A stretch of 64,000 nt of DNA from an uncultured Gemmatimonadaceae bacterium (GCA_963781585.1 CAWAGQ010000010.1:192001-256000); one strand, 5' to 3'. Positions 1 to 64,000 are shown, counted from the stretch's first letter. Notes: generated from the sequence alone by a model not told the origin. Numbers and translations: made by a program.

Positions 1-765
1 AGACGGGGTTCGCTCGTGCGGTACGCGCTGGGCACGCCGGACGCATTCTATGACGTGGGCGCGCCGAGATTCCGCAGGCTCTTCGACGCGCTGCGGCGCC
101 GCGATTGCGAAATCGGCCTTCACGCGTCCTACTGGGCCTGCCGCGACGCCGACATGCTGCGCGCGGAAAGGGAGCGCATCGAACGAATGGCCGGGGTGGG
201 AGCCATCGGCAATCGGCATCACTACTGGCATCTCGATCCCGACGACCCGAACGAAACCTTGCACCGCCACGAACGCGCGGGCCTGTCGTACGACTCGTCG
301 CTGGGCCTCGAGTTCTATCCGGGTTTCCGGCGCGGCATCTGCCATCCGTTTCGTGTCTTCCACCCCGGTCTGCGCCGCGAACTGAGTGTGGTGCAGGTCC
401 CGCCGGCGTGGATGGACGATCACTTCGATCGACGGCTGACGGTCAATGGCATTGCCGATCCGGAGGCGAGCGCGCGGGCACTTGTGGACGCCGCCCGTGA
501 GACACGCGGCGTGGTCCTTGTGGACTACCATGTGCGGGGCATGAACGGGGAGTTTTTTCCTCGATACGGTCCCTGGCTGCGACGTTTTGCCGAAGCACAT
601 CTCGACTCGTCGCTGCGCTTTCTCACGCCGGCTGAAATCCGGGACGCCTACCTGATGCACGAGCGCAACCTCGCCGACCGCTCCTCGGATCGCACGCAGG
701 CGGAGTGGACTCCGGCCGTCCTGTCTGCGCGAGGTGGCGGGCCCGGCGAGCAGGGCCCGCCATGA
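1..765 (+). CDS. Polysaccharide deacetylase family protein (CE4/NodB-like), probably 5'-truncated by the window edge
   Basis: Frame is open from base 1; motifs EIGLHASY, GNRHHYW, GLSYDSSLG, GFRRGICHPF, WMDDH; stop overlaps the next ATG (ATGA). Confidence 0.8.
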   Translation, partial: RRGSLVRYALGTPDAFYDVGAPRFRRLFDALRRRDCEIGLHASYWACRDADMLRAERERIERMAGVGAIGNRHHYWHLDPDDPNETLHRHERAGLSYDSSLGLEFYPGFRRGICHPFRVFHPGLRRELSVVQVPPAWMDDHFDRRLTVNGIADPEASARALVDAARETRGVVLVDYHVRGMNGEFFPRYGPWLRRFAEAHLDSSLRFLTPAEIRDAYLMHERNLADRSSDRTQAEWTPAVLSARGGGPGEQGPP

Positions 766-1826
766 ACGTCGGTCTGCTGGAACCGGGGGAGGAGACGAAA
801 TGGGAGACGTTTGTCTCCTCGCGTCCCCAGGCTACCGTCTATCATTCGCTCGCGTGGCGCAACGTCACGGTCGAAGGCCTTGGCCACACGCCGAAGTATC
901 TGCGCGCAATGAACCCGGCCGGCGAGATCACCGGCGTGCTCCCGCTCTTCGTGGTGCGCGGCGTGTGGGGACGCCGGTTGGTTTCGGTGCCGATGCGCGA
1001 TCGCGCTGGAGTGCTGGCGGACGACGATCTCAGTACCGGCGCGCTCGTAAGCCGGGCTGTGGCGTTGCGCACCGAGTTACGATGCGACTATCTGGAGCTG
1101 AAGCAGTTCGGCTCGCTGCCGGCCGAAGTCGTTGCGGCTCAGCGACTGCAGCGCGTCGAGCACTGGGTCACGACCCGGATCGACCTGACCGTGGGGCGCG
1201 ATCGCCTGTGGTCGGCGCTCGACCGCGATGCCGTACGATGGGCGATCAACAAGGCGCGTCGCTCCGGTGTGCGCGTGGTCGAAGATGCCAGCCCCGAGGG
1301 GATGGAGCGCTTCTACGAGCTCTTCTCCCGCACGCGTACGCGAATGGGTATCCCACCGTTTCCGCCCGGACTGTTCCGCGCGATTCACCGCCATATCATC
1401 ATGGCCGGGAAGGGAAACCTCGTGCTGGCCACCGTGGGTGACGAGGCCGTGAACGCCATGATCAGTTTCTTCTCCGGAAACAGCTTTCTCCCGGCGTACG
1501 CCGCTCCGCAGCGGTCAGTCGACAAGCGATTCTATCCGAGCGAGAGCGTCTTCTGGCACACGATCGAATGGGCGGTCGCCAACGGTTTCGTCACCTACGA
1601 CTTCGGCGCGGACTCGCCGCGTCAGGAAGGCCTGCTCCGCTTCAAGCGCAAGTGGGGGGGCGTGGCGACGCCCATTGCGAGCTATTTCCAGGTTCGGGAA
1701 GGGAAGCGCATCCCGGAATTCGACAGCAGCAAGGCCAGCTTCGATGCTGCGCGGCGCGTGTGGGCGCGCCTGCCGCTGGGTCTCTCGAAGCGACTGGGCG
1801 CGGTCGTGACGCGGCAGCTGAGTTGA
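762..1826 (+). CDS. FemAB-related GNAT-fold protein (polysaccharide modification)
   Basis: ATG 762 coupled to the upstream TGA; W..FV..PQATVYH...W, GVLPL, YLELK, R.AINKARRSGV, YDFG, GLLRFKRKWG motifs of FemAB-like proteins. Confidence 0.8.
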   Translation: MNVGLLEPGEETKWETFVSSRPQATVYHSLAWRNVTVEGLGHTPKYLRAMNPAGEITGVLPLFVVRGVWGRRLVSVPMRDRAGVLADDDLSTGALVSRAVALRTELRCDYLELKQFGSLPAEVVAAQRLQRVEHWVTTRIDLTVGRDRLWSALDRDAVRWAINKARRSGVRVVEDASPEGMERFYELFSRTRTRMGIPPFPPGLFRAIHRHIIMAGKGNLVLATVGDEAVNAMISFFSGNSFLPAYAAPQRSVDKRFYPSESVFWHTIEWAVANGFVTYDFGADSPRQEGLLRFKRKWGGVATPIASYFQVREGKRIPEFDSSKASFDAARRVWARLPLGLSKRLGAVVTRQLS

Positions 1827-1829
1827 CGG

Positions 1830-2474
1830 GTGGCGCGACGTGCGAGCGTGACTGACACCGCTCCCCTTCGACGCGCCGCGCGATCAGATGCCGGCGCAAT
1901 CTCCCGGATCTACACCGCCGTGTTTGGTGACCAGGGCATATCGCGCCTGGGTGCGGCATTCGCCGAAGAGTATTTCGTGATGCTGCTTTCCGCAGACAAT
2001 GCCCTCGGCGTCGTGGCCGACGACGTCTCCGGCGGGATTGCCGGTTTCGCGATCGGCTTCATGGGCGCGTCAGGCACGCGCTGGACGCACCTGGCTCCAC
2101 ACGCGCTCGGGCTCGCGCGCCGAGCTGTGATCGCCGTGGCGCGCCATCCCTCCATCCTTCGCCACGTCGTGCGGGGCGTTGCCTCGCACACTGCTCCGAT
2201 CGGCACCGATACCGACGCATTCCTCGCCGCCATTGCCGTCTCGCCGGCGGCTCGTGGCCGGGGGATCGGTTCGGCGATGCTCGCGCGATTCATTGCGGTC
2301 TCGCGCGACGCAGGTGCGTTGCGCGTCCTGCTGGAAGCGTCACACCACAGCGATGCCGCGGTCACGATGTATGAGCGAGCGGGGTTCCAGTGGGTTGACC
2401 TGGCCGGGCGATCCACCACCAGGGACGAGAGGGGCACGATGTCGCTGAACCTGCAGCCCGGCGCGGCGCGATGA
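1830..2474 (+). CDS. GNAT family N-acetyltransferase
   Basis: Acetyl-CoA motif A IAVSPAARGRGIG and C-terminal AVTMYERAGF; start uncertain (1830 or 1848). Confidence 0.8.
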   Translation: MARRASVTDTAPLRRAARSDAGAISRIYTAVFGDQGISRLGAAFAEEYFVMLLSADNALGVVADDVSGGIAGFAIGFMGASGTRWTHLAPHALGLARRAVIAVARHPSILRHVVRGVASHTAPIGTDTDAFLAAIAVSPAARGRGIGSAMLARFIAVSRDAGALRVLLEASHHSDAAVTMYERAGFQWVDLAGRSTTRDERGTMSLNLQPGAAR

Positions 2475-4231
2475 CCCTGCTCCCTACATCCCGCGCGGCA
2501 ACGTATCACCAGATGGCGCTCGATGCCGTCCCCCGGCTGCTGGGTACGCTCGACCGCGATCCGTGGTCGCCGACAACGGGCAGCTTCGACCGCGACCACT
2601 GGTCATGGAAGTTCCGCGACTTTCCGTTGACCATGCTGCAGACGGGCATGCTGCCGCTCGCGCACATGTGGGCCTCTGAGCGGCCGGACAATCCGTACCG
2701 GCGGTCTCCCAGGCTGCTGCAGTGGCTGGTGGACGCCATGCGCGAGACGCTGCGTCGCCAGCACCGCAGCGGCGCGTTCGATTCGGTTGCCCCGAACACG
2801 ATGGATCACGGGGTCACGCTGGCCATGGTGTACACGCTGGCCAGCGTTGCGCGATACCTCGATGCGGCGCTGCCGCCCGATCTCGTCAGGCGGCTCGGGC
2901 CGGCCGTGCGCCGGGCCTGCCGGTTTGCGGTGCACTCCGAGGAGGACTACGCCTTCATCAGCAACCACCACGCGCTCTTCGCGCTGGCGTGGCTGCGGGC
3001 CGCCGATCTGCTTGGCGAGCCCGAACTGCTCCAACGCGCCGATGGCGAGATCGCCCAGATCATTGCCCATCAGTCGGCCGACGGATGGTACGCGGAATAC
3101 GGCGGGCCCGATCCGGGATACGAATCGCTAGGCATCTCCTACCTCGCGCAGTACGACGCCGAGAGGCCGGGAGAGCAGCTCCGTTCGTCGCTGCGTCGCG
3201 CCGTGGCCTTTCTCTCCCATTGCGTGCATCCGGATGGGAGTGTCGGCGGACTGTACGGAAGCCGCGGAACGTCGCTCTGGTATCCCGCGGGCATGGAGCG
3301 CCTCGGACAACACGACCCAGTCGCCAGGGCGGTCGCCTGTCACGTGGCGCGTTTCCTCGATCAGTCTCAGGTGGTGACACCAGCGACGAGCGATCCCGAA
3401 AACCTGGCCCTGCTCGTCCTTTCCCATATGGTTGCGGCAGACCTGGTCGAGAGCGCGGGTGCGATGGCGGGCCCCGATGCCGCCGCGCACACCCTGCCGT
3501 GCGCGAACTTCCACGGCGTGCGTATCTTCGAGGGTAGTGGAATCACTGTTGCAGGGACGCAACAGTACTACGCCGTCCTGAATGGGAATCGAGCTGGCAC
3601 GGGCGTGGTCCACGCGCGAGCGACGGCCCGTCTCGTGCATCAGGACAGTGGATACTTCCTCGAGGCCAATGACGGTGTCTGGACCTCTGCCATGCACGTC
3701 GGTACTGTGCGCCCCAAGGACAACGGTGGCCGGACGGTCACGTTCACAGCCCGCTTCGCCCGCGCGAACCGCGCGCAACTGACGCCCGCGCGATTCATTG
3801 TACTGCGTCTGCTCAACCTCACGCTGTTCCGTGTGGGTGCGTTGGGGCGTCTGGTGCGCCGGGCCGTGATCGGGCGTCTTGTGACGAGATGCACGCCGGG
3901 ACCGTATTCATTGGAGCGGGAAGTGCGGTTTGGAGAGGACCGCATCACGTTCGTGGACCGGCTCCGGAACGAGCGGCGGCAGGTGGTTACGCGGCTCTCG
4001 CGAACTGATCGGTCTCTCGCCTTGCATATGGGCTCGGGAAACTACTTTCACATGCGTGACCTCCTGGACACCTCCGGTATGGACCTGCCGGCAACGGCGC
4101 GAGATCTCTCGCGCCGGGGCGAGGTCGCGCACGTGCTGGACCTGACGTTGGCGGCGGACGGCCGGGTGACGCGCGTGGAGCGGGATGAGGCGGATGCGGT
4201 TCCCCCCGCCTCGACGGGCAGCGACGCATGA
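2471..4231 (+). CDS. Hypothetical protein of polysaccharide loci, (alpha/alpha)-toroid / heparinase-like
   Basis: 586-aa ORF coupled by ATGA overlaps at both ends; GSFDRDHW, ISNH, Q.ADGWYAEYGGPDPGY, HPDGSVGGLYGSR motifs. Confidence 0.65.
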   Translation: MTLLPTSRAATYHQMALDAVPRLLGTLDRDPWSPTTGSFDRDHWSWKFRDFPLTMLQTGMLPLAHMWASERPDNPYRRSPRLLQWLVDAMRETLRRQHRSGAFDSVAPNTMDHGVTLAMVYTLASVARYLDAALPPDLVRRLGPAVRRACRFAVHSEEDYAFISNHHALFALAWLRAADLLGEPELLQRADGEIAQIIAHQSADGWYAEYGGPDPGYESLGISYLAQYDAERPGEQLRSSLRRAVAFLSHCVHPDGSVGGLYGSRGTSLWYPAGMERLGQHDPVARAVACHVARFLDQSQVVTPATSDPENLALLVLSHMVAADLVESAGAMAGPDAAAHTLPCANFHGVRIFEGSGITVAGTQQYYAVLNGNRAGTGVVHARATARLVHQDSGYFLEANDGVWTSAMHVGTVRPKDNGGRTVTFTARFARANRAQLTPARFIVLRLLNLTLFRVGALGRLVRRAVIGRLVTRCTPGPYSLEREVRFGEDRITFVDRLRNERRQVVTRLSRTDRSLALHMGSGNYFHMRDLLDTSGMDLPATARDLSRRGEVAHVLDLTLAADGRVTRVERDEADAVPPASTGSDA

Positions 4232-5073
4232 TCTTCGTCATTCTGCCGGCATACAACGAAGAGGCGGCCCTCCTCCCGCTCGCCGAGAAGGTCGACGTGG
4301 TGATGCGGTCGCTTGGTACGCCCTATCGTATCGTCGTGGTGAACGATGGGAGTCGTGATCGCACGGGCGAGATTCTCGCGGAACTCCGCAAGCAGTATCC
4401 CATCGACGTGATCACGCACAAGCTGAATCGGGGACTGGGCGAGACCGCGCGCGACGGATTCGAGTACGTCGCCGAAGTCGGCTCGCCCGACGACATCATC
4501 GTTCGGATGGACTGCGACGACACGCACGATCCGAAATACATTCCGGCAATGGTACAGAAGATCAGGGACGGCTATGAGGTCGTCACGACGTCACGATACG
4601 CACCCGGCGGGGGGCAGGTCGGAGTCGACTGGTACCGCCGCACCATCAGCCGGGTGGCCAACTTGTTGTTCAAGGTCTGCTTCCCGATTTCGGGAGTGTG
4701 GGAGTACACGTGTGGCTTCCGCGCCTATCGAGTGGCGGTGGTCCAGGATGCATTGCAGATCTTCGGCAACAAGTTCATCGATCTCAAGGGTCTCGGATTT
4801 ACCGGGACGCTGGAGAAGATGGTCAAGTTTCGCATGATGGGCGCTCGGATTGCGGAAGTTCCGTTCGTGCTGCGGTACGACCAGAAGCTCAGCTCGAGCA
4901 AAGTGGTTACGAGCGTGACGACGTTGGGCTGCCTGATTCTGATCGTGAAATACGGTCGCACCTGGGGCGCTGAGCAGGAGCGCTGGCAGCGGGAGATCGA
5001 GGCCCGGAAGGCACGGGTCTACAAGGATGGGCGCCTTCCCTCGGGGGTCGTCCAGCCCGCCCCGACCGAGTGA
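4228..5073 (+). CDS. GT2 glycosyltransferase, DPM1-like (polyprenol-phosphate sugar synthase)
   Basis: ILPAYNEE, VVNDGSRD, NRGLG, MDCDDTHDP, TSRYAPGG, TCGFRAYR, IAEVP motifs. Confidence 0.9.
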   Translation: MIFVILPAYNEEAALLPLAEKVDVVMRSLGTPYRIVVVNDGSRDRTGEILAELRKQYPIDVITHKLNRGLGETARDGFEYVAEVGSPDDIIVRMDCDDTHDPKYIPAMVQKIRDGYEVVTTSRYAPGGGQVGVDWYRRTISRVANLLFKVCFPISGVWEYTCGFRAYRVAVVQDALQIFGNKFIDLKGLGFTGTLEKMVKFRMMGARIAEVPFVLRYDQKLSSSKVVTSVTTLGCLILIVKYGRTWGAEQERWQREIEARKARVYKDGRLPSGVVQPAPTE

Positions 5074-5155
5074 CCGAGGTACGTGCGACGCGGGCCGCGC
5101 ATCATCGCGCGGTGCCACGGGCAAAGTCTGCCTGATCCACAGGACGAGATACTTC

Positions 5156-7108
5156 ATGTGCGGCATTGCCGGTATCATCGCGCGCGACCCATCCGCCACC
5201 CCCGACTTGGCGCGGCTGGGCCTGATGCTCGAGTCGCTGGCCCATCGCGGTCCGGACGGGGAAGGGGTGCACGCCGACGGTCCGGCGGCCCTCGGGCACA
5301 AGCGGCTGGCCATCATCGATCTGGAAACCGGTCAGCAGCCGATGTGCAACGAAGACGGGTCGCTGTGGATCGTGCTGAACGGCGAGATCTACAACTACGT
5401 CGAGCTGCGACAGGGCCTCGAGCGCCACCACGAGTTCAGGACCAGGAGCGACACCGAAGTCATCCTCCATCTGTACGAGGAACTGGGTGAGCGCTGCCTC
5501 GATCGCCTCAATGGCATGTTCGCGTTCGCGATCTGGGACGGTCGGCAGCAGCGTCTGTTCGCCGCGCGCGACCGCCTGGGGATCAAGCCGTTGTACTGGA
5601 CGCTCTCGCCGGAGACGCTTGCATTCGCGAGCGAGCCCAAGGCGCTCCTGGCGGCCGGTCTGGCGCAGCCCGAACCCGATCCTCTGGCGCTCGAGGAATA
5701 CCTCACGTTCCAGTTCTGCCTGGGTGAGCGCACGCTGTTCCGGCAGATTCGCAAGCTGGAGCCGGGCCACTACCTCACATTCCGCCCGGGCCGCGATCAC
5801 GACCCGGCCATCGTGCGTTACTGGGCGTTCAACTACGAGCTCGATGTCCATCACACACCGGAGTACTTCCGCGAGACGCTGCGGGATCTGATCGACGATT
5901 CCGTGCGCATTCAGCTGCGGAGCGACGTCCCGGTGGGCGCGCATTGTTCGGGTGGCATCGATTCGTCCACGGTCGTCATGCTGGCGGCGCGGCACTACGG
6001 CGGACGACTGGCGACGTTCACGGGCGGATTCCGCGAAGGACCGCAGTACGACGAGACGGCCTATGCGCGCGCGGTCGCGGAGGCGGCCGGTTCCGAACAC
6101 TTCGAGGTCTGGCCAACGGCGCGCGAATTCACCGATTCGCTGCCGGAGCTCATCTATATGATGGATGAGCCGGCGGCCGGGCCCGGGGTCTTCCCGCAGT
6201 ATCAGGTCTCGCGGCTGGCGGCTCAGCACGTCAAGGTCGCCCTTGGCGGACAGGGGGGGGACGAGTTGTTCGGCGGCTACGCGCGCTACCTCGCGGCCTA
6301 TCTCGAACAGGCGCTGAAGGGCGCGATCGACGGCACCGACGCCGACGCACGATACGTCGTGACCTGGGAGAGCATCGCGCCGAGCCTGCCTCAACTCCAG
6401 CGATACCGTCCCCTCCTTCAGCGGTTCTGGCGTGACGGCCTGTTCGACGAAATGGACCGGCGCTACTTCCGCCTCGTCAGCCGGTTGGAGGACGCCGAGG
6501 CGCTGATGTCGGAGGACGTCTGGGGACCGCGCAGCGGAGAGCGCATCTTCGAGGGCTACTCGCGGATTTTCAACGACCCATCCACCAAGAGCTACTTCAA
6601 CAAGATGACGAACTTCGACCTGCGGACGCTGCTGCCGGCGCTGCTGCACGTCGAGGATCGCACCAGCATGAGCGCGTCACTCGAATCGCGCGTGCCTCTG
6701 CTCGATCATCGTATCGTCGAACTGGTCACACGCATTCCGCCGGCGCTGCGATTTCCCGGAGGCGATTCCAAGCGCATGCTCCGGGAGGCGGTCCAGCAGA
6801 TCATCCCGGAAGTGGTCTTCCGGCGTCGCGACAAGATGGGCTTCCCGGTGCCGCTCACCGAGTGGCTGCGCGGTCCGGCGCGCGACTTCGTGCGCGACAC
6901 GCTGCTGGGCTCACGAGCCCGGACCCGGGGCATCTATCGCATGGACGGCGTGGAGAAGCTCCTGGCCGCGAACGCGCCGTTCGACCGCCAGCTCTGGGGC
7001 GTATTGTGTCTCGAGCTCTGGTTCCAGGCGTTCGTCGACCGCGATCGACTGCTGCCGCGGCCACGGCTCACGCCACCGCTGGTGAAGGCAGCGGCGCCGG
7101 GCGACTGA
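5156..7108 (+). CDS. asnB: Asparagine synthase (glutamine-hydrolysing) family amidotransferase
   Basis: N-terminal MCGIAG, HRGPD, NGEIYNY, RDRLGIKPLY, SGGIDSS, GQGGDELFGGY, SLESRVPLLD, KMGFPVP. Confidence 0.95.
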   Translation: MCGIAGIIARDPSATPDLARLGLMLESLAHRGPDGEGVHADGPAALGHKRLAIIDLETGQQPMCNEDGSLWIVLNGEIYNYVELRQGLERHHEFRTRSDTEVILHLYEELGERCLDRLNGMFAFAIWDGRQQRLFAARDRLGIKPLYWTLSPETLAFASEPKALLAAGLAQPEPDPLALEEYLTFQFCLGERTLFRQIRKLEPGHYLTFRPGRDHDPAIVRYWAFNYELDVHHTPEYFRETLRDLIDDSVRIQLRSDVPVGAHCSGGIDSSTVVMLAARHYGGRLATFTGGFREGPQYDETAYARAVAEAAGSEHFEVWPTAREFTDSLPELIYMMDEPAAGPGVFPQYQVSRLAAQHVKVALGGQGGDELFGGYARYLAAYLEQALKGAIDGTDADARYVVTWESIAPSLPQLQRYRPLLQRFWRDGLFDEMDRRYFRLVSRLEDAEALMSEDVWGPRSGERIFEGYSRIFNDPSTKSYFNKMTNFDLRTLLPALLHVEDRTSMSASLESRVPLLDHRIVELVTRIPPALRFPGGDSKRMLREAVQQIIPEVVFRRRDKMGFPVPLTEWLRGPARDFVRDTLLGSRARTRGIYRMDGVEKLLAANAPFDRQLWGVLCLELWFQAFVDRDRLLPRPRLTPPLVKAAAPGD

Positions 7109-7181
7109 CCACGATGGAATCGCGGGCCGTCGCGCGCGATGCGTCCGCCGGGCGTCCGCGGGTGGACGTCCCACCGTCGCC

Positions 7182-8312
7182 GTGCCTGACGAGCACCAGC
7201 CGGGACGGCGAGCGAACGCCTCGCCCGACCATCACGATGTCCTCGTGAGAGTCGTCTCGATCGTCGGCGCGCGGCCGCAGTTCATAAAGGCCTGGCCGGT
7301 GAGCCGCGCGCTCTCCGCGGCGGGGATCGAGGAGTGGCTCGTGCACTCCGGCCAGCACTACGACCCGAACATGTCGGATGTGTTCTTCGAAGACCTCGGA
7401 CTTGCGCCGCCGGCGCGTCACCTCGGCGTTGGATCCGGAACCCACGCGCAACAGACCAGCCGCATGCTGATCGAGGTGGAGCGGACGTTGCTCGATCTCG
7501 CGCCCGACTGCGTTCTCGTCTACGGCGATACCAATACTACGCTCGCGGGCGCTCTGGCCGCCTGCAAGCTCAACATCAGCGTGGCGCACGTGGAGGCGGG
7601 GCTGCGATCCTTCCGACGGGAGATGCCAGAGGAAGTGAATCGATTGGTGGCGGATCACTGCGCGTCGCTGCTGCTCTGTCCGACCGCCGTGTCAGTGGCG
7701 AACCTCGCGCGGGAGGGAGTGGTGTCGGGGGTCCACCTGGTGGGCGACGTGATGTACGATGCCTGGCTGCATTTCGCGGAACGAGCGCGGTCGCGATCGA
7801 CGATTCTGGAGCGACTTGGAGTCCGGGAAAAGGAGTTCTATCTGGCTACGATTCATCGCGCCCACAGCACGGACGAGCCCGCAACGCTGCGTGCTCTGCT
7901 CGCGGCCCTCGGGAGGCTCGATCTGCCCGTGATCCTTCCCCTGCATCCGCGAACCCGCGCACGCATGGCGCTCGACCCGGAGTCGCCGGTCCATTCGGGT
8001 CAGGTCAGGTTCATCGAACCGGTGGGGTACCTCGACATGCTGCGACTCGAAGAGGCGGCGCGGGTCATACTCACTGACTCCGGGGGCGTGCAGAAGGAGG
8101 CGTATTTCGCGCGCGTACCGTGCGTGACACTGCGCCACGAGACCGAGTGGATCGAGACGGTTGAGATGGGTTGGAACACCCTCGCGGGGGCTGACCCCGA
8201 TACGATCGTGAGCGCGGTCCACCGGGCGGCTGCTCCCGGGCGGGAGGGACCATCGCCATTTGGGGCGGGGGATGCCGCCATCCAGATCGCGCGCGTTCTG
8301 GCGAGCGCCTGA
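7182..8312 (+). CDS. wecB: UDP-N-acetylglucosamine 2-epimerase (non-hydrolysing)
   Basis: VGARPQFIK, HSGQHYD, VYGDTNTT, HVEAGLRS, PEEVNR, TDSGGVQKEA, TEW; start may be GTG 7245. Confidence 0.95.
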   Translation: MPDEHQPGRRANASPDHHDVLVRVVSIVGARPQFIKAWPVSRALSAAGIEEWLVHSGQHYDPNMSDVFFEDLGLAPPARHLGVGSGTHAQQTSRMLIEVERTLLDLAPDCVLVYGDTNTTLAGALAACKLNISVAHVEAGLRSFRREMPEEVNRLVADHCASLLLCPTAVSVANLAREGVVSGVHLVGDVMYDAWLHFAERARSRSTILERLGVREKEFYLATIHRAHSTDEPATLRALLAALGRLDLPVILPLHPRTRARMALDPESPVHSGQVRFIEPVGYLDMLRLEEAARVILTDSGGVQKEAYFARVPCVTLRHETEWIETVEMGWNTLAGADPDTIVSAVHRAAAPGREGPSPFGAGDAAIQIARVLASA

Positions 8313-8532
8313 CCCCGGGAGCGGCTCCGGCCGACCGCGTCAGGGCCTTCCGCCTCCTGCTGATGTGGGAATCCGGTCAGTCGCCCGGCCTCCGGGGAAG
8401 CGCTTTGCCGCCACGGAGTGTCCAATTGGGAACGAACCAGCCCGACGGGAAACACGGGGTGTGCATCGCTCCGTAGTTCAAGGGACACGTTTCGTCCCAG
8501 ACTGGATGTCCGGAACGCGACCACCGGGTTGA

Positions 8533-11097
8533 TTGCCGCGAGGACCGAAGGTCAGTGATCCCGACGTGCGAACGCCTGTCCCGTCAAGCTACTCCCTCTC
8601 CAGCGTGAGCGCCGATCTCTCTCCGGATCGGCGCCGGTTGGCGCTGCCCGCCCGAGGAGTGCTCGCGGTCCTGGGGTCCTGGACGGTGTACGGCCTCGTC
8701 CACGCCGCATTCTGGCTGGCAACGGGTCGGTCGCGTGTTGGCGGAGTGGGGGGAATGTCGCTCCACGACTGGCCCCGCGTGGTTGCTGCGGCGCTCGTGC
8801 TCGCCTGGTCCTGGGCGCTACTGACCCCCGGCATTTTCCGACTCACCAGGGCTATCTCGCCCGCCAGGGTCGGCTGGCTCTCGTCGGTCGTCGGGCATGC
8901 GACGGTCGTGGCGGTCCTCACGCTGTCGATGACCGCGCTGCGATTGTGGCTCGTGCGCGTGCTGATCGGAGCCCAACCAGGTCCGTTTCTCCAGATGGTG
9001 ATCTTCTGGGTCGACGTGAACCTGTTCACGTACCTCGCGGTGGTGCTCACCGGCAGCGCCCTGCAGTCGCACCGGCGCTTTGTCGATCGCGCGCTTCGGG
9101 CGCACGTGTTGGAGGCACAGCTCGCGCGGGCACAACTTCACTACCTGGAACTGCAGCTGCAGCCGCACTTCCTGTTCAATTCCCTGAACGCGATCCAGGA
9201 GCTGGCGCACGAGGCGCCCGATGCGGCCGAGCAGATGCTTCGGCGCCTGCACGTCCTCCTGGCGCTGTCGCTGGAGCGGAGCGGGCGTGACGAGGTGTCG
9301 CTGCGCGACGAGCTGGCGGCGCTCGAGCCGTACCTGGACATTCAGCGCGCGCGGTTCGACTGGCTTACCGTAGCGGTCCAGACCGATCCGGACTCGCGCG
9401 GAGCGCTGGTGCCCCATCTCATTCTCCAGCCGCTCATCGAGAATGCCATCCGACACGGCCTGGCGGTGCGCCGCGGCCCCGGTCGCATCTGGATCAAGGC
9501 GGGTCGGCACGGAGACCGCCTCCGGCTGGAGGTGCGGGACGACGGGGTCGGATTGCCACTGGCCACGGCCCGGCTGCGTTCGGGGATCGGGCTGCGGAAT
9601 GCCGGCGAGCGGCTCCGGCAGCTTTACGGCTCGGAACACCGGTTCGTGCTGCGCAACGCGCCGGAGGGCGGAGTATCGGTGGAGATCGACGTGCCGTTCC
9701 GGCCCGCCCCTGCGTCGGTCACCCCGGCTTCGTGGGACGCTCTCGGCCGGTCGCGCGAGACCATCCCCGAAGTGGCGGTCGATGAGGTGGCTTCCTGGCG
9801 CACAGGCGAGTTCGTCGCGTCGATCGCGGCGCGTAACGATCGATTGTCGTCGCTCGCCGCGTTTCCGCTGGTCGAAAGGGCCGGCGCGCGAGTCCCGCCG
9901 GACGGTGGTCGGTCGCCCGGTGAGCAACCGGCCGGCGATCGACGCGCCGACTTCGCCGCGGGCGCCGGCGCGCATCCAGCCGATTCCGGCCGGGACGATG
10001 CGGCAGGCGACGACGTGCGCGTGGATGGCGCGTCGACGGTCTCGCTGCGCACGTGGTTCGCGCTGGTCGGACTGTGGCTTGGGGCGGCCGCGCTCTGGAT
10101 CGCGCAGTTGCACATCTACTGGTGGCTCGAGGCGCCGGCGGTGGCGCGATTCGACTTGAACATCGTGAAGCTCGAGATCGCGGGAGCGATGTACTGGATG
10201 GCGGTGTCGGTGGGTGTGCTGTACCTGGCGCGCCGCTTCCGACTGACCGGGCGACGGCCGGTGGTGCATCTGGCGATCCATCTGACGGCGGCTGTGGGGT
10301 CGTCGATTGCCTTTCTCATGGTGCTCGGCGCGCTGCATCTGAGCACGGCCCCGATACTCAATCCCTTCAACATCAACCCGCTGTCCGGCAACTTCTTCGT
10401 CTACTTCGGGCTCCTGGCGTGGTCGCATTCGCGTGACTTCGTGGCGCGGTACCGGGCGCGCGAGCTCGCGGCGGCGGAGTTGACCTCGGAGATCGCGCGA
10501 TCGCGTTTCCAGGCACTGTGCGTTCAGGTGCGGCCACAGTTCCTGCTCGGCACGCTGGATCTGCTGGCGCGGCTGGTGCACGTGGACGTCCCCCGTGCCG
10601 ATCGACTCATCGCCCGGCTGGCCGATGTCCTGCGGCTCACGCTCGACATGGCGCGGGAGTCGATGACGACGCTGCAGGAGGAACTGCAGTTGCTGACTGT
10701 CACCGTCGAAGCGCACCACCTCGGCGTGCGGCCGGCGGTGACGCTGGAGACGACGATCGACCCCGCGGCGCTCACCACGGCCATGCCGAGCCGTCTTCTC
10801 TGCACCATGGCCGACGACCTGCTGGCCGCCGAGCCGGAGGGCGCGGCGGTACCGCTGGTGGTGCGGGTGCGCGCGGAGCGAACGGCCGATGCGACCCGCG
10901 TGCGCCTGCAGGGCGATGCGGCGTGGCGCACCGATAGCGCCGGCCTGCATACCTGGTGGAAGACGAAGAGCGCGGCCGAGGCGGCGGTGGCCGGTGCCGG
11001 TCCGCTGGTGACGGTAGCGCTTCCGGACCGCGCCACCGCGGTGCTCATCATTGCCGACCCGCTGTCGGCGACAGCGGCCGAACCGGCCGCTGCCTAA
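8533..11097 (+). CDS. LytS/YehU-type sensor histidine kinase with a duplicated, degenerate second module
   Basis: TM segments, H-box LQPHFLFNSLNAI, ATPase boxes LQPLIENAIRHG / DDGVG / GIGLRN; second TM block plus QVRPQFLLGTLDLL; start uncertain. Confidence 0.85.
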   Translation: MPRGPKVSDPDVRTPVPSSYSLSSVSADLSPDRRRLALPARGVLAVLGSWTVYGLVHAAFWLATGRSRVGGVGGMSLHDWPRVVAAALVLAWSWALLTPGIFRLTRAISPARVGWLSSVVGHATVVAVLTLSMTALRLWLVRVLIGAQPGPFLQMVIFWVDVNLFTYLAVVLTGSALQSHRRFVDRALRAHVLEAQLARAQLHYLELQLQPHFLFNSLNAIQELAHEAPDAAEQMLRRLHVLLALSLERSGRDEVSLRDELAALEPYLDIQRARFDWLTVAVQTDPDSRGALVPHLILQPLIENAIRHGLAVRRGPGRIWIKAGRHGDRLRLEVRDDGVGLPLATARLRSGIGLRNAGERLRQLYGSEHRFVLRNAPEGGVSVEIDVPFRPAPASVTPASWDALGRSRETIPEVAVDEVASWRTGEFVASIAARNDRLSSLAAFPLVERAGARVPPDGGRSPGEQPAGDRRADFAAGAGAHPADSGRDDAAGDDVRVDGASTVSLRTWFALVGLWLGAAALWIAQLHIYWWLEAPAVARFDLNIVKLEIAGAMYWMAVSVGVLYLARRFRLTGRRPVVHLAIHLTAAVGSSIAFLMVLGALHLSTAPILNPFNINPLSGNFFVYFGLLAWSHSRDFVARYRARELAAAELTSEIARSRFQALCVQVRPQFLLGTLDLLARLVHVDVPRADRLIARLADVLRLTLDMARESMTTLQEELQLLTVTVEAHHLGVRPAVTLETTIDPAALTTAMPSRLLCTMADDLLAAEPEGAAVPLVVRVRAERTADATRVRLQGDAAWRTDSAGLHTWWKTKSAAEAAVAGAGPLVTVALPDRATAVLIIADPLSATAAEPAAA

Positions 11098-11119
11098 CGA
11101 ATGACAGGAGGGCGTCCCG

Positions 11120-11959
11120 ATGCGCGTATTGATCGTTGACGACGAACCGATTGCCCGCCGGCGCATCCGCCGGCTGCTGAAGCTGGAGGAAGGCGTGGAC
11201 CTGGTGGACGAGGCAGGAAGCGGCAGCGACGCCGTTTCGGCCATCCGCGACATGCGTCCCGATCTGGTGTTTCTCGACGTCCAGATGCCCGACATGGACG
11301 GATTCGCGGTGGTGTCGAAGCTGAATGACGAGCTGATGCCGGCCATCGTATTCGTCACAGCCTATAACGAGTACGCGGTGCGCGCATTTGACGTGAACGC
11401 CATCGACTATATCCTCAAGCCATTCGACCCGGATCGCTTCCGCTCGGCGTTCGGACGGGCGCGCTCGCAGCTGGAGCAGAAGAGCTCGGCCGAAGCCGGG
11501 CGGCGGATCAAGGCGCTGCTGGCCGAGGTGCTGGGTGAGGAGCGGGCGGAGGCGGTGACGACCGCGACGGACAACGGCGCCGGCGTCCGCGAGAGCGTGG
11601 TTGCGGCGGCAACGCGGTCGCGCCTGCTCGACCGGTTGATGGTCAAGCACGATGGCCGGGTCTACTTCGTGAAGGTGGCGGACATCGACTGGTTCGAGGC
11701 ATCCGGCAACTATGTGCGCCTGCACGTCGGCCGGGTGTCGCATCTGATCCGGGAAACGATGCACGGCATCGAGGCGCAGCTCGATCCGAACGTGTTCGCG
11801 CGCATCCACCGTGCGGTGATCGTGAATCTCGACCGGATCCGCGAGCTGCAGCCGTGGTTCGCCGGCGACTACATCGTGATTCTGCGCGATGGGCGCCAAC
11901 TCAAGCTCAGCCGCACCTACCGCGAAGCGCTTCAGGCACGGATGCACCGGATCAACTGA
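11120..11959 (+). CDS. LytTR family DNA-binding response regulator
   Basis: RBS GGAGG; REC motifs IVDDE, FLDVQMP, VTAY, YILKP; LytTR motifs IDWFEASGNYV, FARIHRAVIVN, LSRTYR. Confidence 0.95.
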   Translation: MRVLIVDDEPIARRRIRRLLKLEEGVDLVDEAGSGSDAVSAIRDMRPDLVFLDVQMPDMDGFAVVSKLNDELMPAIVFVTAYNEYAVRAFDVNAIDYILKPFDPDRFRSAFGRARSQLEQKSSAEAGRRIKALLAEVLGEERAEAVTTATDNGAGVRESVVAAATRSRLLDRLMVKHDGRVYFVKVADIDWFEASGNYVRLHVGRVSHLIRETMHGIEAQLDPNVFARIHRAVIVNLDRIRELQPWFAGDYIVILRDGRQLKLSRTYREALQARMHRIN

Positions 11960-12042
11960 AGGGCCGTCGGGCGGGCTCGTATCAGGTCAGTGGGGTCAGC
12001 GGCGCCGACGCAGCTCGCATCGCGCGTGAGTCCCGGCGCCGC

Positions 12043-14586
12043 TCAGAGGGAGACGTGACGGAAGAAGACGCGCTTGGTGGCTTCCGATCCGGCCACGTAG
12101 AGCGCGACGATGCCGGTGATGAGGAGTCCCAGTCGGAGCGGGAGCGGGGTGAATCCAAGCGGCCCCGCCAGCGGCGAATACGGCAGCAACAGCGTGAACA
12201 CCGCCACCCCCACGCTGCCGAAGAGAAGGGCCGTACCCGGCCGGCTGCGCAGGAACGAGCGCCGGGTGCGGATCACCAGCAGGATGAACAGCTCGGATAA
12301 CACCGATTCCAGGAACCACGCCGTGCGAAACGTTGTCGCCTGAACGCCTAACGCCAGGAGCGTGCCGAAGGTGAGGTAGTCGAACAGCGAGCTCACCAGC
12401 CCGAACGTGAGCATGAACCGGCGAATGCTCCTGGTGTCCCACCGGCGCGGCCGCTGCACCTGCTCGGCATCGAGCCGGTCGGTGGCGATGGCCATCGCCG
12501 GCAGGTCGGTGAGCACATTGATCAGCAGTATCTGCTCGGGCAGCAGGGGCAGGAACGCCGCGAACAGCGACGCCCCGGCCATGCTGAACATGTTGCCGAA
12601 GTTGGCGCTGGTGGTGATGAAGACGTACTTGAGCGTGTTGCCGAACGCCTGGCGCCCCTCGCGCACCCCGTGCCCCAATACCGCCAGATCCTTCTCCAGC
12701 AGCACGATGTCGGCGGCCTGCCGGGTGACGTCGGATGCCGAATCCACACTGATGCCCACGTCCGCGGCGTGCAGCGCCGACGCGTCGTTGATCCCGTCCC
12801 CCAGGAACCCCACCGCGTGCCCCGCGCGCTTCAGCGCCAGGATGATCCGCTCCTTCTGGTTGGGCTCCACTTCGGCGAACACCGTCGTGCGCGACGCCGC
12901 GCCAAGGAGCGCGGCGTCGGTCATGTCCCGCAGATCGCTGCCGGTCAGGACCTCGCCCACCGGCAGCCCCGCCTCGCCCGCGGCCCGGGCGGCCACCAGA
13001 CGATGATCCCCGGTGATCAGCTTGACCGTGATGCCTAACGCCGACAGCTCGTCCAGCGCGGCGCGGGCGTCGCTCTTGATCGGATCGCTCAGCACCAGCA
13101 GCCCGACCAGGGTGAGTCCCCGCTCGTCGTCGCGGCCCACCGGCGCGATGCCCTCGACCGTGCGGCAGGCGACGCCCAGGCACCGGTGGCCCTCGGCGCA
13201 GAGACGCGCGAATCGCGCGTCGATGGCTGCTCGCACCGTGGACAGGGGAAACGTGCGCCCGGCGGCGTCCTCGGCGCGCTCGCAGACATCGAGCACATTC
13301 GGCAGCGCCCCCTTGGTGATCAGCAGCCGTTCGCCACGCCCTTCGACCGCGACGCTCAATCGCTTCCGCACGAAATCGTAGGGCACCTCGTCGACCTTCG
13401 TGTAGTCCGCCGCACCGTCGGCCACGGTGGCCCGCAGGGCGTCGTCCACTGGATTCCGGAACCCCGTTTCCAGCGCCGCGTTCAGATACGCCAGCAGCCG
13501 GGCACGCTCGCTGGGCGCGCCAGCGAAATCCTCCACCCCGCGAACCGCCACCACGCCCTCGGTGATCGTCCCGGTCTTGTCGGTGCAGAGGATCGACATG
13601 CCGCCGAGGTCCTCGATCGATGCCAGGCGCCGCACGATCACGCGGTGTCGCGACATCCGATGCGCGCCCTGGGCCAGCGTCACGCTCACAATGGCGGGGA
13701 GAAGCTGGGGCGTGAGACCGACGGCCAGCGCCAGCGTGAACAGCAGGGCGTCGAGCACCGGACGATGGAGCGCCACGTTGATCGCGAAGATGGTCACCAC
13801 CAGGACCGTCGCCACATCGAGCAGCAGGTATCCGAACCGCCTGATGCCCCGCTCGAATTCCGTCTCAGCGGGCCGACGCGCCAACCGCGCTGCGATCGCC
13901 CCGAACTCCGTGGAGCGGCCGGTCCGCACCACCAGCACCGTGGCGGTTCCGCTCACCACGTGGGTGCCCTGGAACAGGGAGTTGGTGCGATCGGCGAGCG
14001 CCGCGGCAGCGGGCGCGTCACCAGTCATCTTCTCCGCGGGGAAGGATTCCCCGGTGAGCGCCGCCTGGTCGGCGAACAGGTCCCTGGCGGTCACGATCCG
14101 GGCGTCGCCCGGCACACTCGAACCGGCGGTCAGGAGGACGAGGTCGCCGGGGACCACCTGGTCCACCGGGATTTCCCGCTCCGCACCCCCGCGCACTACC
14201 GTGGTCGTGGTGCGGATCAGAGCCAGGAGTTTTTCCACCGCGTCACCGGCGCGGCGTTCCTGCCAGAACCCGAGCAATCCGCTCACCACGATGATCGCAA
14301 CGATCGTCAGGCCATCGGTGGTTTCGCCCACGGCGATCGAGAGCAGGGCGGCGGCAAGCAGGAGCAGGGTTATCGGGCTCGCGAACTGGCCGGCGAGAAG
14401 CCTGACGAGGCCGCGATGGCGGACCGGCGCCGCCACATTCGGCCCGTGCAGGTCGAGGCGCCGCGCGGCCTCGTCGACGTCGAGTCCTGACGGAGAGGAG
14501 CCCAGGCGCTGGAACAGGCCGGGAAGTGGCTCGCTCCAGAACGGCGACCGGCTGTCGTCAGGCGGCGTGGCGGCGGAATCGGTCAC
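12043..14586 (-). CDS. mgtA: Magnesium-translocating P-type ATPase
   Basis: LTGES, AVGLTPQLLP, DKTGT phosphorylation motif, PYDFVRKR, TGD, GDGINDA, SANFGNMFS typical of MgtA. Confidence 0.9.
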   Translation of the reverse strand: MTDSAATPPDDSRSPFWSEPLPGLFQRLGSSPSGLDVDEAARRLDLHGPNVAAPVRHRGLVRLLAGQFASPITLLLLAAALLSIAVGETTDGLTIVAIIVVSGLLGFWQERRAGDAVEKLLALIRTTTTVVRGGAEREIPVDQVVPGDLVLLTAGSSVPGDARIVTARDLFADQAALTGESFPAEKMTGDAPAAAALADRTNSLFQGTHVVSGTATVLVVRTGRSTEFGAIAARLARRPAETEFERGIRRFGYLLLDVATVLVVTIFAINVALHRPVLDALLFTLALAVGLTPQLLPAIVSVTLAQGAHRMSRHRVIVRRLASIEDLGGMSILCTDKTGTITEGVVAVRGVEDFAGAPSERARLLAYLNAALETGFRNPVDDALRATVADGAADYTKVDEVPYDFVRKRLSVAVEGRGERLLITKGALPNVLDVCERAEDAAGRTFPLSTVRAAIDARFARLCAEGHRCLGVACRTVEGIAPVGRDDERGLTLVGLLVLSDPIKSDARAALDELSALGITVKLITGDHRLVAARAAGEAGLPVGEVLTGSDLRDMTDAALLGAASRTTVFAEVEPNQKERIILALKRAGHAVGFLGDGINDASALHAADVGISVDSASDVTRQAADIVLLEKDLAVLGHGVREGRQAFGNTLKYVFITTSANFGNMFSMAGASLFAAFLPLLPEQILLINVLTDLPAMAIATDRLDAEQVQRPRRWDTRSIRRFMLTFGLVSSLFDYLTFGTLLALGVQATTFRTAWFLESVLSELFILLVIRTRRSFLRSRPGTALLFGSVGVAVFTLLLPYSPLAGPLGFTPLPLRLGLLITGIVALYVAGSEATKRVFFRHVSL

Positions 14587-14727
14587 CAGGAAAGAATTCC
14601 GCCGGGGAAGTCCAAACGCCAGAGCGGGAACTGTGCAGGCGCGTCATGGGGCCCGCCGGCGAAACGCAACGCCCCGGGACGCCGTATTGTGCCTGTGACA
14701 GATGACCTTCCGATGGAGACTCACGCG

Positions 14728-15069
14728 ATGTCACTCATTCGCTTCCTGCTCTTCTCGTTCCTCGCATTGTTCGTACTGCTTCCGCTCGCGGGCATCCTCG
14801 CGATTGTTGGACTGCCCCTGATCATCGTGCTGGCGGTGGTCGGCCTGCCGGTGCTCGGACTGCTGCTGCTGGTCGGGCTGCCGATCGTGGCGGTGCTGAT
14901 TCTGGTCGCGGTCGCGGTCGGGCTGGCGTTCGGGCTCCTTGGGGTGGTGGTGGGGCTGGGCATCGCCGCTCTGAAGATCGCGCTGTTCATCGCGCTGCCC
15001 ATCTACTTCATCGCCTGGCTGGTCGGCCGCGCGAGGACCGGCGGCCGACGCGCGGAACGCATCGGCTGA
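14728..15069 (+). CDS. Small, highly hydrophobic membrane protein
   Basis: GGAG RBS before ATG 14728; nearly uninterrupted hydrophobic sequence with repeated VGLP motif. Confidence 0.7.
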   Translation: MSLIRFLLFSFLALFVLLPLAGILAIVGLPLIIVLAVVGLPVLGLLLLVGLPIVAVLILVAVAVGLAFGLLGVVVGLGIAALKIALFIALPIYFIAWLVGRARTGGRRAERIG

Positions 15070-15201
15070 CAATCGCCGCGAGCCCGCGTTCGCGAGCCCG
15101 GGGAGCCGCGTGAGGCATCTCCCGTCTCGCCTGTAGGCAGGTTCCCCGTGAAGCACCGAGGACTCCCCGACTTCACCGGGGACGCCGCCGGCCGACCTTC
15201 A

Positions 15202-15227
15202 GATCACTGATTGGGCATACAGTGATC
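15202..15227. promoter_or_regulatory. Inverted repeat GATCACTG-N10-CAGTGATC upstream of osmC-arsR (candidate operator)
   Basis: Perfect 8-bp arms read directly from the sequence; function inferred from position. Confidence 0.35.
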
Positions 15228-15357
15228 CGGGACGGACGCCGGCGGCCACGACCGCTGCCCGCTGACAGCCGATAGCTGCTGTGTCATGGCTGCAAGCTGA
15301 CCGCCCGCGCCTTCCCGGTTCCAATTGTGGGAACCTCTTCACCTGAGCGGGAAACCC

Positions 15358-15810
15358 ATGGCGCAGCAGAATGAGCACCTGCCGATTGTCGTCACTCATG
15401 AGGGTGGCGTGAAGTTCGCGGCCAAAGTGCGGTCGCATGTGGTGGTGGTGGATCAGCCGGTCTACGGCGGCGGCGAAGATGCGGGGCCGATGCCGATCGA
15501 GCTGCTCGGCGTGTCGTTAGGCACATGTGTCGCGCTGTACGTGCAGCAGTTCTGCCATACCCGGGGACTGCCCACCGATGGAATGCGGGTGGAGGTGGGC
15601 CAGCTGGGAGCACGAAATCCGAACCGGGTCGGCGTCTTCGCGGTGAAGGTCGTGCTGCCGGTCGCGGTCCCGCCGCAATACGCGGAGATGCTGGAGCGTG
15701 CGGCACGCAGCTGTCCCGCCCACAATACACTCGAACACCCGGCCCGCGTGGACCTGACCATCGAGACGGCGGACAGCGACGCCGGGGCCGCGGTCATGGC
15801 GTCCGGCTAG
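15358..15810 (+). CDS. OsmC/Ohr family protein
   Basis: DQP..GGEDAGPMPIELL..SLGTC and RSCPAHNTL, the two conserved Cys of the OsmC family. Confidence 0.9.
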   Translation: MAQQNEHLPIVVTHEGGVKFAAKVRSHVVVVDQPVYGGGEDAGPMPIELLGVSLGTCVALYVQQFCHTRGLPTDGMRVEVGQLGARNPNRVGVFAVKVVLPVAVPPQYAEMLERAARSCPAHNTLEHPARVDLTIETADSDAGAAVMASG

Positions 15811-15849
15811 ACGCCGCGAAGCCGCAGCCTCCTCGAGACGGGCCTTCCG

Positions 15850-16179
15850 ATGAAGACGACGTTGACACCCGAGCTGGTGACACTGGTGGCGGAGCGCCTG
15901 AGGACGCTCGGCGAACCGGCGCGTCTGCAGATCCTCAACGCGCTGCGGCCCGGTCACCGGACGGTTCGTGCCCTGCAGGACGCCACCGGACTCGGTCAGC
16001 CGAACGTGTCAAAACATCTCCGCCTGCTGCACTCCGCCGGGTTCGTCTCGCGCCGCAAGGCCGGCCTGTTCACCTACTATTCACTTGCCGACGAGCAGGT
16101 CTTCCAGATCTGCGATCTGGTGTGTGACCGATTGGAAGCCGAACTGGCGGCTCGGAGCAGAGTGCTCGAACGAGGATGA
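15850..16179 (+). CDS. ArsR/SmtB family transcriptional regulator
   Basis: LGEPARLQIL, QPNVSKHLRLL, V.RRK.G...YYSLAD, ICDLVC. Confidence 0.92.
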   Translation: MKTTLTPELVTLVAERLRTLGEPARLQILNALRPGHRTVRALQDATGLGQPNVSKHLRLLHSAGFVSRRKAGLFTYYSLADEQVFQICDLVCDRLEAELAARSRVLERG

Positions 16180-16246
16180 ATCCGATCCGCTGGCCGCGCC
16201 GGCGAGGGGCCCGGTAGCACCGAGCGAGAATCCGCGAGCCCGGCGC

Positions 16247-16291
16247 TCGCCAGGCTCCGGGAGCGATCGACCATCACATGGCGAAGCAGCA
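16247..16291. repeat. 45-nt dispersed palindromic repeat, copy 1
   Basis: tcgccaggctccgggagcgatcgaccatcacatggcgaagcagca; 42/45 identical to 23758-23802. Confidence 0.85.
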
Positions 16292-16292
16292 A

Positions 16293-19253
16293 CTAGGGGG
16301 CGACGCGATAGAGAACGAGGTGAGACGTGCCGTCTCCCTGCCGGAGAGCTACCAGCAGACCCGGTGCCACGCGCGCCTCCAGCAGATAGCCCGCATCGGG
16401 CGGCACGCTGATGTCGACCATCCGGCGGCGTTCGACGTCCACGGCCGTCACCACGTCTCGCCGCGCGACGGTGAGCGTCGGGCCGGGACCCACGCTCACC
16501 TGGGCAAGCTCCGATCCGGGGACGCGTGAGAACGGTCGCGCTTCGCCGTTGGCCTGGATGGTCCAGACACGACCGCGGCTGTGCTGCCTCACGAAGCAGA
16601 TCGCCTGTCGTCGGTCGGGAGACCCACACTGCAGATAGCCGTCCATCTCGCTCGCCATGCGGAGTCCATCCCGCGTCACCTCCCAGACCGCGACCCGCGG
16701 TGTGGCCATCTGCAGCATCGTGAGTGACGTCGACACGCGGCCGCGCAGGAGCAAGGCCGGGATGATCACCCGCGTCCCTCCCTCGAACACGAGCTCGTCC
16801 ATGCCGCTCACGGAATCGAGAGGGGCGAATCGGTGCACCACGCCGCCCGGCACGGCCGCCCCGGCAAGCACATACAGCGAGTCGCTGCGCCCTTCCTCCC
16901 CCACGACCGACCAGGTGCCGTCGTGGGGAGATGCAGCCAGCCTGGGCGCGAGCAGCGTTGGAAGAGTGGTGGTCCACAGCACCAGGTCGGAGTCGGCGCG
17001 TTCGAGGTGCAACTCGGCTCCCTGCGTGCCGGCACGCAGTACCAGCACCCGATCGTCGTCCATGAAGGCGATCTGCATGGCGTCGATCTCGCGCCGGGCG
17101 CCCGAGAAATCCCCGACCTCGTAGCGGATCGCGTACTGCCCCGGTGCGCCAGTCATTGTCGGCTCGCCCGGACGCTGCACCACGTAGCGCGCGCCGCCGG
17201 GCGAGAGCTGGAGGCCGCTTACCGGCGTGTCGAACTCGACTCGCTGGAGCACCTCGGCGCGCGCGGTCGTTCGCGCCAGCGGTTCGCCCGTGCCGCGAAT
17301 GTCCGATACCGACAGGACGAGTGCGCCGCAGACGAGGCCCGCGGATCCCGCCGCCAGGCCCGACCACCGGCCGGCGCGCTTCCCGGCTGCAACCAGGGCT
17401 GCGGCGAGTCCGAGCAACGATACGGCCAGCGTGGGGAGCAGCGGCAATCGGGCGAGCTGATCCAACGGCAGCGCCGGCGCCGCCATCACGAGCGGAATCA
17501 GCACCAGCACCGTGGTGGCGGTCAGGACGATCAGGGCGAGGCGCGCCCCGTCGTCCCTGGCCTGGCTCCGTGCGCGACGCCAGGCCGTGCTCAGCGCGAG
17601 CGCGCCGACCAGCGCGAGTGCCGCCGCGCCGAGCTCGGGACGGTCCGCGAACCACGACGCGTCGCCAAGGAGCAGGGCGAATGCGGCGCGCGCCACCGCC
17701 ATCGCGCCTAACGCGGCGATCACGGCGGTGCCGGGTCGAACCAGCGCCAGCGTTGCCGGAACCAGCACGATGCCCACCTCTCCGGCGACCAGCGCGGCCA
17801 GCAGTGCCAGGACGGCCACCGGCCGCACACCGGCGAACGGGGGCCGTCCCAGATCGCGGTGGAGCCGCACGTCGACCCGGTCGAGCGCCTTCTGCACGGC
17901 GGCCACTTGGGCCGGCTCGAGCGGAACGGACCACGACTCGCCGCGCCGGTGCGACGCGCGGAGGGCGCGCCCGTCTCCGCTGGCGGTCACCCGCAACTCG
18001 ATCAGCTCCGACCAGACCACCGAGCGCATGCTCGAGGCGTGTGCGCGCAAGGCGTCGAGGGATCGCGGCGTGTCTGGCGGTGCACCGTCGAACCACCAGG
18101 CGCGCGTATCGTCGAAGACAACCACGCTGCCGGGCCGCGCGGTGGGCAGCACGATCGGTTCGCCGATTGCACCGGCCGCCTGGGCGCCGCCGCCGCGCAA
18201 CGCCTGGATGCGTCGCGCCAGGCTTGGATGCGACGCACTACGCTCGAAGTTGACCGGCCAGCGTCGCGGGATGAAGGCGTGCACATAGACCTTGATGAGT
18301 CCCCGCGCGACGGCATCCGGATCGCCCGACAGCGCGGCCGCGCGCAGGTCGCTCTCGGTCTCCTCCCGTTGGCGCCTGCGTGCACGCATCACCAGCGATG
18401 CTACGACCGCCAGCGGCCAGAGCAGCGGTACCCAGGATGCGCCTTCCGGGGAAAGCCGCTGGAGGAGGAGCGGGAGCCCCGCCGCGAGCACGATCAGTAC
18501 CTGGTTCAGCGATTCGAGCCGGCGCATCCGTCGCGGACTGAACTGCTCGATGTGCGCCAGCTCGTGCGCGTAGATCGCCGCCGCTTCGTCGGGCTCCAGC
18601 AGCTCCAGCAGCCGGTTTCCGAGCCCGATGGCGGGACCATGAAGGGATGGCAGGGCCAGCGCGTTGGCGTATCGGGCGTCGGGGCCGCCGATGCGGTACA
18701 GAGCTGGCGGTGCGATGCCGGCGCGCTCCACGATCGCTCTGATGCGCGGGGCCAGCGACTGATCCTCCAGCGGCGTGGCCTCGTGCAGCCGCAACCAGAT
18801 CCGCACATACCAGCGCTCCCAGACCAGCAACCCCACCAGCAGGCCAACGGCGAGCGCCGCGCGGTAGCGCGCGTCGGTGCCAAGGACGAGTTCCGGTGTC
18901 CAGGCGAGGATGATCCAGAAGCCAAACCCGGCGACGATCGACTTCGCGCTCCGCCACAGGTAGCGCGGCAGGTTCGAAGTCTCGAACTGCAGGAACCGGC
19001 GCAGCGGGTAGCGCCCCACCAGGAGCGCGAGCGCCATCAGCGGGATGCCCCACATCGCGCCGTTGCCGCCAAATACCAGCGTGACGGCGAGCGCGGTGGC
19101 CACGATCAGCGTCAGGCGCTGCTGGCGTGCGAACAGCAGCTCCGGCAGGGCCGGGTCGTCGGTGAATCGTGTCAGGCGGCGACCGGTCCACCAGGCGGCG
19201 ATCCCGGGGGTCACCGAAACGAGAGCAACGATGACCGACGAAGCGGTCAGCAC
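16293..19253 (-). CDS. M48 (HtpX/Ste24-like) zinc metalloprotease with long C-terminal extension
   Basis: NALAL, AHELAH zinc motif, E.ESDLRA third-ligand region, SHPSLARRIQAL; ~600 further residues with TM segments and a beta-rich tail. Confidence 0.85.
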   Translation of the reverse strand: MLTASSVIVALVSVTPGIAAWWTGRRLTRFTDDPALPELLFARQQRLTLIVATALAVTLVFGGNGAMWGIPLMALALLVGRYPLRRFLQFETSNLPRYLWRSAKSIVAGFGFWIILAWTPELVLGTDARYRAALAVGLLVGLLVWERWYVRIWLRLHEATPLEDQSLAPRIRAIVERAGIAPPALYRIGGPDARYANALALPSLHGPAIGLGNRLLELLEPDEAAAIYAHELAHIEQFSPRRMRRLESLNQVLIVLAAGLPLLLQRLSPEGASWVPLLWPLAVVASLVMRARRRQREETESDLRAAALSGDPDAVARGLIKVYVHAFIPRRWPVNFERSASHPSLARRIQALRGGGAQAAGAIGEPIVLPTARPGSVVVFDDTRAWWFDGAPPDTPRSLDALRAHASSMRSVVWSELIELRVTASGDGRALRASHRRGESWSVPLEPAQVAAVQKALDRVDVRLHRDLGRPPFAGVRPVAVLALLAALVAGEVGIVLVPATLALVRPGTAVIAALGAMAVARAAFALLLGDASWFADRPELGAAALALVGALALSTAWRRARSQARDDGARLALIVLTATTVLVLIPLVMAAPALPLDQLARLPLLPTLAVSLLGLAAALVAAGKRAGRWSGLAAGSAGLVCGALVLSVSDIRGTGEPLARTTARAEVLQRVEFDTPVSGLQLSPGGARYVVQRPGEPTMTGAPGQYAIRYEVGDFSGARREIDAMQIAFMDDDRVLVLRAGTQGAELHLERADSDLVLWTTTLPTLLAPRLAASPHDGTWSVVGEEGRSDSLYVLAGAAVPGGVVHRFAPLDSVSGMDELVFEGGTRVIIPALLLRGRVSTSLTMLQMATPRVAVWEVTRDGLRMASEMDGYLQCGSPDRRQAICFVRQHSRGRVWTIQANGEARPFSRVPGSELAQVSVGPGPTLTVARRDVVTAVDVERRRMVDISVPPDAGYLLEARVAPGLLVALRQGDGTSHLVLYRVAP

Positions 19254-19349
19254 GTCAGGGGCGCATTCGTGTTCTTGCGACCGGGTATCGGGGAATCGCG
19301 CGCGCTGGTTGTTCCCTGCAGCGTCGCCTCGTTACCGGAGCGCGTCCGG

Positions 19350-20132
19350 CTACGGCTTGCGGAGCGGCGCCCGGTCCGATCGCGCAGGATACGGCACGAG
19401 GGTCGTCACGGTGGCACCGTTGGCCCACACGATCGTGAGGCCGGTGTATGCGATTCGGGCCTCGACGCCGCGTACCCGGAAGTCCGCGGTCCTCGACGCC
19501 ATGTCCACCTGCTGCGTGAGAAGCGGCTGTTGGAGGGAATCGGCGAGGAAGAACTGCGCCTCGCGTATCGGTCGCAGGTTCCCCACCCAGGTGAGGCGAA
19601 GCGTATCGCCCCCGGGATGCTCCATACGCATCACCCCGCCGCCGCCGTCCGCGCCGCCGCCAATGATCAGCGTCTTCGACTTCGTCGGGTCGGATGGGGC
19701 GGGGGCGGGCGTGCTTGCCGGGGCCGCAACGCGTCGGCCTCCGTAGTACACCGGCGCTGGGTAGTAAACGACGTTAGGCGCCGGGGCTGCGGCCTGGTAT
19801 TCCACCACGGTGGGACCGTAGAGGAATCCTCGCGGAAACCCGATCGACGGATTCCGGAAAGGCCGTGGACCATCGAAGTGGCCCACGCCCCCCAGACCCG
19901 GATTCACGGGGCCATGGCGCCCGTCGAACGAACTGCCGCGCGCGCCGCCCCGTCCATCGCGTGCCCCGCCGAGCGTTCCGAATCCGGTGAGCGGATGCGA
20001 CCCCGGCTGCGGCGTGGCGACTACGCCCGGCAGCGGCCTGGCGCGGCCGCCGCCGCGCTGTGCGGCAGCCTGTCCCGGGCCGACCGTGACGAGCACGGTG
20101 GCAATGACGATTGCGCGGGATCCTGGTGACAT
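19350..20132 (-). CDS. Secreted Gly/Pro-rich hypothetical protein
   Basis: GGAG RBS before ATG 20132; signal peptide ending AAA-Q; low-complexity middle and beta-rich C-terminus. Confidence 0.65.
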   Translation of the reverse strand: MSPGSRAIVIATVLVTVGPGQAAAQRGGGRARPLPGVVATPQPGSHPLTGFGTLGGARDGRGGARGSSFDGRHGPVNPGLGGVGHFDGPRPFRNPSIGFPRGFLYGPTVVEYQAAAPAPNVVYYPAPVYYGGRRVAAPASTPAPAPSDPTKSKTLIIGGGADGGGGVMRMEHPGGDTLRLTWVGNLRPIREAQFFLADSLQQPLLTQQVDMASRTADFRVRGVEARIAYTGLTIVWANGATVTTLVPYPARSDRAPLRKP

Positions 20133-20313
20133 GACTGCTCCCCGGGGAACCGAATGCACTCCGCCGATGTGGCCGCGTCGCGGACCTTGCACCGCGTCGC
20201 GAACCGGGAGCATCGGCTCTTGGCTCCCTCTTCCGTACGCTAAGGACCTGGGGGCATGCCGCCAAGGGAGAGGGACAGAACGACCGAACGGCGATCGCTC
20301 GGTCGGGACCTCC

Positions 20314-23011
20314 TCAGTCGCCGCGCAAGGCCACGTTGGGGTCCACTCGCGCCGCGCGAAGTGCGGGAATTGCCGTCGCGGCAAGCGCGACCACCACCAA
20401 CACCGCGACCACCACGCCGAATACCGCTGGATCGCGCGGTGATTGCCGGAACATCAGCCCTTCGATCCAGTGGGCGGTCCACAGCGCGATCACGCTGCCG
20501 ATGACGATCCCGATGATGATCAGTCGTGTCCCTGCGCGCGACCACGAGTTGCATCACTTGTCGGAGCGACGCGCCGAGCGCGAGTCGCACCCCGATCTCC
20601 TGCGTCCGCTGCGCCACGTCGTACGCGATCATGGCGTAGAGTCCGATCGCCGCCAGGCAGAGGGCGAGCACACCGAACGCCACGAACATGGTCGCGCCGA
20701 ACTGCCAGGCACGGAAGTTCGGGTCCACCAGCTTGCTCAGCGGCACGACGTTCACGTAGGCGGCGCCGGGCATCTCGCGTTGCAGGCGGCGACGGAGACC
20801 CTCGGCCTGGTCGGCGGCGTGGCCGGCGAACCGCACGAACATCTGCGGATAGGGCGCGTCGTCGTACTGCGTGATCGGGACGTAGTAGGTGTACTCCCTT
20901 GGCGCTGCCAACTGCCGAATGTGCGCGTCCTCGGCCACACCGACCACGGTGCTGCACGGTACCGTGTCGCTGCCGATGCGGAAGCACTGACCGATGGCAT
21001 CGCGACCCGGCCACAGCACGCGCGCCATGCCTTCGCTCACGACGGCCACGCGCAGCGTGTTTGCCCGGTCCGAGTCCTCGAATCCGCGCCCGCGCAGGAT
21101 CCGGGTTCCCAGTGTGGCGAAGTAGTCCGGGGATCCGGCCTGCAGAATGAACGTGCCGAGCTTGCGCACCGAATCGACCCCCGGAACCCAGAGGCCACGC
21201 CCCTCGTTGCTCCAGAACGGCACGGAAGCCGCCAGCGTAGCGCGGGTCACTCCGGGCATGGATTGGGCCGCCGTCAGCATGCGCTGCAGGAGCGCCGGCA
21301 GTTCGGCCTCGCTCAGCCGCGTGCCGCGGGGATTGGCGGCCGCGAACAGCACCGGCTCCACATCGTACCCCAGGCGGTAACCGCGCACGTGCTGCAGGCT
21401 GCGCACGAAAAGCCCCGCCCCCACCAGCAGCACGACCGACAATGCCGACTGGAACACCACCAGCGACGTTTGCAGACGGCCACGACGGTATGTGCCTTCG
21501 CGCGCACCCGTCCGGAGCGCGGTCGTCAGATCGCCGCGTCCCGACAAGAACGCGGGGGCCAGTCCGGTGAGGAGCGCGGCGCCCATTGTCGCCGCTGCCG
21601 CGAACAGCAGGGTGCGTCCGTCCGTGAGAACGCCGGCCCGCGCTTCGCCGGGCAGAAACAGCGTGCCCAACACTGATGCACCCCACTGCGCGATCGCCAG
21701 GCCGGCGGCACCAGCGGCCAGTGCCAGAAGCAGGCTCTCCGTAAAAAGTTGCCGGACGAGACGCAGCCGGCTCACGCCGAGGGCGATGCGCATCGACACC
21801 TCGCGCTGGCGACTCACCGCTCGCGCGAGCAGCAGATTCGCGACATTGGCACACGCGACGAGCAGCACGATCAGCGCCACGCCATCGATCCAGAGGGCGA
21901 CCTTGGCGTCGCGACTTGCGTCCGGCCCACGGGCGAGCTGTACCGGCGCCAGCTCGCCGTGCGGACGAACCGCATCAAAGGTCCCGCCTTCCTCGCCGCG
22001 AGCGCTGGCGGCACGCCAGCTCTGTTGCAACGCGGCGGTCAGATCGGTCTCGGCGGCGGTCACGCTCACGCCGGGCTTCCGCCTGGCGATCATCTCCAGC
22101 CAGCTCCAACCGTAGCCGGCGGTGTATCTGCTGCCGCGGAACGCGTACGCATACGCGGTGATCGGCATGTACGCGGCCGGAACTCCCTGATCACTCATTC
22201 CGACGAAATGTTCCGGCGCGACGCCGACGATCGTGGCGAGCGTGCGATCCACCCGGAGAGGCTTGCCGATCACGTCCGGGCTTCCGCCAAAGTGCGTCTG
22301 CCAGAACGTGTAGCCGAGCACCACCACCGGAGCGCCGGCGGGAACGCTGTCCTCTTCGGCCGTAAAAAAGCGACCGACGGCCGGCCGCGCGTCGAAGAAA
22401 CCGAAATAACTCGCGCTCGCGACGGTGACGGGCACCTCATGCGCGTCCTCGCCGTCACCCACTGCGAGCCTGCGCGTCTGAAAGGCCGCGATCTCGGAGA
22501 AGGCATGGGTCTGCCGCTTCAGGTCGAGGAATACCGGGAACGAGAGGTTACGGATCTGTTGCACCTCGTTGTCGTAGGTCCCGACGTAGTAAACGCGGTG
22601 CACCGTGTCGGGGTCGTGCAGGGCGAATGGCGCCCGGAAGATCAGCCGATCGACGATGGCGAACATGCTGGCGTTCGCGCCGATACCGAGGGCGAGGGTG
22701 AGTATCACCCCGAGCGTGAATGCCGGGCGGGCGCGCAGCCCGCGCAGGGCGTATCGGAGGTCCTGCCAGGTCGTCTCCAGCAGCACCAGTCCGCGGGCGT
22801 CGCGTGTGTCATCCTTGATGCGATCGATGCCGCCGAAGGCGAGCCGTGCGCGGCGCACGGCCTCGGTGCGTGAGACCCCGTCTCGTACGTACTTCGCCGC
22901 TTCGTGTTCGATGTGGAAGCGCAGCTCGTCGTCCAGCTCGCGCTCGACGGCTCGGCGCCGAAACAGCGCGCGCGTTCGATAGCGAATCTCGCTCAGCAGT
23001 TGGGCCAGCAT
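20314..23011 (-). pseudogene. ADOP-family duplicated ABC permease (MacB/FtsX-type), frameshifted near 20535
   Basis: Permease prefix [46 protein letters not shown]; the canonical end [17 protein letters not shown] lies in another frame and stops at 20314. Confidence 0.8.
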
Positions 23012-23030
23012 CGCATCGCTCCGGGCAGCG

Positions 23031-23360
23031 TCAGTGCATGTCGAGCACGAGCGCGACCGCCGCGGTCAGCTTCGCCCAAGCGTCCGCCTCGTCGGTGAGC
23101 TGCCTGCGACCCGTCCGGGTGAGCTCGTAGAACTTCGCCTTCCGATTGTTCTCCGATGCTCCCCATTGCGCCCGGATCCACCCCTGCCGTTCGAGCCGGT
23201 GGAGCGCCGGATACAGCGATCCCTGCGGAACGCGCAGCGTGGTGCGCGACACCTGATGCAGGCGCTCCGAGATCGCCCATCCGTGCATGGGTTCGAGCGA
23301 GAGCGCCTTGAGGATGAGGAGGTCGAGTGTGCCTTGAGGGAGGTCGAGGTGATCGGTCAC
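23031..23360 (-). CDS. PadR family transcriptional regulator (acidobacterial type)
   Basis: [42 protein letters not shown]; directly upstream of the ADOP permease. Confidence 0.95.
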
Positions 23361-23543
23361 TGGCGGGGAGGCAGGTGGTCAGGGCTCTTTGGTGATGGCT
23401 GATGGCCCACCACATGGGTGATAACCTGGGCAGCGGCGTGGGGCGAGCGCGCAGCGTGGGGCACTCGGCGGCGTTTCGTCATCACCACGGACGCGACGCC
23501 GCAATCATCAGGACTCACCAGCACACGACCCCGGCCGTACCCT

Positions 23544-23589
23544 TTGCACTTCTACAGGAGATGTTACTGCGCGACCTGTAGAAGCGCAA
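23544..23589. repeat. Intergenic inverted repeat (14/15-bp arms)
   Basis: ttgcacttctacagg (23544-23558) versus cctgtagaagcgcaa (23575-23589). Confidence 0.7.
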
Positions 23590-23757
23590 GAGGTGGGGGT
23601 CGGCTGGTCGCAACTGGGCTCCCGCGACGCCCCGTCTCATGCGGGCTGCCGGAGACTTGCCGCGGGAAGCAAGGCGGGAGGCATCCTGTCCTCTGGCCGG
23701 CGCGCGTGCGCGCGGACCGGGCGAGACGCTCGCCAAACGATTCGAGGCGACCTATCT

Positions 23758-23802
23758 TCGCCAAGCTCCGGGAGCGATCGACCATCACTTGGCGAAACAG
23801 CA
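23758..23802. repeat. 45-nt dispersed palindromic repeat, copy 2
   Basis: tcgccaagctccgggagcgatcgaccatcacttggcgaaacagca; outer stem TCGCCAAG/CTTGGCGA. Confidence 0.85.
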
Positions 23803-23838
23803 CCGCATCGCCGCACTACCATAATGGAAGGAGCCGCC

Positions 23839-25695
23839 ATGAGCATCCGCGAAGAGCTCGAGCTGCTGGATCAGATTCAGGCCGACGCCGAGCAGGTTGC
23901 CGAGGAGATGGAGGAGCTGTCCGGCGGCGGCATCGCGCGCCGCGAGTTTGTCTTCCTGTCCCTCGTGACGGCTGCAGCGAGCACCTTCGGGTTCGGCGCG
24001 CGCGCGCTGGCACAGGGTGGGGCCGGAGGTGGACAGGGTGGGCCGCAGACGCCGCCGCCGCCCCTGGGGAACGGAGAACCCGTTTCGTGGACCTTCCAGC
24101 CCTATCCGGGGGGAACCGGTGCGCTGATGGAGAAGCTCATCGCGGAACGCGGCGCCGCGGCGTTCAAGCGCGCGACCTTCACGGTGGAGAAGTGGAGCGG
24201 GTCTGTCCCGACGTCTCCCGAGGACATCGCCTTCCTCCCGGCGCATCGGCTGTCGGCGCTGCTCAAGGAACGACGGATTACCTCCACCCAGCTTACCCGC
24301 ATCTACCTCGATCGCATCAAGCGGCTCGACCCCACGCTGCTGTGCGCCGTCACCATCATGGAAGACCAGGCAGTGGCGGAAGCGGCGCGGGCCGATGCCG
24401 AGATCAAGGCGGGAAAGTATCGCGGGCCCCTTCACGGCATTCCGTACGGCGTGAAGGATCTCTTCGCCACCAAAGGCGTGCGCACCACGTGGGGATCGAA
24501 GGACTTCGAGACACGCGTCATCGACGAAGACGCCGAGGTCGTCGTGAGGCTGCGCGATGCGGGCGCGGTACTGATGGCGAAGCTGGCCACCGGACTCTTT
24601 GCGCAGGGTGATCAGTGGTACCGGGGACGTACGAACAATCCCTGGGACATCCGGCGCGGATCGAGCGGCTCGTCGGCTGGCCCGTCCTCGGCGACCGCCG
24701 CCGGGTGCGTGGGGTTCGGTATCGGCACCGAGACGTCAGGGTCGATCGTGTCGCCGGCGCGCGAATGCGGGCTCAGCGCGCTCCGGCCCACCTTCGGGCG
24801 GGTGAGCCGCTACGGCGGGATGGTTCTCGCCTGGTCGCAGGATCGCGTGGGCCCGATCTGCCGGACCACTGAAGACTGCGCGATGGTCTTCAACACGATC
24901 CATGGCGTGGACCCGAAGGATCCCGGAACTGTGACGACGCCGTTCCAGTTCGACCGCAATATCAAGCTCTCCTCGGTGCGCATCGGCGTGGACTCGAATG
25001 CGCCGCAGGAGTTCGTGGACAAGCTGCGCGAGCTGGGGATGTCACCCAGCCCCCTCGGTCCGCGTCCGCAGATGCCCGGCGGGGGCGGCGGACTGGGGGT
25101 GGAGTCGTCAGCGGCCTTCGATGAATACGTGCAGTGGAAGGCGAAGGAGCTCGGCATCGATCTGGCATCGATTCCCGAACCGGTGCGTGGCGGTGGAGCG
25201 GGGCGCGGTGGTCGTGGAGCCGACACGACGGCTGGGCGTGGCGCGGCGGGCCGCGGCGGTGGTGCTGGCGGCGGCGGAGGTCGTGGCGATCCCGGGAATC
25301 CGACCGGCATGTCAGCGCTCACCCGGTGGACCAACGGTCGCTTCGCGCGCGCGTTCGATTTCGTGAACGCGCAGCGCCGTCGTTACATCCTGATCAGCCA
25401 GATGGCGGAGTTGCTCAAGGACCTCGACATGTACGTGCCGGGCGCCAACGGTTACGACGTGGGGCTGCACGCGCAGACCGGTCATCCGTGTACGGTGGTG
25501 CCGTACAAGTTCGATTCACCGCCCGCGGGGCGCGGCGGTCGCGGTGCGGACACGACGGCGCCGCCCCCTGTGTACAACAAGCAGCCCATCTGTGCCGTGC
25601 TGGCCGGGAATCTGTACAACGACGACCTGATTCTGTCGGTGGCGAATCAGTACCAGATTCACACTGACTGGCACAAACGGCACCCGGCACTATAG
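23839..25695 (+). CDS. Amidase signature family protein, probably exported
   Basis: RBS AAGGAG; RGPLHGIPYGVKDL, GSSGSSAG, GTETSGSI (Lys-Ser-Ser triad); twin-Arg-like ARREFVFL...ALA-Q. Confidence 0.92.
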   Translation: MSIREELELLDQIQADAEQVAEEMEELSGGGIARREFVFLSLVTAAASTFGFGARALAQGGAGGGQGGPQTPPPPLGNGEPVSWTFQPYPGGTGALMEKLIAERGAAAFKRATFTVEKWSGSVPTSPEDIAFLPAHRLSALLKERRITSTQLTRIYLDRIKRLDPTLLCAVTIMEDQAVAEAARADAEIKAGKYRGPLHGIPYGVKDLFATKGVRTTWGSKDFETRVIDEDAEVVVRLRDAGAVLMAKLATGLFAQGDQWYRGRTNNPWDIRRGSSGSSAGPSSATAAGCVGFGIGTETSGSIVSPARECGLSALRPTFGRVSRYGGMVLAWSQDRVGPICRTTEDCAMVFNTIHGVDPKDPGTVTTPFQFDRNIKLSSVRIGVDSNAPQEFVDKLRELGMSPSPLGPRPQMPGGGGGLGVESSAAFDEYVQWKAKELGIDLASIPEPVRGGGAGRGGRGADTTAGRGAAGRGGGAGGGGGRGDPGNPTGMSALTRWTNGRFARAFDFVNAQRRRYILISQMAELLKDLDMYVPGANGYDVGLHAQTGHPCTVVPYKFDSPPAGRGGRGADTTAPPPVYNKQPICAVLAGNLYNDDLILSVANQYQIHTDWHKRHPAL

Positions 25696-25726
25696 CCCGC
25701 GCCGGATTAGTGCGGAAACGAGCTCG

Positions 25727-26056
25727 TCAGGCGCCGGCGAGCACGAGCTCGATGGCGCGGGAAAAGTGTTTCCATTCCGACTGCTCCTCGACCAGCTGCT
25801 TTTTCCCGGGGGTCGTCAGACGATAGAACTTGGCGCGACGGCCTTCCGGTGAAACGCCCCACTCGGCCGACACCCACCCGCGCTCCTCCAGCCGGTACAG
25901 AGCGGGGTAGAGCGAGCCCTGGTTCACCTGGAGCATGTCCTTCGAGAGCTCCCTGATCCGCTTGGAGATGGCCCAGCCGTGCAGGGCGCCGGTGCGGAGC
26001 GTGTTGAGGATCAGGAGGTCGAGCGTGCCCTGGAGGAGGTCGGCTCTGTCGCGCAT
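25727..26056 (-). CDS. PadR family transcriptional regulator (acidobacterial type)
   Basis: [40 protein letters not shown]. Confidence 0.95.
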   Translation of the reverse strand: MRDRADLLQGTLDLLILNTLRTGALHGWAISKRIRELSKDMLQVNQGSLYPALYRLEERGWVSAEWGVSPEGRRAKFYRLTTPGKKQLVEEQSEWKHFSRAIELVLAGA

Positions 26057-26079
26057 GGGGTCGTGGCGGGCAGGGGGCT

Positions 26080-26132
26080 GATACCTTGACGTTCGACAAC
26101 ATTGCGGGGCTGTTGTCGATTGTCAAGGTATC
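26080..26132. promoter_or_regulatory. 22-bp-arm inverted repeat upstream of padR (probable PadR operator over the promoter)
   Basis: gataccttgacgttcgacaaca-N9-tgttgtcgattgtcaaggtatc, 20/22 complementary; TTGAC on both strands. Confidence 0.7.
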
Positions 26133-26325
26133 GGCCGATCGGTCGGTTCGACTGCTGACGGCGACAGGTGCTGTGCCGATCAGCGCCACCGTACCCCGTC
26201 GACTAGATTGCTGGTCAGCTGGTGAGTCGCCGCGTCCGGCGCTCTCTTTGGCCTTCGCGCTGTCGCTGTGCAGCCGAGCCCCGAGCCGCCCCGGTCAGCC
26301 TGCTCCAGCCCTCAAGGACGCCAAC

Positions 26326-26694
26326 ATGGATAGGACAGGCAATGGCGAACTCGCGGAGCCGACGGCCGCGGAGATCGCAGACGCGAAGGACCTCCGATCG
26401 GTCATCGCCGCCGCCCTGGCGACATCGCCGGTCAACGAGACGGCGCTGCGCCGCGGCGTCTGGACGTACGTGGGCGCCGAGCGCCACGCGGGAACGTCGC
26501 CCGGGCACGTTATCATCGCGCTCACCGAGTTGGTCGAGGCCGCCCGGATCGAACCGATGTCGGCTCGTCAGGCGCTGATGCGGCGGGTCATCCTCTGGTG
26601 CGTCGAGGCCTACTTCGGTCACTTGGGGGGCGACGTCGTGGGACGGACCGGCGACGCCCTCTCCGACGCGCCAGCGCCCAAGCCGACGCCATAG
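26326..26694 (+). CDS. Small helical hypothetical protein
   Basis: AAGGA RBS before ATG 26326; globular-looking sequence ending VILWCVEAYFG; codon usage typical of the genome. Confidence 0.7.
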   Translation: MDRTGNGELAEPTAAEIADAKDLRSVIAAALATSPVNETALRRGVWTYVGAERHAGTSPGHVIIALTELVEAARIEPMSARQALMRRVILWCVEAYFGHLGGDVVGRTGDALSDAPAPKPTP

Positions 26695-26844
26695 GGGCGG
26701 AGCGGTCCATTGGGAGCGCACAAAACGGTGCGGCGTGGCGGCTCTACCGGGTGCTCCGAAACGAAGGGCGCCGCGCAGTCGATCCGTCTCCGGCTCGAGT
26801 GCGCGGCGCCCGCCCGCCTCCCTCGCGGGAGTCGGGGTGCGGCT

Positions 26845-27057
26845 TCAGCGACCGATCTTCGTCACGTTCTCCGCGGCGGGGCCCTTCTGGCCCTGCACGA
26901 TGTCGAACTCCACACGCTCTCCCTCGGCGAGCGACTTGAAGCCGCTGCCCTGGATCGCCGAGTGATGGACGAAACAATCCTTCTGACCGTCCTCCGGCGT
27001 GATGAAGCCGAAGCCCTTCGCATCGTTGAACCACTTGACCGTACCGGTGGTACGCAT
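26845..27057 (-). CDS. cspA: Cold-shock protein
   Basis: 70 aa; [15 protein letters not shown] (RNP1), CFVHHSAI (RNP2), [18 protein letters not shown]. The symbol is used at family level. Confidence 0.96.
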
Positions 27058-27298
27058 CGTTCTACTCCCTCTGATGATTTGTTGGGCCGTGTTCGGAGTG
27101 CATGATGCCGTACCGACCGACACAACGTGCTCGTGATCGTTGCCCTCACGACGGGCTCGCCCACGGAATGTGGACACATCTCATACAAAAAGACCTGCTC
27201 GCAATTCGGGCAGGCCCATTGCGCTCGGAATCCGCGCCCGCGCCACTCGCGCGTCGCGCTGCCAGAATATAGTGCATTGTTCGCCAGCGCGCCTGCCA

Positions 27299-27329
27299 GG
27301 GGGGAGGGGGAGGGGGGAGGGGGGAGGGG
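27299..27329 (+). repeat. Polypurine G-run tract (potential G-quadruplex)
   Basis: Five runs of 4-6 G separated by single A, between the divergent csp and LysM genes. Confidence 0.6.
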
Positions 27330-27523
27330 CCAGCGGGTCGATCCGGGGCGTGCAACCGGGAAGAGGAGACGGGGGTGGGGTGATTCAGCCGCTGGCGCGC
27401 CTTGAATCCGTCCCGCCTGGCAACCGCGAGTCGACCGCCTCGCGGCGAAGTGTGAGCGGGGGGGCGCACCCCGGCCACTCGTACCTTTTGCGCCACCAGG
27501 GATCACTCGTCATTTTCGGAATC

Positions 27524-28387
27524 ATGAGCGCGCCGTCGTTATTGCTCCCAGGGCCCATAGCCGGCTTATGCCTGGCCGTTGCGGCGACCGCAGGTAGGGC
27601 GCAGAGCCTCCGGGGGTCGCACGAGTCGGTCGACCTGCAGCATCGTGTCGCCGTGCGGCAGGAGTACTCGTTCCTCCAGAACAGTGCGGACGTAAAACGG
27701 TTCGTACGGCTGGGACTCCTTGTCCCCGTGCCCGGTGGCATGCACTACGACCTGGCAGGGGTGTCGTTTCCCTACGCCCGGCCTGCGATCCGGACCTTCG
27801 TCGAGCGACTGTCGGCCCAGTACCAGGCGGCTTGCGACGAGCGGCTCGTCGTCACGAGTCTCACGCGCCCAATCGTGCGCCAGCCGGCCAACGCGTCGGA
27901 CGAGTCGGTGCACCCTACCGGGATGGCGGTTGACCTGCGTGTGAGCCCGGTGCGGAAGTGTCGTATCTGGCTGGAGCGGACACTGCTGTCGCTGGAGGGC
28001 TCGGGGGTCGTGGAGGCGACCCGGGAACATATGCCGCCGCACTATCACGTCGCGGTGTTCCCCGGGCAGTATGCCGTGTATGTCACGGCGGTGGAGCGCG
28101 TGCACGAGAGCCAGGTGGCGGCGGCAGCCTCGTCGAGCAGGCGCGCCGCGTCGGGCGCGAACGGCACGGCTGCATCGAGCAACGGCGCGGGCCCGTCGGA
28201 TGATGTGTCGGCGGCGGATCAGCCGGGATCCGGCTCGCCGTATCGGGTTCATCGTGGCGACTCGCTGTGGTCGATCGCGCGTGAGCACGATACCAGCGTC
28301 GAAGAGTTGAAGCAGCTCAACGGTCTCGCGTCCGACCGGATCGACGCCGGACAGGTGCTGCTGGTTCCGGGTTCGCAGTCGCGCTGA
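27524..28387 (+). CDS. Secreted DUF5715-like (LAS/M15-type) peptidase with C-terminal LysM domain
   Basis: Signal peptide; VTSLTRP, SVHPTGMAVDLR (H-x6-D), PHYHVAV (HxH); LysM YRVHRGDSLWSIAR...LKQLNGL...GQVLLVP. Confidence 0.85.
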   Translation: MSAPSLLLPGPIAGLCLAVAATAGRAQSLRGSHESVDLQHRVAVRQEYSFLQNSADVKRFVRLGLLVPVPGGMHYDLAGVSFPYARPAIRTFVERLSAQYQAACDERLVVTSLTRPIVRQPANASDESVHPTGMAVDLRVSPVRKCRIWLERTLLSLEGSGVVEATREHMPPHYHVAVFPGQYAVYVTAVERVHESQVAAAASSSRRAASGANGTAASSNGAGPSDDVSAADQPGSGSPYRVHRGDSLWSIAREHDTSVEELKQLNGLASDRIDAGQVLLVPGSQSR

Positions 28388-28503
28388 AATTCGTGGAAGC
28401 AGGGAGATGCGCGACGACGTGTCCCTGCCTCGCTCCGAGGTAATGCAGGTCCCCAGGCCTCGCTTCCGATCCGGTGGCGGTTACATTTTGGGGTCGGAGT
28501 TGA

Positions 28504-28817
28504 CGGGACGTAGCGCAGTCCGGTAGCGCACCTGAATGGGGTGGCGTTCGCTGCCGCCCGAGGCGGCATCGACCGCGAGTGCGCCGTCGCTGCGCTCCGG
28601 CTTCACACAGGGGGTCGCGGGTCCGCGACCCCACTGGCTTCGGTGGTAGTTTGAGGTCGACGGGACGTAGCGCAGTCCGGTAGCGCACCTGAATGGGGTG
28701 GCGTTCGCTGCCGCCCGAGGCGGCATCGACCGCGAGTGCGCCGTCGTTGCGCTCCGGCTTCACACAGGGGGTCGCTGGTCCGCGACCCCACCGGCTTCGG
28801 TGGTAGTTTGAGGGTGA
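28504..28817 (+). repeat. Two tandem 157-nt tRNA-Pro-derived units with anticodon-loop insertion (pseudo-tRNAs)
   Basis: Units start at 28504 and 28661. Each has 39 nt identical to the tRNA 5' half, a ~65-nt insert, CAGGGGGTCGC(G/T)GGT, then non-tRNA hairpins. Confidence 0.92.
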
Positions 28818-28891
28818 CGGGACGTAGCGCAGTCCGGTAGCGCACCTGAATGGGGTTCAGGGGGTCGCGGGTTCAAATCCCGCCGTCCCGA
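28818..28891 (+). tRNA. tRNA-Pro (anticodon GGG), CCA not encoded
   Basis: Acceptor CGGGACG/CGTCCCG+A; D-arm GCGC...GCGC; anticodon arm CCTGA-ATGGGGT-TCAGG; T-arm GCGGG-TTCAAAT-CCCGC. Confidence 0.97.
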
Positions 28892-28896
28892 TATTG

Positions 28897-28943
28897 AAGC
28901 GAAGACGCCGCGGGTATTTATGCCTGCGGCGTCTTCGCGCTTT
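28897..28943 (+). terminator. Long hairpin after tRNA-Pro (probable intrinsic terminator)
   Basis: GCGAAGACGCCGCGGGTA-TTTA-TGCCTGCGGCGTCTTCGC followed by a short T run. Confidence 0.65.
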
Positions 28944-29090
28944 GCGCCGGATTTTCCACATCGGCGCCGATCTGATGCCAGATATGGCATCCGTTGGGCG
29001 AAGATCGCGCCCAACACCCGCCCCAGAGGCCCCCTTCGCAGGGTCCATTGCCCACCCAAGCCAGTCGAGCCCATGGCGCACTCATATCCT

Positions 29091-29144
29091 ATATCGATAT
29101 CGCACTTGCCGCAAATCGATACGTAGCGTATTGTTAATCGATAT
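29091..29144 (+). promoter_or_regulatory. Sigma70-like promoter with three phased ATCGAT boxes
   Basis: TTGCCG (29106-29111)-N17-TATTGT (29129-29134); ATCGAT at 29093, 29115 and 29137. Confidence 0.7.
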
Positions 29145-29186
29145 GAAGAGGGAAGTCATTCCTGCATTTGTGAAGGAGGAGGTCTC

Positions 29187-29711
29187 GTGTCCCAAGCGTA
29201 CCCTCACACCCTGGCGCTGTCGCGGAGAGTCCTCCGTGTGCTGATCAAGCTCAATCTGCTCGCGGGCCTCCTCATCCTGGCTTTGCTGATTGCCAGCCTG
29301 ATCGCCGAAGCCCCGGTCATGCGAGCCCTCGGTGCAACACCCGCGTCCGGCGATTCCATGCTCTTCGCGGGCATGCGCGTGATCATGGTGATCGGCATTG
29401 TCGCCGTGCCAGTTGTGCACTTCGTCCTCTCGCGGCTCCTGACCATCGTCGAAACCGTCAGCGTCGGGAATCCCTTCGTGGCGGCGAACGCGGCGCGCCT
29501 GCAGGCAATCGCCTGGGCGATCCTGATACTCGAGCTGATGCACTTCGCCGTGGGCGCCGTTGCAGCCGGCGTATCCTCGGCCGCGGCACCGCTCAACATC
29601 GGCTGGAGTTTCTCCCTGTCGCGATGGCTCGCGGTGCTGCTCCTCTTCGTGTTGGCGCGCGTCTTCGAAACTGGCGCACGCATGCGCGAAGATCTCGAAG
29701 GGACGGTCTGA
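29187..29711 (+). CDS. DUF2975 family membrane protein
   Basis: Strong RBS AAGGAGGAGG; four TM segments; GNPFVAANAARLQ and LARVFETGARMREDLEGTV terminus. Confidence 0.9.
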   Translation: MSQAYPHTLALSRRVLRVLIKLNLLAGLLILALLIASLIAEAPVMRALGATPASGDSMLFAGMRVIMVIGIVAVPVVHFVLSRLLTIVETVSVGNPFVAANAARLQAIAWAILILELMHFAVGAVAAGVSSAAAPLNIGWSFSLSRWLAVLLLFVLARVFETGARMREDLEGTV

Positions 29712-29713
29712 CC

Positions 29714-29965
29714 ATGGCGATCATGGTCAAGCTGGACGACATGCTCTATGCGCGCCGGATGACGCTGACGGAGCTGTCCGAGAGAATCGGAATCACACTC
29801 GCCAACCTGTCGATCCTGAAGACCGGCAAGGCACGGGCGGTCCGCTTCTCCACACTCGATGCCATCTGCAAGGTACTGCAGTGCCAGCCGGGTGACCTGC
29901 TCGAATTCGCCCCGCCTGCGAATGAATCGCTGAAGCCGAGGCAGCGGACTCGCACGGCCACGTGA
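29714..29965 (+). CDS. XRE/Cro family HTH regulator (YozG-like)
   Basis: MAIMVKLDDML...GITLANLSILKTGKARAVRFSTLDAIC..L.CQPGDLLE; usual partner of DUF2975. Confidence 0.93.
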   Translation: MAIMVKLDDMLYARRMTLTELSERIGITLANLSILKTGKARAVRFSTLDAICKVLQCQPGDLLEFAPPANESLKPRQRTRTAT

Positions 29966-30096
29966 CTGAACCTGATTCGGACACTACGGAATAACGCCGA
30001 TCACACCATGACCAGGAACTCAGTGCCACGCGCCCATGATCGACCTGATTCGCATCCGCGTTTGAGTGGAATGCATTCGCCTCAGGGGGAACGAGT

Positions 30097-30840
30097 ATGA
30101 ACGGCACTGCGTCAATGGGGCGGCTGACGGACATGTCGCCGCGGTTGAAGGCCAGACTTGCCGGCGCGTTCTACCTGGTCACCATGGTGGCGGGAGTATT
30201 CGCCCAGAACTTCGTGAGCGGCAGGCTCGTCACACCCGGCGACGCCGCAGCGACTGCGACCAACATCCTGGCGCACGAGTCGCTGTTTCGGTTTGGATTC
30301 GCAGTGTACCTCATCGAAATGGCGTGCCAGATCACGATGACGGCGCTCTTCTACGACTTGCTCAAGCCGGTGAGCCGGAGCGTGTCCCTGCTGGCGGCAA
30401 TCTTCAGCCTCGTCGGTTGCACCATCAAGACGCTGAGCCGCCTCTTCTTTTTCGTCCCATTGCTCGTCCTGGGAGGCGGGCACTACCTGAGCACATTCAG
30501 CCCCGGGCAGTTGCAGTCGTTGTCGCTCCTCTTTCTCCGCGTGAATTACCAGGCCGAGACAATCGCCATGGTGTTCTTTGGGTTGTATGCACTCGTGAAA
30601 GGCTACCTCGTGTTCAGGTCCACCTTTCTTCCCCGACTTCTTGGTGTGCTGTCGGCCGTTGGAGGTTTGGGTTGGCTGACCTATCTGTACGAGCCGTTCG
30701 CAGCGCGTATCCTCCCGTTCATACTGGCCGCCGCTTTCGTCGGAGCACTATCGAACGCCATCTGGCTCCTCGTGTACGGCGTGAACGAACAACGATGGAA
30801 GGAGCAGGCCAGCGCAGCAGCAGCTTCCATCTGGCGATGA
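30097..30840 (+). CDS. DUF4386 family membrane protein
   Basis: ARLAGAFYL, GDAAATATNILAHESLFR, LFYDLLKPV, FRSTFLPRLLG, WLLVYGVNEQRW. Confidence 0.85.
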   Translation: MNGTASMGRLTDMSPRLKARLAGAFYLVTMVAGVFAQNFVSGRLVTPGDAAATATNILAHESLFRFGFAVYLIEMACQITMTALFYDLLKPVSRSVSLLAAIFSLVGCTIKTLSRLFFFVPLLVLGGGHYLSTFSPGQLQSLSLLFLRVNYQAETIAMVFFGLYALVKGYLVFRSTFLPRLLGVLSAVGGLGWLTYLYEPFAARILPFILAAAFVGALSNAIWLLVYGVNEQRWKEQASAAAASIWR

Positions 30841-30973
30841 AAGCCGTTGCCTCTGGGGGCGTGCCGACCATCGGTCCAATCATCCAGCTGAGCCGCTCCT
30901 GCGGATTCATCGGATAGCGGAACGACGGCCAGCGTCGCAGCGAACAACGGTGTCCGAGGGCACAACCCCCGTA

Positions 30974-31477
30974 TCAGCGCCCCGCCGGCTGCGCCATCTG
31001 CTTGAAGAACTCCACGGCCCGCGCATTCATCTCTCCCGGAGTGAGATCTTCCTTCCGCGTCGCGATCCACCAGGTGTAGCCCGCCGGATCCGATACGGCG
31101 CCCGCACGGTCGCCCCAGAACTGGTCAGCCATGGGCATCTGGACCGTCGCGCCCTCGCGGACGGCACGACCGAACAGCGCGTCGCTGTTTTCGACGAACA
31201 CCCACAAGGACGCGGGCGATCCACCGAACGCCTTCGGGCCTTTCCCGCCCATCATCACGTCGTTCATCATGAAGCGCGAATCTCCGATCCTGAGCTCCGC
31301 GTGCATGATCTTGCCGTCAGGCCCAACGCTGCGACTCACCTCCTCCGCGCCGAGAGCCTTCTTGTACCAGTCGATCGTCCGGGCCGCGTCGTCCAGGGTG
31401 AGTTGCGGCGAGATCGTGTGATAGCCCGCCGGGACCGGCTTCGCTGCTTTCGCCATCTGAACCTCCGTTGTTGCCAT
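30974..31477 (-). CDS. VOC/glyoxalase family protein (PhnB-like)
   Basis: KPVPAGYHTISPQL, IMHAELRIGDS, DQFWGDR, DPAGYTWWIAT; start may be ATG 31456. Confidence 0.9.
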   Translation of the reverse strand: MATTEVQMAKAAKPVPAGYHTISPQLTLDDAARTIDWYKKALGAEEVSRSVGPDGKIMHAELRIGDSRFMMNDVMMGGKGPKAFGGSPASLWVFVENSDALFGRAVREGATVQMPMADQFWGDRAGAVSDPAGYTWWIATRKEDLTPGEMNARAVEFFKQMAQPAGR

Positions 31478-31564
31478 CGATCAGCGTCATCATCGAGGAA
31501 ACGCAGCACCATAGTCAGTGCCCGTGGCCCGACGCAAGCTGGACCCTTCGCGACGCCGCACAGA

Positions 31565-31990
31565 TCAACCCGCTGCCGCGGCGCTCGCGCGCTCGTGCAG
31601 GACTGTCCATAGCGTTCCGAACCGGTCGCGCAACTGGCCGAATCGCGTCGCAAAGAACGTCTCCTGCAGTTTCATCCCCACCTCACCGCCGTCCGCGAGC
31701 GCCGCGTAGATCCGCTCTGCTTCTTCCGCCGAGTCCAGGGAGAGGTACAGGTACGAACTCCGCACCGGCTGGAAGTGCTTCGGGGGAACGTCGTTGCCGA
31801 TCAGCTCACCGCCCGCAATGTCCATGCGAATGTGGATCACGGCATCGGCTGAGCCCGGAGGGGGTGGCACCTCGGGCGGGAGGTCCTTCACCCGCATTAT
31901 CATCGTGATGTGTCCGCCGAGGTGCTTCTCGTAGTAGCGGAACGCTTCTTCGCAGTTGCCACCGAAGTTCAGGTGTGTGTGGAGCTTCAT
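31565..31990 (-). CDS. VOC family protein (PhnB-like)
   Basis: LNFGGNCEEAFRYY, LADGGEV, ETFFATRFGQLRDRFGTLW. Confidence 0.9.
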   Translation of the reverse strand: MKLHTHLNFGGNCEEAFRYYEKHLGGHITMIMRVKDLPPEVPPPPGSADAVIHIRMDIAGGELIGNDVPPKHFQPVRSSYLYLSLDSAEEAERIYAALADGGEVGMKLQETFFATRFGQLRDRFGTLWTVLHERASAAAAG

Positions 31991-32116
31991 CGTCGGTCTC
32001 CGGATTCAGGGAATCAGCGTTACTCATATTCTGCATGATCTCCTGCGCTACCGTCATACTCGCGAGCTGGGCCGTCTTCGTTCTCGTTCATGTCTCACGC
32101 GTAGAGGAGGGCTGTC

Positions 32117-32905
32117 ATGAAAATTGTCGTTATCGGCGGCACGGGCCGGATCGGCTCGAAGGTCGTCGCGATGCTCGGCGAACGCGGCCACGACGCGGTG
32201 CCCGCGGCTCCTCATACCGGCGTCAACACGATGACCGGCGAAGGGCTGGCTCAGGCCGTCACTGGCGCGGACGTGGTCATCGACGTGTCGAATTCGCCGA
32301 GCTCAGACGGTGACGCGGCGATGAAGTTCTTCCAGACGTCGACGCGCAATGTTCTGGCGGCCGAACGGCCAGCCGGGGTGCGTCATCACGTCGTACTTTC
32401 CATCGTCGGCATTGCCCAGCGCGCCGACGACGGCTACTTCGGTGGCAAGCTGGCGCAGGAAGAGTTGACCCGGAATTCGTCGATTCCGTACTCGATCGTT
32501 CGCGCGACGCAGTTCTTCGAGTTCATCAAGGGCATTGCGGACGCCGCCACGCAGGGAAACACCGTTCGTCTGCCGCCGGTGATGTTCCAGCCAATGGCGG
32601 CGGAGGACGTGGCGCGTACGGTGTGCACTGTCGCACTGGGGAAGCCGGTTAACGGGATCGTGGAAACCGCCGGACCGCAACCGTTCCGACTGGACGAGCT
32701 CGTACGGATCCAGCTCGAGGCCCTGAAGGATCAGCGCAGGGTGCTCACGGATCCCAAGGCGCCCTATTTCGGCTCGGTACTGGACGAGCGTACGCTGATG
32801 CCCGGCGACGACGCGCGACTCGGGGAAGTGACGTTCCAGGTGTGGCAACAGCAGCAGCAGGCCGCCACGCGCGCCCGTCCGGCGCGGCAGATCGAAGCGC
32901 GTTAG
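32117..32905 (+). CDS. NmrA-like / atypical SDR NAD(P)-binding protein
   Basis: RBS GGAGG; MKIVVIGGTGRIG Rossmann motif; HHVVLSIVG, IVRATQFFEF. Confidence 0.9.
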   Translation: MKIVVIGGTGRIGSKVVAMLGERGHDAVPAAPHTGVNTMTGEGLAQAVTGADVVIDVSNSPSSDGDAAMKFFQTSTRNVLAAERPAGVRHHVVLSIVGIAQRADDGYFGGKLAQEELTRNSSIPYSIVRATQFFEFIKGIADAATQGNTVRLPPVMFQPMAAEDVARTVCTVALGKPVNGIVETAGPQPFRLDELVRIQLEALKDQRRVLTDPKAPYFGSVLDERTLMPGDDARLGEVTFQVWQQQQQAATRARPARQIEAR

Positions 32906-32988
32906 GGCGCATGGGCCATGTTCTGGCACGTCGCGCGATCAGGGCTATCTTGACTGCCACAAGGTTCGCTCCCGCCGGAGGTCGATCG

Positions 32989-34404
32989 ATGCCCGTTCGT
33001 CATCGCGCCGCTTTCGTCGGCGCCGTCGCCGCGCTCGCCGTCGCCGCATGCCCCTCGTCACTTCGTGCGCAGCCATCCCGGCGGCCCAACATCGTCCTGA
33101 TGTTCCCCGACAACCTCGGCTGGGGCGAGATCGGAGCATACGGCGGCGTGCGCGGAGTACCCACACCTAACGTGGACAGCATCGCTGCCCAGGGGATGCG
33201 TCTCGACAACTTCAACGTCGAGTATTCGTGCACGGTCTCCCGGGCGGCCCTGCTGACGGGTCGCTACGCCATTCGAAGCGGCGCCACCCAGCCCACGGGG
33301 ATCACGCTCTGGGAGATCACCATCGCGGAAGGACTCAAGTCGGTGGGGTACGCGACCGCGCTCTTCGGCAAGTGGCACCTCGGCGGGACCAACTGGATCC
33401 AGAATCGCACGCCCATCGACCAGGGCTTCGATGAATGGTACGGCATCCCGAACACGAGCAACGAGGCGCAGGTAACCACAACGCCCGGTTTCGATCCGGC
33501 CACCATGGAGACGCCCTACATCTGGGAGCAGAAAGCGGGCGGTCCAGCGACCAGGGTGAAAGTGTTCGACCTGGACTCGCGCCGGACCATCGATCGTGAG
33601 GCGGCGCTCAAGGGCGTCGATTTCATGGAGCGCAACGTGCGCGCCGGCAAGCCGTTCTTCCTGTTTTATCCGATCACGCAGATCCACTTTCCCACGCTGG
33701 CGCATCCCGATTTCGCCGGAAAGACCGGCGCGGGCGACATCGGCGACGCCATGGCCGACGTGGACTACAACACGGGCCTCATCCTCGCCGCGCTCAAGCG
33801 ACTCGGCGTGGACAGCAACACGTTCGTGCTCTGGTGCACGGACAACGGCGCGGAAGGCCGACGGCCGTGGCGCGGGACGTCGGGGCCGTGGCGCGGTTTC
33901 TACAATACCGTGATGGAGGGCGGCATTCGCACTCCATGCGTGATGCGTTGGCCGGGCCACATTCCACGCGGCCAGGTTTCGAACGAGATCGTTTCCGAGA
34001 TGGATCTGTTTCCCACGATCGCGGCCGTTGCTGCCGCCGACATCGTGCCGAAGGACCGCGCCATCGACGGCATCAACATTCTTCCGTTCCTCGAAGGAAA
34101 ACGCGCGAGCTCGGGCCGCGAGAGCCTCCTGTACTTCACCGGCAACCAGGTGCGGGCGGTGAAGTGGAAGGACTGGAAGTTCCACTACGCGTTCATGCCC
34201 GAGCCGCGCGTGACGGAGCCGCCCCTGATGCGGCTGTTCAACCTGCGCTCCGATCCCCGGGAGGAGTCGGACATCAAGGACGCCAATCCGTGGGCGATCG
34301 GCCTGTTCGACGGACTCGTCGCCGAGTTCAACGCCAGCACGGAGCGGTATCCCAACGTCCCCTCGGACGCAAAGGATCCGTACACGCCCCCGCGGCGGCC
34401 CTGA
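32989..34404 (+). CDS. Arylsulfatase (formylglycine-type sulfatase), secreted
   Basis: Signal peptide; PNIVLMFPDNLG, SCTVSRAALLTGRY, GKWHLG, TDNG, EGGIRTP, LFNLRSDPRE. Confidence 0.92.
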   Translation: MPVRHRAAFVGAVAALAVAACPSSLRAQPSRRPNIVLMFPDNLGWGEIGAYGGVRGVPTPNVDSIAAQGMRLDNFNVEYSCTVSRAALLTGRYAIRSGATQPTGITLWEITIAEGLKSVGYATALFGKWHLGGTNWIQNRTPIDQGFDEWYGIPNTSNEAQVTTTPGFDPATMETPYIWEQKAGGPATRVKVFDLDSRRTIDREAALKGVDFMERNVRAGKPFFLFYPITQIHFPTLAHPDFAGKTGAGDIGDAMADVDYNTGLILAALKRLGVDSNTFVLWCTDNGAEGRRPWRGTSGPWRGFYNTVMEGGIRTPCVMRWPGHIPRGQVSNEIVSEMDLFPTIAAVAAADIVPKDRAIDGINILPFLEGKRASSGRESLLYFTGNQVRAVKWKDWKFHYAFMPEPRVTEPPLMRLFNLRSDPREESDIKDANPWAIGLFDGLVAEFNASTERYPNVPSDAKDPYTPPRRP

Positions 34405-34413
34405 CGAATCAGC

Positions 34414-34935
34414 CTAACGCTTGCGGTATGCCGTCCGCGTCACTGACGGCGGGCCGCCGCGCACGCCGGCGCGCGTGGTCTCGACGATCAGACGCTGCGA
34501 GCTGGCAAGCGTAAGGGCCTGCCGGACCTCGGTGGTTGTTTTCCCGTCGCCGAGGTCTGGAGTCGGATAGACCGTGGTGATTACGAGCGTGCTGTCGCGC
34601 CACGCCGCTCGGGAGCGCAAGTGCGATTCCGAGTGTCCGATCGTGACCGCGTTGCGCGACTCCGAGCCGTCCAGTGCGTACACGAACCGCAGCGGCGGCT
34701 CGAGATCGTAGGCGGAAAAGAATGGGTAGGAGACGACGAGCCGGCTTGCGTCCTGGGCAATGGTAAGGGGGGAACCCCAGCCATTTCCCATGGTGCCCGT
34801 GCGCGCCGCCGAGTTGCCCCGTGCGCCGGCCGCGTCCCCGCCGCTCGGCTCCTCGAGCGCCCATTCACCGGAGAGGTCGGGTCGCTGCTGCGCGGCGGTG
34901 ATCGCTGGCCCGCTTGCGAGCAGCGCCAGCATCAA
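34414..34935 (-). CDS. Secreted hypothetical protein (beta-barrel-like)
   Basis: Signal peptide; RPDLSGEW, YALDGSESRN, AAWRDSTLVIT, LIVETTR...YRKR; start uncertain. Confidence 0.7.
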   Translation of the reverse strand: MMLALLASGPAITAAQQRPDLSGEWALEEPSGGDAAGARGNSAARTGTMGNGWGSPLTIAQDASRLVVSYPFFSAYDLEPPLRFVYALDGSESRNAVTIGHSESHLRSRAAWRDSTLVITTVYPTPDLGDGKTTTEVRQALTLASSQRLIVETTRAGVRGGPPSVTRTAYRKR

Positions 34936-35070
34936 GGGAACGATATGACGATTCAGGTCGGGACTCCTGTGAGCATGCTGGCGAGTCTACGTGATCTCGC
35001 GCCGCGGTCAAGTCCACATCAGGACGAGGCGGGCTGGACTCGCGTCGTACGCCCGGTCGGACAGCGGCAT

Positions 35071-35120
35071 TTGACAGGCTGTTGACGAACTTCTGACGTT
35101 TCAATGTCAGCCGGTTGACG
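35071..35120. promoter_or_regulatory. Five direct repeats at 11-bp period in a divergent intergenic region
   Basis: TGAC at 35072, 35083, 35094 and 35116; TGTC at 35105. Confidence 0.65.
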
Positions 35121-35184
35121 CGCTCCGGGCATCTTCGGCGCGCACTCGAAGCGCCTGCCGACGAATCCAACCGGGAGACCAACC

Positions 35185-35697
35185 ATGTCAGACCGTCTTA
35201 AAGACGTCCCTCGCCGCCAATTCCTGCAGACATCCGCGGCGGCCCTGGGGGTCGTGGCAACAGGCAAGTGGGCTATGCTCCGCGACGCGATCGCGCGCGC
35301 CCGCGAGACCCAGAAGCCGGTGCTGTCCGAGGCCGCGATGAGCGCGTACCTCCAGAAGGTCCGCAGCGGCGGCACCGCGGCGCAGCTGGCGTTCCTGACC
35401 GCGGTCAAATCGGACGTCCGGGCGTTTCTGCGCAACAACTTCACCTTGACCACGGCGCAGGACAAAGGCGTGACGGCGTTCACCTCCACCGACATTTCGA
35501 CGATCGCCAACGCGGCCACACGCGGGTTCACGGCGCGGAACGAGTTCAACGTCCGCTTTGCGACGACGTCGACGACCAACGTGGCGGCGCCGAACTGCGC
35601 GATCACGGCGAAGAAGGATACCCGGCTGCAGGACGGCGTTACCTCCGAGGTCTGGACGGTGTCGTCCGTTCAGTACTGCCCGTACGGGGCGTGCTGA
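35185..35697 (+). CDS. Tat-signal, Thr-rich hypothetical protein ending CPYGAC
   Basis: GGGAG RBS; PRRQFLQ twin-arginine motif followed by a hydrophobic stretch; 170 aa. Confidence 0.8.
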   Translation: MSDRLKDVPRRQFLQTSAAALGVVATGKWAMLRDAIARARETQKPVLSEAAMSAYLQKVRSGGTAAQLAFLTAVKSDVRAFLRNNFTLTTAQDKGVTAFTSTDISTIANAATRGFTARNEFNVRFATTSTTNVAAPNCAITAKKDTRLQDGVTSEVWTVSSVQYCPYGAC

Positions 35698-37136
35698 GGT
35701 CCGTACCTCGTTCATCGCCGCGCCGGGCGAGCCGACGAACGCTCCTGGCGCTAATCTGGCTCACACTCGGCGCGGCGTGCGTGGCGAGGATAGGTCGCCT
35801 GGCGGCGTTCATGCTCGATCCCACCCGGGACCAGGACTCGGTGCGGCCGGAAAGCGCCTTCTACGTGCCGCACTCCTGTCTCACGGCGCACTTCCGGGCG
35901 GCGACGCTGGAGCGCGCGGGTGCGGCCAACATCTATGACGCGTCGCGCTATGTATCAAGCGACGAGAGGCCGGTCGCGATCGAGGGGTTCGATTGCGACG
36001 TCTACCTGTATCCTCCCACAGCCTTGCTGTTGCCTCGCCTGGCGCTGGCGATGTCTCCGCGCTTCCGCACCTGGCGAACCGTCTGGTTCTTCGTCGACCT
36101 CGTATTCGTCAGCGTCGCGCTCCTCGTGGTATCGCGCCACGTCTTCTGCGGACGGGGCGCTCCAGACAGAATGGCCGCACATCCGGATGGCGAGGCTTCG
36201 CGCGACACGTGGAGGCCCGCCCTGGTGCTCCCCCTGGTGCTCCCCCTGGTGCTGGTGGCCCCGACCACACTCCTCGCCCTGCAGATCGGGAACGCGCATC
36301 TGGTGGTTGTCGCCGCCGCCGTGCTGGGCATGGTTGCTTTCGACCGGGATGCGCATGCTCTGGGTGGCGCGCTGTTAGGCTGGGCGACGATGACGAAGCT
36401 CTTTCCGGGAATCCTGCTCCTGGTCCTGCTCCTGCAACGTCGCTGGCGTAGCTCTCTCTGGACACTCGGCGTCATGATCGCCATCACGGTCACGAGCCTG
36501 CTCGTGTCAGGCGCGGACCCGTTTCGCGCGTACGCGTTCTATCAGATGCCACGGCTGGCGAGCGGGGAAGCGCTGGCATCAGTATTCGCATACGCCCAGA
36601 GTGCACTCGTGAATGACGGCGTCCTCGGGATCTCGGGAAAGCTGATGCTGTTGACGGCACCCGACATTGGCCGGCCCTTGCAGGCGCTCTACGCCGCGCT
36701 GCTGGTGTTCCTGGTGTTCCTCGCCACGCGCGTCAGGCAGGAGCCACGCTGGCGTGTGCTCGTCTGGATCGCGCTCGTGCAGCTCGCATCGCTCCAGTCA
36801 CCGTTCGTGCCGGACGTGTACGCCCACTTCGGCTGGCTCTGGATGCTCGCCCTCATGCTGGTGACGGAATCTCCCTGGCGCTGGCGCGTTCCAGCGTTGG
36901 TGATCGCTATCCTCGTGGCTGCACGTCAGGACGTGGACCTGCGCGTGGCGAGCGAGACGTGGCGCGCGACGCTCTCCCTGGTGCAGCAGCTTGGCCTGCT
37001 CGCGGTCACGATGGTGGTGATGTGGCGCGGGTGCACAGTGCGTTCCCTGGGCCGTCAATCGCGCGACCGTCACCTCTCGCTGAACCAGGTCTTCGACGCG
37101 TCGGTGAACAGCAGCGCCACCGCCAGAACACCATGA
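35691..37136 (+). CDS. GT87 (DUF2029)-like GT-C membrane glycosyltransferase
   Basis: GTG 35691 overlaps the upstream stop; NIYD, YLYPPTALLL, LQIGN, MTKLFPGILL and many TM helices; start inferred. Confidence 0.8.
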   Translation: MLRSVPRSSPRRASRRTLLALIWLTLGAACVARIGRLAAFMLDPTRDQDSVRPESAFYVPHSCLTAHFRAATLERAGAANIYDASRYVSSDERPVAIEGFDCDVYLYPPTALLLPRLALAMSPRFRTWRTVWFFVDLVFVSVALLVVSRHVFCGRGAPDRMAAHPDGEASRDTWRPALVLPLVLPLVLVAPTTLLALQIGNAHLVVVAAAVLGMVAFDRDAHALGGALLGWATMTKLFPGILLLVLLLQRRWRSSLWTLGVMIAITVTSLLVSGADPFRAYAFYQMPRLASGEALASVFAYAQSALVNDGVLGISGKLMLLTAPDIGRPLQALYAALLVFLVFLATRVRQEPRWRVLVWIALVQLASLQSPFVPDVYAHFGWLWMLALMLVTESPWRWRVPALVIAILVAARQDVDLRVASETWRATLSLVQQLGLLAVTMVVMWRGCTVRSLGRQSRDRHLSLNQVFDASVNSSATARTP

Positions 37137-37315
37137 GAACCTCTCGACGGTTGCGGTGCCCAGTGGGAAGATCGACCAGTTCCTGGTCGAGCCGCCTGGC
37201 TGAGGACGCCTCGCTCGTCGGCGTGGTCGCCGACTGGACGCAGAAGACAACCTTGCCGGCAGGCCCGGTCGGCGTGGCTTGATGGGTCGGAGCCAATGGC
37301 TCCGCTGTACGTCCA

Positions 37316-37966
37316 TCACGGTCCAAGAACGATCTTGCGCGCGAAAAACGCCTCCGCCACTCCCTGACTCGCGCGGCATTCATTCCCCCGGATGTGGGCG
37401 AGGCCACGAAAGGTCTCGGCCGTGAACCACGGCTTTTCCCGCTGGGTGGGAAACGCTGCCATCAGGTTCGCGATCTTGGCCTCCAGATCCCTCCGGAAAA
37501 GGGGCACAAAGACGTTAGGCGAGCCGAGATCGGCGTCGAACTTGGGGATCTCGTACTCGAGGATGACGTGGTCCCGGAAGTGATTCCAGGTCAGCTCGCT
37601 GACGATGCGATGGTCCTGGTGCCGATCCTGCCCCGCGTGGGTGAAGACGATATCCGGCCTGACGCGTCTCGCCAGATCGGCAAACCAGGTCTTGATCGCA
37701 GCCCACTCGGCCGGGAAGAAGCCGTCCGGAAAGTCGCATAGCTCGACATCGTGGGGCCCACCACCCACGAACAACGTCGCCCCCCGCCGTGCCTCAACGG
37801 CGCGACAGTCGAATGCACTCAGCACGGCCCAATGCACCCGCAGCTCGGGGTACTGCGCGCGCAGCGTCAGCAGCGTACCGCCGCACCCGATTTCGATGTC
37901 GTCGGCGTGGGCGCCCAGGCACAGCACGCTGGCGGGGGGCTTGGGCCCCAGAGAGAACGAACGCAT
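37316..37966 (-). CDS. PIG-L/LmbE family deacetylase
   Basis: GAHADDIEIGCGGT and DRHQDH zinc motifs. Confidence 0.92.
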   Translation of the reverse strand: MRSFSLGPKPPASVLCLGAHADDIEIGCGGTLLTLRAQYPELRVHWAVLSAFDCRAVEARRGATLFVGGGPHDVELCDFPDGFFPAEWAAIKTWFADLARRVRPDIVFTHAGQDRHQDHRIVSELTWNHFRDHVILEYEIPKFDADLGSPNVFVPLFRRDLEAKIANLMAAFPTQREKPWFTAETFRGLAHIRGNECRASQGVAEAFFARKIVLGP

Positions 37967-37983
37967 CGCGGCGCGGCTCGGGG

Positions 37984-39288
37984 TCAGGCCGCCTGAAGCG
38001 CGCGTTCGGCGGCGCGCTCACCGCTGATGAAGCTCTCGTCGGTCCACATGTACCCCCAGTCGCCATAGCGCCCGCAATAGGAGATGCCGACGTCATCGAG
38101 AAACCCGTGGACCGTCTCGACGGCGCAGGCACGCTCGAGATCGAAAATGACGTTTGCGTATGGGATGACCATCGCGTCCTGATGGACGATCGTGTCGTCG
38201 TCGCGCAGGACGCCACATTTGCGGAGATCGCGGATGACCGGATCGATCAGGGTCTCGGGCGCGACGGTGAGCGGCTTGTACTTGCGCGAGAAGTACACCT
38301 CGGCCTGGATGCTTCCGGTGCCGGGGGGGGCGTTGTTCGGCGAGAACATGTGCGGGAAACTCGCCCGCGCAAAACAGATGTCCTCGTCATAGAAGTACGT
38401 CATGTGTGCCGGGGAAACGTCGCTCCGGGCGACGCCGAGGTTGACCAGCACACAGGTGGAACAGGCAAGCCGCTCGGCCGCATCCACCACGTCCCGAGGC
38501 GCTCCCGCGATCATCGGGATCAGCTCCGGCAGCGGGATCGAGGACACAACGTTCTCGTACCGCACACGCACGCCGTTGCCGAACGTCAGCTCCCGGGTCT
38601 TCGGCTCGATCGCGACCAGCTCGTGCCGCAGTCTCAGTTCCGCCCGCGGGACGAAGTTGCGCAGGTAGGCCGAGAATCCCCCGACGGTCGGATACCGGAA
38701 GTTCGTGATGTAGTGGACGTGCGGCGCCGCCGGCGAGAGACTCCCGCGCAGCACCTCCTCCAGGCTGGGACGGTAGATCCGCGGTCCGAGCCAGTCGGTG
38801 CTCATGTTCTCGGCGGTCGTGAGATGGTACTTCCGCGTGTACTGCATCGGGAACGTTTCCGCGAACGTGCGGCCGAAGCTCGCCACGAGCCAGTCGGCGT
38901 AGTTCCGGATGGGACGCTCGCCGTCGCGCTCGGCTGCGACGAAGTCGGTAATGATCCTCGCCACCAGGTCAGCCGGCAAGCCGTGGAGGTGGAGCTGCAC
39001 CGGATGGAGCGGCCAGAAACCTCGCCAATAGTTGTTAAGGCATATCTCGATCGACTCGAACCGGTGATCGACGCTCTCGGCGAACAGATCCTGAATCCGC
39101 GGATCCTTGGTGAAGGAAATGTGCGGACCGATGTCGAAGACGAATCCGTCCTCGTGGCGGAACGAGTGAGTGTGCCCACCGTAGTACGGGTTCCTGTCGA
39201 ACAGCAGGGGACGCTCGCCTGCACCGTGCAGCCGGTATGCAGCGCCCAGCGCCCCCATCCCCGACCCCAGCACCACGATGTTTGCCAT
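37984..39288 (-). CDS. FAD-dependent oxidoreductase (UDP-galactopyranose mutase / HemY-like)
   Basis: IVVLGSGMGAL FAD motif, GGHTHS, FDIGPHISFT, YTRKY, CGRYGDWGY; GGAG RBS. Confidence 0.85.
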   Translation of the reverse strand: MANIVVLGSGMGALGAAYRLHGAGERPLLFDRNPYYGGHTHSFRHEDGFVFDIGPHISFTKDPRIQDLFAESVDHRFESIEICLNNYWRGFWPLHPVQLHLHGLPADLVARIITDFVAAERDGERPIRNYADWLVASFGRTFAETFPMQYTRKYHLTTAENMSTDWLGPRIYRPSLEEVLRGSLSPAAPHVHYITNFRYPTVGGFSAYLRNFVPRAELRLRHELVAIEPKTRELTFGNGVRVRYENVVSSIPLPELIPMIAGAPRDVVDAAERLACSTCVLVNLGVARSDVSPAHMTYFYDEDICFARASFPHMFSPNNAPPGTGSIQAEVYFSRKYKPLTVAPETLIDPVIRDLRKCGVLRDDDTIVHQDAMVIPYANVIFDLERACAVETVHGFLDDVGISYCGRYGDWGYMWTDESFISGERAAERALQAA

Positions 39289-39389
39289 CCGCGAATCTCC
39301 TTGGTGCGCGAACAAGGCCTGGCTCGTACAGACCCGGGCTCGGTAGGCGGTACCATCGCATGGCCCGCCAGGTCGGCCCCCTGGGGCGC

Positions 39390-40166
39390 CTAACGGCGCC
39401 ACACCTCCCACGGCGGATTGCCGTGGGCGTACAGCTCGTCCAACTCCTGCTTGTCCTTGAAGGTGTCCATCGCCTTCCAGAAGCCGTTGTACTCGTAGGC
39501 GAACAGCTGGCGGTCGGCAATGAGACGTTGAAAGGGCCCGTCCACGAGATCTTCGCCCGCGCGGAGGTAATCGAAGATCTCCCGGCGAAACACGAAGAAC
39601 CCTCCGTTCACGCGCAGCGGCGTGCACCGCACGTCCGCGAGCCGCGTGACCAGCCCGTCGGGGGCTGCTTCCACGTAGTGAAAGCTCAGATTGGGCGCGA
39701 CCGACGCGAAGCCCGCAATCCGGTTGCTCGCACGGAAACGCTCGAGGAATGCGTTGATATTGATATCGGAGACGCAGTCGGTGTAATTCGCCAGAAACAT
39801 CTCCTCGCCTTCGAGATACGGGCGCGCCAACCGCAGTCGCTCCCCAAGGGGTGATGAGGCGCCGGTGTCGGCGAAGGTGATCCGCCAGTCATGGATGTCC
39901 CTGTTCAGAAGCTCGACCCGGCGCCCGCCATCCTCAAAAACGAAGTCGTTCGAAAGACACTCGTCGTAGGTCAGGAAGTATTTCTTGATGACGTCCGCCT
40001 TGTAGCCCAGGCAGAGGACGAAATCGTGGTGACCGTAATGGGCGTACAGCTTCATCAGGTGCCAGAGGATCGGCCGGTATCCGATCGTCACCATCGGCTT
40101 CGGGATCGTGTCGTCGAAGTCGCGCAGTCGTGTCCCGAACCCACCGGAGAAGAGCACCACTTTCAT
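39390..40166 (-). CDS. rfbF: Glucose-1-phosphate cytidylyltransferase
   Basis: FSGGFGTR, PKPMVTIG.RPILWH, CLGYK, DTG, VNGGFFVF, FWKAMDTFKD; ATGA coupling with the upstream gene. Confidence 0.9.
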   Translation of the reverse strand: MKVVLFSGGFGTRLRDFDDTIPKPMVTIGYRPILWHLMKLYAHYGHHDFVLCLGYKADVIKKYFLTYDECLSNDFVFEDGGRRVELLNRDIHDWRITFADTGASSPLGERLRLARPYLEGEEMFLANYTDCVSDININAFLERFRASNRIAGFASVAPNLSFHYVEAAPDGLVTRLADVRCTPLRVNGGFFVFRREIFDYLRAGEDLVDGPFQRLIADRQLFAYEYNGFWKAMDTFKDKQELDELYAHGNPPWEVWRR

Positions 40167-41485
40167 TGGGTCCATCCCTCGCCTGTGCTGCGAACCGTGG
40201 CATCCGCCGCCGGCCAGCAGGTCTCTTGCTCGCGCCAGAGGCGGTCGCTCAGGCGCTCCGGCGGCATCGTGACATCGCCCCAGGTGAGCACCTCGTCCCG
40301 CGCCATGCTCCGTCGGAGCACCGCACCCTCGCACAAGCCCATCGGCAGAGCCTCGGCGCGGCGCGCCGCGCCGCGATTCTCGATCAACCCATACACGCAA
40401 TAGCCGCCGATCCCGTCGATGCGATCTCCGGCGCTGAGATCGCGCTTGGCGAGTGTCACGACCTCACAGCGCGGGCCGCCGAGCGAGGCCACCGTCGGAT
40501 CCCGGAACACCACCGCCCGCCCGATCGTCGACGCGATTTGCAGGTGAGGCAGATGAAATGGCGTGAAGAAGACGTGGAAGGGTCCGGCGCCCATCTTGTA
40601 GTAGGCCAGCTGCGTGCGCTTGAGGGCGTTCTCCTCGTGAATCACCACGAAGGCCCCGGTGTGCGGCGCGGCGCCCAGGGCGTAGTCCACGATGCCCCCG
40701 CCAAGGAGATCGGCCGCCGGGAGGAGTTCGGCCATCTCGCGAACGTGCGCGCATCGAGGTCCGTACATTCCCCGCCGTCCCACGCCGAATCCGGTCGCAT
40801 TGGCCAGGACCGTCGTCTCCATCGAGAGCTTGGTCGCGTCCGCAAATGACGTCACCTTGCGCACGTCCTGATCGTGCTGCTTCGCGAACGCCGCCTGTGT
40901 GTCCGGGTTGCGGTAGTGATCCACCATCCCCTTGATGTTCCCCGCCGCGACCGGACGAAGGCCCAGGGTACGCAGGTAACGAAACAGCGTCATCGCCACG
41001 CCGGGCTCGTCGCCGTCGGTGTTGGTCAGCACGACGCCGGCGCGGTCGGCGTGGGCCTTGAGCAACGGGCCGAGCGTGGAGTCCAGCTCGGCGTTCACGA
41101 TCACCGTGTGCTTCCCGTGGGCGATGGCGTCGAGCACGACCTCCGCAGCGAAGTCCACGGTGCCCGTGGCCTCCACCACCAGATCCACCTCGGGGCACCG
41201 CACCACGGCAGTGGGATCGTCGGTCAGCACGGGAATCCCCCGGTGGATGCTGTCGGCAATCGCCGCCGGCGAATCTGGTGACTCCCAGGCGAGGATTCCG
41301 GCGTCCCGGAAGGCGCGTTCGGCGTGCGACGGCGTGCGGTTGGCGATCGCCGCGAGACGCATTCCCGGCACCGGCGTCCCCAATTGAAGGGCGATCGCGC
41401 GACCGGTCGCTCCCGCGCCGATCATGCCGACCCGAATCGGCCGACCCTCGGCTTCCCGCAGTCTCAGTGCGATGTCCAGGTTCAC
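40163..41485 (-). CDS. Homoserine dehydrogenase-like NAD(P)-dependent oxidoreductase with C-terminal SAF domain
   Basis: VGMIGAGATG, VEATG, NAELD, DGDEPG, SFADATK, AKRDLSAGDRIDGIGGY. Confidence 0.88.
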   Translation of the reverse strand: MNLDIALRLREAEGRPIRVGMIGAGATGRAIALQLGTPVPGMRLAAIANRTPSHAERAFRDAGILAWESPDSPAAIADSIHRGIPVLTDDPTAVVRCPEVDLVVEATGTVDFAAEVVLDAIAHGKHTVIVNAELDSTLGPLLKAHADRAGVVLTNTDGDEPGVAMTLFRYLRTLGLRPVAAGNIKGMVDHYRNPDTQAAFAKQHDQDVRKVTSFADATKLSMETTVLANATGFGVGRRGMYGPRCAHVREMAELLPAADLLGGGIVDYALGAAPHTGAFVVIHEENALKRTQLAYYKMGAGPFHVFFTPFHLPHLQIASTIGRAVVFRDPTVASLGGPRCEVVTLAKRDLSAGDRIDGIGGYCVYGLIENRGAARRAEALPMGLCEGAVLRRSMARDEVLTWGDVTMPPERLSDRLWREQETCWPAADATVRSTGEGWTQ

Positions 41486-42030
41486 GATTCGATACTCTGC
41501 AGATCACTTGCCAGCGGCCACCCGCGGTCCTGCTCGGAGACGGCGGACACCGGCATGGGCCAGCGTACGCCGAACGCCGGATCATCGAACCGGACCCCGC
41601 GCACCGCGTCGGGCGCGTAGAAAGCGGACGTGTGGTACATGATCTCCGTGGACGCCTCGAGGGTCTGGTATCCGTGCGCGCAATGTTCCGGGACGAGGAG
41701 CATCCGGCCATTTTCTGCGCTGAGCATGGCTCCAAACCAACGCCTGAACGTCGGTGACCGGGGCCGGAGGTCAACGACGACGTCAAACACCGAGCCGCGT
41801 GTGCACCGCACCAGCTTCGCTTCCACCGCCGGCGTCGCCTGATAGTGGAGACCTCGCACGGTGCCCTGCAGCGCCGTGTATCCCATGTTCGCCTGCACCG
41901 GCGTGAATGCGATCCCATGATCCGCGAACTCCCGTGCGCACCAGGCCCGCATGAATCGCCCACGTGTGTCCAGATGCGGTGTCGGATCGATCACCCAGGC
42001 ACCGGCGATAGGGGTTTCAGAGAAGTTCAC
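41482..42030 (-). CDS. rfbC: dTDP-4-dehydrorhamnose 3,5-epimerase family protein
   Basis: DTRGRF, GTVRGLHYQ, EAKLVRCTRG, DVVVDLR, AHGYQTL, FDDPAFGVRWP. Confidence 0.92.
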   Translation of the reverse strand: MNFSETPIAGAWVIDPTPHLDTRGRFMRAWCAREFADHGIAFTPVQANMGYTALQGTVRGLHYQATPAVEAKLVRCTRGSVFDVVVDLRPRSPTFRRWFGAMLSAENGRMLLVPEHCAHGYQTLEASTEIMYHTSAFYAPDAVRGVRFDDPAFGVRWPMPVSAVSEQDRGWPLASDLQSIES

Positions 42031-42958
42031 GTCGCGCGTCGAGCCTCCGGGCGATCCTGCGAGCGCCCCGGCGCATCGTCCATCCCGACGCCAGCTCGGT
42101 GAACAGCTCGTCGCGATTCCAACGCATCAGGCGCAGAACGTACCGGTAAAGGCGGAGCCGGTCAGCTCCGCCGAGTGGGGCGCGCCGGATCGCGGAAAAG
42201 AAAGCCGCGTAGCGTCTCCAGAGATGGAGGACGATCTGCAGTTTTCTCTGCGGGTCGGTGAACTCCAGCTGATGCGCGACGGCTTCGCGGCTCGGTCCCT
42301 TCTTCCAGCTCGACGCCTCCGGATGGAATCTTCGGAAGAAGAGACGCTCGGGATACTCGTAGTACTTCCCGTAGAGGGTCAGCTCGGCCAGGAGGTTCAG
42401 ATCGCAGGAAATGTGGTCGCCCAGCAACGCCGTGCGCGCCAGCGCGTCCCGACGGATGAGGCCCAGGTGTTGGTGGCACAGCCCGATGCGCTCAAGCAGC
42501 GCGACGAACCGATCCGCAGGATTCTCCTGCATCAGGTGGAGACGGTCCTCGTAGGGCTCGACCTCGTTGCCGCGGGCATCCACGATCATCGTCTTGGGAT
42601 AACACAGCACGATGCCCGGATCGTCCTCCATCACCGCAAAGGTCTTCTCCAGCATCGTCGGCGCCCAGACGTCGTCGGACGTACTCCACTTCAGATACTT
42701 GCCGCGAGAAAGCTCAAAGACCCGGTTGAAGTTGCGGTTGGCGCCCAAGTTCTCGGGGTTGCGAAAGTACCGGATGCGTGGATCTCGCGCCGCGTACTCA
42801 CGGCAGATCGCATCCGTGTCGTCTGTCGACGCGTTGTCACAGATTACGAGTTCGAAGTCGCCGAACGACTGCGCGAGCAGCGAATCGAGCGAATGCCGGA
42901 TGTACTTCGCACGGTTGTAAACGGGAAGGCCGACGGTGATCGGGACTTCGGCCGACAT
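42017..42958 (-). CDS. GT2 family glycosyltransferase
   Basis: VGLPVYN, ICDNASTD, NLGANRNFN, WSTSDD. Confidence 0.92.
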   Translation of the reverse strand: MSAEVPITVGLPVYNRAKYIRHSLDSLLAQSFGDFELVICDNASTDDTDAICREYAARDPRIRYFRNPENLGANRNFNRVFELSRGKYLKWSTSDDVWAPTMLEKTFAVMEDDPGIVLCYPKTMIVDARGNEVEPYEDRLHLMQENPADRFVALLERIGLCHQHLGLIRRDALARTALLGDHISCDLNLLAELTLYGKYYEYPERLFFRRFHPEASSWKKGPSREAVAHQLEFTDPQRKLQIVLHLWRRYAAFFSAIRRAPLGGADRLRLYRYVLRLMRWNRDELFTELASGWTMRRGARRIARRLDARRELL

Positions 42959-43186
42959 GGGGACTCCAGGGGGCAATCACAGTTGTAGCGTCGGTCCCTG
43001 TATCGAGGCGGACGCGATGAGAACGTCGACGATGCAGGATCAGAGTCCGGGTTGCGTGACCGAACGCGCTCCGGGGGCGCCCGCCATCCTGCCCGCATTG
43101 CGGCATCCAGATGAACGAGCAAGACCCGCGCCACCGGCGCTGGAACGGTGCGAAATACAAGGGATGTGGGGCGATACGGCCCCGGG

Positions 43187-44740
43187 CTATCCCAGGGGAG
43201 CTCCCGCGTCGGCGGGAACTACGGCCTCCGGCGGGCCCTCGTGGCCCGAGCTGCCATGTCGCAGCTGGCGAAGGAGTTCCACGATTCGATCGACCCGCTT
43301 GCGATGCAGGAGCGCCAGCGCCGCCGTGTAGGTAACGGCACCTGTGGCTACCAATAGCGCGACCGTGCCCAAGCCGGGCGACGATGCCACGATAGTTCGT
43401 CTCACGAACCACACGACAGCGGCCATGATGAGAGAAGCGCTTGTCGCCGGCCAGAGTGACCGCAAGTACTCCCCGGCTGACAGGTCGATCTGCCGCAGCG
43501 CCCGCCAGAGTATCACGGCGACGTAGAACGGATGTACGATCATCCACGCGAGGGCGACACCGACGAGTCCCCAGCGGGTGGCAATCAGGAACGCGAGGGG
43601 AAGAACCACCGCCGTCACGACCCCGACGTACATCGAGAATCGCGTCGCGCGGGTGACCACCAGCACTTGCGACGGGAGCGGACTGATGGACCGAACGGCA
43701 GCATAGACGGCCAGCAATTGAAGCGGGGCCACCGCCGCCCCCCACTTGGCGCCTAACGCCACCGGAACGAGGACGGGCGCGACAAGCGCCAGCCCGAGCG
43801 TGGACGGGAAGGTGACGAGCGCGAGCCCCTCGGTCAGTCGCAGGAGGTAGGTCCGCAGGCCGCGCGGGTCATCCTGCGTGGCCGACAGGAAGGCAGGTGT
43901 CACCGATCCGACCAGGCTCGCGATCTTTTCTCCCGGGATGTTGGCGAGGGTCCACGCAACCTGATAGACACCGAGTGTCGCCTGGCCAAGGACCCGGCCA
44001 ACCACCGTGAAGTCGGCGTTCGAGTACGCGAACCACGAGAGCCGCCCCACCACCAGTTGCTTGCTGAACGTGATGACGTGTCCCAGGCCGCGGCGCGGCA
44101 GGCGAACCGGCGTCGGTCGGCGCATGACGACCAGCGATGTGGAGATGAGGCTGCCGAGCAGCCCCGTGAACACAAGCGCCCAGTATCGAAAGCCCGCGAG
44201 CGCGAGGAGAACGGATGCGACAGCCGAGGCGATGGCCTGCGTCCCGTCGATCAGCGCGAGCAGACGAAAACGGAATTCCTTTTGAAGCCGGGCGTACGGT
44301 ACCGTCTTGAATGCGGTAATACCGAAGCCCGCGCTGAGTACGATGATGACCAGGGGCAATTCCCGGGATCCGAAAAAATGGCCGAGTGGCACCGCAAGCA
44401 GCACCGAGATGGCAATGGCGGTGAATCCCAGGATCACCGCCATCCCGTTCAGCTGGGCGATCTGGTCGTCCGTCAGCTCCCGTAGCGCGACGACGGAGGA
44501 CCCTATGCCGAACTCGCTGAGCAAGGTGATCAGACCGAGCAGAATCGCCGCCATTCCGACGACTCCGTAGTCGGAGGGGGACAGGATCCGCGCCACGACC
44601 AGCGTCGCGACCCAGGTGGTCGCCTGGGTGACCCATTTTACTCCGCCGACCCATGCGATCCCGTGCACCAGCCGACCTGCCTCGATGCGTCGAAGGTCGC
44701 GCTGTTCGTCGGGAGGGCGACGTCCAGCAGACGACGGCAT
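43187..44740 (-). CDS. Wzx/PST family polysaccharide flippase (WzxC-like)
   Basis: VARILSPSDYG, LQKEFRFR, GFRYWALV, NADFTVVGRVLG..LGVY, LGAKW; ~12 TM segments; start uncertain. Confidence 0.9.
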   Translation of the reverse strand: MPSSAGRRPPDEQRDLRRIEAGRLVHGIAWVGGVKWVTQATTWVATLVVARILSPSDYGVVGMAAILLGLITLLSEFGIGSSVVALRELTDDQIAQLNGMAVILGFTAIAISVLLAVPLGHFFGSRELPLVIIVLSAGFGITAFKTVPYARLQKEFRFRLLALIDGTQAIASAVASVLLALAGFRYWALVFTGLLGSLISTSLVVMRRPTPVRLPRRGLGHVITFSKQLVVGRLSWFAYSNADFTVVGRVLGQATLGVYQVAWTLANIPGEKIASLVGSVTPAFLSATQDDPRGLRTYLLRLTEGLALVTFPSTLGLALVAPVLVPVALGAKWGAAVAPLQLLAVYAAVRSISPLPSQVLVVTRATRFSMYVGVVTAVVLPLAFLIATRWGLVGVALAWMIVHPFYVAVILWRALRQIDLSAGEYLRSLWPATSASLIMAAVVWFVRRTIVASSPGLGTVALLVATGAVTYTAALALLHRKRVDRIVELLRQLRHGSSGHEGPPEAVVPADAGAPLG

Positions 44741-44861
44741 GTCCCTCACGTTCCCCCGTTCATAGGCGGCGAGGTCCTCTCCGGAACCCTCATCCGCGGC
44801 GCCACACGCAACACCCGGCACGCCTTCGGCGGCGCCCCGGGCGGCAATCTCCGGCGCCGCT

Positions 44862-47800
44862 TCAGGGTCTTATAGCAAGGGTCACGCCAGCCTGCTTCAG
44901 CACCGCGTTGAACGCCGGCGTTTCGTGCTCGACGACCTGCTTGAACTCCGCCTGAATCTCGGCGAGCTGCTGCTTGAACTCGGCGTTCACGCCTACCTGC
45001 TGAGCCGTAGGGCCGAGGTCCCCGCCGCCGCTGCCGCTCCCGGGCGTGCCGACCATCGGCCCGATCATCCAGCTGAGCCGCTCGTACAGCTGAACCGGAT
45101 TACGGAACGCGTCTTCGCTCGGCCCGGTGTTGTGGACGTCGATCAGCCTCCCCTCGATGCCGCTGAGTCGGATGTCGAAGTCCCTGGAGGCCTTGATCGC
45201 CGTCGCGTTCTTTTGTGAGTCCGCGGCGAGCGACGCTTCCAGGTCCTCGACCTGCCGGCGGATCAGCTCCAGATGGTTGATCATGTCCGCGGCCTCATTG
45301 GCTTCGGCCTGCGCGTCGCGCGCAAACGCTACCTGGGCGCGGATGCTCTGTTCGGTTCCGGGCGAATGGGGATCGGCCAGCACCGTCAGCGGCGCCGTCT
45401 CTTCGTGCGTTCCGGCTTTGACCCGCACCGTGTAGCTCCCCGGCGGCACGATCGGTCCCGCAGGGGGAATGCGCGTGCCGTACGCAGCGTAGTTACGATG
45501 CGGCTCCGCCCACGGTGCATCGAGCGGCGGAGTCTGCATCTGGATCGACAGACCCGGCTCATATCGCAAATCCCACCAGATCCGATTCAGTCCGGCTTGT
45601 CCGTTCACTCTCACGGTGCGGATGGTACCGTCGGCGCCACTGAACGTGAGCTCTACGTCGCTCGCGGGGGCCTTGAGCCAGAAGTTGATGTCCGCACCGT
45701 ACGGCGGATTCTCTCCGCTCACGTGCCCGCCGACATCGGACTCGCGGGCATTGGCCGTCTGCCGGAAGCGGTACGCAGGCCGCGGCTTGAAGAGATGAAA
45801 ATCCTGCGCCTGCGCCGCGTCCCATTCGCGGAGCGGCGTGACGTCGTCCATGATGTACACACCGCGCCCGTGCGTGCCGATCACGAGATCGTTGAACGTC
45901 GGCTGCACCTGCATCCAATAGATGGGCGCCGGCGGGAGGTCGTTGCGCAGGCGTGTCCAATTGGCGCCGTCGTCCAGCGTGAAGTACAGCGCGTTGTCGG
46001 TGCCGAGGTACAGCATGCCCTTGCGCACCGGATCCTCGACGATGATGTGCGCGCTCGAGTTCACGCTCTTCGGTACGCCTGCCGAGATGAACTTCCAGCT
46101 CGTCCCGAAATCGGTCGTCTTGTACACGAGCGCGTCGTAGTCCGCCTGATGCTGCAGATTGACGGCAACGTAGGCGGTGGCGGCATCGAAGCGCGACGGC
46201 GCGACGCTCCACACGGTGCCCCACGGCGGGAGGTCGGGAATGTTCTTCGTGACGTTGGTCCAGTGCACGCCACCGTCCCGCGTGACGCTCACCTGTCCGT
46301 CGTCGCTCCCCGTCCAGATGACCCCGGCCTTCGCCGGTGACTCGGCGATCGCGTACAGCGTGGCGCCGTCGTAGGTGGTGAGATTGTCGGACGTGATGCC
46401 GCCGGAATTCTGCTGATGCTCCTTGTTGTTCGCCGTGAGGTCGGGACTTATCACGGTCCATGATTGGCCGCCGTTGACGGTCATGAAGACGACCTGCGCC
46501 CCGACGTATACGCGATTGTGATCCTGCGGGGAAATGGCGATGGGCGTGATCCAGTCCCAGCGATATTTCATGTTCGCCGGCGCCCAGCCGTAACTCGTTA
46601 TGGGCCACGCGGACACGTCGCGCGCCATCTGCGTCCGGTAGTCCATGCGATACACGCGACCGTTGTCACATCCCGACCAGACAATGTTGGCGTCGACCGG
46701 ATCGGGCACTCCGAACGCGTCCTCGCATCCACCCATGCCCTCCCAATAACTCAGCGACATGCCGCCGCGCCCGCCGGCGAGATTGCGGCTCGGTCCATGG
46801 AACGACGACTTGTCCTGGATGTTGCCCATGACGTTGTAAGGAATCTCGTTGTCCGCGAAGACGTGATAGACCTGGGAAATGGGCAGCATGAACCGCTGAT
46901 AGGACGCGCCGCGGTTGTTGCTGATGCTCACGCCCGCGTCGTTCGCCACGAGCACGCGATTCGCGTTGGTCGGATCGATCCACACGTCGTGATTGTCGCC
47001 GCCTGCTGACTGGAGGCCGGCTCCAGGTGACGGCGCGCCCCCCCGGCCCCCGGCGCGCCCGCCAGCCGCGCCTCCCCGGCCGCGGCCGCCACCGCGTCCG
47101 GGTTGAAAGACCGTGGTGCCGCCGTCGCTCGACATGCTGAACGACACCGACGGGAAGTAGAGCAGGTCCGGATCGTCGGGCGAGATGGTGAACCGCGTGT
47201 AGTACGGTGAGCGCTCGGCCGTCACGTGCGACTGATTGACCAGCTGCCAGTTCGCGCCGCGGTCATCGGAACGATAGAGGCCGGGTCGCTCGTCCTGCAC
47301 GAGCGCGTACACTCTGTTCGGATTGCTCGGTGCGATGCCCACGGCGGTCTTGCCGAGCGGGTAGTCCGCGGCCGGCAAGCCATGTCCTGAGATCTTGCTC
47401 CAGGTGGCGCCAGCGTCGCGGCTCACATATACGCCACTGCCCGGACCGCCGCTATTCAGATTCCAGCGATGCACCTCCACCTGCCACATGCCGGCGAAGA
47501 GCGTTCTGGAATCGCTCGGGTCCAGCGCCAGGTCGGAGCAGCCTGTGTCGTCGTTGACGTAGAGCGCCTGCTGCCAGGTGGCGCCACCGTCGCTGGTGCG
47601 AAAGACGCCGCGCTCGCGCTGGGAGCGAAACGTTTCACCGATGGCACAGACGTACACGATATCGGCGTTGCGCGGGTCGACGACGATGCGCGAGATCTTT
47701 CCCGTCTTGTCGAGACCCATGTGCCGCCAGGTGCGGCCGGCATCGGTCGACTTGTAGACGCCGTCACCCATGGTGTAGTACGGACGGATCATCCAGGGCT

Positions 47801-48164
47801 CTCCCGTTCCCGCCCAGATCACGTCGTGCGCCGAAGGCGCGATCGCGAGCGCTCCCACCGCGGAAACGTCTTCGCCGTCGAAGATTGGAGCCCAGTTCGT
47901 TCCGCCGTCGGCCGTCTTCCAGATGCCTCCGTTCGCGGCGCCGATGTAGACGACGGCGGGATTGCCGGGTTCGCCGACGATCGAAGCGACGCGGTTGCCC
48001 TCGGGGCCGAGCGCGCGAAAGTGCAGCGCCGCGAGCGGGCCAGCGGCCCCAGCGTTGCCGCGTCCGCCCCCACCACGCTGCGCCGAGACAGCGAACGGCG
48101 CGAGAGAAAGGAGCGAGGCGGCCGTGGCAAGCGCGGCGACGTTGGCGGCGCGGGCGGGGTTCAT
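44862..48164 (-). CDS. Secreted BNR/Asp-box (VPS10/sortilin-like) repeat protein, glycosyl hydrolase-like
   Basis: Signal peptide; many S/T-x-D-x-G-x-T-W Asp-boxes; ISPDLT, GTHGRG; helical C-terminus. Confidence 0.88.
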   Translation of the reverse strand: MNPARAANVAALATAASLLSLAPFAVSAQRGGGGRGNAGAAGPLAALHFRALGPEGNRVASIVGEPGNPAVVYIGAANGGIWKTADGGTNWAPIFDGEDVSAVGALAIAPSAHDVIWAGTGEPWMIRPYYTMGDGVYKSTDAGRTWRHMGLDKTGKISRIVVDPRNADIVYVCAIGETFRSQRERGVFRTSDGGATWQQALYVNDDTGCSDLALDPSDSRTLFAGMWQVEVHRWNLNSGGPGSGVYVSRDAGATWSKISGHGLPAADYPLGKTAVGIAPSNPNRVYALVQDERPGLYRSDDRGANWQLVNQSHVTAERSPYYTRFTISPDDPDLLYFPSVSFSMSSDGGTTVFQPGRGGGRGRGGAAGGRAGGRGGAPSPGAGLQSAGGDNHDVWIDPTNANRVLVANDAGVSISNNRGASYQRFMLPISQVYHVFADNEIPYNVMGNIQDKSSFHGPSRNLAGGRGGMSLSYWEGMGGCEDAFGVPDPVDANIVWSGCDNGRVYRMDYRTQMARDVSAWPITSYGWAPANMKYRWDWITPIAISPQDHNRVYVGAQVVFMTVNGGQSWTVISPDLTANNKEHQQNSGGITSDNLTTYDGATLYAIAESPAKAGVIWTGSDDGQVSVTRDGGVHWTNVTKNIPDLPPWGTVWSVAPSRFDAATAYVAVNLQHQADYDALVYKTTDFGTSWKFISAGVPKSVNSSAHIIVEDPVRKGMLYLGTDNALYFTLDDGANWTRLRNDLPPAPIYWMQVQPTFNDLVIGTHGRGVYIMDDVTPLREWDAAQAQDFHLFKPRPAYRFRQTANARESDVGGHVSGENPPYGADINFWLKAPASDVELTFSGADGTIRTVRVNGQAGLNRIWWDLRYEPGLSIQMQTPPLDAPWAEPHRNYAAYGTRIPPAGPIVPPGSYTVRVKAGTHEETAPLTVLADPHSPGTEQSIRAQVAFARDAQAEANEAADMINHLELIRRQVEDLEASLAADSQKNATAIKASRDFDIRLSGIEGRLIDVHNTGPSEDAFRNPVQLYERLSWMIGPMVGTPGSGSGGGDLGPTAQQVGVNAEFKQQLAEIQAEFKQVVEHETPAFNAVLKQAGVTLAIRP

Positions 48165-48315
48165 CAGGTACTCCTCCGACAGAGCGATGCACCATCGCGG
48201 TTCTGGAACTTCATCGGCGAATCGGTCATGACGATTCCGGCGCGCGCGGTGCGCGCGTCCGGTTGTCGCAGATCATGTCGCCCGTCGCGCCGCCATGCAA
48301 GCGCGCGCGAAGCCG

Positions 48316-49077
48316 CTATCGTTTTGCGCTCGCTCGCCCCGCGGCCGGTGCGAGCCGCTTCGCCAGCCGCCCTTCGACCGCGCACCCCTGCGCCGGGTCG
48401 CCTTCGCGCACGAGCTCCGCACGAAAGGGGTAGCGTGCGCCGGACATGCTGTCGGTGCAGCGCACCTCGGTGAGGTGCAGGACCAGGAACTCCTCCCGCC
48501 CGTTCTCGGTCCGCGAGCCCTCGTAGGCCCAGTCGCCAGACGAGAGGTGCCTCCAGGCGCCGTGCGTGAAGAGATATCCGCCCAGTGCCAGCGGCACCCG
48601 CATGCGGGCCGAATCCCCGAGCACCTCCAGCGTCCAGAAGGGCTCGTTGCCATGTGCTTCGAGGACGAACGGTCGCGGCAGGCCAGCACACCCCGGACCC
48701 TCCGGCGCCGCATAACGAATATCAACGAGGCGCCCGCCGTCCAACCGCACCATCGCCTGGACGCCGGTCGAGCCGTCGTGCAATTCGGTCACCACGGCGG
48801 CGCCGTCACCGTCAGGCGTGTCCACGAGTGGAACGCGCTGGTCGGGCGCGTCACACGGGATGAACGTCAGTGCTCCGTCCGCCAGTAGCAGGTGGCCTGC
48901 CGCCGAGGACGGCACCTCGAGCGTGGTGCGGGGCAGTGCGCTGTCGGCGACGGCTTCGGGCTTCCCCGCGGTATCCTGGCCGTCGGCCGCCGCTCGTGGC
49001 TCGCCCGCGGAACATCCGAGCAACGCGACGATGATTGCCAGCGCGCCTGCGCATCTGCCGTGACCGTACGACGTCAC
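48316..49077 (-). CDS. Putative lipoprotein with COG3650-like C-terminal domain
   Basis: Lipobox LLG-C; AHGNEPFW, CTDSMSGARYPF, GCA motifs; start inferred. Confidence 0.65.
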   Translation of the reverse strand: MTSYGHGRCAGALAIIVALLGCSAGEPRAAADGQDTAGKPEAVADSALPRTTLEVPSSAAGHLLLADGALTFIPCDAPDQRVPLVDTPDGDGAAVVTELHDGSTGVQAMVRLDGGRLVDIRYAAPEGPGCAGLPRPFVLEAHGNEPFWTLEVLGDSARMRVPLALGGYLFTHGAWRHLSSGDWAYEGSRTENGREEFLVLHLTEVRCTDSMSGARYPFRAELVREGDPAQGCAVEGRLAKRLAPAAGRASAKR

Positions 49078-49182
49078 CAAACCTCCGGCGTTCAGCTGGT
49101 CGGTATCAGCCGTCCCGCACGAGTTGTAGTGGCATCCGCACCCTCGATTGTCTAACAGGAAACGGACCCCTCGCCAATACCC

Positions 49183-49611
49183 ATGCGCCTCACCCGCTTG
49201 TCCCTGCTGACGGCACTGTTCGTGATGGCCTGCCGCGACAGCAACGCACCAGGTTCCCTGGGCACGGTCTACGTGCTTCAGTCGATAGCCGGCCAACCGC
49301 TCCCCGCGGCGTACGCCGAAAACCTGCAGCTCCCCGATCGCATGTTCGCCGACACCCTCGTGCTGCGCGATGACGGAACCGGGGAGTCGCGCACCGTAAT
49401 CGAGGAGTCCCTCGGTGGTTCGAAGGACCACCAGATCCAGCAACTAACCTACAGCGGCACGAACCACATCGAGATCACGTTCACGTGCCCGCCCGCCGCA
49501 CTCTGCATCGCGGGGCCGCACCTGGCCGGGGACGTCGGTGCCGGCGGGATCGTTTTCTCGGTCTCGAAGGTCACTCGGGCGCCGCTTGTGTTCGAGCGCG
49601 CCGCGCCCTGA
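49183..49611 (+). CDS. Putative lipoprotein
   Basis: MRLTRLSLLTALFVMA-C lipobox; GTVYVLQSIAGQPLP; CPPAALC. Confidence 0.75.
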   Translation: MRLTRLSLLTALFVMACRDSNAPGSLGTVYVLQSIAGQPLPAAYAENLQLPDRMFADTLVLRDDGTGESRTVIEESLGGSKDHQIQQLTYSGTNHIEITFTCPPAALCIAGPHLAGDVGAGGIVFSVSKVTRAPLVFERAAP

Positions 49612-49638
49612 GTTGCGAGAAATGCGGCGGCCTGCCAC

Positions 49639-49842
49639 TCAGTCCTGCAACACGAACGTGACCTTCAGCAGGACCCGGTACTCGGTGATCCGGCCCTTTT
49701 CGATCACCACCTGCTGGCTCTTGATCCACGCGCCGCTGACGTTCCGGAGCGTCTTCTCGGCGCGCGTGATGCCCTGCTGAATCGCGTCCTCGAAGCTCTT
49801 GGCGGAACCGGCCTGGATCTCAGTCATCTTGGCAACTGCCAT
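49639..49842 (-). CDS. Dodecin family flavin-binding protein
   Basis: 67 aa; SFEDAIQQGITRAEKTLRNVSGAWIK...EYRVLLKVTFVL. Confidence 0.92.
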   Translation of the reverse strand: MAVAKMTEIQAGSAKSFEDAIQQGITRAEKTLRNVSGAWIKSQQVVIEKGRITEYRVLLKVTFVLQD

Positions 49843-49974
49843 GTGTCGCTCCGTGATGAGGTGAGTCCCTGCAAGATACCGGGCGACGAGCGCGGGCGAG
49901 AAGGGATGGCAACACGCGCCTTCCTGATCGGCTCGGTGTCTCTCGGGTGCATATGCGGACGAGCGTTGACCGAA

Positions 49975-50448
49975 TTACTGCTTCTCGTACGCCCGCCTCA
50001 GTCCGGCGACATCGATCTTGTCCATCTGCAGCATTGCCTGCATGACCCGGCCGGCCCTGGCCGGGTCCTTGTCGCCCATCAATTCGCCTAACGCGCGCGG
50101 GATGATCTGCCACGACAACCCGAACTTGTCCTCGAGCCATCCGCAGCGTCCAGGTTTGCCGCCCGCCGAGAGCTTCGCCCAGAGGTCGTCGACCTCCTCC
50201 TGCGTCTCACAGCTCACGTACAGCGAGACGGCCGGCGTGAACTTGTAGACCGGACCGCCGTTCAGCGCCATGAACTCCTGGCCCTCGAGCGTGAAGGTGG
50301 CGACCATCACCGAGCCCTTCGGCCCCGGCCCGGCGTCTCCGTAGCGACTCACCCGGCCCACCTGCGAGTTCCTGAAGATGGACGTGTAGAAGTTCATGGC
50401 GTCTTCCGCCTGATTGTCGAACCACAGGAACGTCGTGATCTTCTGCAT
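49975..50448 (-). CDS. VOC family protein (3-demethylubiquinone-9 3-methyltransferase-like)
   Basis: MQKITTFLWFDNQAE, ALNGGP, CGWLEDKFGLSWQIIP, MLQMDKID. Confidence 0.93.
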   Translation of the reverse strand: MQKITTFLWFDNQAEDAMNFYTSIFRNSQVGRVSRYGDAGPGPKGSVMVATFTLEGQEFMALNGGPVYKFTPAVSLYVSCETQEEVDDLWAKLSAGGKPGRCGWLEDKFGLSWQIIPRALGELMGDKDPARAGRVMQAMLQMDKIDVAGLRRAYEKQ

Positions 50449-50462
50449 GGCGGTCTCCTCGA

Positions 50463-50960
50463 TCAGTGTGCAACAGGCTGCGCGGGCACCACGGTCACCA
50501 GGTATTCGGCCAGCCTGTCGTACGACTCGGCGGCGCCATGCTCCATGCCGGACTTGATCACCGCGTCACGCACCTCCTGCGACGGGTAGAGCACGGTGAC
50601 AGTGACCGTCGTCCTGCCGGCCTGCTCGACGAATCGCGTGGTGACCTGTGATTCGCCCGGATAGTCGTCGAAGGACTCCATGTACACGATGCGGTCCGGG
50701 CGCACGAGCTCACGGCAGGCGCCCCGCATGCCCATCTCGCTGCCGTCGGGCCCGCGCAGCACGAAACGCCACGACCCACCGCTCCTGAATTCGCCCTCGC
50801 AGACCGCGAGGGACCAACCTCGCGGCCCGAACCAGCGTTTGAGCAGATCACATCTGGTGAACGCGTCGAAGACCATCGCACGCGGCGCGTCGAAGACGCG
50901 CGTCATCATCACTTCCCGATCCGAAGGGGTCGTTACCGTCAGGGTGCCCGTGTTCTTCAT
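50463..50960 (-). CDS. SRPBCC/AHSA1 family protein
   Basis: PSDREVMMTRVFDAPR, KRWFGP, GGSWRF, SGMEHG..ESYDRL; GGAGG RBS. Confidence 0.92.
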   Translation of the reverse strand: MKNTGTLTVTTPSDREVMMTRVFDAPRAMVFDAFTRCDLLKRWFGPRGWSLAVCEGEFRSGGSWRFVLRGPDGSEMGMRGACRELVRPDRIVYMESFDDYPGESQVTTRFVEQAGRTTVTVTVLYPSQEVRDAVIKSGMEHGAAESYDRLAEYLVTVVPAQPVAH

Positions 50961-50974
50961 CGTCGTCTCCTCCC

Positions 50975-51349
50975 TCACCTGGTTCGTTTGCGTGCGGTGG
51001 TGCGTCTCCTTCCGCCTGCTCGTGGCGGCGCCTTCATCTCGTCAAGCAGTGCGTCGAGCCGCTGGAAGCTGCCCTCCCAGAACCGCCGGTAGTCCACCAG
51101 CCAGGCGGTCGCCGCGGCGAGGGGCTTTGCCTCGAGGCGAACGGGACGGCGCTGGGCATCGCGACCGCGCGAGACCAGTCCGGCGCGCTCCAGCACCTTG
51201 AGGTGCTTGGAGATCGCGGGCTGAGTGATCGCGAACGGCCGGGCGAGCTCGGTGACGGATACGGCGCCCGATGCCAGGCGGGCGAGGATCGCGCGCCGCG
51301 TGGGATCGGCGAGTGCGGCAAAGGTGGTGTCGAGGACGGCCGACGTCAT
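50975..51349 (-). CDS. ArsR family regulator (SRPBCC-associated)
   Basis: FAALADPTRRAILARL, QPAISKHLKVLERAGL, GRDAQRRP, YRRFWE. Confidence 0.93.
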   Translation of the reverse strand: MTSAVLDTTFAALADPTRRAILARLASGAVSVTELARPFAITQPAISKHLKVLERAGLVSRGRDAQRRPVRLEAKPLAAATAWLVDYRRFWEGSFQRLDALLDEMKAPPRAGGRRRTTARKRTR

Positions 51350-51355
51350 GTGTGG

Positions 51356-51387
51356 ATAACCCCTTGGTTCGATAACCGTGCGGTTAT
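51356..51387. promoter_or_regulatory. Tandem AACC-N4-GGTT palindromes (probable ArsR autoregulatory operator)
   Basis: ATAACCG-TG-CGGTTAT at 51372-51387 plus ATAACC-CCTT-GGTT at 51356-51369, immediately 5' of arsR. Confidence 0.75.
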
Positions 51388-51677
51388 ATATAAAGCGCCG
51401 CCCGCCTGCGTCAAGGGCATCTTCGCCCGGACGCCTGGCGGACTGCGCCGCGCGGTGGGCGCGCCGGACCCCCGGCCTGGTGGGGGGCGATCGCGTGGGT
51501 GACGGCGCCGAAGAGTCCGTCTGCGCCGCCACCGGTGCGAGCCGGTGATGCGGAGGGTCGGCGTCACCGCCTGTGGTGCCGGCGATGTCGGTTGCCCGGC
51601 ACAGCCGTTAGGCACTAGTGTGACGGAGCGCCATGCGCGGCCCAACACCGTGTCGGCGTGGCCACATGGAGGACCCG

Positions 51678-52805
51678 ATGCGACGGACTTTTCTGATGAT
51701 GCTGGGGTGGGCTCTGCCGATCGCGGCCGCCGCCCAGAAGATCGTCGTCGTGCCGCTCAAGCCGGCCGACGCGATGCTCGACGAGGAGTTCACGTTGATC
51801 GGCTCGGTGCGCGAACTGCGCGACGGGCGCGTGCTGGTCACCGACCCCCGCGAGAATCGGGTCGTGGTCGTCGACTTGCGAACCAATCAGGTAGCACAGG
51901 TTGGACGGCAGGGCCACGGTCCGGAGGAATACGGTTCGGCGGCGCCGTTGTATCCGCTGGCAGGCGACTCCAGCATCATGTTCGATATGCTGAACCGCCG
52001 CTGGCTGCTGTTCGACGGGGCCAGGATCGCAGGCACGCTGCCCCCCGATGCCCCTGCCATTCAGGCGACCCGTGGATTCGGGACGGGGGCGGACGCTCGC
52101 GGATTCGTCACCAGTCTTGCCAGTCAGCCGCCATTTGCCGGCTCGAGGGACATCGGAAAGAACGACTCGTCCACCATCATCCGAGTCGCCCGGTCGAATG
52201 GCACGGTGGACACGATCGCGCGGCTGCGCAGCGCCCCTGCCCACGCCGAGTCACAGGTCGACGCCAAGGGGAACGTGACCAGCATGGAAATCAGGCGAAG
52301 CGCGTTCTCGAGGGGAGAGGAATCGCTTCTGTTTCGCGACGGCTGGCTCGCGGTGGCCCGATTGGAGCCCTATCGCGTCGACTGGCGCGCCCCCGATGGC
52401 CATTGGACGCTCGGCAAGCCGCTGCCGCTGCCCGCCATCAAGATGACCGGGCGTGAGAAGAGTGCGTTCATGGAACGGATTGCCAAATCGAGCGGGAGGC
52501 CGGTCAGGTCCCCCGACACCGTGAAGGACTGGCCTGACGAGCTTCCTCCGTACGCGATGCGTCCCCTTGTGGCCGCGCCCGATGGTTGGCTTCTCGTTCT
52601 CAAGGAGCGTTCCGCGGAGCATCCCGAGACGATATACGACGTGGTCGATCGGCGCGGCGTGCTCCACGGCCAGATCACGATGCCGGTCACCGAACGCATC
52701 ATCGGTGCGGGAGCACGGTCGGTGTACGTGGCCGTGAAGGACGAGAACGACATCGAGCGGCTACGCCGCCACCCGTGGCCCATGGACCGGCCGATCGCGC
52801 CGTAA
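51678..52805 (+). CDS. Secreted beta-propeller-like hypothetical protein
   Basis: GGAGGA RBS; signal peptide; VRELRDGRVLVTD, GRQGHGPEEY, YDVVDRRG. Confidence 0.75.
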   Translation: MRRTFLMMLGWALPIAAAAQKIVVVPLKPADAMLDEEFTLIGSVRELRDGRVLVTDPRENRVVVVDLRTNQVAQVGRQGHGPEEYGSAAPLYPLAGDSSIMFDMLNRRWLLFDGARIAGTLPPDAPAIQATRGFGTGADARGFVTSLASQPPFAGSRDIGKNDSSTIIRVARSNGTVDTIARLRSAPAHAESQVDAKGNVTSMEIRRSAFSRGEESLLFRDGWLAVARLEPYRVDWRAPDGHWTLGKPLPLPAIKMTGREKSAFMERIAKSSGRPVRSPDTVKDWPDELPPYAMRPLVAAPDGWLLVLKERSAEHPETIYDVVDRRGVLHGQITMPVTERIIGAGARSVYVAVKDENDIERLRRHPWPMDRPIAP

Positions 52806-52841
52806 CATCTGCCCATGGACCGGCCGATCGCGCCGTACATC
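52778..52841 (+). repeat. Tandem duplication of a gene 3' end (33-nt period)
   Basis: gcccatggaccggccgatcgcgccgta(a)catc at 52778 and 52811. Confidence 0.9.
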
Positions 52842-52978
52842 GTCGCAAACGGCGCGCCGGCCCAGCTCACGAGCGCGCTCCGGCGGCCTGTTGGTAACTC
52901 CAGGGCGGCCGCAACCGTCAATGGAAAGCCACGCCCGGCCGCCACGGCCGGAACAGTGGCTCACCGATCCGCTACCCC

Positions 52979-53725
52979 ATGAGCGACATCACCCTCACCT
53001 GTCCTGGTTGCGGCGCCCCGGCCGAACCGGGGGCGCCGTGCGCTTATTGTGGGCGGGCGCTGGTCACCATGATCTGCCCGAAGTGCTCGGCGGCCGCGTT
53101 CGAGGGGATGGAGTACTGCCCAAAGTGCGGTGCACCGATTGCGCACCAGGCCATTGCCACCGACCAGACGGCGAAGTGTCCGCGTTGCCGGGTGGACATG
53201 GATGCCGTGCAGCTGGGTACTGCGGTCGCGAGGGAGTGCCCGGACTGCACCGGCTTGTGGATCGATGCCGAGGCATTCGACCGCATCTGCGGAGACCGCG
53301 AGCAGCACTTGAGTATTCTCGGCACCGCTGGCGCCGCAGCGCCGCCTCACGCGAACGGCCTGCGGCCGCAGGACGTCCGCTACCTGCATTGCCCGGCGTG
53401 CAACACGCTGATGAACCGGGTGAATTTCGCGAAGATCTCCGGCGTGGTGATCGACCTCTGCAAGCACGACGGCGTGTGGCTGGACGCCGGCGAACTGCAG
53501 CGCGTCATCGGTTTCATCGACCGAGGCGGTCTCGAGACGTCACGGGCCAGGGAGCGGGAGCGTCTGGTCGAGGAGCAGCACCGGCTGGAGGCGCTGCGCG
53601 GGATCTCGCCGCCGCGCGAGGCGTCGTGGCAATCGACCATGACCATCGCCCGCGGGGATTCCCGCGACTCGGCGGTGGACGTGGTGCACCTCCTCAGCAG
53701 CGTCATCAACTTCACGAAGCGTTAG
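52979..53725 (+). CDS. Multi-zinc-ribbon protein with two zf-TFIIB-like domains
   Basis: CPGC/CAYC, CPKC/CPKC, CPRC/CPDC-TGLWID, CPAC/DLCKHDGVWLDAGEL. Confidence 0.85.
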   Translation: MSDITLTCPGCGAPAEPGAPCAYCGRALVTMICPKCSAAAFEGMEYCPKCGAPIAHQAIATDQTAKCPRCRVDMDAVQLGTAVARECPDCTGLWIDAEAFDRICGDREQHLSILGTAGAAAPPHANGLRPQDVRYLHCPACNTLMNRVNFAKISGVVIDLCKHDGVWLDAGELQRVIGFIDRGGLETSRARERERLVEEQHRLEALRGISPPREASWQSTMTIARGDSRDSAVDVVHLLSSVINFTKR

Positions 53726-53773
53726 GCGTCGGCCCTCCGCCCACGACAACGACCATCGGCACAGGAGCCCACA

Positions 53774-54862
53774 ATGACAATCCGGGATTTCATTCACGGG
53801 GAGCTGATCGATATCGTGGAGTGGCTGGAGGACTCCCCGGAGGCGATGGCGTGGCGGTTCGTCCGGCCCGACAACGAAATCAAGAATGGCGCGCGGCTGG
53901 TGGTTCGTCCGGCGCAGGTCGCCGTGTTCGTCGATCAGGGCGAGGTGGCTGACGTCTTCCAGCCGGGCACCCACGAGCTGGCCACACGCAACCTCCCCGT
54001 GCTCTCCCGGCTGCGCGGCTGGAAGTACGGATTCGAGAGCCCGTTCAAGGCCGAAGTGGTCTTCGTCAGCACGCGCCAGTTCGCCAACAGGAAGTGGGGC
54101 ACCAGGAATCCGGTCATCACCCGTGATGCTGAGGTGGGGCCCGTGCGGCTCCGGGCATACGGGACGTTCTCGGTCCGGGTCGGGGACGCGGCGCGCTTCA
54201 TCCGGGAGCTGGTGGGGGCCAACGCCGGATTCGTGTTCGACGACATCGGCGACCAGCTGCGGAATCTGGTCGTCTCGCGCTTCGGCGACCTGGTGGGCGA
54301 AGACCGGATACCGGTGCTGCAGCTTTCCTCGCTGTTCGTCGAGGTGGGTGACAAGCTCACCACGCGTGTGCGATCCGACTTCGCCAACTACGGGCTCGAC
54401 GTGACACAGGTGGTCGTGGAGAACATCTCGCTTCCCCCCGAGGTGGAGCAGACGCTGGATCAGAAGACGCGGCTCGGAATCATCGGCGACATGGGCGAGT
54501 ACCAGGCGCTGGTGTCGGCCGATGCGCTGCGCGACGCGGCGCGCAATCCGGGTGGCGGGGCGGCGGGGGGCGTTGCCGTGGGTGTCGGCTTCGGGATGGC
54601 CCAGCAGATGGCGGCGAAGAGCGGTCGGGCGACACCGGCCGCAACGCCGGTGCTCGAACCACCGCCGATTCCGGGTGCGGTCGCGTTCTACTACGCCGTG
54701 GGAAATGAGCGACACGGCCCGACGGACCTGGCGACGCTTGCGGAGCAGGCGCGCCTGGGCAGGATCGGACCGGACACGCTCCTGTGGCGCTCGGGAATGG
54801 CTGGTTGGACGAGGGCCGGGGACGTGGCGGAAGTCGCATCCCTCTGGAAGGCCACCTCCTGA
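53774..54862 (+). CDS. SPFH domain protein (YdjI-like) with C-terminal GYF_2/DUF4339-like domain
   Basis: AGGAG RBS; IDIVEW, EIKNGARLVVR, SPFKAEV, KWGT, ENISLPPEV; C-terminal GP...TLLWRSGMAGW. Confidence 0.9.
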   Translation: MTIRDFIHGELIDIVEWLEDSPEAMAWRFVRPDNEIKNGARLVVRPAQVAVFVDQGEVADVFQPGTHELATRNLPVLSRLRGWKYGFESPFKAEVVFVSTRQFANRKWGTRNPVITRDAEVGPVRLRAYGTFSVRVGDAARFIRELVGANAGFVFDDIGDQLRNLVVSRFGDLVGEDRIPVLQLSSLFVEVGDKLTTRVRSDFANYGLDVTQVVVENISLPPEVEQTLDQKTRLGIIGDMGEYQALVSADALRDAARNPGGGAAGGVAVGVGFGMAQQMAAKSGRATPAATPVLEPPPIPGAVAFYYAVGNERHGPTDLATLAEQARLGRIGPDTLLWRSGMAGWTRAGDVAEVASLWKATS

Positions 54863-55020
54863 TCGCGGCCAGTTGTCGGCAGGAATTCAGCCGCCGGACT
54901 TTTCAGCAGGACGCAGACGAAGAGGCGTCTGCCGCAGTCGCTGGCCTGTTGCGGCGAACACGGCATTGGCGACCGCGGCGAACGCACGCCGCGCTGCAGG
55001 CCCCGCTCGCGGCGCCCCGG

Positions 55021-56904
55021 TCAGCGCCCTACGAAATGCAGCAGGATCGTCGCATCAGCCGAGATTCGGGCGTGCGTGCTGTCCCCGGTGGCGTTGAGGC
55101 TGGCGACGACGATCCGGATGCGCAGTCCGTTCCCTTCGGCATCCAGGACCAGCGGTTGTTGGGTCGCCTGCCGGGAAGATCCGCGGCTCGCGGAGTCCGA
55201 CGACGGTCCCGAGACCCCTCGTGCCGGCGCCGCTGCGGGCGTCACGCGCAGGCGGTCCGGACTCTGGATGGCGCGCGCCTGCTCGACCAGAGGCCAGAGC
55301 GGGATTTCCAGCAGGCGCTCCTTCCCCCGACTGATGATCGTCCGCTGGGGCAGCGAGTCCGGCGCGAACGTCAGCGTGTCGGTGCCTAACGTGATCGTGA
55401 AAGTCGAGGCAAGGTTGCCGCGGGTCACCCATTCGTAGCCCTCGACGGCGATGCCGAGGGGCGACTGGGCGTTGAAGTTCGTCACGCGGGCCGTCTCGCG
55501 ACTCTCCCACTGCGCCACGTACGACACGCCCAATCGCTGCAGCACCCCCCGCGCGGCCGCATCGTCCGTCCCCGTCGCGCCGGGCTCACCCTGGGCGCCA
55601 GGCGGATGGGCCGCCAGTGCCGAGAGGGTGTCCGAGATCGACCGCAGCGACGTGGGACCGTGCATCTGCACGAGATAGCGCACCACGCTGCTCATCTCGC
55701 GGCGCTGGTCGAACGGAATGGGGCCCGATGCTGCCTCCAGGCGCGGGCTCACCTGAATCGCGTTGGCGGCGAGCATCTGACGAAAGCGTCCAAGCTGGCT
55801 GCGGAGCGAAACGGCGTAGGCCGACCACGGTCCGGCGAAGGTGACCAGCGCCAGCGCGCCTAACGTTGTCGGAATGAGGCGGATGTTGCGCGACGCGGTG
55901 ATCGCGTAGTAGAGGGCGATGGCGCCGAGCCAGAGCGCCAGCACCGCGAGGAAGTAGCGGCGCTCGGTCACGCCGTACTGGTCGATGCGCAACCAGATCG
56001 CCATCAGCAGCATGCCGACGGCGGGGAGGAGCGCGACCCAGAACCACCGGCTGTACCCGTCCACCCAGCGACTGTCCGCCCGTTCACGGACCGGGTGGAT
56101 GAGCAGCAGCGCCAGGGTGCCGGCGACCGCCACGCTCGAGACGAGATATCCGATCCATCCACTGGGCCAGGTGCGCGTGACAACGACCCGCAGCAGGTAC
56201 GCGGTCAGGATCAGCAGGTAGACCGTGACGACCGGGATCAGGATGAACTGGGCGAAGACCTTGAGCCCCGCCGGATAGTCGTCCCGCGCCTCCAGCGCGT
56301 TCAGTTCGCGCGGAACGCCGCCGAGAAAGAACCAGGGGTGGAACACGAGGGCAATGACGATCCAGAGCCGGCCGTACCATTCGCCATCGATCTTCACGCC
56401 GAACAGCTGATGAATCGCCGCGAGTGCGATGGCGAGGCCGGCAAACAGCACAGCCGCAAACAGCCCCGCCACGAGGTACCGCACGAAGAGCAGGCGGTTG
56501 TACTGCCAGAACGCGCGATCCAGCGTGCTGCCCATGAAGGGCAGGACAGCCACCGTGAGGTGCGCCAACACGACGAGATGCGCGAAGCGCGTGAACCGCA
56601 TCTGGTCGGTCCATGTTCCGCAGACGAACCACAGCGCGAGCAGGAGGAGGACCGCCGCTGCCTGCACTGCCGCGCGCGCTCCGCGGCTCCATACTGCCCG
56701 TTCCCCCCTCGTGACCACGGCGGTGAAGAGCGGCAGCCCGAGCAGCGCCGCGAGCAGCACGCGGACGGCGCCCCGGTCGTCCGAATGATCGACCAAATAG
56801 AGGGCCGCCGCCGCCGCGGTAATCGCGGACAGCAGGACCAGCGGGAAGCGTCCCGCCGTCTCCTTGGCCTGGCCGGCCAAATGCCGCAGTGAGACGAAAC
56901 GCAA
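55021..56904 (-). CDS. DUF4153 family membrane protein
   Basis: RFPLVL, FWQYNR, ILIPVVTVYLLILTAY, WPSGWI, RIDQYGVTERRY, GPWSA..VS..SQ; start uncertain (TTG 56904 chosen). Confidence 0.85.
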   Translation of the reverse strand: MRFVSLRHLAGQAKETAGRFPLVLLSAITAAAAALYLVDHSDDRGAVRVLLAALLGLPLFTAVVTRGERAVWSRGARAAVQAAAVLLLLALWFVCGTWTDQMRFTRFAHLVVLAHLTVAVLPFMGSTLDRAFWQYNRLLFVRYLVAGLFAAVLFAGLAIALAAIHQLFGVKIDGEWYGRLWIVIALVFHPWFFLGGVPRELNALEARDDYPAGLKVFAQFILIPVVTVYLLILTAYLLRVVVTRTWPSGWIGYLVSSVAVAGTLALLLIHPVRERADSRWVDGYSRWFWVALLPAVGMLLMAIWLRIDQYGVTERRYFLAVLALWLGAIALYYAITASRNIRLIPTTLGALALVTFAGPWSAYAVSLRSQLGRFRQMLAANAIQVSPRLEAASGPIPFDQRREMSSVVRYLVQMHGPTSLRSISDTLSALAAHPPGAQGEPGATGTDDAAARGVLQRLGVSYVAQWESRETARVTNFNAQSPLGIAVEGYEWVTRGNLASTFTITLGTDTLTFAPDSLPQRTIISRGKERLLEIPLWPLVEQARAIQSPDRLRVTPAAAPARGVSGPSSDSASRGSSRQATQQPLVLDAEGNGLRIRIVVASLNATGDSTHARISADATILLHFVGR

Positions 56905-57149
56905 CGGAGTGCCGGATGAAGAAGTGAGGGAGGTGACGACCAGGCGAATACGTGCGTCGTACGCGCCGGTACGTAACACCCGACGGCTGCGCTGCGGAAG
57001 GCTCCGAGCCCCCATCGCGACGATGCGCCCCTGGAGCCAATTGTCCAAACCCCTTCCCGCGTGAATCTTCCAAGCATCTGATCCGCTGTTTCCCCCGTGT
57101 GGCCGAGGGACGCTGCCGCACTCGGTTTCCCGTCGTCAGGAGTATCCGC

Positions 57150-58304
57150 ATGAGTGCTTCTACACGAAACCGTTCCTTCGTCCACGGGCGCCGTCTTTTC
57201 GCGCTGGCGCTTCTGATCGCGACGCGACCGCCCGGCGTCGCGGCCCAATCGGTTCAGCAGGATGCGCGCACCGCCTCGGCCTCCGCTCGACTCCCCGACC
57301 GACTCACGGATGCCGAATTCTGGTCGCTCGTCTCCGACATCTCCGAACCCGGAGGTTACTTCCGCAACAGCGACAACTTCACGTCGAACGAGCGGGAAAT
57401 CGGCCAGCTCTTCACCATGCTGCGGGTCCACCAGGTCCATGGCGGAGTGTACCTGGGCGTCGGGCCGGAGCAGAACTTCACCTATATCGCGGCGATCCGT
57501 CCCGCGATGGCGTTCATCGTCGATATCCGTCGTCAGGCGGTGATGCAGCACCTGATGTTCAAGGCGATCTTCGAGCTCGCGGACGACCGCGCGGATTTCA
57601 TCTCCCTGCTCTTCGCCAAACCGCGACCGGCCGGACTCGAGCCCAACACACCGGTTCAGAAGATCTGGGATGCGTACTGGAACGTGAGCTCGGACAGCGC
57701 GGCGGCATCGCGCAATTACGCCCGTATCGTGGAGCACCTGACGCGCACCCACGGCTTCACGATCACCAGCGAGGAATCGGCACAGCTCAAGTGGGTGTTC
57801 GACGCCTTCTACGGATACGGGCCGGCCATTTCCACGCGTGGCGCCCCGGGTGGTTTCGGTGGCGGCAACGGTACGACCTTCGCGGATCTCACCGGCTATT
57901 CGCTCGATGAAACCGGGCAGCCCCAGAGCTTCCTGTCGAGCGCCGAGAACTACACCTACGTGAAAGGCCTCCACGAGAAGAACCTGATCGTTCCCGTCTC
58001 GGGTGATTTCGGGGGGCCGAGGGCGATTCGCGCGATCGGGGCATGGCTGCACCAGCGGGGAGGCACGGTCAGCGCGTTCTACGTCTCGAACGTGGAGCAA
58101 TACCTCTTTGGCGATGCCAAGCAGTCCGCGTTCTACGCGAACGTGGCGACCTTGCCACTCACGCCGACCAGCATCTTCATCCGACCGTATTCAGTGCGGC
58201 GTGTGGGCCCGGTCCAGGCCCTGTGTGCGATCGCACCGTTCCTGGCCGCCGTCCACGCCGGCCACGTCTACAGCTACAACGAGGCGCTTGCCTGCGTGAA
58301 GTAG
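57150..58304 (+). CDS. Conserved secreted hypothetical protein
   Basis: AGGAG RBS; signal peptide; SEPGGYF..DNFTSNE, YLGVGPEQNFTYI, FIVDIRR, FYVSNVEQYL. Confidence 0.8.
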   Translation: MSASTRNRSFVHGRRLFALALLIATRPPGVAAQSVQQDARTASASARLPDRLTDAEFWSLVSDISEPGGYFRNSDNFTSNEREIGQLFTMLRVHQVHGGVYLGVGPEQNFTYIAAIRPAMAFIVDIRRQAVMQHLMFKAIFELADDRADFISLLFAKPRPAGLEPNTPVQKIWDAYWNVSSDSAAASRNYARIVEHLTRTHGFTITSEESAQLKWVFDAFYGYGPAISTRGAPGGFGGGNGTTFADLTGYSLDETGQPQSFLSSAENYTYVKGLHEKNLIVPVSGDFGGPRAIRAIGAWLHQRGGTVSAFYVSNVEQYLFGDAKQSAFYANVATLPLTPTSIFIRPYSVRRVGPVQALCAIAPFLAAVHAGHVYSYNEALACVK

Positions 58305-58317
58305 CGGGTCGGTCGCC

Positions 58318-60855
58318 TCACTCGGCGCGCAGCACTTCGACGGGGTTGACGCGCAGGGCGCGCCGCACCGGCAGCCAGCTCGCGAGCGCAAGAACGCCGA
58401 GCAGGACGAGCAGCGCCGCGACGAAGACGCGCAGATCGAGCGGGCTCGTGTCGTACAGCAGCGAGCGCAGCACGCGGGTGGCGGCGAACGCGCCGAGGAT
58501 CCCCGCCAGCAGGCCCGCGGCACCGAGCCGGATGGTCTGGGATGCGGACGCACGCATCACCTGCGCCTCGCTGGCGCCGAGGGCCACCCGCACACCCAGT
58601 TCGCGGGCGCGACTGGCGACGAAGTGTGCGGTCACGGCGTAGATCCCTGTTGCCGCCAGCAGGAGCGCGACGACCGCGAAGACGCCGAGCAGCATCGACT
58701 GGAAGCTCTGCTTCGCGAACGCGCCGCCCACGAGGTCGGTCATCGGCTGCACGTCGAGGAGTGCGAGATCGGGGTCGGCGCGTCGCACCGCCGCGGCCAC
58801 CGCGGGGACCGCCGCCATCGGATCGCCGGCGGTGCGCACCAGAACCGTGCGGCTCGCGTAGGTGAACTGCGCGTACGGGGTGAAGAAGCTCGGGAGCACC
58901 GGGGACTCGTCAGGCGCGTAGTAGGCCATGTCGGACACCACGCCCACGACCTCGGCGGCCGAGTCGACGCCGGCGTATGTGGCTGCAGCATCCCACCAGA
59001 TGCGTTTTCCGATCGGATCCTCGCCCGGCCAGAATCGGCGCGCGGCGGTCTGGTTGATCACCACCACGTGCGGCCGTCCCGCCCGATCCTGCGCGGTGAG
59101 CGTGCGCCCCTGCAACAGCCGAAGCCCCAATGTGCGGAAGTGGTCAGGTCCCACGTAATGACGGAGCACTTCCGGCGCCTCGGCGGTCGGGGGATTCGGG
59201 CGCCCGACGAGGAAGGCCTGGGCGCTGGCGCATCGTCCCGCGAGAGGCGCGCACCCGTCCACGGATGCGGCGACCACGCCGGGCACGCGCTCGATCTCGT
59301 GGAGCACGCGGTCGATGAGTCCGGCCGCCGCCGCTCCATTGTACTTCACCTCCGAAGGACGGATGGCGAAGGTCAGCAGGTGATCGGGCTCGAAGCCGAG
59401 GGTGGTGTCGCGCAGACGGGAGTAGCTGGCGAGCAGGAGTCCGCCGCCCACCAGCAGCACCACGGCGAGCGCCACCTGAAGCGAGACGACCATCTCGCGC
59501 AGCCCCAGGCGCCGTCCGAACGGACCGGACCACTGCGGCCGTCCGGACTTCAGGTCGGTGACGAGATCGACGCGCGTAGCGCGCAGGGCCGGAACGAGCG
59601 CGAAGAGGAGCACGGTCGCCATTCCGAGCCCGACCACGAACAGCAGCAGCCGGGCGTCGAGCCCGGGCGTGGAGAATTCGCCGATCGCGCCATAGAAGTT
59701 GCGTGGCCGTGCCATGGCGGCCGGCACGCGCACCAGTTCCATCGACCAGGTGCTGACGAGGATCGCCGCGATCGCCGAGAACCCGCCCAGAATGGCGCCC
59801 TCGCCGAGCAGCTGCCGGATCAGGCGTCCCCGCGTCGCTCCCACCGCCAGCCGGATCGCGATCTCGCGCCGGCGGCCGGTGGCGCGGCCCAGCAGCAGGC
59901 TGGCAACGTTGGCGCAGGCGATCAGCAGCAGGACGCTGACGGCGCCGAGCAGCAGGCCGAGGGCGCGACGCATCACCGGATTCACCCGCGCGTCGTTGAG
60001 GTACGAGGCGGTCGCCGAGTATTCGTCGTTAGGCGTCTCCAGCTCGCTGGGCGCCGCCTGCTGGATGCGGGAGCCGAGCACGGCGAGCTCGCGGCGCGCC
60101 TGGTCCAGGGCGACCCCGTCGCGCAACCGGCCAATCACGCTGATGAAGTTCTGATTGGTGGTGAAGTACTCGGCGTACGACGCGCGCGGTGCGGTGGAGG
60201 CGGAGGCCCAGATCTGCGCGTGGCCCGATATGCCGGAGAAGTCGCGGGACGCGATGCCCACGACGGTCACCGGAACGCCGTTGAGGTGGATCGCGTGACC
60301 GATCACCCCGGCGTCGCCCCCAAACCGGCGCTGCCAGAGTCCGTACCCGAGCACCACGGAAGGCGGCTGCGCGATCTCCGATTCCGTGGCCACGCCGGAC
60401 GGCGGTCGGTCCGGCTCCGGCAAGCTCGACGCGGTGCGTGTAAATCCCGCTCCGGCTGCCAGTCCGACACGAAGCACATCGAAGTAGTCACCAGACACGA
60501 GCTCCGTCTGCAGGGGCTCCGGATCCTGAACGTCGGTGAGCGTCAGCACCGCCACGCTGAACGACGCGATCGATGCGAACGACCGCTGAGCCTGGCGCAG
60601 GAGCTCGAATCTCGGCCACGACCAGCGCTCCGGACGGGGCGTCGTGGTCGGCGTGCTGCGGACGATCGTCAGAATCGCCAGTCGATTCGCCTGAGGAAAC
60701 GGTGGCTGCCGCAGGAGGGCGCCATCGATCAGGCCGAAGACCGTGGTGGTCGCCGCGATCCCGAGGGTCAGCGAGAGGATCGCGGCGCCCGTCAGGAGCG
60801 GAGCGCGGAGCAGGCTGCGGACCGCCTGGCGAATCTGCTGGGGAAGGGCCGACAT
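58318..60855 (-). CDS. ADOP-family duplicated ABC permease
   Basis: AVRSLLRAP, LTLGIAATT, IACANVASLLL, REIAIRLAVGA, RELGVRVALGA, PVRRALRVNPVEVLRAE. Confidence 0.92.
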   Translation of the reverse strand: MSALPQQIRQAVRSLLRAPLLTGAAILSLTLGIAATTTVFGLIDGALLRQPPFPQANRLAILTIVRSTPTTTPRPERWSWPRFELLRQAQRSFASIASFSVAVLTLTDVQDPEPLQTELVSGDYFDVLRVGLAAGAGFTRTASSLPEPDRPPSGVATESEIAQPPSVVLGYGLWQRRFGGDAGVIGHAIHLNGVPVTVVGIASRDFSGISGHAQIWASASTAPRASYAEYFTTNQNFISVIGRLRDGVALDQARRELAVLGSRIQQAAPSELETPNDEYSATASYLNDARVNPVMRRALGLLLGAVSVLLLIACANVASLLLGRATGRRREIAIRLAVGATRGRLIRQLLGEGAILGGFSAIAAILVSTWSMELVRVPAAMARPRNFYGAIGEFSTPGLDARLLLFVVGLGMATVLLFALVPALRATRVDLVTDLKSGRPQWSGPFGRRLGLREMVVSLQVALAVVLLVGGGLLLASYSRLRDTTLGFEPDHLLTFAIRPSEVKYNGAAAAGLIDRVLHEIERVPGVVAASVDGCAPLAGRCASAQAFLVGRPNPPTAEAPEVLRHYVGPDHFRTLGLRLLQGRTLTAQDRAGRPHVVVINQTAARRFWPGEDPIGKRIWWDAAATYAGVDSAAEVVGVVSDMAYYAPDESPVLPSFFTPYAQFTYASRTVLVRTAGDPMAAVPAVAAAVRRADPDLALLDVQPMTDLVGGAFAKQSFQSMLLGVFAVVALLLAATGIYAVTAHFVASRARELGVRVALGASEAQVMRASASQTIRLGAAGLLAGILGAFAATRVLRSLLYDTSPLDLRVFVAALLVLLGVLALASWLPVRRALRVNPVEVLRAE

Positions 60856-61060
60856 TGGGACGTGAGAGTAATGAAGGGGTGATGACGTCACGAGACGGCG
60901 TGCCCTGCTGCTGTGCTATTGGCGTGCCGGTCCCGTTGAGCGCCGGAACTGTTGGACGGTGAGGGAGTTACCAGTGTCGGACTTCGGGCGCCCCTGCCTG
61001 GGGGCGTTCGCGGCCGGGACTATGTGTTCGGAAGCGGACATGTGATCATCCGAGGGGGTC

Positions 61061-61939
61061 ATGACCGCGAGGGACGGAGCGGAGGATGAGGGCACGCCGT
61101 ACGGTCCGGAAACGTCGCTCAACGCGCGTCCGGTCCCCGCGACCGGCGAGATGCTCCCGGTGATGGGACTCGGCACCTGGAAAGTCTTCGATGTTTCAGG
61201 GTCCCGGGCGTCGCGGGCGCCGCTCGAGGAGGTGCTGCGCGATTTCGCGGCGTTAGGCGGGCGCCTGGTGGACACCTCTCCCATGTACGGCCGGTCGGAA
61301 GAGGTGATCGGGGACATCGCCGCGACCCTGCAGCTTCGCGATCGCCTCTTCCTTGCCACCAAGGTGTGGACCACCGGCACGAACGCCGGCGTGGCGCAGA
61401 TGCGCGAATCGTTCCGGAAGCTGCGCGCCAGCCAGATCGATCTGATGCAGGTCCACAACCTGGTGGACGTGCACCGTCATCTGGAGACGCTGCGGGCGTG
61501 GAAGCAGGAGGGGTTGGTGCGGTACGTCGGCATCACACACTACACGGCGTCAGCTCACGACGAGATGGCGCGTCTCGTGGCGTCGCACGCGCTCGACTTC
61601 ATACAGATCAACTACTCGGCGGTCGAGCGTGAGGCCGAGGGCCGGCTTCTGCCACTGGCCCGCGACCGGGGCGTGGCGGTGATCGCGAACCGGCCCCTGG
61701 CCAGCGGAGCGCTCCTGCGTCGCCTGCGGGAGCGGGCCCTGCCAGAATGGGCGGCGGAGATCGCGTGCCGCACCTGGGGGCAACTTCTGCTCAAGTTCGT
61801 CGTCGCCCACCCCGCCGTCACGTGCGCGATTCCCGCGACGTCGAATCCCGAGCACCTGCGCGAGAACATGGGTGCGGCCGTCGGCCTGCTTCCCGACGAA
61901 CCGCTGCGGGAACGGATCATTGCGGCGGTCACGCGATAG
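61061..61939 (+). CDS. Aldo/keto reductase
   Basis: MGLGTW, VDTSPMYG (Asp/Tyr), LATKVW (Lys), DLMQVHN (His), AIPATS. Confidence 0.93.
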   Translation: MTARDGAEDEGTPYGPETSLNARPVPATGEMLPVMGLGTWKVFDVSGSRASRAPLEEVLRDFAALGGRLVDTSPMYGRSEEVIGDIAATLQLRDRLFLATKVWTTGTNAGVAQMRESFRKLRASQIDLMQVHNLVDVHRHLETLRAWKQEGLVRYVGITHYTASAHDEMARLVASHALDFIQINYSAVEREAEGRLLPLARDRGVAVIANRPLASGALLRRLRERALPEWAAEIACRTWGQLLLKFVVAHPAVTCAIPATSNPEHLRENMGAAVGLLPDEPLRERIIAAVTR

Positions 61940-61952
61940 GTCCGATGCAGGC

Positions 61953-62348
61953 GTGGGCGCGTTTCCGCCGCGCGTGCTGCTGGTGATGCCGGATCAGTGG
62001 CGCCGGGCGCTGCTCCGTGCCGCGTTGCGAGAGTTCGGATTCGACGCGGTTGGAGCGCGGAGCGTCGTTACGGCGCTGCGCGTCAGCGCGGTCGAGGCCG
62101 GCCGTGGCCTCGTGGCCCTCGTCGTCGTGGATCAGGCCGCCGTGGAGGCTGCCGCGACGGGCCAGCTGCGGGCCCTGGTGCACAAGTTCGAATCCCCTCC
62201 CGTGGTGCTCCTGGCGCGCACGACGGTGGCGCCGCCGGAAGGGACGTGGGCGCGGGTCCTCAGGCGGCCCGTCAGCATCGCCGAGATCGTCTCCGCAGTA
62301 CAGACCCTCCTCCCCCTGAAGCCCGGCGCCCGCCGTCCGGTCGACTGA
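61953..62348 (+). CDS. Degenerate receiver (REC)-like single-domain protein
   Basis: RVLLV...LRAALREFGFDA...LVVVD...PVVLLA...VLRRPVSIAEIV follows the REC beta/alpha pattern; start uncertain. Confidence 0.55.
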   Translation: MGAFPPRVLLVMPDQWRRALLRAALREFGFDAVGARSVVTALRVSAVEAGRGLVALVVVDQAAVEAAATGQLRALVHKFESPPVVLLARTTVAPPEGTWARVLRRPVSIAEIVSAVQTLLPLKPGARRPVD

Positions 62349-62360
62349 ATTCCGACGGCG

Positions 62361-62387
62361 TGTCGATTCCGGGAAGCATCACTCGAC
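62361..62387 (+). promoter_or_regulatory. ECF42-type promoter (TGTCGA-N17-CGAC)
   Basis: Motif read directly upstream of doxX and the DGPF gene; matches the ECF42 consensus as recalled. Confidence 0.6.
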
Positions 62388-62468
62388 GTGTCTGCAGGAG
62401 CCGGGAAGAAGCCGACCACGATGGTCCGGTGACCCGCTCGACACTGCAACCCGAGAGGAGACACGACA

Positions 62469-62891
62469 ATGTCAGTCACCAGAAAGTCCAGCGCACTGCT
62501 GTGGTCCGTTCAGGGTCTGCTGGCCCTGGTGTTTCTCTTCGCCGGCGGGATGAAGCTCGTGCTTCCGCCAGAGATGCTGAAGGGCCCGATTGCACTGCCG
62601 GGGCTGTTTCTGCGATTCATCGGTGTCTGTGAGACGCTGGGCGCTGCTGGGCTCATCCTGCCAGGCGCGTTGCGGATCCATCGAGCCCTGACGCCGGTCG
62701 CGGCGGTCGGCCTCGTGACGATCATGGTTGGTGCAACCGTGCTCACGGCGGCGGGTATGGGTTTCGTTCCGGCGCTGATTCCCCTGGTGGTGGGACTCCT
62801 CGCGGCCTCGGTCGCTTACGGCCGCCGCGAATGGCTGCGGCTTGGGGTGTCGATCCCGCGCGTCGTCATTCGTCGCGTCAGCAGAGCCTGA
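62469..62891 (+). CDS. DoxX family membrane protein
   Basis: GAGGAG RBS; LWSVQGLLALVFLFAGGMKL, FIGVCE.LGA.GLILP, LTPVAAVGL..IMVGA. Confidence 0.9.
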   Translation: MSVTRKSSALLWSVQGLLALVFLFAGGMKLVLPPEMLKGPIALPGLFLRFIGVCETLGAAGLILPGALRIHRALTPVAAVGLVTIMVGATVLTAAGMGFVPALIPLVVGLLAASVAYGRREWLRLGVSIPRVVIRRVSRA

Positions 62892-62975
62892 GTATCCCTA
62901 CCCAGGTGGCACCGGGCGTCCGGAGCGCTGAGGCCGACCGGCCATCACTTCCAACCTTCAGACAGTGAGACGAAC

Positions 62976-63428
62976 ATGCGGTTCATGGCGATCGTGAAGG
63001 CGACCAGGGATTCCGAGTCGGGCACGCTGCCTGACGAGAAGCTCCTTGCCGAGATGGGGAAGTTCAACGAAGAGATGGCGAAGGCGGGTGTGCTACTCGC
63101 CGCCGAGGGCCTTCAGCCGAGTTCCAAGGGGGTTCGGGTGAGGTTCGCGGGATCGAAGCGGACCGTGATCGACGGGCCGTTCAGCGAGACCAAGGAACTG
63201 ATCGCGGGTTTCTGGATCATCCAGACGAAGTCGAAGCAGGAGGCGATCGACTGGATCAAGCGCTGCCCGAACCCGTTCCCCGGTCAGGAGTCTGACATCG
63301 AGATCCGCCAGGTCTTCGAAGCGGAGGACTTCGGCGCCGAGTTCACTCCGGAGCTGCGCGAGCAGGAAGAGCGCGTCGGCAGGAAGATGGCGGCGAACGC
63401 AACGGAGGGCGTCGGTACTCACTCCTGA
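62976..63428 (+). CDS. YciI/DGPF family protein
   Basis: GLQPSSKG, IDGPFSETKELIAGFWII, EIRQVFE. Confidence 0.93.
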   Translation: MRFMAIVKATRDSESGTLPDEKLLAEMGKFNEEMAKAGVLLAAEGLQPSSKGVRVRFAGSKRTVIDGPFSETKELIAGFWIIQTKSKQEAIDWIKRCPNPFPGQESDIEIRQVFEAEDFGAEFTPELREQEERVGRKMAANATEGVGTHS

Positions 63429-63438
63429 CGCAGTGATG

Positions 63439-63570
63439 CCATGGGACTCGCGCCACCGCGGCCAGCGGTCCCTGCCCGCGGCCCTGTGTCAGGCGGTGGT
63501 GGATGAACTCCACCATGGCATCACCGAACTCCTCGCGAACGTCGGCGGGATAGAGGAGCAGCAGGGCTCT
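63439..63570 (-). pseudogene. Remnant of an ADOP-type permease N-terminus
   Basis: Minus strand reads RALLLLYPADVREEFGDAMVEFIHHRL...W; no in-frame start after the upstream TGA; absent from the ORF track. Confidence 0.6.
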
Positions 63571-63768
63571 CGGTTTCCCGGCGAAACAACGGCGCGCCCG
63601 GGTTCCGGCCGCGGCTCAACGGCGCACCAGCACAGTGCCGACCTCGAGGACGGTGGGCAGCCCGAGTCGGCGTCACCCCCGGGGTCGAGCCCGCGTGGGA
63701 GGATTTCAATTGCTTGCCACACGGTGCCGAAGGCGACGAGTATTGTCTCACCCCAACAGGAGTGCGCA

Positions 63769-64000
63769 ATGAGACGGATCCTGATAGCGAGCGTTGCCCT
63801 GGCGGCGATGGCGTGCAGCAGCGACAAGTCGACAGGGACGGGGGACAACATTGCGGGGACGTATACCCTGACCAAGGCGGCGGGGAAGGCCCTGCCGTCG
63901 ACGGTCTTCGACGACGGGACCACGCAGCTCATCGTGCTGTCGGGAACCATCACGCTCACGGAGGCCAAGGGCTGGTCGGCGAACCTCAATGTGCGAACCG
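63769..64000 (+). CDS. Putative lipoprotein, 3'-truncated by the window edge
   Basis: AGGAG RBS; MRRILIASVALAAMA-C lipobox; AGTYTLTKAAGKALP; absent from the ORF track because it has no stop. Confidence 0.8.
   Translation, partial: MRRILIASVALAAMACSSDKSTGTGDNIAGTYTLTKAAGKALPSTVFDDGTTQLIVLSGTITLTEAKGWSANLNVRT

Follow-up and report, generated by a model that had tools for sequence, protein, structure and literature searches.

Tandem interrupted copies of a tRNA-Pro(GGG) 5' half in an uncultured Gemmatimonadaceae bacterium and their possible relation to tDNA islands

The cis-mobilisable elements of streptococcal ICEs are short, att-flanked stretches of DNA without recombination genes that lie in tandem at a tRNA site. 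They are kb-sized and use 3' fragments of the tRNA gene. Fragments of the opposite end are listed in Islander, where according to Table 1 of its description 159 of 3919 islands carry a 5' fragment and 125 tandem arrays are recorded; the criteria set out there require an integrase and a length of at least 2 kb, within a range of 2-200 kb (PMC4383910). In the account of tRNA-dependent lysogeny in mycobacteria, integration of a whole prophage through a core of ~10 bp leaves a tRNA copy disrupted, and an intact tRNA of the same isotype, borne by the phage, is found nearby (PMC10865867). Partial tRNA genes that result from element integration are described as common in prokaryotes, where they are neighbours of the complete gene and easily mis-annotated (PMC9897764).

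Here we analysed a window of 64,000 nt (the whole stretch CAWAGQ010000010.1:192001-256000 of assembly GCA_963781585.1, from an uncultured Gemmatimonadaceae bacterium) in which two units of 157 nt, each beginning with a tRNA-Pro(GGG) 5' half, directly precede the intact tRNA gene. Compared with the Islander description, the orphan halves at 28504 and 28661 preceded the tRNA in the same orientation and were identical to it over 39 nt. The repeats were separated by 118 nt, none of 49 scanned window ORFs matched the tyrosine integrase family PF00589, and the unit of 157 nt was far shorter than 2 kb.

Anatomy of the array

Tandem Repeats Finder reported an array with a period of 157 nt at 28502-28856 (2.3 copies, 97% matches, 0% indels, score 675). 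Together with direct reading this confirmed the exact period, and the starts at 28504, 28661 and 28818, that a reading of the sequence alone had given before. Each start opened with the same 39 nt of tRNA-Pro(GGG), corresponding to canonical positions 1-38 from the acceptor 5' strand to the last base of the anticodon loop, and direct reading and alignment found this stretch identical in all three places. The two units, 28504-28660 and 28661-28817, ran without a gap into the tRNA-Pro(GGG) gene. ARAGORN and Rfam both identified this gene as the sole tRNA of the window, in agreement with the sequence-only reading, which had recognised only the third copy as a normal tRNA. Searched with Rfam at E<=10 over 28300-29100, the units matched no tRNA, and none of the scores obtained there approached a gathering threshold. 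The T loop and the acceptor 3' strand of a canonical tRNA gene were absent from both units and present in the third copy.

Table 1. Parts of the array and neighbouring features, in window coordinates.
Feature	Position	Strand	Basis or remark
Weak -10-like hexamer TACATT, putative	28482..28487	+	22 nt upstream of unit 1; consensus promoter scan negative
Orphan 5' half no. 1, 39 nt	28504..28542	+	identical to real tRNA; acceptor 5' strand, D arm, anticodon stem 5' strand, full anticodon loop
65-nt insert of unit 1	28543-28607	+	alignment
Hairpin A of unit 1, nested stem of 3+3+7 bp	28544..28576	+	predicted fold; unique in window
Hairpin B of unit 1	28579..28606	+	predicted fold; core 28583-28601 (GCCG/TC/GC/TGC/GC/TC/CGGC), outer GTG/CAC helix
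15-nt tRNA-like block CAGGGGGTCGCGGGT	28608..28622	+	100% identical to tRNA 28858-28872 (positions 40-54)
Hairpin C, palindrome GGGGTCGCGG GT CCGCGACCCC	28611..28632	+	reading and predicted fold
Hairpin D (CCACTG GCTT CGGTGG)	28631..28646	+	predicted fold
-10-like hexamer TAGTTT	28647..28652	+	8 nt before start of unit 2
Unit 2, same parts at +157 nt	28661..28817	+	Tandem Repeats Finder, alignment
Unit 2, orphan half	28661-28699	+	
Unit 2, hairpin A	28701-28733	+	
Unit 2, hairpin B core	28740-28758	+	
Unit 2, tRNA-like block	28765-28779	+	
Unit 2, hairpin C	28768-28789	+	
Unit 2, hairpin D	28788-28803	+	
Unit 2, TAGTTT	28804-28809	+	
Functional tRNA-Pro(GGG), no encoded CCA	28818..28891	+	ARAGORN; Rfam RF00005, 66.1 bits
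Terminator-like hairpin of 18 bp, closing the tRNA transcription unit	28899..28938	+	predicted fold

Both units were built in the same order (Table 1). The orphan 5' half was followed by the 65-nt insert, the 15-nt tRNA block, the palindrome and a small hairpin with a tail that ended in TAGTTTGAGGTCGA; hairpins A, B, C (D) and then a short tail thus made up the spacer between consecutive tRNA 5' repeats. The 15-nt block contained the anticodon stem 3' strand, the variable region and the T-stem 5' strand. In the predicted hairpin C this variable and T-stem strand of the tRNA pairs with its own complement, which replaces the T loop and the acceptor 3' strand. The alignment agreed here with the earlier description of an insert of ~65 nt, a resumption of the tRNA for ~15 nt and a replaced T loop and 3' acceptor strand. 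The 3' arm of hairpin C carried the motif GCGACC, a possible -35 element, 16 nt before the TAGTTT hexamer.

Exactly five of the 157 positions distinguished units 1 and 2 (87, 116, 132, 154 and 155 of the unit). Two of the changes were from C-G to U-G in stems, where pairing on the plus strand was kept, one was in a loop and two were in the tail. The two versions of hairpin D, with T-G or C-G, illustrate this preserved pairing.

A 32-nt piece of the insert occurred twice in the window at up to 3 mismatches, compared with 0 occurrences expected from 100 shuffles, and hairpin A was unique to the array in the window and in the loci described below. A dispersed REP or MITE was rejected, as the two array copies of the insert were the only ones in the 64-kb window. 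The flanking genes were ordinary, with a gene for a LysM/DUF5715 protein ending at 28387 and a DUF2975 gene starting at 29187. A Pfam scan of 49 window ORFs (12 and 37 in two sets) detected no integrase, recombinase or transposase domain, as expected from the sequence-only reading, which had seen no integrase nearby. The terminator-like hairpin downstream of the tRNA was missed by a consensus terminator scan because its T run is short.

Homologous units and integrases in other genomes

The comparison with other genomes was based on one genome-contig scan of species-representative genomes for a tRNA-Pro 5' half followed by any base but T. It returned 26 loci with a 5' half broken after position 38, a junction that is shared partly by construction, since the break was partly built into the search pattern. 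The loci belonged to Gemmatimonadota (19), Chloroflexota (3), Aurantimonadaceae (3) and an unclassified genome (1), and these counts come from orphan-bearing genomes only and are not a frequency of the module. An intact tRNA-Pro(GGG) was located downstream of the orphan on the same strand in 13 of the 26 loci. In eight Gemmatimonadota MAGs (L004, L005, L007, L011, L016, L018, L021 and L023) the distance from orphan to tRNA was 115-183 nt, with individual values of 115, 149, 154, 155, 157, 159, 167 and 183 nt, and in five further loci it was kb-sized (1.06 kb in L027, 2.5 kb in L019, 3.5 kb in L015, 5.2 kb in L012 and 5.9 kb in L028). These distances form a size series from mini-units to islands. 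Every one of the eight short-unit loci held a single unit, and a two-unit array was found in 0 of the 26 loci.

The eight short units aligned with the two window units and were homologous to them. All eight comprised the 5' half, a strong hairpin A immediately behind it, a conserved hairpin B and a hairpin C. Sequence and length of hairpin A varied between species, and a strong hairpin was nevertheless folded in the A region of all ten aligned units. Hairpin B was the most conserved spacer element across species, with the pattern G-N-C-G, UC or GC, GC, loop, GC, UC or GC, C-G-N'-C, and in every unit its centre preceded the tRNA start by 63-75 nt (in the window ~69 nt before the next copy). Hairpin C of the short units was built on (A)TCAGGGGG(A)TCGC, followed by 25-35 nt, and its palindrome was kept in nine of the ten aligned units. 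Hairpin C of L004, L005 and L018 still contained a visible T stem, whose loop was reduced to AA, together with a degenerate acceptor 3' strand. With these traces the unit looks like a whole tRNA copy that carries an insertion after position 38 and a deletion of the T loop.

A profile of the non-tRNA part of the unit, searched in ~369 kb (the window and the 26 loci), matched solely at sites linked to tRNA-Pro(GGG) and gave no match at other tRNAs, for example the eight tRNAs of L008. The insert was thus not found at the same position in other tRNAs, a possibility raised by the sequence-only reading, and in the sequence covered neither was it a common REP without tRNA preference. One further match of the profile was at 6641-6703 of L015, where hairpins B and C lay 3 kb after the orphan with a protein kinase gene between; the 19-nt hairpin B core of the window was identical there. 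Two more degenerate 5' fragments followed before the real tRNA, which brought the 5' fragments in L015 to three. This layout suggests that hairpin A and the segment from B through C to the tail are the two ends of a formerly larger element.

Genomic context was hardly shared among the loci. No match below E=0.1 was obtained when all 26 loci were searched by tblastn with nine window proteins, and an all-against-all blastp of ORFs found shared flanks only for L008/L021 with L016, so that the window flanks were syntenic with none. In 72,556 plasmids and 50,697 phages no match to the unit extended beyond its tRNA part (query 1-40), which was matched in 6 and 2 records, respectively. The array belongs to a conserved module of tRNA-Pro(GGG) loci in Gemmatimonadota for which we found no published description in the open-access literature, and it is best classed as a small, doubled form of the known 5'-fragment att scar.

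Orphan halves with the same junction bordered integrase-bearing segments in five loci (L013, L017, L020, L022 and L028). A tyrosine integrase gene (PF00589, E 1e-22 to 1e-30) directly followed the orphan half on the opposite strand in Jiella (L020), Aurantimonas (L022) and a Limnocylindrales MAG (L013), and in an Aurantimonadaceae MAG (L017) an integrase in this position and orientation was recognised by blastp to the integrase ORFs of L020 and L022. The integrase of the Gemmatimonadales MAG L028 ended ~190 nt before the intact tRNA, and the orphan 5.9 kb upstream marked the far end of the island. This integrase was unrelated to the others, and two unrelated integrase families use the same junction here. 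The conserved left end of the L028 element recurred in L006, L009, L010, L014 and L026; island ends of this type had no similarity to the unit. ORFs of the inter-repeat segments (1-5 kb) of L012, L019 and L027 gave no Pfam match at E<=0.05.

An orphan tRNA-Pro(GGG) 5' half was also present in the Rhizobium phage RHph_I3_18 (MN988542; L002), at 40 nt from the stop of the integrase gene. It was preceded by the promoter-like sequence TTGCGC-N17-TAATGG, and ARAGORN detected no full tRNA there. The phage integrase was 46% identical to the one beside the Jiella orphan. We concluded that this stretch of RHph_I3_18 is an attP supplying a promoter together with a 5' half. The sequence-only reading had dismissed an integrase att scar as the source of a 5'-half duplication upstream of a tRNA. 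This dismissal did not hold, as 5'-fragment islands are listed in Table 1 of the Islander description (PMC4383910) the same orphan half borders integrases in the five loci, and a 5' half lies next to the integrase gene in the phage.

Further fragments surrounded several of the tRNAs. Integrases were encoded just downstream of the tRNA in L004 and L007, the latter with an additional displaced 3' half at +4103, and in L009 a second 5' fragment was located 338 nt upstream of the first. L011, L016 and L021 had short tandem repeats with 3' fragments downstream of the tRNA (period 91 nt in L011). Fragments piled on both sides of the tRNA, together with the integrases, identify tRNA-Pro(GGG) as an integration hot spot in these lineages.

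Constraint on the spacer and putative promoter signals

Between L016 and L021/L008 the flanking coding DNA was 79.5% identical and the intergenic DNA upstream of the orphan was unalignable. Hairpins A-B-C differed at only 2 of 89 spacer positions (98% identical), in contrast to the tail with only ~68% identity. The orphan and the neighbouring real tRNA carried the same species-specific D-loop variant (TCC, CCC or CTC) in each of the eight short-unit loci and for both units of the window, which points to gene conversion or concerted evolution; in L012, with an intervening segment of 5.2 kb, the variants of orphan and real tRNA differed. Judged by this conservation of the spacer, and by the retention of the unit in nine genomes despite the possibility of a clean recombinational deletion, some selection on the spacer is likely.

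The evidence for pairing in an RNA was mixed. Of 15 stem pairs tested among only ten sequences, one covaried with double changes and five were invariant. One pair of hairpin B switched between C:G, A:U and U:A. In three of five measures (percent paired, both-side changed cells and covariation score) 2 of 500 shuffles reached the observed value. A comparison of strands through G-U pairs was equivocal, as the plus strand folded better in six of the ten units and the minus strand in four. Pairing of the orphan 5' strand with the right arm of hairpin B, as an acceptor-like helix, was rejected by eye, because the base opposite A5 co-varies with its hairpin B partner (column 103 with 120). That the spacer has a selected RNA or cis-regulatory role is a possibility that we hold only tentatively.

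Hexamers of the form TAG(A/G/T)TT were found at -14 to -16 (8-10 nt before the tRNA start) in four of the nine unit-bearing genomes, namely the window, L007, L016 and L018, and looser hexamers (GATATT, ACGATT or GTTATT) were recognised by eye in three more. GCGACC, or GCAACC in L018, was counted manually 15-16 nt upstream of the hexamer in five of eight units. Under a strict TAnnnT test a -10-like hexamer was present in 5 of 14 upstream regions of real tRNAs, and a consensus promoter and terminator scan over 28300-29200 gave 0 sites. Upstream of most orphans a -10-like hexamer was missing; the unit 2 orphan had the same TAGTTT as the real tRNA. From the position of these motifs, the 3' part of each spacer is probably the promoter region of the next copy. 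Unit 2 would then be transcribed as a pseudo-tRNA from the promoter in unit 1, and the real tRNA from the promoter in unit 2. Such a role would explain why the 3' part of the spacer has been kept.

Origin of the units and comparison with known systems

The explanation that we prefer, and to which we give about an even chance, is that the unit is a miniature, integrase-less remnant of a "5'-fragment" tDNA island which was doubled by unequal recombination or slippage. In its favour are the size series of orphan-to-tRNA distances, the integrases beside orphans with the same junction, the 5' half of the phage, the homology of the short units and the layout of L015, the other fragment arrays at this tRNA, and the published 5'-fragment islands and partial tRNA genes. 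Each unit would be a displaced, non-functional tRNA-Pro(GGG) 5' half cut at the 3' edge of the anticodon loop, with the orphan half as attL, the spacer as the residual element and the intact tRNA on the attR side. An original element with a tyrosine integrase would have recombined in the anticodon loop, supplying its own promoter and 5' half, and would later have been reduced to its two ends with loss of the integrase. The module may then have been inherited or shared within Gemmatimonadota as a single unit. Identical 41-nt repeats would have allowed its doubling in the window, through replication slippage or unequal homologous recombination, and a second site-specific insertion would be an alternative route to the same two-unit structure.

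Several observations speak against a remnant. The 49 scanned window ORFs contained no integrase, recombinase or transposase and no locus had a flank syntenic with the window, and a unit of 157 nt is far below any known island size. A one-step integration of the 5' type leaves the block of tRNA positions 40-54 and the T-stem palindrome unexplained. A decaying scar should not be conserved, yet A-B-C is (L016 compared with L021/L008), and recombination between the repeats could cleanly delete the unit, yet nine genomes retain it.

Conservation of this kind would be accounted for if the unit encoded a functional tRNA-derived RNA, with the orphan and A-B-C forming a stable pseudo-tRNA or a 5' leader of pre-tRNA-Pro and the array resulting from gene amplification. 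Such an RNA might act in regulation or in pre-tRNA processing, or might divert, as a decoy, enzymes or nucleases that recognise the D arm and the GGG anticodon loop. The near-identity of A-B-C between species whose neighbouring genes have diverged to 79.5%, the strong hairpin retained in the A region of all ten units, the switching pair of hairpin B with its shuffle result, and unit differences that keep stems paired or fall in loop and tail are in its favour, as are the position of the sole strong terminator at 28899-28938, with no canonical one between unit 1 and the tRNA, and the TAGTTT that the unit 2 orphan has in common with the real tRNA. We nevertheless consider this reading unlikely, for only one tested pair covaries and five are invariant, the strand test was split, no Rfam family matched the window units or the eight short-unit loci, most orphans have no upstream -10-like hexamer, and a molecule that misses the T loop and the acceptor 3' strand cannot be a tRNA substrate; the conserved hairpins B and C could equally be DNA sites, such as a promoter or an upstream activating sequence. 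A related proposal, in our estimate doubtful, is that the orphan half and A-B-C constitute a domesticated Gemmatimonadota module of att-scar origin that purifying selection now maintains, as a structured RNA derived from tRNA-Pro(GGG) or a cis-regulatory leader. Its task would be to regulate how tRNA-Pro(GGG) is expressed or processed, or to present the D arm and the GGG anticodon loop as a decoy, and recombination between the repeats could adjust the number of copies, of which the two-unit array would be an example. A further reading is a plain tandem duplication without an integrase, in which an ancestral pair of tRNA-Pro(GGG) genes arose together with their promoters, the upstream copy gained an insertion of 65-90 nt after position 38 and lost its T loop, and gene conversion from the live copy kept the orphan 5' half identical. 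It agrees with the presence of tRNA positions 1-38 and 40-54 in the unit, the T stem with shrunken loop in L004, L005 and L018, the D-loop variant common to orphan and real tRNA, a repeat that in L011, L023 and L019 reaches 12-27 nt beyond the tRNA start on its upstream side, and the downstream 3' repeats of L011, which resemble simple tandem duplications. The break is sharp, however, and coincides exactly with the point at which this tRNA is interrupted in integrase-bearing islands and in a phage, and the origin and conservation of hairpins A and B are left unexplained. The region upstream of unit 1 was also unlike the spacer (score 16 compared with a shuffle mean of 15.9), and a duplicated native upstream region was rejected on the same comparison. 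We regard a plain duplication as distinctly improbable.

An active tRNA-targeting miniature element, that is, a cargo-less module of 157 bp moved in trans, by an integrase with its gene elsewhere, and repeatedly entering anticodon loops, appears very improbable. Its occurrence in differing genomic contexts, with shared synteny limited to L008/L021 and L016, would suit such an element, and two tandem copies fit the attL-attP-attR layout of tandem integration. The L008 and L021 contigs, from one MAG, overlap by exactly 141 bases and end inside the unit, which suggests an assembly-graph branch and thereby variation at this locus. The module was nevertheless confined to tRNA-Pro(GGG) in ~369 kb and absent beyond its tRNA part from the plasmid and phage collections, and between L016 and L021 the tail had diverged and A-B-C had not, unlike a recent transfer of the whole unit. 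A circle of 157 bp is moreover very small for integrase synapsis. Of the earlier proposal of a tRNA-targeting miniature element amplified in tandem, the anticodon-loop-specific insertion and the tandem amplification came close, and the dispersed element did not. The readings with least credit are an assembly artefact, an intron-containing tRNA and a split tRNA. Repeats of this size can mis-assemble, and the insert is located in the anticodon loop, where tRNA introns are found. The five differences between the units, which the sequence-only reading had estimated and also held against an assembly duplication, and single-copy homologous units in eight other assemblies argue against an artefact. 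Group I introns of bacterial tRNAs have a conserved catalytic core and a length of ~200 nt or more; the insert measures 65 nt, Rfam gave no match to Intron_gpI or any other intron, and exons joined after its removal would still be without a T loop and acceptor 3' strand, so the earlier rejection of a group I intron stands. In split tRNAs of the Nanoarchaeum type a separate gene for the 3' half is preceded by the complement of the tail of the 5' half, and the window contained no second tRNA 3' end at up to 3 mismatches and no matching 3' half elsewhere. The three readings are extremely improbable and, the exact copy number aside, effectively refuted. We concluded that the array is a genuine, non-artefactual feature and that the units are neither tRNA, intron nor dispersed repeat.

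If the units are remnants of integrated elements, as we prefer, then elements that replace the 5' half of a tRNA (about 4% of catalogued islands, from Table 1 of the Islander description) can shrink to remnants of ~120 bp, an outcome that appears little noticed. The remnants would stay attached to the tRNA across species, could re-amplify in tandem and match the tRNA in conservation in at least one pair of species. Should a remnant supply the promoter of the tRNA, it would be a clear case of a host gene dependent on mobile-element DNA. Such units confuse tRNA annotation and also island finders, which drop candidates shorter than 2 kb or without an integrase, and they mark tRNA-Pro(GGG) as an integration hot spot in multiple lineages.

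Each of the described systems shares a part of this arrangement. As in the disrupted copy of tRNA-dependent lysogeny, a 5' half, an insert and a 3'-like piece follow each other in the window unit, at a locus without a phage, unlike the mycobacterial cases as described. The partial tRNA genes given as examples in PMC9897764 flank elements of 9-23 kb, unlike the short conserved tandem modules of the window. The attP of RHph_I3_18 resembles the unit in its promoter-like sequence followed by an orphan tRNA-Pro(GGG) 5' half that ends in the anticodon loop, with the integrase adjacent; it differs in being part of a full temperate phage with an integrase, in a tRNA half that is only ~90% identical to that of the window and in having no sequence like A-B-C. 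With the streptococcal cis-mobilisable elements the window units have in common that they are integrase-less, att-flanked and in tandem, and they are distinguished by a length of 157 nt, by 5' fragments and by a mobility that is putative only. The 5'-fragment islands of Islander, as described, agree with the window in a 5' fragment of the same orientation upstream of an intact tRNA, in the break in the anticodon loop and in the formation of tandem arrays, and unlike these islands the window has a spacer that is conserved across species and contains the block of tRNA positions 40-54.

Repeats of tRNA 3' fragments downstream of tRNA-Pro

Copies of the tRNA-Pro 3' end were also noticed downstream of the tRNA at four of the Gemmatimonadota MAG loci that carry one short unit before tRNA-Pro(GGG). 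At one of these, L011, each copy of a 91-nt tandem repeat (Table) consisted of a terminator hairpin, a ~40-nt spacer and the final 16-19 nt of the tRNA; two additional tRNA 3' fragments were located at +306 and +397, counted from the orphan start. This repeat is the counterpart, on the 3' side, of the 5' array in the window. At the other three loci (L016, L018 and L021) a conserved spacer of 60-100 nt was terminated by a copy of the tRNA from the T-loop to the 3' end, which in L021 was present twice with a period of 62 nt. Since this downstream spacer is common to three species, we concluded that the 3' side, too, has a conserved mini-module.

Table. Features at the array, at related loci and in the L028-type element
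Feature	Locus	Position	Strand	Remark
Heptamer repeat AGGGGGG x 4.7	window	27298-27329		within LysM/DUF5715 ORF, upstream of array
DUF4386 gene	window	30097-30840		inside G+C dip
ORF	window	30950-31612		inside G+C dip; no Pfam match
91-nt tandem repeat	L011	0-340 nt 3' of tRNA-Pro	locus minus
3' mini-module	L021; also L016, L018	320-500 (L021)		downstream of each tRNA-Pro
Nested fragments	L015	3579-7161
Complete tRNA-Pro(GGG)	L001 (MT121966)	2501-2577		no feature annotated there
IS110-family transposase	L009	8893-9948	-	DEDD_Tnp_IS110 + Transposase_20
IS110-family transposase	L026	1281-2336	-	DEDD_Tnp_IS110 + Transposase_20
Inverted copies, 3' part of tRNA-Pro-like gene	L009, L014, L028	~210-260 nt past orphan	opposite
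Further inverted tRNA-Pro-like 3' part	L028	+4101	opposite	within island
8-tRNA cluster (Gly, Thr, Leu, Asp, Glu, Glu, Trp, His)	L008	5117-7162

Surroundings of the array and of related tRNA-Pro fragments

Immediately 3' of the tRNA in the window the G+C content dips locally, to 62.4% between 30000 and 32000 vs ~67%; no island end is marked here by a tRNA 3' fragment. In L009 and in L026 the transposase lies ~500 nt past the orphan half, within the conserved left end of the L028-type element. The inverted 3' parts in L009, L014 and L028, all inside the island, gave no tRNA call by ARAGORN. At L015 the orphan half is followed by terminator-like hairpins and a gene for a Ser/Thr kinase. Next come hairpins B-C, then two 5' pieces, the first degenerate and the second 25 nt long, and finally the intact tRNA; every 5' copy is bordered by short repeats of the GCTGGCAGC or AGCTAA type. 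The record with the complete tRNA-Pro(GGG) was deposited as Pseudomonas phage SC_8_H2H8_2017.

Contig overlap within one MAG

The tRNA cluster of L008 is 3-5 kb away from the tRNA-Pro module. The end of this contig and the start of L021, from the same MAG, overlap by exactly 141 bases, as counted from the coordinates; the overlap stops 11 nt inside the insert of the unit, and both contig names start with k141. This suggests a branch of the assembly graph, and such a branch in turn suggests that the unit varies in sequence or copy number in that population.
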